NCBI GenBank assembly: GCA_964252035.1 | Contig: OZ176200.1 | From: Podarcis erhardii | Lineage: Eukaryota | Direction: 5' to 3' (one strand) | DNA length: 64,000 nt | Shown here: piece after piece, positions 1 to 64,000 of the stretch | How the letters are laid out: every line of letters starts with the position of its first letter | Numbering within the stretch: position 1 is the stretch's first letter | Notes under the pieces: model-generated | The model's database searches: none | What the model was told of the DNA's origin: nothing | What the model saw: only the letters and a program-made list of their open reading frames with translations | Program-made: the position numbers and the translations under genes

Positions 1-706
1 GTTCCCCACTCCTGCCATAATAAATTGATGGAGGAGGGCAAAACCAACAGCTGTTTGCCATGATACCAAATCTTGTGAATCTCCTGGAACATCTAGTTGA
101 CCACAGAATGTTATACTAGAAGGACCTTAATGGTAATTTCACTTCTTTTGCTGGAATAGCGGCATTTACTGGTGAGTGTTATTATGTGGTTCAAGTACTG
201 TATTCCTATACCACTATAACTGCTTGAGAATACTGGGCCAGATTGGAGGTCACTGTAGTCCTAGCGCTGGGGTGGTTCTGCTTCATACAGTAAAATCTGG
301 ACACCATGGACCCTCTGAATATATATTTCATTTCATTTCTTAAATTTATATCCTGCTCTTTCTTGTAAAGGAGTCCTATTCAAACATTTAAAAAAAGATT
401 TTGCAACACTGCGCCTTTCTAGTCCTATTTCTTCCTGAACACTTCCTGCACCGAACCCTCAATTTCTGTGACTCTCAAGGTTTTGCTTCCCTTTCCAGTT
501 GTGTTTACTTGAAATGCTCTCTGTGCCCTTTGCTGAGAAGTGACCATAGCCCCCCCCCCATCTTGCTCAGTTGCTCCCTCCCAGGTGTTGGCTCTCATCT
601 TTGCCCAGATGCCATTTGAATAGGTTGTTGTGGTCCCCTTCCCCAAATATTCCCTGCCAAAAAGCAGAGTCCCCTTCCCCTACTCACTGTCCTTTCTGTG
701 TCTCAG

Positions 707-21290
<20,584 letters not shown>

Positions 21291-22620
21291 CCAAGCAACG
21301 AGAACAACTCAGCAGCTGACAGTGACAACAGCAAATCCTGCAAGGATGTGGCTTCGAAGCAAAAAAGGCAGCAGCTGCCACCTCTGCTGTTAGATTTCTG
21401 AACCTCCTCTGTATGGCATAAAGGGGGAAATGCTCAGGCACCCAAAGCACACAGATGATCCACCAAGTTAGCAGTGAAGCCATGGAGACCAAACTGGAGG
21501 AAGACTTCAGTCTGCGTACTGTTCCCAGCATGCAGTTCTTCATGAGCAGGACCTGCCCGTAGTGCTAGAGCAACTTCAGAGTATATTCTCCAAGCTACTG
21601 CCAGCATTCCTGGGAAAGCTGTTGCTTGGTGATCCAGGTGTATTATCAGGGAATTGTGAAAGGGTGGTGGGTGGGGGGAGGCAGGGACCAGGGCTGCCTT
21701 GCCCCACTGTTCTCCCCAGCAAAATGTCTTCCCTTGCAAAGATGAATGGAGTGTGGAGGTGGGGGGCATGCGTGAACATTTGCCAGCACTTTGTATACAA
21801 CCACAGAGGGAGAAGCCTGCAGAATGGCTGTGTGTGTGTGTTTTTGTAAGTTCTGATTTTGAGGTGTCCCGTTTTAATTTTCATAAACTCGAAAAAGTGT
21901 TTTCAGATCGCTGGATCCCGTTTCTAGTTTTGCCTGCGGGGGAGAAGGATTAGAAAAGGGTTGACTACAACTCCCATCATCCTTATTGGGCCATGCTGGG
22001 AGCTTGGAGTCATGCTGACAACAACAGGTTCTCTATCTCAAAGGAGTTTTGGCTGGCAGGCAGATGGGATGGAGACCCTTCTCACTTCTGCACAACGGAA
22101 AGCACAGAGAGAAAGTGCTTCTCAAATGGGTGTGGTTTACTTGGATCCCTTGACTACAAGGACATGGAAAAACAAGAGGGGACCTGGAGTCACAGAGACA
22201 GGGTAGAAAGGAAGAGCAGGGCACAGAAAAATAATAAGAAACGTCTTTCTATCAGCCCAGGTAGCTGCTTTTCTGTTTGGTGGCTCTATGAAGGCCGCTT
22301 TCAGAAGGACCTAAAGGGTTCCTACTGTAAAGCTATTCAGCTCCAGGCAGTCTTGGGTTGCGTGGGCAAGCGATGGTGGCCCTGGCCAAGACTCTGGGAA
22401 TTCTGCCCCTAGATCTTTAGACAGAACTATCCATGGACCTAGCGCTGGAGAGAGTAACAGACACAGAGGTGGAAAGGAGCCAATCCCTAGTTCTGATCAG
22501 TTTCAGCTTTATCTTTGCAGCGTCAGACATTAGTTTGTTGCCTTACTGCTTCTAACTCCAAGAAGGCACCACAACAAGTTAAAACAGCAACTGAAGGAGG
22601 AAGCCAAGAACAGTGGCCCT

Positions 22621-22626
22621 TTTATT
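22621..22626 (-). terminator. Candidate polyadenylation signal (AATAAA) of the C13-like gene
   Basis: First AATAAA noticed on the minus strand downstream of the stop at 23156 (about 530 nt of 3'UTR). Confidence 0.55.
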
Positions 22627-23155
22627 CAAGGGTCTGGTTGTTTTACAGCACATAACCCATTCCCACAATCTCTCTCAGCAGAGGGTGCTTTAGGGTTTAC
22701 ATGCAAGAGTTCTTCAACTTTAGCTCCCAAGTAAAAGGGGTGGGGGGGAGGAAACTGCCATATTTCTGGGGGGGGGGTGTTTGTGCAGCACAGTGTCTGC
22801 ATTAGGGCAGCTGCTGTTCCCCACTTGCTCTTCCCATACTTCTGTGGTGCTCTGACTTACTAGTCTAGCAATGATTGTCACCCTACTGCTTCCGTCCGCA
22901 TGCTTGGCCATATCTGAAGATGCCAGAATAGGCTTGGCTATATATATATTTATATATATGTGTGTGTGTACCTGCCTTCTTTTAGCTCTGGCTGCCGGAA
23001 GCGGTTTTTGAGGGTCCTGTGCAGCAGTTTGCACAGCAACAATCCTGTCTGTTAGCTATCGCTAACGCCACCCATGTTCTCCGAAGCCAAGAAGAACCTC
23101 ATGAGGTGTGGGGGAAGGGTCAGTGGAAAGTCCCAAGGCAGCACCCCGCTGAGGC

Positions 23156-26100
23156 TCAGTCGTCGTCCTGTTGCAGCTGCTGGTGCCTGCTCTGGTACCA
23201 CAACATGGTGGGGAGGTTCTGGCAGCCTTGGTAGCGGCGCTGGCGCTCCTCTTCCCCCAGGGGTGGCACAGAGTGGCAGGGTGCCCCTGCTAATGAGACG
23301 TTGAGCAGCTGGGCTGGGGTGCCCGAGCCAAAGACTGCAGACCATGGACCCACCTGCAAGGAACAAGAGAGAATGCTTCACTTAAGTTTGCCCTGGGCCA
23401 CAACTCAATCTGTCATCAGCATTAATGTTTATATAGCACTTCCAACACATCAGTGTTTCAGGTACATTATCTTAGACAATTGGCCTGTAAGGATGGCCAG
23501 TAAAGCAAACTGAATTAAGGCTGCCTGGCTGGCTTCCACGTGCTCTAAAAAATGGTTAAGTTTCAGTGACTTCCTTTAGTTTGTTGCATCCAACCCTGTG
23601 CTATCACTTGGAATTAACCAATTTAGCCTGGATCCATTTCACTTGATTAAAAAATCAGTTCAAACTACCTTGAATGTACACTCCTTTTCCTTTTAATGGC
23701 AATGGTCTGTTTTTGAGCAGTAAAACTAATTGGGTGGGATGTAATAAAACACACGTTTTTCTTTCCAAATGTGCCATATTGCACATCAAAAGACTCCTTT
23801 AGTGCAAGCTACCTTCCACGAACTTCAGGTGCCATTCTCTAATTGTCATCACAGATGGCCTGTGTGTCAGTTACATGAGCAAAGGTTGGCTCTGGCCATT
23901 TGCCAAGTTCTAGTTTTCAGCATCGCTGCCTCTACACCTAAGCATTTATTTCTCAGTCTGTTGTGCTGCCCAATTGATTCCCAACACTTTCCCTACGCAC
24001 AGAGGAGAAACCAAACTGGTTGCAAGATGGTGCATAAGATGGCTTGGCCTTACCAGGAGCTGTGATCTGCCCTGAACTTGCTGCACAGCACAGGCCAGTT
24101 TTCATCTATGTTAATTGGCTAAACACCAATGTCCCTACTCCCCTCTCCCCTCCCCTGGAACTGGGAGTAGAGCCCAGGGAGTGCTGCCACCCAGTTAGTG
24201 ATCCTGCCACTAGAAGCAGCCACTTTGAACTGGAGACACCTGTTGCTAATGCCACCTGCCAAAAGCAATTTGAGGATGGGCTTCCTAGTCACTATTTTGA
24301 GCCTCCTGGTATTTATGTCCAGAACAAACAAATGCATCCTTGCCATCTCTTGAGGGACCATAAATTGGTGGCAGAGCATATGCATGCAGAAGGTAGCAGG
24401 TTCGAAACCCGATGTCCCCAGTTAAAAGGACCTGACAGCAGGCAACATGAAAACTGAGAGCCACTGCCAGAGTAGACAACATTGGACAATTAGCCTGACT
24501 CCATATGTTCCTATGCTCTGCAAACACCACGCCTTGGACTCCGAACAATCACGGCCCACCTTCCTTCCATGGCACTTACCGGCAACAAATGCTGGAGGAG
24601 GCACTGGTCAGGCTGCAGTCCGGCCCAGAACTCGGCAAAAGCTGACCCACCGCTGGCGGTAGTGGTGGCAGTGGCGGTGGTGGTGCTACGTATGAGCACC
24701 ACGTTGGGATGGCGCCGTGATGCCCGCAGCTTCTTCGTCAGTGGCCCCGGATAGCTCTGGTCAAGGAAGAGGAGAACCCGGCGAGCGTTGCAGCTCTCCA
24801 AGTCTGCTAGCAGCTCCGAGATGGGGTACCGCTCCTTAGGATCTGCCTGTTGCAGGGAAGGGACAGCTCATCAGCACCTGCCCCTTGGTCACAGACACAC
24901 AAGCACACCCCTCCCCGCTCCACAGTTGGGAGATCAAGGGGATTCCACTGCCTGGGAGTTAAAAGGAGCGGATTAAATGGGGAAGAGCAAGACAGGGCGA
25001 GCACCCACTGCAAAGGCCGGTGTTGTTTTCTCCCTGCAGGCACACATGAAAGAGCTGGACGGCCCTTTGAAGGGAACAGAGGAGAGGAGAGGGCTGCAGC
25101 CTCCACCTGCAGTTCTGTCAGCATCTCTCCTTCCTCCAGTCGGGCTTCCCAGGACATGCTGGGACAGGTGGGATGACCTTCTCCTCCTCCTTCACCCCAC
25201 TGCCAAAAGTGGCTCACTTCACTTTCCATTTCCAGCCTAGGAAACCCCAAAGGAAACTTGGCAAATGGCCAAATGCAGGCCTTTGAGAAGGGCTGGTGCC
25301 GCTCTGTATGTGTGCACAAGCATCTTAGGCAGCCGCTCCGCATTTTCCTGCCCCAGTTGGGTTCACTTGGCACCCCGACTTCACTGCTCCCTGCAAGCAA
25401 TTGATATTGGCTTACCCCCATGTGATAAATGCATTGTATCGTTAGCATCCCCATTCCCTGCTTGGCTAGGCAGCTGACATTAGCATCAATAGCCAAGGTC
25501 CTTTTTTGGATGATCATGATGAAGTAGGATTCATTCATTTAACAAGATGCATATACCGCTTGACTGTTGTAAAACCTCCAAGCGGTTTTACTTGTAAGTT
25601 AACCTGCTGCTGCTGCTTACTTCATTCTGCACCAACCTGTAGCTTTTCCCAACAAGCAACATTCATCAGTGCTTGGCTGACCACTGGGCAGGTGGCCTGT
25701 GGCTGTGGCTATTGTCACGGAATCAAAAGTCTACCTTTTTAAAAGTGAGGAGCAGTGAAGAACACCATGACAGGTTTCCTATTGGATTTCTATGGGTCAG
25801 CATATGGCTGTCTCAATTCACCTGGAGACAATTCCTGGGCAGAGCCACAGACTCCTGGACAAAATAATATATTTAATAGCATTGCTCATGGGGACTAATT
25901 TAGACCATTTCCTCGATGTATTTCTTCCTCTCTTTCTTCCTCTGCCTAACTTACCTGGTGGGTTACTCCCCCCAATAAATTGGCAAGAGATGTGCCCCAA
26001 GAGATGATATCCCTGCTGTGAAATAAGCAGCACCACTTTGTAACTTGTGCGGTACTGTATTTATTGTGCCCCCACACGTTAATTCACCTATAGAGGTTGT

Positions 26101-27978
26101 GCACCAGAGGAGGGGTGGGAGGGGGAGAGGGAAGAGGCACATACCCTTCTCTCCTCCTACAGTGATGTCATACCTGGATCCATCATGCCACCCCACCATC
26201 CTCTGATAATGCACACCCCAGCCACCCTTAAGCTCTGGAGGGTTTTGGCTACACATGCAAAATTCCAGTAGGATTGGGTTGATATCAATAGTGGGGACAG
26301 AGGATGGGATAGAACCTTCCTCCTATCATAGCTAAGGCCAAAGGGCTAAAAAAACTGGACCATTCCCATCATACCTGAACAATGATGATAGATCAGCTTG
26401 GCTTGGCTATTTAAAAAAAAAATCCTCAAAAAACAAGAAAACAACAGCAGGTTCATTTTGTCTCCTATACCCTTTTGAAATGTGGCTCTTTTGGGGGAGG
26501 TGTTATTGGGTTATTGTACTTATTTTGATTTTATATATTGTGATCTTTTCTGTGAACCACCCTGAGACCTCCAGGTATAGGGTGGTATATAAATTCAATC
26601 AATCAGTCAATACAGAAATGGCTTGTGATGTTTCATAATGGGAGTAGAGAGACGAGTGCCTGGGACAGCCAATGTTGGCAGCTCCATGGACAAGTGCTGC
26701 TCTGCTCCTCTTAGACAGCCTCTCCCTCGCTTCCAGCCCTGACCCCCCACTTACAATGCCGTTACGGTTGGCATCCCAAAGCAGCATGGTGCCATCGCTG
26801 GCTGCTGGGCTGTTGAGGTAGAGCACCAGCGAGTCGGCGCAGTGGAGGCTCCTGCAGACCAGGGCCAGGTGGGAGCGAATGGCCAGCTTCTCGGTGGCTG
26901 GGTGCACGTCGCCCATCTCCACAGTCACTGTCCAGAAAAGAAGAGGGAGAGAGGGATCTGCTAATCCCATGTCCCAAAGTCCTGTCTCCTCCCTCCAACC
27001 CACTCCAGTCTCGTACACCAAAGCAGCAGTCTCCCCCACAGACCACCCAAAAATGATTGGTCTTGGCACACCACTTAATGTTTTTTTATGCCTGTTGTAC
27101 CAGTTGGAATACACCATGCTAGATGCTGCCTGATTTTTCAAGATGTATTCCGAGTCCTTATACGTGTTTTATTGTGTTCTGTCGATTCAAATTGTAATGT
27201 AATAAAACACAAGGAAAGAAAAATGAAGAAGCATGAAAATTCAATTGACTATTTAATGTGAACTACCTGAAAGAAGCTTGACCACAGTTTGGGAACATCT
27301 TCCCCGTGGCATCCTCATTCCTCTTACTGCCACTTGCTCCCTGCCACCACATCCTGCTCATCTGGGAAGGGGCCAGAGTTGGGAGCAGCATGGGAATATT
27401 TGCTAGGCTCCCTCATTAGCCCACTCTGCAAAATGCCCCACAGGTGGTTTGGTCCACACCGTGCAGGCCTGTAATTTTTGCAGGGACATGTAACCCAAAG
27501 GTGAGATTTCACCAGGGCTAGATGCATTCACACCCAGCCTTTTCTCAAGTGGGATGGACAAGTAGGGTGACACTCTGAAATGCAATACACACAGCCCCCA
27601 TTCAGAACCTTGGTGGCAGGGAGAAGGAAGTGCCAGGAACAGAGTCTTGCCCCTGAAGAGCAGCTCATGGCATCCAGACACCCCTGAGTAGGGCTGGAGG
27701 GATATATTGATATATCATCCAAAACCGGTTTCTGGCCACATGGTAATAACTGTTTCAAAATCAATGACNNNNNNNNNNNNNNNNNNNNNNNNNNNNNNNN
27801 NNNNNNNNNNNNNNNNNNNNNNNNNNNNNNNNNNNNNNNNNNNNNNNNNNNNNNNNNNNNNNNNNNNNNNNNNNNNNNNNNNNNNNNNNNNNNNNNNNNN
27901 NNNNNNNNNNNNNAAAATCAGGAAACCACCCAGTGCTTCTGTGTCTCCCTGAGTTGAATGAGAAGGTACTCTTCCCTC

Positions 27979-28039
<61 letters not shown>

Positions 28040-31000
28040 CCTGTGTCTGCACCTGGAAGCAGCCAGCAGAAAGCACAGTTTTGTGAAGCTAGCTGATGCT
28101 GAAATTTAAGGAAGTACCTCCAGCTCGCTTGAGCAGGAGCGGCATGGGGACTTGCTCAGCTGTAGGGCCGGGTGAAGTATCTCGACTGCTTCTTTCTCCC
28201 CTCCTTATCTCTTCCTTCCTCCTTATTTTAGACATCATGATATATCAGTCTATCACAATATTTAGCTGGCGATATATCACAATGTTGAAAACCAAGTTAT
28301 CGCCCAGCCCTACCTATGGGCACTGACAAGTCACCCACCCCCCTAAGGAAACCAAGAGGCCTGTCCCACCCTTGCAGCCGACAGCTAGCTCTCTTTCATG
28401 CTGGTACCTGAGGCCTGCCCCTCACTCGCGAAGAAGGCCTTGATGTGCTCTTGGCGGAAGCCGTTCCGTCGAAGCATCTGGTAGAAGAGCAGCAGGTTCT
28501 GCGCATGGCGGGGGTAGGTGACCTGCTCCTGCCAGCCACCTGGGGGAGAAGCACAGTAAGCAATCCAGGGGGGAAAATGTGGTGAAGGAGAGGCTGGAGC
28601 TGGTTGCAAGGAGCATAGGAGCACTAACACTGCCCCTCAAGGAGACAAGGGGCCCGTTAAGCTCATGCCCAGTAGAACAAAGCTGTAGCTCAGTAACAGA
28701 GCATGTACTTGCACACAGAAAGAGCCAGGTTCAATCCTCGGCATCTCCAGATAAGGTTGGGCATGTCCGCTGTCTGAAACCTTGGAGAGCCACTGCCAAT
28801 CAGAGTGGCCAATACTCAGCTAGGTGGACCAATGGGCTAACGCAGCACAAGGCTGAGCCTCCAATCAGATTCACCCTCATCCATCTGCTGGCCAAATGCA
28901 ATGGCTTGCAGTGGTGTGCGGTCAGTGGACTGGGGGACTAGGCTAGTTCCCTAAATGTCCCCACTAAATTAGAATATTGAAGTATTAAAGCCTGGCACTT
29001 CCTTCCCAAAGCCCAGGAAGCTTCTGCCCGGCTTAGGGAGGGAGGCGTGATGTTCTCTCTCACACAATGCCGCCCCCTCCCGCAATCGCCCTCACAAGCT
29101 GGTGCCTCTGGCCCTAACTGTTACCCTAGGAAAAAATTCACCTCACACCGCTGATGGCTTCAGATTCCCAGGACCAGCAGATCCTTGCAGCCCCCAAGCA
29201 CCACTTCTCACCTGCAATCAGCACAGCATGGTCACATGTCTGGTACATGCGGCAAGACTTGTACAGCGGAAGCTGCTGCCTGTGGCATCGCCGTGTGTTC
29301 TTGTTGAGTTCACAGTAAGCGGCTGTGGAGCTGGAGCTCGCAAGGGGCAGGGGCTCCGGGCAGGGGCTGTATCCACGGAGATCTGGGAAAGAAAAGGAAG
29401 TGTAGCAGGAAGGCAGGAGGGGAAAGAACCTCAGGCCCATGGAGCAGACCCCAACAGACCCTTGAACTGTCATGGGGGCCCCTTGACAGTTCCACCCCAC
29501 TGCCCGTCCAATCCAGGGACTTACCCACACAGTTCAGCCTTTGCAGGTGTTTGGGGTCCTGTGCCACCACTACCATAGGCAGGAAATGGATCTCACAGAG
29601 ACCAACGGGGGGCTCCTCGCGGCGGATGCGTCCTGCAGACCGCTGGCTCCTTCCCTTGCCACGGCCCGGTCGGCGCTTCAGCTGGTTCTCACAGCGGCTC
29701 CTCTGGGCTGGAATCAAGCATTCATAGCCGCCTGCGGGCAAAGAACAAACATGTCTGGAATAAAACCTGCTGAGAAAGTTCCCTATACAGGGCTGCCTTC
29801 AGGTGTCTTCTAAAAATCAGATTGTTGTTTATTTCATTGACATCGTTCCACAGGGCAGGTGCAACTACTGAGAAGGCCCTCTGCCTGGTTCCCTGTAGCT
29901 TTGCTTCTTGCAATGAGGGAACCGTCAGAAGGCCCTTGGTGTTGGACCTCAGTGTCTGGGTTGAATGATGGGGGTGGAGACGCTCCTTTAGGTATACTGG
30001 GCCGTGGCTGTTTAGGGCTTTAAAGGTCAGCATCAACACTTCAAATTGTGCTCAGAAATGTACCAGGAGCTAATGGAGGTCTTTCAGGACCAGTGTTATA
30101 TGGCCCAGTGGCTGCTCCCAGTCACCAATCTGGCAGCCGCATACTGGATTAGTTGTAGTTTCCCATTCACCTTCAAAGGTAGCCCCACGCAGAATACATT
30201 GCCGTAGTCCAAGTGGGAGATAACCAGAGCATGCACCACTCTGGCGAGACAGTGACAGGCAGGCAGGGTCTCAGCTGGCATACCAGATGGAGCTGGTAGA
30301 AAGCTGCCCTGGACACAGAATAATATATTATTATATATACATTAATATTATTTTATTTTAGTGCATGGTTTAATTTTCTTGATTTTCTTAATTTCTCCAT
30401 GGAACAAGCAGAGTTCAAAAAGGTTCCAACAGATTATTAGATTCTGTGGAACAGGTGATGGGAATGAATCTTTGCTTCAGTTGTGATTGGTGAGCAGCTT
30501 ATAGAGCATTCATGTGCAACACCCTCAACCCTGTGAAAAGACCAGAGAAAATATACATCTTCTTTTTCTTTATTTTGTCTTATTATATACTGTTTATGAC
30601 CATTTGTCTCCTGGTTTGCTGGGGGTTCACAATATTTTTTGCATTCTTGTTTGTATATATTATCTAAAACTTCAGTAAAAATATTAAAACAACAAGCCAT
30701 AATCACTTGTGCATACTACATCTCTACTGTAAACTCTGCAGAACCAAGTCAGAATCTTGTCTCCCCAAGCAGAATAAAAGAGGATTTCCTCCTAGAGGTG
30801 TAAAGTATGGGGTATAAAACTCCCTCCAAAAATGGAGAGGATAAGAAAGGAGTTGGTTGTCAGTTAGGCTGCAATGCTTGGCCAATTAATTCACAAGGCT
30901 GATGGATTAAAACACATTTCTGATAGGCTAAAAAAAGGTGATTAATCACACTAAAAAAAAAGTTAATCATTTTAATATAATGAAGGTTAATTATTTTTAA

Positions 31001-33851
31001 AAGAAAGAAGATGCATTTCTCCTCTGTTGTCTCAGCCACATGAGTGAAAATGTCTTCTAATATGGGACTTGCAATATACAGTAATATGCATAAATATATT
31101 TATTTTTAATGATGATTTCCCCCCTTTCAGAATTTTTTTATTTCCTCATTTACATAGAACAAATCAATTAATTAACTAAACATGTCCAACACACACTACT
31201 ATGTCTACTCAGAAGCAAATCCTATGGAATTCAATGGAGTTTACTCCCAGGTGAGACAGTTTAGGATTAGAGAAACAATCCTACTTTTCAACATCAGCAA
31301 GAAAGACTAATGTGAAGGAAACGCTCCCTGGGCTTAGATAAACTGTCTGTTGTTTTCAGTGCCTAAGAGCAAGGAATTCTCCTTGCACAATGTAATGCTT
31401 TCTCCCTCTCCTCCCCTTTGCACACCCCCTAAATCTGTTCTGGGTGTTCCCCTCAACCCTCTGGATCAGATTCGGGGAGGGAATCCTATTGCACTAGCAC
31501 AAGTATTTGGCTGATTCCCGCCTGTCACATATCTTATATCACAGATTCTGGGATTCCTGTGTTCAAAGGGCTAAACCCTGATTCATACTAAGCCCTGAAA
31601 GACACCCTGAGTATTAGCCCATCAGTGACAGTCATGCCGGAGAGATTCCACCCAACTGAGCCTCCCACCTGTCACCCTTTGCACTGCAGCACCTTCTAAC
31701 TTTCCTCTACCAGACTCTTCCGCTGATGCCACCTCTGCCTTGAGATTACAGAAGCTCACTAGACTCCAGAGAGCCCCTCAAGGCTGTAGGGATGGAGTTT
31801 TCCCCAGCGCATCCCAGGATCAGGAGGGAACTGGAGATGCCCCTCCAGCAGTAGATCCTCTCTCTTGGCTATCCCAAATTCTCCAAGTAACCCCTGCAGG
31901 CTGGTCTCAGGATGCCACTGCATACAGGACTGACACAAACACTGAGCTAGGGACAGCTTCACACACAACTCGCTGATGGAAAGAAGACACTGTTGGAGCC
32001 TTGAAAGTCCCAACTGCACTTGCCAATAGCAGTTATAAAAGCATGTGTGTGGAAGGCAGAGGAGATGAGAACAGGAGCATATGTGAAAGGAGGATGCTGG
32101 AGAAGCCAGGCAGCCTTCCTTCCAGATTTCACTGGCTCATAAGATCAGAGGGAACCCAAAGACCAGTCCGTAGTAAGCAGGTGCTCCTCACATCTCACAC
32201 CAAACCCCCTACCCTGCTTTTAGCTCCTACCATGGAAATCAGTGTCTGGCAAAGAAGAAGAGCCAGGATTACTGCAGAGCAGGCAACTAAATCCCTCAAG
32301 CAACTGAGACAAGTCACAAGGTGGAGACCCCAAATCACTCCTCAGTCTTATCTGGGAGGACATCATCTTGCAACCCCAAACATTGCTCCTACACAGCGGA
32401 ATGTCTCTCCCTCTGCCATACCTGAAGTATCATCCATCAGTTGATATTCTTGAAAAGGCGCATCTTTTGGCTCAAGTGTTTCCTGAATCCCTGATTCTAT
32501 AATGACGGTTTTCCTGCGTTGCTGTTTCTTAATGTTCTATCTGTTTTTAGGATACTGTCTAATTTTCTTTTTTTTGTGGATTTCTGTACACTGTTTAGAG
32601 GTTTTTTTAATATTAAGCAGCCTATAAATGCTTTCAATCAATCAATCAAATATAAAAACTGCTTTTAATTAATTCCAGATTAGCCCATCCTCAGTGGAAA
32701 CTTTATTGGACAGTTTATCTCCCGCCCAACATTCTCTTCCCTGACTTTTAAGATACTGGGGCAAAGGGCACTCTGCCCCAAGCGATGCTGAATAAGAAGC
32801 TACAAAATATCTGAAGAGGTGATCCAGTGCGTGAGGAAGAACACCAGGAGGAGGATTAAGGTGCATAAACACAGTCAGTAATTTTCGTGAGAAAAGAATG
32901 TCCCGAGGATAAGGCGGGTCACAGGGTGCAGCAGTTGGGATACTGAATCTTGGGGAAGGGAAGGGTAGGCGCAAGTGCCTGTTTTGTAAACCAGAGGGGC
33001 ACTGGGCCTCAGATATGACTATATCTCATATCTAACCGCTGTACGTTTATTTTAAACCACCTTCTTTTATGCCGGGTCATCTGATGTGGACGCCTTTACA
33101 GAGCAGAGCAGATGCTGGGGGCGGTTCTGCATATGCGTTCTGCATATGCTTAGGATCAGGCTCCTCTATAGGATTGCTCCTTGTAGTTTAGGGTTGAAAT
33201 GCGGGCAGATCTGAGCACAAATGCCAGATCTGATCTGGGTCCTGGCACCATGGAACGGGAGGAAATAGGAAGCCTGGAATGGGACGGGCGCAAGCCAATA
33301 TGTTCTCTGCTGGGAGTGGTCGTCCACGGGGCGCGCGTGGCCTGAGGATGCGGCATTCACTTACCCACGTAGAGGCTGTCGCGGCTCCGGCACCGGCGCG
33401 GGCTCACGTTGAAGTCGACATAGAAGAGCAGGAGCGGGTGGCCGAAGTTGGCGCCCGGGGTGGGGTCCAGCACGAGGATGGCGTCTTGCGCGGAGGGCGC
33501 GCCGGTGGGGCGCAGCGGGCTGCCGCTCTGGTTGCGGCCGGCCACGAAGGGCGGAGCGCCGGGTCTGTCTCCCCAGCCGTCGGGCAGCAGCGCCCGCACC
33601 TTGTGGCCCGGGCGGGCGGGCTCGGAGACATAGACGGCGGGCCCCGGCCCCTGGGAAAGGCGCGCCAGGCGCTGGCACTGCGGCCGCGGCAAGAGCCCGC
33701 CGCGCTCGGGACACTGCGCCGCCGCCACGTGCCGAAGCGCCGCCGCCGCCCAGCGCGCCACCCGCGCCTCGGAGAAGCGGTTCCCCGACGGGGCGGCCGC
33801 GCACGGCCAAGCGAGGGATGCAGCGGCCAGCGCCAACAGCAGCGGGGCCAT
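23156..33851 (-). CDS. Uncharacterised secreted legumain/peptidase-C13-like (caspase-hemoglobinase fold) protein, probable pseudo-peptidase; 7 exons, 544 aa
   Basis: Minus-strand exons: 33851-33365, 29731-29525, 29382-29212, 28539-28408, 26927-26755, 24846-24580, 23353-23156. Each has a polypyrimidine-AG acceptor and a GT donor, phases 1,1,1,1,0,0 join into 1635 nt with no internal stop. N-terminal signal peptide MAPLLLALAAASLAWPCAAA. HAVLIAGGWQEQVTYPRHAQNLLLFYQMLRRNGFRQEHIKAFF resembles legumain [53 protein letters not shown] and RVLLFLDQSYPG resemble the two catalytic strands DHVFIYFTDHG and KMVFYIEACESG. Exon 1 lies in a CpG island. The gene model is well supported; the fold assignment is by eye. 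The exon-4 donor could instead be at 28426 (same phase). Confidence 0.88.
24362..24513 (+). mobile_element. tRNA-derived SINE (Squam3-like), diverged
   Basis: GGCAGAGCATATGCATGCAGAAGGTAGCAGGTTCGAAACCC..GAGAGCCACTGCCAGAGTAGACAAC..CTGACTC..TTCCTATG. Confidence 0.65.
27769..27913. other. Assembly gap (145 N) in intron 4 of the C13-like gene
   Basis: Run of N. Confidence 1.
27982..28040. repeat. (CT)n(GT)n compound microsatellite
   Basis: Direct reading. Confidence 0.9.
28681..28854 (+). mobile_element. tRNA-derived SINE (Squam3-like)
   Basis: A-box GCTGTAGCTCAGT, B-box GGTTCAATCC, body CTGAAACCTTGGAGAGCCACTGCC..GGACCAATGG. Related copies at 24362-24513 (+), 44700-44830 (-) and a head at 49632-49657 (-). 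Confidence 0.75.
29775..30318 (-). mobile_element. L2 LINE fragment (RT C-terminus) in intron 1 of the C13-like gene
   Basis: Minus-strand ORFs VHALVISHLDYGN..GLPLK..KLQLIQYAAARLVTG and LTFKALN..GP.YLKERL..QRAFSVVAPALWN..FRRHLKAAL are characteristic of L2 ORF2 ends. Confidence 0.9.
31190..31275. repeat. Old interspersed palindromic reptile repeat
   Basis: ATGTCTACTCAGAAGCAAATCCTATGGAATTCAATGGAGTTTACTCCCAGGTGAG; related to 35050-35110 (GTTTACTCGGAAGTAAGTCCCACTG) and 56545-56580. Confidence 0.5.
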
Positions 33852-34200
33852 GGGGCGGCTGGAGCCCTCGCCGTGCGCCCCGCAGCAGCTCCGCGCGCTC
33901 TGCCCGGCCAGCGGGGCTCCGAGTCCCCGCCCTGCCCCGACAGGAGGAGGAGGAGGAGAGACGGAGGTGGCTGCGGGTGGGGGGAGCCAAGGACTGCGTC
34001 CCTCCCAGCCCCGCGTCCCCTTTTGCTGCTTCCTGGGCAGCTCCTCTTGCCCCACCCTGCTGCCCCTGCTGCTTCTCTCCGACGGGGCGGCTGGTTCCTC
34101 TCCTGTCTGCTCTCCACACGGAGAACGACGAGAATCCACCAGGACAGATTTAGACCCCCCCCCCAAGTTGGGCGCCTGCGGGTCAAGAGGAAGGAGGCAA
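33250..34200. promoter_or_regulatory. CpG island covering exon 1 and promoter of the C13-like gene
   Basis: Very GC- and CpG-rich segment in an otherwise CpG-depleted background; contains the ATG and first donor of the minus-strand gene. Confidence 0.8.
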
Positions 34201-37200
34201 GGAAAGGCATAAGTACTTATTTTTCAGATTTCTAAACTGCCCCAGCCCTGAAAAATGTACAGCAACAATGAAGAAAAGGGCCTCCAAACGTATGCAGAGT
34301 GTGTTTGTCATCATTAACCATCGGTAGGACATGGATGAACACCCATGCGAGTTATCCCGGTCGACCTCTCCCCACACAAAAAGAAGAGTCGATGTAGAAT
34401 CTTACCCAACAATTCCCACCTGGCCCGTTGAATTCTCGAGGGTTTATATCTGAGTAGAAGCGGTAAGGCTTGGGCTGTTACTGTGACTTTCCTGTTTCCC
34501 GTTCCAATTAATGGAAACATCGTTCCAAGGGGCACAGAACTCTTGAGCATAAGCTCAGTGTGCGCACCGCCCTTTCATGCGAAGACTGTCTCCAGCTCAC
34601 ACCCGGAGGGGCGAGACCTTGCGGGTGGGATCCGTGTTACTAACTTCCCTCATATTAAACCTGAATTGAAATAATCCACGTTCACAGCCGGTATATATTG
34701 AACACTGCGCTTCTGAAGGCAACAACGGCCTCTTTCATGAATGAATGAAGGTGAGCATGACTTGGACGGAGGCGCGCCCTGTGCTAGGGAAAACCGAAGT
34801 ATTTGGGTTGCCGAAAGAGCTCTCCCGACTTCATCCCCCGACGCTGTACTGTTCCGTACATTGCTCAGTCCCTCTCTCGCTGTTGTTGCACTCGTGGTTT
34901 TGTTATCTGCAGGCTTAATTGGGAGCTGCGGCTGCGGCTGCCTAAGAGCGTCATGCGCCGACCTGGACGCCCTACGATGGCAGCAATAGAGCCCTCCCTT
35001 CGGTTGCAGGCCCCACGTTGGACGCGTTCTGACCCGTTCCGCACCCTGATAGAGTGCAAACCCACGCGTGTTTACTCGGAAGTAAGTCCCACTGTGTCCC
35101 AAAGAACATCAGTGTGGCAGATAGGGCCGGCCGTGGGGCCAGAGTCCAATGCTTGAGGGGAGGGAGGACAAATGACCATCCCAAGAGTGGCAGATGGGGG
35201 AGCAGCAAATAGGCCTGGCATCAGCATCTTGGACGAAAAGGAGCACGATGGAGCCCAACAGGACTCATGCTGGTTATACTCTCGAACTCAGAACGCAAGG
35301 GAGAAACGTGCTAAGAGGAAGGCAGGCTTGGCAAATCCACACCGTGATCAACTCCCGCCCGGGAACCAATGTCCCGCTGTGGAAGGACGTGTGGGTCCAA
35401 AATTGGCCTCCACAGTCACTTAGGGACTCATGGTTAAAACCGTGTTTATGGAAGACAATCTTACTCGGCTATGAGTGATCGCCAAAGAAAGACAGGATCC
35501 TTTCGTTCTTCATACAGAAAGATAAGGGACTGCAGGCTGGGCATGCACATGATTAAAGATGCTTGGCTCATTATTATTATTCTTTAAAAACACATTATCC
35601 CTTTCTTCAACAAAATGCTACTTATTCATGCATGAATGTGCTTACCATTTGAGAAACAGAAGTGACACCTGTTTTATTCTTGTAGTCATGATAGTGCTAT
35701 GATTTAAGTGAGTTTAAAATGCGAAAAAAATTGAGTTACCAAACTCTCTTGTGTAGGGCGTCCAGGAATGTAGCCATTGTAAAGCATGGAATTAAGAGCA
35801 GTGTGCAAGAGAGGGGGAGAAATGTTTATTTCTGTTGTGACGAGTACATTAACACTTTGTTGCAGCACTGCTGGCTGCTGAGGGGGGCATTAACAAAAGT
35901 AGAACCTCGCTTTCAGAAATTGAAGGTCACCTCCAGAAATCAATAGACCAAGAGCATTTCAGCTGACAGAAAATCACAGCACAAAGGGCAATTAGGATGC
36001 AACAGGGTTGGATTTTTTTAAAGTATCAAACTATTTTTTTGTTGTTGTTTAGAAAAGAACAAGTGCAGCAATGCCTCTGAAGTTAATTGGTCTATTGCAA
36101 AGTGCAATGAACTTTCCTACCACAAATGCAATAAACCACTTAAGTCTCTAAAGTGAGTTGAAGGGTTCCCCCCCCCTCTTTCTTTTCACAGCAAGAGATT
36201 ACCACTGATAACTGATTTATTTCTCTTAGTATTTAAAATAAAGATTAGTGGCTGTTGTTTCTGGTACAACAGAAATCAAATTATTGCTCATTAACTTAAG
36301 CATTGGATTTGAAATGTCCAGTGTTACAGTAATCAGAGTTGACCCTGTCTTCCCTTGATCTTTAATTCTCACCTTGTGATGTTGAGAAACTTGTGTGTGT
36401 TTATAGGCTTATCACCTTCTGCCTCTATTTAAGTAATCTGGGACAGGTGTTGGCCTAGGAAATTAGAACATTTTTGCAACCAACTTGAAAGTCCCTACAA
36501 TTGAGAAGATCTCTGTCTTTACTGTTGGTTCAAGTAGCAATTTTTCACAATGGTTGCTGCTGCTGTTGCCAGCAACATCTTATGACTTGGTCCAGTAAGT
36601 CCAGGAGAGGCCCTGCATTCAGTCACAGAATTCCTGAATGTTCCATTCACAAGTACTGCAGTAATGTGCTGAGAGCTAGATGTCCCAGCAGGCAGAGCCA
36701 GGCTGGACAATGGTCAGGGATGATGGGAACTGTAGTCAATAACATATGGAGGGCTAAATATTATTATAGAATGAACATGCGAGCAGGATTTGAACCATGG
36801 GCAACAGAAGGAGTTAAAGATTATAGTAGTTTTGTTACGGTTCAAGAGACAGAAGACAGTGTAGCAGAGGGAGAGAAACAGAAACACCAGGGAAAAGTGG
36901 GTAGGAAGTTGGGGGGAAAATGGTTTTATTATGTGTTGAAATGCATGTGTGAATTTTTGGAAAACTTCAGAAAAAAAGAACATATGGAGGGCTACAGGTT
37001 ATCTACCTGTGGCGTAGAGCTATAAGGGGAGTCAGATAGGCTTTTGGATGCATAGGGGTCGTCCCCCACTTCATACAGTGAGGGGGCTTTGTAGATAATG
37101 TGATGTATGAATAGTGGTATAAGTGTATCTGGCAGCATTAGGAAGTGCTGCATCAAGTGGCCAAATTGACCCCATTGCAAATATGCACTTAGTGTTCCTT

Positions 37201-38922
37201 TATATACAGCACTGATGATGCACCCGACGTTAGTGTACGAATTGGACACCTCTCAACATTTAGGGCCAAACCTGCACCATTTAAGATGCAGTCAGCCAAA
37301 CACAGCCCATCAACTGCCTACGGCTGCCTCCCAAGTGTTCTGCAGCCTTCCATTTCTCCCATCTCAGGAAGGCAGGAAATACAGATTTCAGTCCTGTGAA
37401 GGTTTGCCTTGGATGGCAGGTGGGCTGGATTCAGCTTGGTGCCTGCCACGTCCTGAAGGCTTGTTTTAGCTCAAGGTCATTTTCCGTTCTCTAGGCAGAT
37501 GCCCTAACTATGCTGCAAATGACAGCTGCTGGGACCATATCCCTGCATCTGCCTGCTCCATCCTTAGATAACATTGCTACGCTATGATAGTTGCTGTAAA
37601 ATATCAAAAAGCTTTTTGTTTAATCATTCCCCATTCCTGGCAATTAAAAATATTGAAAAGCTTTATTTAAATTCAATGTTTTTTATATATATTGGCTAAA
37701 TTAACTTTATTTTAAACAAAAAACTTGAGTTCAAAATAAAAAACTAAAATGTTCAAAGCTTACAACTAAGTTGCACCAAACACAATGGGCCAATCTATCA
37801 TTGCACTATTAAGAATGTTATCTCTGCAAGTGTATCAGCTTGCCAGATGGAATGATCCCCCCTCTCTCACTGTTCTGGGGGTTCTCCTGACCACCTCCAG
37901 TGCCGATTTTTGGAGGCATAGGAAGGGAACCCCATTGCTGAGAACTTCTGTTGAAGCGTTTCACTAGGTAAATCACACCCCCAGAGCTATGTAAGAAAGA
38001 AAACCAAACACAGCTGCCACCTGATACTTCAGGTGCACATCTATGTAGAAAACAAATATAAAAACAAAATATTGCATTATTGTGGGCTTCCTACTGGATC
38101 CAGGGTTATCTAAGGCATGAGGAGCCAAGAGATGCCATCCTAATCATCCACTGAGCCATTTTCCAACTGCATGCTATCCAACTATCTGAGCTATGCAATG
38201 TGTTCAGTTTCAAGTTATGAACATATACAACTCTACCACTGAAAGAGCATTGAGAGCTATTGCCCAAGTCCTGAATGAACCTCATCTTGCCCACTATGAG
38301 CCCTTGCTTATGAAATTTTAGAAGGCCCTTGCAGCCCGATACCATCCATGCCCTTTTGTTCAATTCTAAAATTTTACTTTCAGATCAGCGTGCATCAGCC
38401 TTTAAGCAAAACATCTTCCTTAGTATCCATGCATACAGAGAGAAGAAAAAGAGAGCAAGTCTGGTCTTTCAGCATATAATATTGGGTTGCATGACCAAAG
38501 GATTTGAACTAGGCTTTTAGGTTGCATAAAAGCTCTCTTTCACTGCAAATCAATTGATTTTATTTCTTTTGGCAACCGGATAATGTGCATGCTTGTTCTG
38601 GAAGTGTATGCATTTCAAAATAGAAACTTGATTAAAAAACAAACAACTAGAAAATGTTGTTACCATAAATCATGACTTTAAAATTGCCTGGAGTGAAGTT
38701 AATCCCCCTGGACTAGTCTACACGCTTTGCCATGCTACTCCTGAGCAGCACAGGGGGACAGTATGTTAGAATTGCTATTCCCACTCCCAAATGTTGAGCA
38801 TTTTCTTAGAGAAATCCAAACTCCTTCCCACCCACAACCATCTGGAAAGGATGAACGTATTGTATGCTCTCCAGAAAAACAAAGAACATGAAAGCAAAGG
38901 ACAAGCTGGTTCTATCTGTGAC

Positions 38923-38928
38923 TTTATT
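38923..38928 (-). terminator. Candidate polyadenylation signal (AATAAA) of ZFAND2B
   Basis: Minus-strand AATAAA about 1.25 kb past the stop; further hexamers near 38561 and 37660-37710 are alternatives. Confidence 0.4.
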
Positions 38929-40181
38929 GGCTCCCACCAGCTTTCCCACAATGCCCTGCCTTCACATCTTTCCTCCCACAACACTGGAGGTGATAATAGC
39001 AAAGGCACAGACTGCTGGATGATGCAGTGGCCCCTGCAGAGGGAGGGTCTTTAATAATTGCTGCACAGCATACAGCTGAAGCCCAAGGCTGTAAAAAACA
39101 AACCTTTTTTTATACATCTGGTAGAAGACAGTGCCTGATCAAAGCATGCATCAGACAGAATAAAGACATCCATGTGGTCACTGAGGTATGGGTGCAGCTT
39201 GGGGCCAGCCAGCTTTGCCAACATGCAGTCTAAGAGAAGCTGGCCGTCTACTGGAAGTAGAGATCTCTCTTCCCTAGCATTACAGGGCAGCCGGTGGACG
39301 ATCGGTCGGTCAAGGCTGATCTTTGGCAGACGTTCGGAGAAGGGTGCTGGCAGAAAGAGCCTTAGTCAGGAAACACAGAGAAGGGGAGAATCCTGACACG
39401 CCTTCTCAGCAGGGAAAGGGATTACATGGAACAGGCCCCAGAGATCTCGTCCTTTGCTCGCTGTGACTATCACGAATCCCACCTCTTCCTGGAGGACTTG
39501 GGCGTTGCATTGTGCTTCCCACGATTTGAATGTCCCTGCTGTTGCTTCTGACGCAGCAGCAGTGCCAGTATTTGACAGAGAAACTGTGCAAGAGCAGCTT
39601 TAGAAAGACATCTCCCCACCCACAGCTTCCCCTAAACAGATAGGTAGCAAGAGGAAGCCCAGCAGCACCAAGAATAAGGTGGGGAGAAAGCTATCTACAA
39701 AGCGTTTAGCACCACCTACTGTCCAGCTTGGGACTGCCACAGTGGGGGCCTCTCTTTCAAACTCCCCACAGCTGTAGGACCTTCCCCTACACAGCTGACA
39801 GTTTGAGGTTTAGCCTGACTGATGCCAATGCTGCCAGCCACCCCACTCCCCCTTTGCACTGCTATGGCCTATGCTAGCCACGGCTCTGGTGGAAAGACTG
39901 GGAACCCTACCCCAGGGCTACCACTTGCTCCATCCAGGGGGAGAAATACTGCCAGCTACCCCAGAAGGTGTCTGATGGTCACAGTGCAAGGTGACAACAG
40001 CTGTGTATCAATGAGAGAGAGAGGGAGAGAGGGGGGGGGACTATGAGGACCAGGCAGGGAGTTCAGCCTTTGGTTCATTGTTAGTAGTCCTGAGGGAGCG
40101 GCAGAAGGAGGTAACCCAGGTGGGGACAGAAGAACCATGGTGACCAGGCACGATCCACGTGCTGATAGCGTCTCATTGTGC

Positions 40182-43100
40182 TCAGGACAGACAGCAGTTG
40201 GAGGGCTTTGTGCTTCGAGCCTAGGAGGACACAAATATGCTGAGGGTAAGAACAGCCAGAGAGGGCAGCACATCCTTCCCTCCCTGCCCAACAAGACCGG
40301 ACTGGCCATTTTCTACCAGAAGAATCTTACACCACCCCACATGCACAAAGCACACTGTTTTACATTCTATGATTATATATAAAATGATGATGGTGGGCAT
40401 TATTCTCTCTCTTGTTTTAAGCTGTGAAATCACGTTGTCTAAAACAAATAAACCAAACTTGTATGGATATATTTATTAATGATATTATTTCTAATATATA
40501 TATTAAATGGTTATACTTAATTGTTCACTTGATATTTTGTGAACCGCTTTGGGCACCGTTTTGAGGGCAAGTGGCGTAAATGCAAGCGGATGACGAAAAT
40601 ATATTGCAAGGAGAGAGGGAAAGGGCAATTGTTCTGTAATCCCAATTTGCAAACAGGACTGGTGGTCAAGGGTTAGATTTAAATCTATGTGAAAAAATCT
40701 GCAGTGCACGTCTGCCTGACCCTTTGGGATACCTGCTTCTCCCCAAGCTGGGCAGTGTAGTTAGTTAACCTACTCCTCCCTGCAACTAAAAGCATTTACC
40801 AAACCTAGCAGCATCCAGCCTCCAGAGTTCCATATACAATAAAAGATGATAAGAAAAGATCCGAAAGGCAGCTGATCTGATTTGGGTTCTAGTTGGTTGG
40901 TTTGGCTTTAGACTTCCTTGATGAGATTGTCCTCTTTTACTCACAAGGAAGTAGACTGGCAGAGTCTATGTGCAGGAGGAGGATCAGAAGCGACTTTGTG
41001 AGAATCGCCTCATCTTGCTCACCTGTTGCTGCTGCTGCTGCCGCCGGTATTCCTCCTCGCTGGCCGACAGGGCCCGAGCCAGTGCAAGGTCTTCCTCTTC
41101 CTGGGCGCTGTTTGAGACACAGGACTGGATGAGTCAGACATGCTGCACAAATTAGAATCTGTACCCCCCAGCAATTTCCTGGCACATTCCTCCCAAGATA
41201 GGGAGTGATTTATTTTAACAAGAACTTGCATTCCATTTAAATAATAAAAACCTCCAAGCAGAGGTCAGTATGTTGGTGTGCATATAGTGATCTCACCACA
41301 TTTAGATCTGTATTTAATGCTTTGAGGGCCTAAGCAGCACAGACGTCCATGCTCTGCCTCCACAGTTGCAGGCAGTAATGCTTCTCAATACCACTTACTG
41401 GAAACCACAGGAGGAGAGTGGGGTCAAGCTCAGGTCCTGCTTGCTGGTTTCCCACAGGCACCTGCTGGATTAGATGGGCTATTGGCCTGATCCAGCAGGC
41501 TCTCCTTACACTCAGAGGACTGGAATTGATGTCAACAGTCCTCTGGGCACATGAATGTTAACACAGCCTCCCCCCATCCAACTCCATTCTCTGCCAGAGA
41601 GTCTCCCATATATGCAGATTCCAAGCAGGTAGCCTGGCACAGTGGCGCCAGTAAGATCTTGAAGCCAGCTGATCTCTGCAGGGCTGGCGCAACCGTGCTG
41701 TACCTGCGGGCTTGTGGTTGGGTGGGCACTGCCTCCGCTAGGGACATCTCCAAGGCTCGCTGCAGCGCTTCCTCCTCACTCTGAAACACAAAAGCAGATT
41801 CAGCCTGCTGTGGAGGAGGCTAACAGCCTCAGCAACTTGCAGCTTATAGGTACAGGGCAAAGCATATGCCAAGACCAAACTAAGCTTCCTGATGTATATT
41901 GTACCCTACGAGGTATAGTTTGGTCAGAATTCAGTATACACTTCCAAGTGAACACTAAAAACATTACTTCTGGTAAATGAGCCACCATAGCCCCTAGAGG
42001 GCCATGACTCATCTACCCATCTACTATCAAACCAAAGGGACACATTGGTTGCAAGGTGTGAATTTTCTTTCAGCTCTTCTACCCCACTGTGGAGGTTTTC
42101 ACTAGAGGGAGTTTGGGTGAGGGGAAAGGATTTTTTACCAGCTTTCCCCTTTCCCCTGCAGTCACCAGTACTGTCTTTCCAACCCTCTGGAGCAGACTTT
42201 CTCGAGGCCTAGGGAAAAGGAAGAACTGCAGAAAATCACCTCCCCCACTTCTGACCTTGGGTGCATCCAGTTAGCAGAGTGCCACAGGGGACAAATCTGG
42301 ACCCAGCCCACCCTGTCCCACCACAGCGACCACTCACAGATGCAGATTAAACAAAGGACATGAAGCGATATGTCCACTTGTAAGCTGAGACGAGGCTTAC
42401 CAGGGAAGGCACCCACAAGATAATACATTATTTCTCTCTCTGTTTCCTGACTTCTGGGGTTTCATTTGTAATTCGGCTTAAGATTTTTGTTCTCACTTTT
42501 GAAGCTCTTACTTATTTGCCTCTCCTCCTGATCTGTCTTTGGTTCCCCACTGGATTCCATTCTGAATACTTATCCACGACTCTTCTCCTTGTTACACCCA
42601 GGATTTCTTGTCCCAACTACCACCATCCTTTTTCTCAGGCTTCTTTTTAACACTAGAATGTTTTTTCCTGCAAATATTCATGGTTTGTTGTTTCTTTACA
42701 AATAATAATTTCTTAAAATGCATTTCACCCTTTTCTGCCTGTCAGCTCCAACCCACCCTGCATTTGGGTCCTTTTAAACCTATTTGATTTCTAATATTTC
42801 TAGGTTTATATTCAGGGGGAAAACCCNNNNNNNNNNNNNNNNNNNNNNNNNNNNNNNNNNNNNNNNNNNNNNNNNNNNNNNNNNNNNNNNNNNNNNNNNN
42901 NNNNNNNNNNNNNNNNNNNNNNNNNNNNNNNNNNNNNNNNNNNNNNNNNNNNNNNNNNNNNNNNNNNNNCAAATTCAATGAGGATTTAGGATTGCAGTCT
43001 TAAAACTGTTTTCAGATTACTGTCTTAAACCAGGAAACACACAACTTTGTATTTCTGTCTTATTCCCATTTTTTCCTGCTTAAGACTGCAAGCAGTTTTG

Positions 43101-45555
43101 CAAGCCATTTGTTTTCTCTCATGTAAATAACCCAGTATATTCTGGAATGAGATCCTAACAACATATATCAGCTTTGCAGCCATTTACCTGGAGAGTGGCA
43201 TATGTGCAATGGAAAAGGCAACAGCCTATGTTAAATGGTGTAAATGCCCAGTTTGTTGGCCAGGACTTACCAATCCATTCTGCAGGGCAACCACCGGAGG
43301 AGATATGCTTTGTGGCGGAGGAGGTGCTCTTGCCATCTCACTGGCTCTGTGTGCAAAAAAAGATGTCAACTGTCACTACTTGTGAGGCATGTAAGATGGA
43401 GAGGGAAAATCCCCAGGGATAATCCACCAGGGTGCCTTGGAACGTAACCCCTGCGTCCATTGGGAGTTGCCTGTGCAATGCTTCCTGAAGCTGTATGGTA
43501 GGCTTAGCTGCTATAAGAAGAAAGGGTAGGGGATAAAGCAGACTCGGGCAGTTATTGTACCTGCTGGAGGTTGGCAGAGCTGCAGCAGCTCTCGTGGCTT
43601 GGTTGCTGGGTGTAGTGCTTGTAGGTGCTTTGGCAGGTTTTTGAGCTCTGGCAATCGCGGCACTCCTGAAACAGGAAACGCAACTCTTGGTAAAAGGAGC
43701 ACTTCTCTCGCCATTGCAGCAAGCCCTCCCCCTTTCCCCTGAGACTAGCAAGAATCCACTCCAGCACTATCCTTTCAGGCTCAATGTGAACTGTTGACCA
43801 TCAACATCTGGAGGGCCACAGGTCCCCAACTCGTGTGCTGGAACAACCAAGGATGGGGAGGAAACCACTGTCTCCTGAAGAATGCACACCAGCATTACTG
43901 CATGGCTGCAGGTGTATGTCTGGCATCTGCCAAGCGTTTGGCCCAGCCCTGCCCTCTGTCCCGCCTTTACCCTGCCTTGGAGAGGGAATGCCCAGGGCCA
44001 ACGCAATCATGATCCAGTGGGTGCCGGTGCTTGAGACAGAAGTTGCCGTGACACTGGTCACACAGAACCTTCATCATCTCTCGTTGCTTGCAGCCAGGCC
44101 TCTGACACTTGTTGGTAAAGATCTAGGCAGATGGACACAGTTGTGATTCAAGACAGTTGGGGGGGGGGAGGAAGGCACCCAGGACACAGCTGCTTTCTAA
44201 ATGCATACAAGAGACCTTTGCTCGTTGCAAAATGACCTCTCTGGGGCGCAAGCCTGGGCAGTGTGCATGGAGGTCCTGGACTGCCCAAATGACAAGGAAA
44301 TGCCGAACTGCAAGCCTCTAAGCAATGTGAAATTACATCCGAATTACGGTAATCCCCAAGAATGGGCCTCCAGATGCTGCTGGACTACAACTCCCATCAT
44401 TCCTGACCATGGTCATGTTGGCTGGGGTTGATGGGAGTTGCAGTCCAACAATATTTGGAGGACCACACATTTCCCCCCACCCCTGCTCTTCTAATTTGGC
44501 TGGCCCCAATCTGGCTCCTAGCCAGTCTGAACTCTGCAGCCAGACTAAACTCACTAGTGCTACTCAATTTGGATGTACAGCTCGTCCGTTATCCCAGCCC
44601 TTCAGATACCCTCCAGAGAAAGACCCACAGAAATCCCAAGCTGTGGTTGCTCACAGTTCTGCCATTGAAAGGACCCCTAACCATCTGGACCATACTGCAT
44701 AGAAATATAGCAAGCTGTGTTATATCAAGATGATTGGTCCATCTAGCTGATTGACTGGCAAAGACTCTGCAGGGTTTGGGACAGGGGTCTCTCCCAGCCT
44801 GACCTGGAAATTACAGGTACTTTTTTGTAAGAAAACACACATTCTATCACTGAATAATGGCCCCAAACCTGCTTGTGGAACCCAGAGTATGCTGGGACAC
44901 ACAATCCAGACTTCAGGCACATCAGATTTTGTGTGTGTATATGTTTTAATATTATTTTATAAGGAAATAATTTTATATTTCTATATGCATAAAATATTTC
45001 TATATGCATAGAAAAACACAAAATTAAGGTTGCATCCAACTGTTGTATGTCTACCTATCTGATTCTGATGGACTTAAAGCAACGTATCCCACAAGAGGCA
45101 GCAGAGAGGACGGATGAAGCCTCTTACCTTGCGCTTGCGCTGAGCTGGGTCTGATTTGCAGTCCTGGTCAATGTGTGCTCCCACCACAATGTCAGGCATC
45201 TCTCCCCGCTTGACAGGGATCGGGATGCTGCAGAGTGGGCACACGGGGACCTGCACATCCTAGGGACAGAACAGATAGAGAGCAGGTTACACAATGGCCC
45301 CTGGCCCACTCAATATGAGAGCATACTAGATGCTGCAGGGTCTCCTCATCTCCCAAGGTGTGCTCCTCTTCATGGTTCCAGAGGGCCATGCCTTCCAAGG
45401 AGAGTATTCTGTTCTCCATCCGCCCCCACCCCCCAATCTCCATGTTTATTTTTTAACTGACATTCAAACTTCTGTATCTACCGAGCAGGTGCAGTTTTCA
45501 CTGGCTGTTTGGGGAGATTCTTTTGGTCACTGGCATACTGTATAGATAGATAGAT

Positions 45556-45594
<39 letters not shown>

Positions 45595-48500
45595 GATAGA
45601 TATATAGATATATGTAAGGTAAAAGTAAAGGATCCATTGACGGTTAAGTTCAATCAAATGTGACTATGGAGTGCAGCACCCATCTCACTTCAGGCTGAGG
45701 GAGCCTGTGTTTGTCCACAGACAGCTTTCCAGATCACGGGGCCAGCATGACTAAACTGCTTCTGGTGCAACGGGACACCATGACAGAAGCCAGGGCACAT
45801 GGAAATGCTGTTTACCTTCCTGCTGCAGCAGTACCTATTTATCTACTTGTACTGGCATGCTTTTGAACTGCTAGGTTGGGAGAGGCTGGGACAGAGCAAT
45901 GGGAACTCACCCTGTCGTGGGGATTTGAACCACCGACCTTCTGATTGGCAAGCCCAAGAGGCTCAGTGGTTTAGACCACAGTGCCACCCGCATCACACAC
46001 ACAAACACACTTCTGAAATCTTCAGAGTTCCCCAAATAATCTATTTTGTCCATCAGTGGCCCTGTTTTAGTTCAATTTCTGTTGTCACTCACCAACTAAG
46101 TTCACTATTAAAGAGAGTGAACACCATCCCATTAAAATGTAACATCCCATTACAGGCTCTGGTTGGCATTGACCCATGACAGGGCCTGCTCAGTGGTGGA
46201 TCTCCACTTGTGGAATGCCCTCCCTGATGAGGTGTATTTGTTTCTATCATTACTAACCTTCAGAAGGAATTTTAAAATTGTCCTGTTTACTCAGTTACCT
46301 GATCCTGGAAGCTACTATTCCTGGCAACCCTGAAATCATTGGCTGGGAGAATGTTGATTGTTTCTAAACAGCTTTCATAATGTTTCTAATTATAATTGTT
46401 TAATGATGTGTTTGCTGCACAGGGAGCCTTTGAACGAATAACTGAAGTAACAAGAACAACAAACCAACAGTCCCAATAAGAAGCACTTCCAGAAAATGCT
46501 CAGATTTTGAAAAGAAACAGCTTCCTCCGCAGCAGGACAAATTCCACCCTTTGGCGTAGACAAGGTCAATGTGTTTCATGAACGTGGAGAAGGCATCTAT
46601 ACCTGATTACCTGATGCGTCAGAGTGCCATGAGCGACCATACTGTCCCCTCCAAGTTTCACTTACCTTCTTGTAAGCCGAAGTGCAGTTGTGATGGGCGT
46701 AGGCAACATGGTCAGTGCAAAACAGCTGTTCACAAGCATCACATTTCAGGGGGAGGAAATCTGAGGGGCAGGAAAGGACAATACAATGAAGAGTTGCAGC
46801 TGTCTTCTCTGCAGCCCTACACAGGACTTGCTAGGTATCCTTTATTTTAAGGGTACGTGCCAAGAACACACTGGATATGCAACCTCCCAAGAGCATACTG
46901 GAAAGGTAAGAAAAGATCTGAGCACAATGACGATGCCATAGTAACTGATGACTAACACAGACTCAAACAGGTATGCAACTAGGAAAATAAGATCCAGGCT
47001 ACCCCCTTCTGCAGCCCCTGACTGCTGGGCTCAAGTAACAAGCTAATATCCAATTCTCCCCAGGTCTCTTTAAATAAAGAGAACTAGGAAAAAGCTTCTA
47101 CAAATAGGACAGGAAGAAAGTGCATTTATTTTTGTCTTATCGAGAAACAGAGCCAGAGCCAGATTGCATGGCAGGTGGCTGAGTTGGTAGAGAAAAGCCT
47201 GGTGTGCAATAAAAGACTGTGGACAACTAAGCAAAATGTTCTCAAACATTCACACATACACACACCAAGTTCTACATAGTAGGAGGGCTTCTACTTCAAC
47301 AAACACTGGGGTGTGTGAACCCCATATCTAATCTTCCTTGGCACAAACAGTGGGACCGGTTTCAAAGCCCATCTGCATAAGAGGGCAGTTTACATTTCAT
47401 CATAGGTAGCACCCCCAGAAGGATCCCAATCCCTGACCATAGGCAGTTTCTTGCATCGGCATGATGGGGTACAATCCTTTCTGTCTGAAGCATGCAAACA
47501 CAACTAGTATTTTCTAGCTAAAAAGCACCAGTGTTAATGTTATTATCTGGGATTCCCTGAAGCTAGACAGATTGGTCTTCTTGTATGGGAGAGAGTGGCT
47601 GGGTAAGGTAAAAGTGAGGAAACCTGTGACTCTCCAGATGTTGTTTGTCTCCAACCTCCATCCCATCCCCAGTCAGTGTGGCCAATGGTTAGGGGTGGTG
47701 TAAGTAGCGACATATGAGGGACCATAAATTTTCCATTCTTGGCATAAGGGATGTGTTCATAGGAGACAGGTAGCAAAGGAAGCTGCCTTTATACTGAGTC
47801 AACCTAGCTCACTGAAGGGCAGTGACTCTCCCAAGAGTTCAGATAGAAGTAATCTTTCACAGCCATATCAGAAGATGCCAGGGATCAAACCTGGAACTTT
47901 CTGGATATTTATTTAAAAATTTATATACCGCTTAATCATTAGCATTACTAATAAACCATACAAGAAACAAAACAATAAAAATGGATAATAAAACTTAACA
48001 TAAACCCAGACATTACCTTAAAGTATCTGCTGGGATGAGAAAGTTGCAAACACATGTTTGTAACAGGAGCAGGAAACCAGATTTTAAGAAATTGTATTAA
48101 GGTAATTTGCTTTGATTTGTAATAATTTGGAAAAATAAAAAATAATTTTAAAAAAGCAAGTTTGTCATATGGCTGAAGTTCAGCAAGAAGAGTGTCTATC
48201 AAATCTCAGTTGGGAGGGAGTTCCATAAGCTTGGATTCACTATAAGGAATGCACAGCTTCTAGTAGTTACGAGACATGCATCTGAACCATGGAAGACAAC
48301 CAGCAGAGACTCCCTGAAAGATTTCAGTGATCAGACAGGGATGTAGGGGACCAGCTAATCCTTAAGATATCCTAGACCCAAGTAGCTAAGGGTCTTGCAA
48401 ATTAATACAAGAACTGTGCACCTGACCCAGTAACATGTAACAAGCTAGTACAGTGGTGCTTCGCAAGACGAAATTAATTCGTTCTGTGAGGCTCTTCGTA

Positions 48501-50783
48501 TAGTGGTTTTTTCATCTTGCGAAGCAAGCCCATTGACAGCTTAGCGGATTAGCGCTATTAGCGGTTTAGCGGCTTTTAGCGGATCAGCTGATAAGCGGCT
48601 TAGCGGCTTAGGAAAAGGGGGGGGGGAAGGGGGAAAAAACCCACAGGAACTCGCAAGACATTTCGTCTTGCGAAGCAAGCCCATAGGGAAATTCGTTTTG
48701 CGAAGCGCCTCCAAAACGGAAAACCCCTTCGTCTAGCGGGTTTTCTGTCTTGCGGGGCACCACTGTACACATTTTTAAGCACCAGGGTTGTGCTCCTGCC
48801 TCCATCAATAGCCCACCCATAGCAGTCTGCAGCAGCTGGAGCTTCTAAACCAAGCACAAGGGTAGCCCCACAGGTAGTAATCAAGAATTGAGGTTACCAG
48901 TGCATGAATTACCACAGCCAGGCTATCCCTATCCAAGAATGGCTATTGTTGATGCACCTGCCATAGCTGGTAAAATGTACTCCTAGCCACTGAGGCAATC
49001 TGAAACTCAAGTGACAAAGATGGATCCAGGAGCACCCACAAACCTGTTGTTTCAGAGGGAGAGTAACTGGCAAATGACTCATCTCTCAGACACAGGAACC
49101 ATCTATCCACAGTACCTCCATCTTCCCAGGGTTTAAGCTCAGTTTATTTGCCTTCATCCATTCCACAACTGCATCCAGACAATGTTCCAGACCAAACACA
49201 GCCTCTTGTGACTCAGATGTTACGGAGAAACAGAACTGCTCCAAACAGCAGCAGAACCATGCCCTGTGGCACAGCATAACAAAAGGACCATGGGACAAAG
49301 ATGCAATCTTTCAGTGCTATTCACTGGACATAGCCCTGTACGCAGGAATGGAGCCAATGTAAAAAGTGCCCCCAACACTCATCCCACCATGCTGTTCCAG
49401 GAGGACACTGATCAATGGCTTCAAAAGCCACAGACTGGGAGGCAGAAGCACAGGCGCATTCCACTTGTCCTGCTCTTAATACGGATCATCTATCCAAGTA
49501 ACCAAGGCTTATTCAGTCCCAAAACTGTGCCTGATTCCAACCTGAGATGGATCCTGATCGTCTGCATCCTCTAGGAACTCCAGTTCTGCTCTGCCATCAC
49601 TCTCTCTGCCACCTTGATCAATAATAAAGCAGCTGCTCTACCACTGAGCTATGGCCTTTCCCTTAAAGGTAGAGCTAATGAAAACAAAAACAAAGACTGT
49701 GCAGTGTGCTATGATCATTAGCACTTGCTCAATTTCTTCTGGGAATGAAATTTATGCCATTACTTTAAGCACTGAAGCAACTTGGGACACCAAGATCATT
49801 TATAATTTGGAAAATACCATGGGTGCGTCTCCATAGTGATGCACCTACTCACCTGTTAGCTTTTTACCAACACTAACACACCACCTAAATGGAGGCAAGC
49901 CCTTTTAACATGCTGTGCTCTACATGTAAAAGAATATGCTGGAGCCATCACGACATGCTATCCAAGCTGCAACATACTACCAGCATAACTTGTGCATGAC
50001 GACAGAAACTATTTCAGAAATTTTCTAGCTAGTTCCTAGAAGTCATCAGTACTTACCAAAACAAGATATGAATTGTTGAGAAAACAGAAGCCCTTGAAAA
50101 AATCAGCACAAAACTGCCTGCTAACACTTTCATGAACTACAGCTCCATAACATGCTCAAGGTTCATTTCAGTGGAAAATTTTTGGATAGTGTGCTTAGCT
50201 TCAAAACACATCCCTTGGCTGAAGGGCAAATCTGACTCAAAAACAAGAATTTTGATATTCAGCCCCAGAACACACACTCGTAAACAGATGCAGAAAATCC
50301 AGGTTCCCACACTCAGTAGTACAACCTGTTATGAAACACCACGCTGCTCTTTGTATTGGGGGGTAGAATGGAAGAATTCTGATGACTGTATCTGTGTCAC
50401 AGCTGCAAACAGAGTTTTGCTTGTCACCCTGTTTTAGTGGCTGTTGTTTACTGCCTACCTTGGCACAGTATTTCGTCCCTCCTCACCCCACCCTACCCGT
50501 TTTTACCTTTGTCCACTTAGCTCAGAACTGTTTGCACAAACTTCCAAAGACTCTCCACGATCTGACAGGAGCCTTTCCCAGCCCAGAGTCGAGGGACTGA
50601 ACATGAGAACTTCTGCCACACTATAATCCTTCCCAATCCCAGTCCCTTGACCTCAGTTTAGTTCCCCAAGGAGATAGAAACCAGGAAGGGAGTCCATGTG
50701 AGGCATGCAGCTAAAGACAGATTCTCACCAAGGCGCTTGCAAGACGCTTCTGAGCAGTGGGCACCTAAATCTGGAAACTCCAT
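40182..50783 (-). CDS. ZFAND2B: AN1-type zinc finger protein 2B (AIRAPL); complete, 9 coding exons, 271 aa
   Basis: Minus-strand exons: 50783-50729, 46760-46666, 45259-45128, 44122-43971, 43665-43561, 43346-43271, 41780-41704, 41107-41023, 40220-40182 (816 nt, all GT-AG). Sequence: MEFPDLGAHCSEASCKRLDFLPLKCDAC.., a second AN1 finger IFTNKCQRPGCKQREMMK..FCLKHRHPLDHDC, two UIMs (SEEEALQRALEMSLAE, EEEDLALARALSASEEEY) and C-terminal KPSNCCLS* CaaX. Confidence 0.97.
42827..42969. other. Assembly gap (143 N) in a ZFAND2B intron
   Basis: Run of N. Confidence 1.
44364..44475. mobile_element. Short palindromic MITE common in squamates
   Basis: CTCCAGATGCTGCTGGACTACAACTCCCATCA..TGATGGGAGTTGCAGTCCAACAATATTTGGAG inverted arms; partial copies at about 21960-22010, 43795-43835 and around 61395-62165. 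Confidence 0.7.
45543..45610. repeat. (AGAT)n microsatellite abutting a Sauria SINE tail
   Basis: Direct reading. Confidence 0.9.
45614..45994 (-). mobile_element. Sauria SINE, near full length
   Basis: Same family as 1148-1328, also retaining the GGATTTGAACC B-box-like part and the head; an (AGAT)n array abuts its tail. Confidence 0.85.
48451..48765. mobile_element. Tc1/mariner (pogo/Tigger-like) MITE (315 bp) with TA TSD
   Basis: TA|CAGTGGTGCTTCGCAAGAC...GTCTTGCGGGGCACCACTG|TA; internal TCTTGCGAAGCAAGCCCAT duplication and TTAGCGG repeats. Confidence 0.9.
49085..49290 (-). mobile_element. L2 LINE internal RT fragment
   Basis: Minus-strand translation LEHCLDAVVEWMKANKLSLNPGKMEVLWI matches the L2 RT domain-7 region. 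Confidence 0.8.
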
Positions 50784-52000
50784 GGCGCTGCAACGGGGCT
50801 GGAGTCAGCGAGGGATGAGGGGCAATAATCCTACCTGCTGGGGGAAAAACAGGGTTAGAAACTGCGGGATCAGAGCACAGGAGGGAGTTTTCACCAAAGG
50901 AGGGAGGAGATGCCGCAGCACCCACGGGGGCAGAGTGAGAAGAAAGAGGAGGAGGAGGAGCTGCAGCACCCATGGGTGCTTCAGCAGCTAACGAAGGGGC
51001 ATAGCACCCAAACGGTGTGGAAAGAGAAGGGAGAACAGCATTGTCGGCTAAAGATAAGCCACATAGCAGGAAGGAGGAAAAATAACCCATGAAGAAAACA
51101 GGAGAAAGCAGGGAGGGGGACAGATCAGTACCAAAAACAGCAGGTAGACTCCGCCTTCTCTGCTGCAAACAAGGAAACCTTGGCTCTTCCCACCCCACCC
51201 ACTTCCGCTCCTAGGCTCGGTGACGTCATTTTGCAAGGCCCATATGGCCATGCTATGGACATTCGAGAAATTCAATCAGACATTCCTTGTCACTAGCCCC
51301 GCCCCGCCCCGCCCCCCGCCCCCGGGAAGGAGCCCCGTTTGCCTTAGAACCGCGGAATGTTGGGAAATGTAGTAGAACGCTGGACGCGCTTCCTGGAGCC
51401 GAAGCCGCCTTCTACTCGCCTAGAAGTGGAATGGCGCGGTGTATGATGGTAGCTGAAGTCACGCGTTGCGTAGTTCCCGCTTTTTCCTTATGCCGGGCAG
51501 TTCCGTTAGCGTCCCTCATACGCTTGAGTGAGGGGAGTGGGGCGGGGTGCGCTTGCAGCCTCCGCACGCGGCATTCTGGTCCCGCCTTAGCCGGAAGTGT
51601 CTCTATGGTGACGGCGGGAGGTTCGGGTTGGGCTAGAGGGGGCCAAGCCACCGCCCGCCTCGGAGCCGGTAAGTGGGGAATGGGGCCCCGTGGCCACCAG
51701 CGCCGGGTTACCGCTCGCCTGTCCCTCCCTTCCCGTCTCCCTTCCCGAGGGTGTTGGACTCCGCGCCCAGGCGTCCCCGGTCCTGCCCTAGAGCGAGAGT
51801 TACGTGCCGGGCTCTTGTTCTCAGGCGCTCGCACGAGGCGCGAGACGACACGCGCTCCGGCGGCTGAGCTCACTCGAAAGGCTCGCGCCCTCTAGCGCCT
51901 TTTCTTTTTGGCCCCAGGCAACGTCGACACGTGGGGACCGCCAGTCTTCCTCCCCACATCCCCGATGGCGGGTTGGGGAAAGTTCTATTTCTTTCTTACT
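50700..52000. promoter_or_regulatory. CpG-island bidirectional promoter shared by ZFAND2B (-) and TTLL4 (+)
   Basis: High CpG density. Motifs: ETS ACTTCCG 51201-51207 and CCGGAAGT 51591-51598 in opposite orientations, perfect CRE TGACGTCA 51221-51228, tandem GC boxes 51296-51323, and ZNF143/THAP11-type ACTACATTTCCCA on the minus strand at 51361-51373. Confidence 0.8.
51591..51668 (+). other. TTLL4: Probable non-coding first exon of TTLL4
   Basis: Lies in the CpG island, begins near an ETS motif CCGGAAGT (51591-51598) and ends at a strong donor CCG/gtaagt (GT at 51669). The TSS position is approximate. Confidence 0.6.
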
Positions 52001-53359
52001 ACTTATAGGTTTACGGAATGGGGGGTTGAGAGGAATTCATGGGGGCAGATCTGGGCGCAGCCCTTCATCAGGCTCAAGACAGAAAAAACGTGGTCATGTG
52101 AAGGCCTGGCCTTGGGGGTTTTTTCGTGGTGAAGCGTTCAATGACTGGTCTTCCATTCCTGTGCAGGTTTTATCTCGAAACATCAGACCCATGTTTGGAG
52201 TTCACAGCCCAATGGTAGACTCGCTCTGCTGGTGAACTAGTTCTATTCGTGGGTGGGCCAGTTCACATGTTACATGTTGGCAAGCATTTTACCAGTGTCT
52301 CCATCTTGTCAGCTTTTTGACTGCTAGTTTGATATAATCAGTTGTTTATTTTTATGCTACCGCTTGTCTGTTAATAAAGCGGTATTCTCTCAAAGCAGAC
52401 CGGTTTTGTCATAGTCATCCCTTGGTCTGTTAGGTCATTACATCTCACACACACACACACACACACACCCTTTAGACAATTGCTAATGGTGTGACCTTGA
52501 TTCCATTTGCTTATGCTAGCTGCAACATTTAGGGTTTTGAAACAGATGTAGTTCAGTATATTAATGGCCCAATCTCAGAGTTTGAAATGGTGGTGATTCC
52601 TGACATGTGCTGCACTCTCTTTCCTGAATAATGTCATCTGTGCAAAACAGCTGAAATAATATGCACCTTTGCTTCCTAGTCAAGTAACTCTTAACAGCTG
52701 TGGGTAGTACAACTTGAAGACATTCCATTTTATTGTATTGACTGACATATTGCTTTATTTTGTCATATATCCCTAGTGCGTCATTTAGTAAAATGTAATT
52801 CTAAAAACCAAGGTTCCCTTCCTCTGCATTTTCTGTTGTCTTGGACTGTCCCAGTCATTGTCTGTGATGTGTTCAGGATTCAGTTTCTTGCAAGTCAACA
52901 GTTACACAGCTCTTCTCTGATTGCTGTTTTTGTACAAGGATTTTTCCAGGTAGGTTGTGTGAAAGTCATTTTCCAAAGCTATAACAATGCTTCTCCACCT
53001 CATCCAGGATGTTTGTTTCTTACACATTTTATTTCAGTTTTAAGTACTAAACCTTATTTTTTTCTGTACAGTAGTCAGTGCCGACTTCCAAAATCTATGG
53101 GGATATATCTAATGGTGCCCCTCTATGAACATAAGTGAGTCTTTCCATTCTCAGAAGGATATGTGAGTCAGCAGAGGCCTCTGCTAATGGAAGATGGAGA
53201 CTATTTTCATTGATTTCCCCTAGTAGCCCCCGCATCACCTTCTGTGCTGTTCCACCTTTCCATTAGCAGAGGCTGGATCAAAAACTCTTTCACAAATGGA
53301 AAGGCACTACTGTTGAATACAAGCCATAGTATTTTAATCACCTTTTCTTTTAGCACGAA

Positions 53360-53530
53360 TAATAGAATCATAGAATTGTAGAATTGTGGAAGGGAGCTTG
53401 AGGGGTCATGCCTGCAATGCAGGAATCTCAGCTAAAGCATCCATGACAGATAGCCACCCAACCTCTGCTTAAAAACCTCCAAGGAAGGAGAGTCCACCAC
53501 CTCCCAAGGGAAACCATTCCACTATTAAAC
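53360..53530 (-). mobile_element. Older CR1 LINE 3' end
   Basis: ATAGAATCATAGAATTGTAGAATTG tail, then AACCTCTGCTTAAAAACCTCCAAGGAAGGAGAGTCCACCAC. Confidence 0.75.
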
Positions 53531-55138
53531 AGCTTGCTGGATCAAGCCAACATGGTCCATCTAGTTCAGCATCCTCTTTCCCACAGAGTCTAACCATTTA
53601 CCTCTGAGAAATCCGGCAGCATGACATGAAGGCAAAAGCCCTCTTTTATTGTTCCCAGCATTCGGTATTCAGTATTCCTGAGTTTAGCAATGCTTCTGGT
53701 TAAGAAAATATGTGTGCCTATTTCTGCCTGACTTGTCTGCTTTGGGATTTAGTTTGCATACTTCTCTTGAAGTGTAGCGCTACCACTGTTACTATTTTTT
53801 AACATTTAGCATTTACATTACACCAGCAGTGTACTTAGTGCTAAGCAGAATAGGCAAAGGATAGTCCCTGTTCAAGATTTTACAGTCTACATTCCATGAA
53901 GGACACTTGGGTAGGTACATGTACCAAGAGGAGACTAGGAGATACTTGTTGAAATACTTTATTGCAGAGGTGGATCCTGAGGAAAGACTCAAAAAGGGGG
54001 AAGTGTCTTGACAAACTGAAAGGTGGAAGTTGTGTTTGGGTGTTATGAATTTTATGGCTAGAAGAAAGAGCATGAGTTAGAAAGGTAAAGAGAGGGGCTA
54101 AGGCAACTTCTGTGATGAAATAACCAAGTGGCCTTAGGCAAGCTGTGATTTCTTGGTCTCCCCATAGCTGCAATATCGGGAAAATAATGCTGTCCTATTT
54201 TACAAGATGACTGTGAGACATTTCATTAAGATAAGGTATGCAAAGTGTTTCAAAGCAACATAAGAACTTAACTACAAGTGAATTCATGATCTGCTTTAGA
54301 GACTTCAGTATCCTTCTCCCAGGGGTTTGGGCAAGAAACCTTAATGGTGTTTTAAGTAGCATTTGACAGGGTAAATAGTTGGAAGTATGCACTACTAGTG
54401 TGGGGCTGATGCTGGAAAAGACAAGCAACTCAGGAGAGAGTTACAGGGGTGATATGATCATAGGGAGATGAAATGGGAAAGGTGGCAAGGCAACTCAGGA
54501 CCAGATAGCTACTTGTTCTTAATGACATACAGATATAGGCTTGTATTTGGTATAAAAATGCCCAGACAGGTGAGTGTTCTTTTACTATCAGCTGGGGTGA
54601 TGGAAAATGCAATCTATCTTCAAAATTCATTTGTCTGTTACCCAGTACCCTGCCTTGTACAGTTACATTGTGCACTCTTATTAAATTATAGATGACTAGG
54701 CAAGTTGGGACATGTTAATAATTTCAGATATATACTTTTCAATATTACTGTGAAGCAGCTTTCCATATATTTTATTGGCTTGTTGTTGGAAGCCATTGCA
54801 ACAAATGGAAATCCCTGGTTTTCTTGCTATGTTTTAGGAAAACTCGCTCATATTCACTGCTTCTGCATCTAGCGTTTCCACCTTAACAGTTTCTCCCATC
54901 TTCCTATTAGTAGCATAACCCACTCATAAATGACATTCTCGAATATATTTCCTCCTGCTCTCCTCCATTTCATTGGTCAGGACTCAAACAAGCAATTCCA
55001 AGCAAAATCCCATTACAGGCTTTTAATGTTCTGGTGGCCTGATGGTGAGCTTTTGCCATTGCTTTTAAACTAGAGTGAAAAGCACACCACTCCTGCAAAT
55101 CTTTAGTACAGTCATAACAGAAGAGGGAACCTTTGGAG

Positions 55139-55744
55139 CATAGCTGTCAACTTACAGATTTGAAAATAAGGGACCAGCAGCCTTGAAAATAAGGGACTAG
55201 CAGCCAAAATAAGGGACCTGCAGCCTCACCTGTTCCAGGCACTCCAGTCTTCCTGTCCTCCTGCAGTCTAGTCAAACTCATGCTGGTAGCTTCGAGCACA
55301 CTGTCCAACCAACTTTGTAACCAGAGGTTCAACTGAATAGAATCTGAATCACATGCACCACAAGGCCTATGCAGCCTCAACTTAAGATGGCTCGCCGGCC
55401 TGGCTTTGCACTGCAAAGTTTGCAGCAGCACGTGCAACAAAATGGCGTCCAGCATTCAAAAAACCCCTCAGCTTGCATTAACTAGCCACACACAAGGCAT
55501 GCAAGCTCCACCCCCCAGTCGTTCTTAGACATCTTATTGGGTGAGCAACACAGCCAAGCAACACAGATGGAGCCTCCCTCCTCCCTGGCCGGCAGGGAGG
55601 GAGGGAGAGGAGCTGCTTCCTTTGAAATTTAAGGGATATCATTTAAGGGACATTTAAGGGACACCTATCAATAAGGGACAGCAGCGGGACATGGCGCTGG
55701 AATAAGGGACTGTCCCTTCAAATAAGGGACACTTGACAGCTATG
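55139..55744. mobile_element. Non-autonomous hAT element (606 bp) with 8-bp TSD and subterminal repeats
   Basis: TIRs CATAGCTGTCAA / TTGACAGCTATG; perfect TSD CTTTGGAG at 55131-55138 and 55745-55752; multiple AATAAGGGAC repeats near both ends. Confidence 0.9.
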
Positions 55745-56663
55745 CTTTGGAGTAGCATTTGTAGTGTAGTTCATTGGATGGAGGCAATAGAAGGAATTAA
55801 TGCATCCTTATGCTGTTTTTGAACACCGGGGGCGGGGGGGGGGTGCTGGTAGCTCTATTACTAATCATATTTAGATTTTGAAGAGCCAGCAGCTGCTAAT
55901 TGTGCAACTCTTCTTAGAAGAGCTTTCGGACCAGTAGGCAGTTCTGAGAACGACTATGGTGAGAGTACTCCTTGGAGAGCTCTTTCCTGTGAATAATAAA
56001 TGGGAATTGAAGTTTTATTTCTCTTGTAAATCAAGCTGGACTTGATTCGCTTGATTCGAGTACCTCTATTATGATCAACGGAGTGGTGTGCCACCCATGT
56101 GCGAGACTGAGGCAAGAACTGTGCTTTCAAGAAAAGAAGAAAGCTGGTTCTGTGCCAAATTCAGCAGCTGTTGTTCAAATCCTGTTTGTAAGTAACAAGT
56201 GAAACTTTCCGGGGTTGCCATGGTATGCATGGCATACAATTTCACATAATCGTTCTGCGGCATACTGTAGCTGTTGTTTGGCAGTGGGTCATATTTGCAT
56301 CAGCACTATAGCTAATCTCTTTTAAAAGCCCAGTTATGAGATGTGTGGAAGAAAGTGCTGTTGAGAGCATCCTGGTATATTGCTCTTGACCCATAATAAT
56401 ATTGAAGACAGGGAGATGCTCAGATATCTTGATAGGATTCTATGCTTTTGATGTTCCAAAATTATTTATGCAGAATGCAAACTGATTAGGTGATGAGAGA
56501 AGAAGGAGGAGGTGGTGGTATGGCATTTGATTCAAAGTTTGAAACAACACACTTACCTAGGAGCAAGCCCTGTTGAACATGCATAGTATGTATAAAAGCG
56601 TGTTCTGTGTATTTTTTTAGGGTGTGCTTTTTGTCCTGATGCCCCTTTTCAAGGTGGTTTAAA

Positions 56664-56702
<39 letters not shown>

Positions 56703-56714
56703 ATTAGTTAGTTA
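56664..56714. repeat. (TTAG)n microsatellite
   Basis: Direct reading. Confidence 0.9.
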
Positions 56715-59521
56715 ATATCCCACTCTTCTTCCCAAAGGAGCTTAGGATGGCAAACAACAAGTGATAAAACAATAAAAATAATTCCAATATGGATTCAGAC
56801 AGCAAAATATCTCAATTCAAAAGGCTGGTTGAAAGAGGAAGGTCTTGAGTGGGCATCCAAAAGACAACAGAGACAGCTCCTGTCTGATATTCAAGGGGAG
56901 GGAATTCCTAAGTGTAAGTGTCACTGCACTAAAGACCACCTGATAAGATGGTATTTGTAGGAGGCCCTCCCTTGCAGAGTACAGTGATCATTTGGGTACA
57001 TAAGAGAGGTAAGACAATATTTCAGGTATCCTGCTCTTAAGAAAGTTGCTTGCCTTTTAATGTCGCATCAAAAATTATCACTTGAAGTGGACCATTTCCC
57101 TTCACCATAGGGCCTGTCCTTCATGGATCTATTTTGATTGAATTTTTAACTAGGTTGGATGAGCCTCCTATGGAAGGAATGGTTCTGGAGAGGGGATAGA
57201 TGGGCCCTGAAGAATTTTCTGTGTTTGAAATTGTATAATCTCATTTCTCTGCTTTTTCTGTTTTTGGTCTCTCAAAATACCTTGAGGATTAATCAGCCTT
57301 CAGAACTTGCCTGAGGAACAGTATCTGGTGGATATCAAGCAACACATTTACAAAATGAAATTCTATCTTGCCAAGTGCTAGTAACTCAGTGTAGTCTTTG
57401 TTTTCCCCCTAATCTGTGTGTAGGGTTTAGATGTCACTACAGATTGGAGATTGTTGTTGGGTGTCGACTTCGTAATCCAATACAGTACATGCAGTGTATC
57501 AAGTGCTGCCTTCTGAACTGGAACACACCATCAGAGCTGTATCAGCAATTCATGGGAGGGAGGATGGATGTGTATTGGACACAAGGTCCTTTTGCAATGA
57601 GTAACAGTATCACTTCCCACCTCTTGGTTCTCAAATACACTAACCTTTGATAAACTTTACGATTTTAGGATAGGAAGGGGGGGGGTTCTAGGATGGCCCT
57701 GCAGGGTGGTGCTTTTGATGTGACAGCTCACCTGAAAGAGGGCAGGAGTTGTGCGTCACACTTCAGCATGTAGCCTGAATGGTAGACAAAGTCCTGTTCT
57801 AGAATGTTATGGATGTTGACAGTTCTTTTGGCAGAGGCAGTTTGCTTTGAGATAGCATAGAAGCTTGTTGTCAGAACAAAGGTTAGTGCTGTCCGTTGGC
57901 TCTGTACTGGTGGTAGGAACAGAACATAATAATGGTGAAGTGAAACTTCAGGGACAACAATATTTTTGTGAGAGAAGTCAACTGCTAAGAGCCCAAAGTA
58001 TGTCCAGCCAAAAGAATGTTTTTTAATCAAGTTAGAGACGAGATGTCTGGTATAAATCCTTTTCAGGCTGTCTAGAGGACCATGCAACACCACGTCTGCA
58101 TCCTAGTACACTGGAGTTCCACACTACTGCCAATTCTGTGAGCTGCTACTGGTTGTACAAGGTCAGCACTGTCCCCAAATAACCTAAAGGGCTTATCACA
58201 TGAGCAGTCTACTCTAGGGTGGCATGTCTTTATAGCTGAGCAAGTTCCCTTCTGTTTGAGGGTTTATTAGATCCACTTATTTTGTCGTCTAATGCATTAA
58301 ATACCAGCCATTTTACAAGGAAATGGGTGTGAATACACCTTTCTGGCTCAATAGGTGTTGTAGGCATTTTAGTTTCTTTCATATGTATGCTGTGACATTT
58401 TTCTTCCTCTCCCTGCCTTCAAATCCACTAGAATCTGTTTAACAAGATTGCCTGATAAGCATCCTAGCACAAAAGGTGAAAGGGGGCATATTCAGCATGT
58501 TGAGGGAAGCCTCATTGCTAATCCCCTGCTAGTCAGGTTGCTGGATAAAATAGGTGAATGTTATTTTAGAGCCAGGATTGGACTGTGCTTTGCTTGTGCC
58601 TCCTGCTGCCTCTCTTGGCTCTTTGCACAAGGGACTGTTTGATTGAAACCTAGACTGAATTCTTTCGGCACTGCCTTGATGAGTCAGCAGGCATGTGCTG
58701 TGAAGAAACAGCCAGCCTCCAGTAGGAACATAGCAATTTAAATGTCAGATTTTCTTTGGGTAGGAAAGCTGATTCCCAATATTATAATATCTATACTATG
58801 TAATGAAAAGGGCAAGGGCAAAGTAATCCATTTAACCTCAGAACATAGGTTAGCAAACACCCCCAACACTAGGTCTGAATATTTTCAGGAATGCTTTCTA
58901 GCATGAAGTTTATCACTGCTTCAATACCCCTTTGGCTATCAAAATGTCACCTTGCTGCTTATCAGCACCCCATGTCATCCTCTGCAAAATGTATCTTGAT
59001 TTGGTAGACATGCCTATTTTTCAAACTATGGGTGTGCTCTTGTTCCAGCTACTTGCTCTGTATTCTGGCAATACGGGTGGAGGACAAAATTGCTTAGAAA
59101 AATGACTGAATTATCTGTTCATTCTCCTTTTTGGGAACCAAACTCTGAACCTTGGGACTTCCATTCCCAAGCTCTTCCGCAACAGCTCCAGAAGGATTTG
59201 TTGCCTGGCTGGGTAACCAAGTGAAGAACCTATAGTGCTGGAGCTAGGTATAATAAACAAAGTTCTGCTGTTATGTCTAGTTCTGTTCTTGGTTCTAGGC
59301 TTTCTGTGGTATAAGATGTAAAAGAACTGGTGGATGGAAGAATCCTGCATGAGAATAAGAAACACAAAGGTGCAAGCAGGAATACTGAGCAACTATTGCT
59401 AGCTTATTTGCATTATAAACAAGTGTTTATGTTGTTAACTTCATTCCCCTGCCATCCCCTTGCGCAGGAGAAAAAGCCCTTTTCTGGCTGTTCTTCCCTG
59501 TAGTACAAGCCTTCCTGGTGG

Positions 59522-59523
<2 letters not shown>

Positions 59524-59573
<50 letters not shown>

Positions 59574-59697
59574 TGCCGCCCATCTGACTGGGTTGCCCCA
59601 GCCACTCTGGGTGGCTTCCAGCAACACACACATAAAGTAAAACATCAAACATTAAAAATTTCCGTATACAGGGCTGCCTTCAGATGTCTTCTGAAAA
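59524..59697 (-). mobile_element. L2 LINE 3' end with an (ATT)16 microsatellite tail
   Basis: (AAT)16 on the plus strand (59524-59571) followed by GCCGCCCATCTGACTGGGTTGCCCCAGCCACTCTGGG..ACAGGGCTGCCTTCAGATGTCTTC. Confidence 0.85.
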
Positions 59698-59922
59698 ATA
59701 ATAATATACGTCCTTTGTATGCTGTAATCTGGTCTTTTTCTCAGCCTTGATGGCACTGTCTTTCATTAGTCATCTTACCAACGACAGCAGAGATTGACTG
59801 GAGTGCTTCCTTTGGGCCTCGTAAAGTTCACATGTGTGTTTCTTTCAGGCTGGTCATGGTGAAGATGCCGCTCTGACTCCGGTTCACCAGCTGGACTCAA
59901 TGAGAGTGTGGGATGGCTCTAC

Positions 59923-62733
59923 ATGGCCTCTGTAGGGCCAGAAGCCTATAGCCTTGGCCTCAAGAGGGGAAACCAGTTCCAGGTGGGCATTGCACCAGGG
60001 CTGACGGTGCCGCCACTCACAGCAAAGCTTCACGAGAGTAAGGCCTGGTACCTTGCTAAGCAGCAGGTGAAGCCCATTTGGCAGCTGGAACAGAAGCATG
60101 TGACCAATTTTCAGGACCTCCAATCGGTCCACTCAGGGATTTCTTCCCAGCGTCCCCGCCTCTTGTACCCAGAGTCATTATGTAGTGATACAGCATTCCT
60201 GACTTCACCTCCACCTTTGCCCCACGCTCTCCCAAACTTCCTCGGAAGCACCTTGCTCTACCGACGTTCTTACTTCAGACACAAGCCTTATCGGAGGCTT
60301 GAGTCCATCTGTTTGCAGCCAACTTCTTTGGAGAAGAAACCTCTTTGTGCTCCGCTCCCTACCTATCGCTCCGTTCTCAACAACACCATGACATCCTCAG
60401 CCATAGACCCATTCTTTATGCCGAATACTGCTGCTGACTGTTCCAATCCAGTGTCAAAGGGGTTCCCCCTAAGCTCAGGGAAGCAAAACTCCAATTCATA
60501 CAGGCCAGTGCTAAACAATAACTCTTTCCTTCGGCCAACTAGTGCAAAAGTGCCTTTGCAGCAGCAGTACCACCAACCGCTGCCACCAGAAAATAAGAAG
60601 CTAAAAGGCTTGTCAAGACCTATTGGCTTCTCTTGGACCCACTCTGGTGGAAATGGAGATGGTGCTCCTGTGAACCTTGAAAGAAAGCTTGGGAAAAACA
60701 GTGGCATAGCTCTTGAGCAACCCAGTGCCAAATCTCCTCGCTCGGCCATTCACAATGGCGTGGTTCTCAAAGTGGAACGGCCCTCCTGGCGACTCGAAGA
60801 TGGTGAGAACAGGTCTCAGAACCTGAAAGAGCAAGATGTGCGGTTGACGGAAGCTATGCGGAAGCTGACTGCAAATGGCATCCGGAAGGTTAGCACCTAC
60901 AACGAATTTGGTCACCGCATTGACAGCTCTTGCCTTATGAATGCAAACTTCCACTCCAGTCTTTTCAATCGATGGAAGCCACACATAGTAGCACAGATCA
61001 CCCCAAAGGACGTACCAGCTGCCACCTCCCCAAATCTGGAGCCTGGTAGCCGCCACCAGAGCCTTATGGTCACAGAAGCTGCCGATGTCTGCACTAAACG
61101 CATCGATGTTCGTTTCTTAGCCTCAAATCCTGAACCTTCCAACCACTGCGCCTTGAGTCAGACTGTCAACCACACCTCTGTAAACGCTGGAGAACAAGTG
61201 GTAAAAACAGAGCTGTCCCCACGGACTACAGTCTCTGAGGTAGAGACCAAAATTTCCTCTCTTCAGTTAGGCACGGATACAAAATGGGGGAACCCTGTTA
61301 CTGTGAAAGAGACCGAGTAAGTACTCTGGCAAATATGTCTGTTGGGGTGGGTTAGTGTTTCCCTTTCAGTACTCTTTGTGGCAATAATTGCCAACCTGTA
61401 GCCCTCCAAGTGTTGCTGGATTACACTTCCCACAATCCCTGAATCATTGACCATGCTGTCTGTCGGGCTGGGCGATATCAGCTTTTCAACAGTGCGGTAT
61501 ATCATCAGCCAAACATCGCGGTCTGGTGATATACCGTATTGTTGAAAAAACAAGCTGTATTGGCCTCAGCCAGTGAGATCCCAGGTGAAACTGCCACATC
61601 TCTCACTGAGGCGGTTTCACCCTAGTGCCTAGCGGGCTAGGACAACACAGCTTGTTTGCATGGCTCAGCTGGGGCGCAGGAAGGCTCCCAATCCCCAGCA
61701 GTGCCCCCCCCACTTGTGTGGGAGCCAGCACTGGGCTGGGGGATCCTTTAACTGCTCAGCTGAGCAGAGCAGCAACCACACATGCCTCAGCCGAGCAGTT
61801 CAAAGATGCAGAGGGAGGAAAAAGTTGTATCAACACCTTGCCAATGAAGCTTGTTTCTCCCTCTGCACAATATGAGGGCAGAGTGGGATGGCGGTTTCAC
61901 TCCGCAGTATATCACTGGTGAAACCGCTGCTTCTCCTGAGTCCCTCTGCTGGCAGCGTCTGCTGGAAGGAGTCAAGAGTCTTGACTTCCTCCAGCGAGAG
62001 ATACTAGCAGAGGGACTCGGGAGCGATGGTAGTTACACCAGTGATATACCGCTGAGTGAAGCCTGTGTGGTCTGCTCCTCATACTGGCCCTGGGCGATAT
62101 ATTGATATGTCGCTCAGGCCTAGCTGACTGGGGCTGATGGGTGTGGGAGTCCAACAGCATCTGGAGGTTAATCACCCTTTTCTTATGATAAGGACTATGT
62201 TTGATATAGTAGAATATGCTAAAGAACTTACTAGCAAAGTGTTCCTATGATGTAAGCATATTTAAGCTTGGTCATCAATCGGCGTTTGATACGCCTTGGA
62301 TGGTTTTGCAGCCTTCACTGTCTCCAAAACGTCTCTCAAATCAGATGACAATTCTGCTTTACTTCCGGTAGCCCGTTGTTTTGACAAGTGTGCCACAAGT
62401 CAAGTCCAAAATTTGCCACTTGAACTATTCCTCCCTTTCTCTCCACACCACTTCTATCACTAACATGGGTTAATGTTTATGATAGTTATTTGGGATATCT
62501 TGCCTTGTCTGTGATCTCTTGGTCTGTTGTTGGGTGTAGAGATCTTTTTGCTTTGCTAACTGAGAGGAGTTACAGAGCTTCACTTTAGGGCTGTAACCCT
62601 TTGTGTTGTAGAGCTGCAGTCAACCTCCCCCTGCTGGACCAAGCGGAGGTGGAAGATGTAGAGGAAGAGCTCCCGGACGGCTTGGAAGATGCCTGCAGTC
62701 AGGATGAGGAGGGCGAAGAGGAGGATGGGGAAG
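59923..62733 (+). CDS. TTLL4: Tubulin monoglutamylase TTLL4; 3'-partial, first two coding exons
   Basis: Large exon 59849-61316 (acceptor tctttcag, ATG 59923, donor GA/gtaagt) and exon 62612-62733. Motifs MASVGPEAYSLGLK, QQVKPIWQLE, TLLYRRS..KPY..LES.CL, YRPVLNNNSF, RLTEAMRKLTA and DQAEVEDVEEELPDGLEDAC match the TTLL4 N-terminus. The catalytic TTL domain lies downstream of the window. Confidence 0.93.
61463..62122. mobile_element. Non-autonomous hAT element (about 660 bp) nested in an older palindromic MITE
   Basis: Ends TCGGGCTGGGCGATAT / ATATGTCGCTCAGGCCTA; near-perfect TSD GCTGTCTG / GCTGACTG. A shorter relative ends TATCGCCCAGCCCTA at 28163-28312. Confidence 0.75.
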
Positions 62734-63149
62734 GTCAGCAGTCACATTTATTTCCTCTCTTCAAAGTACAAACAAGCCTATTCACCACACATAAAACAGA
62801 GAAGGGTTTTCATACACTGATTATTCTGTTAATACAAATATACTAATTACTGTCATTACAAAACATCTTGAATCTAGTAGAAAGCTAAAACGATTCCTAC
62901 TACAGTTGTCCATGCTTACTATTAGGGCATGGATATATTGCAAATCACTCTATAATATCAAGAGAGAAAGAACTGTATTGCAACAAATAAAATTGCTAGC
63001 TTGAATACTATAATTTGCCTTGTGGGCACCTTCAGCCTATGCACTTTCTACACTTGTAAAACTTGTTTTGAGTGATATTTAGTGAACTGCTATTGTAGGC
63101 AAAGCAACAGTCTGATATCCATTTACATTTTACTGGTGCATTTTATCAC

Positions 63150-63401
63150 GGACACGGAGCAATGGTTCCAAACTACAAGAAAGAAGATTCCACCTAAACA
63201 TTAGGAAGAACTTCCTGACAGTAAGAGCTGTTCGACAGTGGAATTTGCTGGCAAGGAGTGTGGTGGAGTCTCCTTCTTTGGAGGTCTTTAAGCAGAGGCT
63301 TGACAACCATATGTCAGGAGTGCTCTGATGGTGTTTCCTGCTTGGCAGGGGGTTGGACTTGATGGCCCTTGTGGTCTCTTCCAACTCTATGATTCTATGA
63401 T
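63150..63401 (+). mobile_element. CR1 LINE 3' end, 5'-truncated
   Basis: Encodes ..[32 protein letters not shown] (CR1 RT C-terminus) and ends in CTCTATGATTCTATGA. Confidence 0.92.
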
Positions 63402-63651
63402 CAAGCATTCAGTTAATTGTTTTCTGGTTACCCAGAGACAAACTTTTTAAATCTACTGTCTTGAAACAGTTCAGAGTGAGATAATTTTACCATTGAATGT
63501 ACAAGGCCTGACAATATTTCTAGATCATAAACAGCAGTAATAGCATTCAGTGCTGAGGCAGAGCAATACTAATTCACTGCTGCTGGAAGGGCTTCTGTAT
63601 CCTATGCAACCCAGCCAGAAGGGTGGAGTATAAATAAAATAATTTGTTGTT

Positions 63652-63678
63652 ACTACTACTACTACTACTACTACTACT
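63652..63678. repeat. (ACT)n microsatellite
   Basis: Direct reading. Confidence 0.85.
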
Positions 63679-64000
63679 CAGTCTAAGAAGGGAGAGCCCA
63701 ACCTACAAATATGTGTGATGCTTACAGCTGTGCCCCAGTTTAGCTGTTCCACCAACAAATCTGTCATGGTGGTGGCATATCTTGAATTCTGCAGGCATGA
63801 TACAGCTTTTGTCAAATCCCATTGCCCCTCAGCTAGCAGATCTTAACTACAGAACTTCATCTTCATATTCCTGCTAGGAATGTTCTGATCAAACCCAGTA
63901 AATACTTGTGTGTGGATTTATTATAATTGTTGCTGTCTTGCTACGGTTTGGGACAATGCTACTCACCCTGAGTATTGACCCATTCTGTCCCCCACACATA

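Follow-up and report, generated by a model that had tools for sequence, protein, structure and literature searches.

The window analysed here, a 64,000-nucleotide stretch of Podarcis erhardii DNA (contig OZ176200.1), contains a minus-strand gene of seven exons with an intact open reading frame of 544 aa, flanked by an ABC-transporter gene on one side and a UIM-containing gene on the other. Every intron of the model is GT-AG, and the span singled out by the first-pass annotation, 24754-28510, corresponds to exons 4-6. In the order of transcription, the features are:

33365..33851, minus strand: exon 1, with the start codon (33851-33849), the signal peptide and the first part of the N-terminal domain
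29525..29731, minus strand: exon 2, with the remainder of the N-terminal domain, a basic low-confidence linker (LKRR ... RIRREE) and a conserved CEIHFLP strand
29212..29382, minus strand: exon 3, with a cysteine-rich linker (CELNKNTRRCH ... YQTCDH) and strand beta-1 (HAVLIAG) of the C13-like domain
28408..28539, minus strand: exon 4, with GWQEQVTYPRH, helix alpha-1 and strand beta-2
28510-28508 and 28507-28505, minus strand: R299 and H300, in exon 4
27769..27913, no strand: assembly gap of 145 N inside intron 4 (between exons 4 and 5), no coding sequence
26755..26927, minus strand: exon 5, with a helix, strand beta-3 (LVLYLN), N371-S372-P373, the D377-G378 hairpin and the start of the LWDxNxNG loop
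26808-26806, minus strand: P373, at the catalytic-His position, in exon 5
24580..24846, minus strand: exon 6, with the end of the Ca2+-loop-like motif (ADPKE), a helix and strand beta-4 with D419-Q420-S421-Y422; the rest of this exon holds a helix, strand beta-5 and a variable Thr/Ala-rich loop
24756-24754, minus strand: S421, at the catalytic-Cys position, in exon 6
23156..23353, minus strand: exon 7, with a conserved C-terminal tail (LLNVSLAGAPC ... GCQNLPTMLW) and the stop codon (23158-23156)

Exon 1 ends in phase 1 with the donor GTAAGT and is 84-88% identical to lizard orthologues; exon 2, chosen as the exon pair scoring best by phase and splice signals, agrees with the orthologues P0003 and P0008. 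An in-frame alternative donor for exon 4, at 28426, was rejected, as all spliced contigs use 28408. In Hemicordylus, one annotated isoform lacks exon 6. The motifs on which the first-pass annotation was built are where it had placed them: T-Y-P-R-H has its R-H codons, CGC-CAT, at 28510-28505, the P of L-N-S-P-A is CCA at 26808-26806, and the S of L-D-Q-S-Y-P-G is AGC at 24756-24754. The spliced model of 544 aa also reproduces exactly the numbering R299, H300, P373 and S421 and the spacing of 48.

Given the run of N between exons 4 and 5, it could be supposed that this copy of the gene is decaying or mis-assembled, that the gap hides an exon or a frame break, and that the motifs are relics; the Hemicordylus isoform might be taken in the same sense. 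However, spliced contigs in three public runs (X1, X2 and X4), all from related species, join exons 4, 5, 6 and 7 at the predicted borders. They link 26927 to 28408, skipping the gap, at a joint whose ends, CT..AC, are GT..AG on the minus strand; exon 4 ends in phase 1, and the remaining two bases of the codon come from exon 5. The joint 23351->24578 (exons 7/6) is present in three runs, and a single spliced contig of 2636 nt covers all four exons. Furthermore, the exon 4 sequence of orthologues runs straight into that of exon 5, with zero extra residues at the gap. A hidden exon or frame break was rejected on the strength of these contigs and the orthologue alignment. With the frame open, the splice sites canonical and the product 89% identical to the full-length Elgaria protein, decay or mis-assembly is scarcely credible.

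Distribution and conservation of the family

In zebrafish, the orthologue of this gene is si:ch211-67e16.11. The product of the lizard gene has 89% identity to the Elgaria protein over 540 aa and some 52% to shark and teleost proteins. Every family member carries the annotation "uncharacterized" and lacks a Pfam domain; in the library searched, no paper was found under the zebrafish gene symbol, and searches for legumain pseudo-proteases yielded nothing on this family. The original framing as a vertebrate protein proved too narrow, since the family extends across Bilateria: it is present from sharks to squamates and also in echinoderms, hemichordates, amphioxus, tunicates, molluscs, arthropods and nematodes. 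No mammal, bird or amphibian was found among the 120 matches listed; if this absence holds, it would be an example of the lineage-specific loss of a conserved secreted protein.

Constraint was judged by protein-level invariance among 115 jawed-vertebrate sequences (114 for the S421 and Q420 columns). Of the 544 positions, 80 are at least 99% identical. Position 373 is Pro in all 115, S372 is kept in 114 and N371 in 113, D377 and G378 in 115, and H300 is His in 114 of the 115. Around the second motif, Q420 is invariant (114/114), S421 is Ser in 113 of 114, Y422 is found in 113, and position 419 is D or E throughout. The residue after P373 is Thr or Ala, not Gly. The constancy of NSP and DQSY across orthologues had been named beforehand as a check, and both turned out to be invariant or nearly so in these sequences; consequently, the motifs are not chance. 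Jawed vertebrates have the Pro373/Ser421 pair fixed, and in Bilateria at large it predominates. Among 27 more distant homologues that are without the His/Cys dyad, the Ser column holds Thr, Asn, Ala, Gly or Ile in eight and Cys in none.

Homology of the C-terminal domain to peptidase family C13

It had been proposed from the sequence that the protein has a legumain-like, C13-type clan CD fold, and this has been borne out by Foldseek, VIA-align and the ESM Atlas. The structure used was the AlphaFold2 model of P0008, an orthologue with 89% identity to the window protein; the mean pLDDT of the model is 71.6, and its domain residues 281-500 range from 63 to 91 per 10-residue block. All of the top 50 Foldseek matches are clan CD proteins, the best being PIGK (7wld_K, E 1.5e-5) and legumain (7fql_E). 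VIA-align superposes model residues 283-502 on residues 26-282 of human legumain (5lua_A) with Z 16.3 and an rmsd of 3.1 A over 198 residues; PIGK reaches Z 16.1, and metacaspase 4 (6w8r_A) has the top structural score, Z 17.1. In the ESM Atlas, the nearest named clusters are PF01650.

Such a likeness might reflect a generic Rossmann-like alpha/beta fold, in which case the register of P373 and S421 would be coincidental and there would be no kinship with proteases. Identity to legumain in the structural alignments is 12-17%, and PF01650 gave no match to the window exons or to P0003, P0005 and P0008 in Pfam searches at E<=10 or E<=1. The one animal member that scores on this profile, Trichuris P0148, does so at 17.5 bits, under the cut-off of 22.8, and the full-length family profile has no match among PDB sequences at E<=10. 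As the animal members have no direct C13 Pfam match, family membership is shown through the fold and through transitive profile matches. Searched against 1.84 billion proteins, the family profile reaches P0234, P0268 and P0272 at E 3e-26 to 1e-21. These proteins carry FlgD_ig and Por_Secre_tail domains, and two of them pass the PF01650 cut-off (P0272 at 28.1 bits and P0268 at 24.5; the third, P0234, falls below it at 17.9). Alignment with such bacterial-type C13 peptidases by hhalign (probability 98.7%, E 2.9e-16) gives 31% identity over 187 columns and sets H-G and D-Q-C against S-P and D-Q-S. In addition, a broadened profile of the C-terminal domain finds 16 weak matches in the PDB (E about 0.05), 11 of which are plant legumains or asparaginyl ligases, with RH falling on RH. 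Taken together with structural matches that are all clan CD, at Z 14.5-17, these results make a fold-only likeness very improbable. By sequence profiles and by the model, the C-terminal domain is shown to be a caspase/haemoglobinase fold homologous to peptidase family C13.

Active clan CD proteases strictly conserve His148 and Cys189 (PMC9604545). The first-pass annotation had mapped this His to Pro373 and this Cys to Ser421, a register that holds, in that the dyad-bearing P0234, P0268 and P0272 place H-G and D-Q-C at these positions. Thus, both the catalytic His-Gly, after beta-3, and the catalytic Cys, after beta-4, are replaced in the family. In the model, the invariant residues gather at the C-terminal ends of beta-1, beta-3 and beta-4 (GGW...H300; NSP..DG; DQSY), a cluster shown in this way to be the ancestral active-site face. 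A substitute dyad of H361 and C362, which the first-pass annotation had named as a case that would refute it, was rejected by topology, as these residues precede beta-3 and lie at the sheet edge opposite this face. C357 and C362 are both invariant, and a disulphide between them is the more likely arrangement. Judged by its residues, a protein of this family should be unable to work as a cysteine peptidase, and there is good reason to regard the window protein as proteolytically dead. The protease fold is kept, the catalytic residues are replaced and the sequence has been under long-term constraint, as expected of a pseudo-protease. Since the C13-type domain is conserved with Pro and Ser at the dyad, this is a real pseudo-protease family rather than a broken gene or a chance motif.

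The Asn/Asp-specific S1 pocket of legumain is made up of Arg44, His45, Ser216 and Asp231, the last two on loop L5 (PMC4357240). R299-H300 do align on the legumain R-H pair, in a weak but family-specific match of the broadened profile. Of the earlier claim that the S1 Arg-His is kept, the His part stands, but position 299 varies (R in 63, H in 43, Q in 6). Nine of 10 squamates and 4 of 4 turtles have His there, the window being the sole squamate of the 10 with Arg. The pair is not kept outside jawed vertebrates, and the counterpart of loop L5 (the Ser216/Asp231 region) is variable and partly deleted in teleosts. Because R299 varies and the L5 equivalents are not conserved, the argument from the S1 pocket is weak.

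The active-site motifs are followed by a D-x-N-x-N-G-x5-E loop in which conservation at D384, N386, G389 and E395 reaches 99% or more. Position 8 of the loop is Ala, where a hydrophobic residue is usual, and the pattern D-x-[DN]-x-[DN]-G-x5-E is common to the dyad-bearing bacterial C13 relatives. Ca2+ dependence is known in clan CD (PMC4357240). The loop resembles the EF-hand/DxDxDG type of Ca2+-binding loop by motif only, and is thus a candidate site through which the secreted protein may bind Ca2+. At the other end of the protein, the signal peptide precedes an N-terminal domain of about 230 aa. When this domain was folded alone, nothing significant was found by Foldseek (best E 0.18) or by VIA wide (best Z 4.6); several cystatins at Z 3.2-4.5, below the tool's quoted noise level, are a lead only.

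Comparison with other clan CD proteins

Like legumain (LGMN; C13, PF01650), the window protein belongs to the secretory pathway and has a caspase/haemoglobinase fold, with a beta-1 strand 'AVLIAG' and then R-H at the start of alpha-1, a turn that follows a hydrophobic strand at the His position, and an acidic residue at Cys-2 in another hydrophobic strand. Unlike legumain, it has Pro for His148, Ser for Cys189 and Ala/Thr for the Gly after the His, with a His-to-Cys spacing of 48 against 41 in legumain. A D-x-N-x-N-G loop is present, the L5 residues of the S1 pocket vary and there is no direct Pfam match. In place of the legumain prodomain (no PF20985 match) there are the N-terminal domain and a different C-terminal tail. 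PIGK/GPI8, the C13 catalytic subunit of GPI transamidase, is the best Foldseek match, and the local motifs around the His and Cys strands may be most PIGK-like. However, PIGK keeps its His/Cys dyad and is a subunit of an ER membrane complex, whereas the window protein lacks both the dyad and any predicted membrane anchor.

The closest dyad-bearing relatives are the bacterial-type C13 peptidases (P0234, P0268 and P0272), which share GGW, an LWD-x-[ND]-x-[ND]-G loop with Glu at position 12, and D-Q-[C/S]-[YF]-S-G. They differ in keeping H-G and D-Q-C, in having 'S-R-Y' instead of R/H-H, and in carrying bacterial secretion and Ig-like domains but not the animal N-terminal domain. Metacaspases (C14B) resemble the window family in structure (6w8r_A) and in the Ca2+-loop-like motif, but the sequence-level link found is to C13 and none to C14. 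Pseudo-proteases occur elsewhere in clan CD, as the pseudo-caspase cFLIP and the pseudo-orthocaspases, in which the fold is kept and the dyad substituted in a conserved protein, implying a non-proteolytic role. The window protein shares these three properties. However, cFLIP and the pseudo-orthocaspases are C14 proteins, either intracellular or prokaryotic, whereas the window protein is a secreted C13-type protein with a fixed Pro/Ser pair and an N-terminal domain of its own.

What the retained active-site face may do

The reading we favour, at a probability of roughly 0.7, is that the protein is a secreted, probably Ca2+-binding C13 homologue, not a cysteine peptidase, whose old active-site face may be used for binding. 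In this model, the retained cleft, which keeps His300, the acidic residue at Cys-2 (D/E419) and often Arg299, would bind a peptide or protein ligand, and the protein may mature by cleavage at conserved basic sites in the disordered linker. The decoy and cystatin-sink roles suggested in the first-pass annotation are conjectural.

Alternatively, the protein could be an active non-canonical enzyme in which His300 (or His283) and Asp/Glu419 activate Ser421 as the nucleophile, perhaps with a dependence on Ca2+, or it could be a Cys-independent, ligase-like enzyme. Ser421, Gln420, Tyr422, His300, His283 and the acidic residue at 419 have been invariant or nearly so for >400 My, which exceeds what is expected of a decaying site. 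They are placed on the canonical active-site face, and a non-canonical catalyst based on Ser would likewise be compatible with how strictly Ser421, His300 and D/E419 are conserved. Furthermore, there is a precedent in the ligase activity of legumain, which is independent of a thioester on Cys189 (PMC9604545). Against this, the general-base His is Pro in 115 of 115 vertebrate sequences and is followed by Thr/Ala instead of Gly; 8 of 27 distant dyad-less homologues have Thr, Asn, Ala, Gly or Ile in the Ser column, which a nucleophile would not tolerate; and His300 is not conserved outside jawed vertebrates. We also know of no Ser-based clan CD enzyme, and an active enzyme is unlikely. Also unlikely is the suggestion of either a Ser-based or nucleophile-independent, ligase-like C13 catalyst or an extracellular receptor or regulator for Asn/Asp ligands or cystatin-type inhibitors. 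If a catalyst were the true answer, it would have no Ser-based (or nucleophile-independent, ligase-like) predecessor on a clan CD/C13 scaffold, and secreted peptides would be processed or joined by D/E419-Q420-S421-Y422, N371-S372-P373, His300 and the Ca2+ loop together.

Legumain and PIGK are the two C13 proteins normally attributed to vertebrates. The family described here, which we favour as a secreted, ligand-binding pseudo-protease, is a third, separate C13-type lineage in vertebrates, one that is old (across Bilateria), strongly conserved and unnamed. Its most conserved surface is the ancestral active-site face even though the dyad is fixed as Pro/Ser, and consequently it offers a clean case for what a protease cleft does after the loss of catalysis. 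Since a zebrafish orthologue exists, this function is directly testable.

Gene model, transcripts, and surroundings

The gene was rebuilt on the minus strand from its open frames, its splice signals, and the compatibility of exon phases. Its introns have GT-AG ends throughout, and splicing of the seven exons yields a CDS of 1635 nt encoding 544 amino acids.

Exons of the rebuilt gene
33851-33365, minus strand: exon E1
29731-29525, minus strand: exon E2
29382-29212, minus strand: exon E3
28539-28408, minus strand: exon E4
26927-26755, minus strand: exon E5
24846-24580, minus strand: exon E6
23353-23156, minus strand: exon E7

The motifs from which the first-pass annotation had argued for a legumain-like pseudo-protease are all present on this strand at the positions it gave: T-Y-P-R-H (CGC at 28510-28508, CAT at 28507-28505), L-N-S-P-A (CCA at 26808-26806), and L-D-Q-S-Y-P-G (AGC at 24756-24754). 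The 544-residue model also reproduces the numbering R299, H300, P373, and S421, with a Pro-to-Ser spacing of 48.

Two runs of N occur in the window, and the relevant one (27769-27913) lies inside the E4/E5 intron; the other spans 42827-42969. E4 closes with one codon base and E5 opens with the other two, so the exons join in frame. An exon hidden in 27769-27913 is ruled out by three independent lines. In the NCBI-annotated Hemicordylus capensis orthologue (P0003), the E4 sequence (ending ASEGQAS) runs straight into that of E5; an alignment of 114 orthologues that reaches from sharks to squamates shows no extra residues at this join; and spliced Logan contigs from three public runs (X1, X2, and X4; related organisms, two studies) have joints at 26927 to 28408, 24845 to 26754, and 23351 to 24578. 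These joints carry CT..AC ends, that is, GT..AG on the minus strand, and one contig of 2636 nt covers all of E4-E5-E6-E7. An alternative in-frame donor at 28426 was rejected, because the contigs use the donor at 28408. The joints show exon 6 to be included, as it is in all three spliced contigs aligned to the window, and they show transcription of the gene in relatives. The H. capensis protein P0003 is annotated as isoform X2, which omits exon 6 (267 nt, in frame) and with it strand beta-4 and Ser421.

Exons of an ABC transporter (ABC_membrane and ABC_tran matches) occupy about 6.7-21.3 kb (about 6750-21290) on the plus strand; the last of them, which encodes an acidic Glu/Gly-rich tail, ends near 21290, and the two genes are therefore convergent. 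On the minus strand, the exon at 41535-41819 encodes a ubiquitin-interaction motif (UIM, 22.6 bits), and a plus-strand open frame of 485 codons at 59863-61317 has no Pfam match. Within intron 1, a minus-strand open frame at 29725-30051 encodes a stretch of 51 residues that reads like a repeat and resembles one common in squamate genomes; it is probably a transposable-element fragment. Contigs also pile up in a repeat-like manner at 26412-26600.

Family membership, fold, and catalytic register

Word-based searches recovered orthologues in squamates and turtles, where they are labeled "uncharacterized protein LOC…", and in teleosts, whose annotations carry the zebrafish name "si:ch211-67e16.11"; others come from gar, bowfin, lungfish, sharks, and rays. 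Identity to the window protein is 89% over 540 residues for the Elgaria orthologue (P0008) and ~52% for sharks and teleosts. Among the 120 matches listed by this search there is no mammal, bird, or amphibian, no mention of the zebrafish symbol was found in the literature searched, and a Pfam domain is absent both from the precomputed annotation of the orthologues and from the scans run here. Searching 1.84 billion representatives with a profile built from 104 orthologues gave 575 matches at E<=1e-3. By cluster look-ups, the deeper matches fall in sea urchins (Diadema), a hemichordate (Ptychodera), amphioxus, tunicates (Styela and Clavelina), molluscs (Liolophura, Lymnaea, and Octopus), Artemia, hemipteran insects (Cimex and Rhodnius), Trichuris, and Trichinella. 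These taxa indicate that the family is bilaterian-wide, its members all unnamed.

The C-terminal domain is a C13 homologue. The Elgaria protein was modeled with AlphaFold2 from a 104-sequence alignment (mean pLDDT 71.6, pTM 0.69); 10-residue blocks across the C-terminal domain (residues 281-500) score 63-91. This domain alternates beta and alpha elements (beta 287-292, alpha 302-317, beta 325-329, alpha 350-362, beta 369-374, beta 417-422, alpha 427-436, and beta 443-448). The best 50 Foldseek matches in the PDB are all clan CD enzymes, with PIGK (7wld_K, E 1.5e-5) and then human legumain (7fql_E, E 2.7e-5) at the head and caspases, metacaspases, and MALT1 behind them. VIA-align gave Z 16.3 for human legumain 5lua_A (rmsd 3.1 A over 198 residues, model 283-502 on chain 26-282), 16.1 for PIGK, 17.1 for metacaspase 4, and ~14.6 for caspase-6. 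In the ESM Atlas, the nearest named families are Peptidase_C13 (PF01650) clusters, whether ranked on language-model features or on structure.

The catalytic triad of legumain is Cys189-His148-Asn42, and its His and Cys are strictly conserved in clan CD (PMC9604545). The register of these positions was tested through sequence. The family profile matches three bacterial-type C13 peptidases that retain the His/Cys dyad (P0234, P0268, and P0272), with E values between 3e-26 and 1e-21; they score 17.9, 24.5, and 28.1 bits, respectively, against Pfam Peptidase_C13, whose cut-off is 22.8, and unlike the animal proteins bear bacterial FlgD_ig and Por_Secre_tail domains. In the family HMM, their L-Y-T-S-N-H-G-A stands opposite the animal L-Y-L-N-S-P-A-A, and their D-Q-C-[FY]-S-G opposite D-Q-S-Y-P-G. 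When the family was aligned with P0272 by hhalign (probability 98.7%, E 2.9e-16, 31% identity over 187 columns), the pairing of Ser with Cys was unambiguous and the His was displaced by one position through an insertion and a deletion. Measured from the conserved strand Tyr, however, His and Pro both lie at +4 in all cases, which places P373 at the His position and S421 at the Cys position. The proposed mapping of His to P373 and Cys to S421 is thus upheld: the dyad has been lost and a fixed Pro/Ser pair stands in its place. We infer that the protein cannot act as a cysteine peptidase.

Constraint on the ancestral active-site face

Conservation was assessed in 115 jawed-vertebrate sequences (114 orthologues plus the window model); 80 of the 544 positions reach an identity of at least 99%.

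Conservation of selected positions among jawed-vertebrate sequences
H283: 115
H300: 114/115
N371: 113
S372: 114
P373: 115/115
D377 and G378: 115 each
D/E419: all
Q420: 114/114
S421: 113/114, one Thr
Y422: 113

In the C-terminal domain, positions at this level concentrate at the C-terminal ends of beta-1, beta-3, and beta-4, that is, on the ancestral active-site face, which is the most constrained surface; N-S-P and D-Q-S-Y are near-invariant across orthologues. Such extreme conservation of Ser421 and His300 supports the main rival explanation, a putative non-canonical Ser-based or ligase-like catalyst. This we consider unlikely, because the base is lost universally, the Gly that follows it is replaced, and the Ser itself gives way in distant members: of the 27 more distant homologues that lack the dyad, 23 retain Pro and 19 retain Ser, while the others carry Thr, Asn, Ala, Gly, or Ile but never Cys.

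The legumain S1 pocket consists of Arg44, His45, Ser216, and Asp231 (PMC4357240), and the first-pass annotation held that its Arg-His pair was kept. A broadened C-domain profile gave weak matches to PDB sequences (E ~0.05), 11 of 16 being plant legumains or asparaginyl ligases, in which the family R-H aligns with legumain N-Y-R-H. The claim holds for His300 but not for its neighbor: position 299 is variable in jawed vertebrates (63 Arg, 43 His, 6 Gln), and the pair is not retained among the 27 distant homologues. Arg occupies position 299 in sharks, gar, bowfin, and lungfish, and His in 4/4 turtles and 9/10 squamates, the window being the single squamate with Arg. The window codon, CGC (28510-28508), would differ from His by a single-base change at a CpG; this Arg299 may be an allele or may reflect a reversion within the lineage. 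The stretch after beta-5, which would hold the equivalents of Ser216 and Asp231, is Thr/Ala-rich, varies between species, and is partly deleted in teleosts.

A second concentration of positions at least 99% identical falls in the loop L-W-D384-x-N386-x-x-G389-x5-E395. Residues 384-395 (D-A-N-R-N-G-I-A-D-P-K-E) form an EF-hand/DxDxDG-like loop built across the E5/E6 junction (24832-26775), which the spliced contigs confirm; D384, N386, G389, and E395 are the conserved residues. This pattern recurs in the dyad-bearing bacterial-type relatives, including the Glu at position 12.

N-terminal region and predicted role

To judge from the sequence itself, the protein starts with what resembles a signal peptide and has several conserved N-x-S/T sites. 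A domain of helices and sheet occupies residues 27-262 and includes a disordered, length-variable basic linker (pLDDT <50; residues ~177-205, exon 2, 29525-29731). The linker is flanked by conserved L-K-R-R and R-x-R-R-E (R-I-R-R-E-E in the window), which look like a pair of putative proprotein-convertase sites around a removable peptide. Folded alone, the N-terminal domain (P0008 27-262) has no significant structural relative (best Foldseek E 0.18, best VIA Z 4.6). Its VIA matches include cystatins and NTF2-like proteins at Z 3.2-4.6; the several cystatins, at Z 3.2-4.5, are below the noise level quoted for the tool. A cystatin-like module beside a legumain-like domain would be intriguing; with scores within noise, it is a lead only.

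Taken together, these results are explained most economically by a secreted pseudo-protease whose retained cleft, with His300, the acidic Cys-2 residue, and in many sequences Arg299, would serve a predicted binding role, and which Ca2+ probably stabilizes or regulates through the D-x-N-x-N-G loop. We give this package a probability of about 0.7; the binding role taken by itself has roughly an even chance, and the decoy and cystatin-sink roles suggested at first pass are possibilities within it. The gene in the window belongs to a real, conserved, uncharacterized family of C13-type pseudo-proteases.
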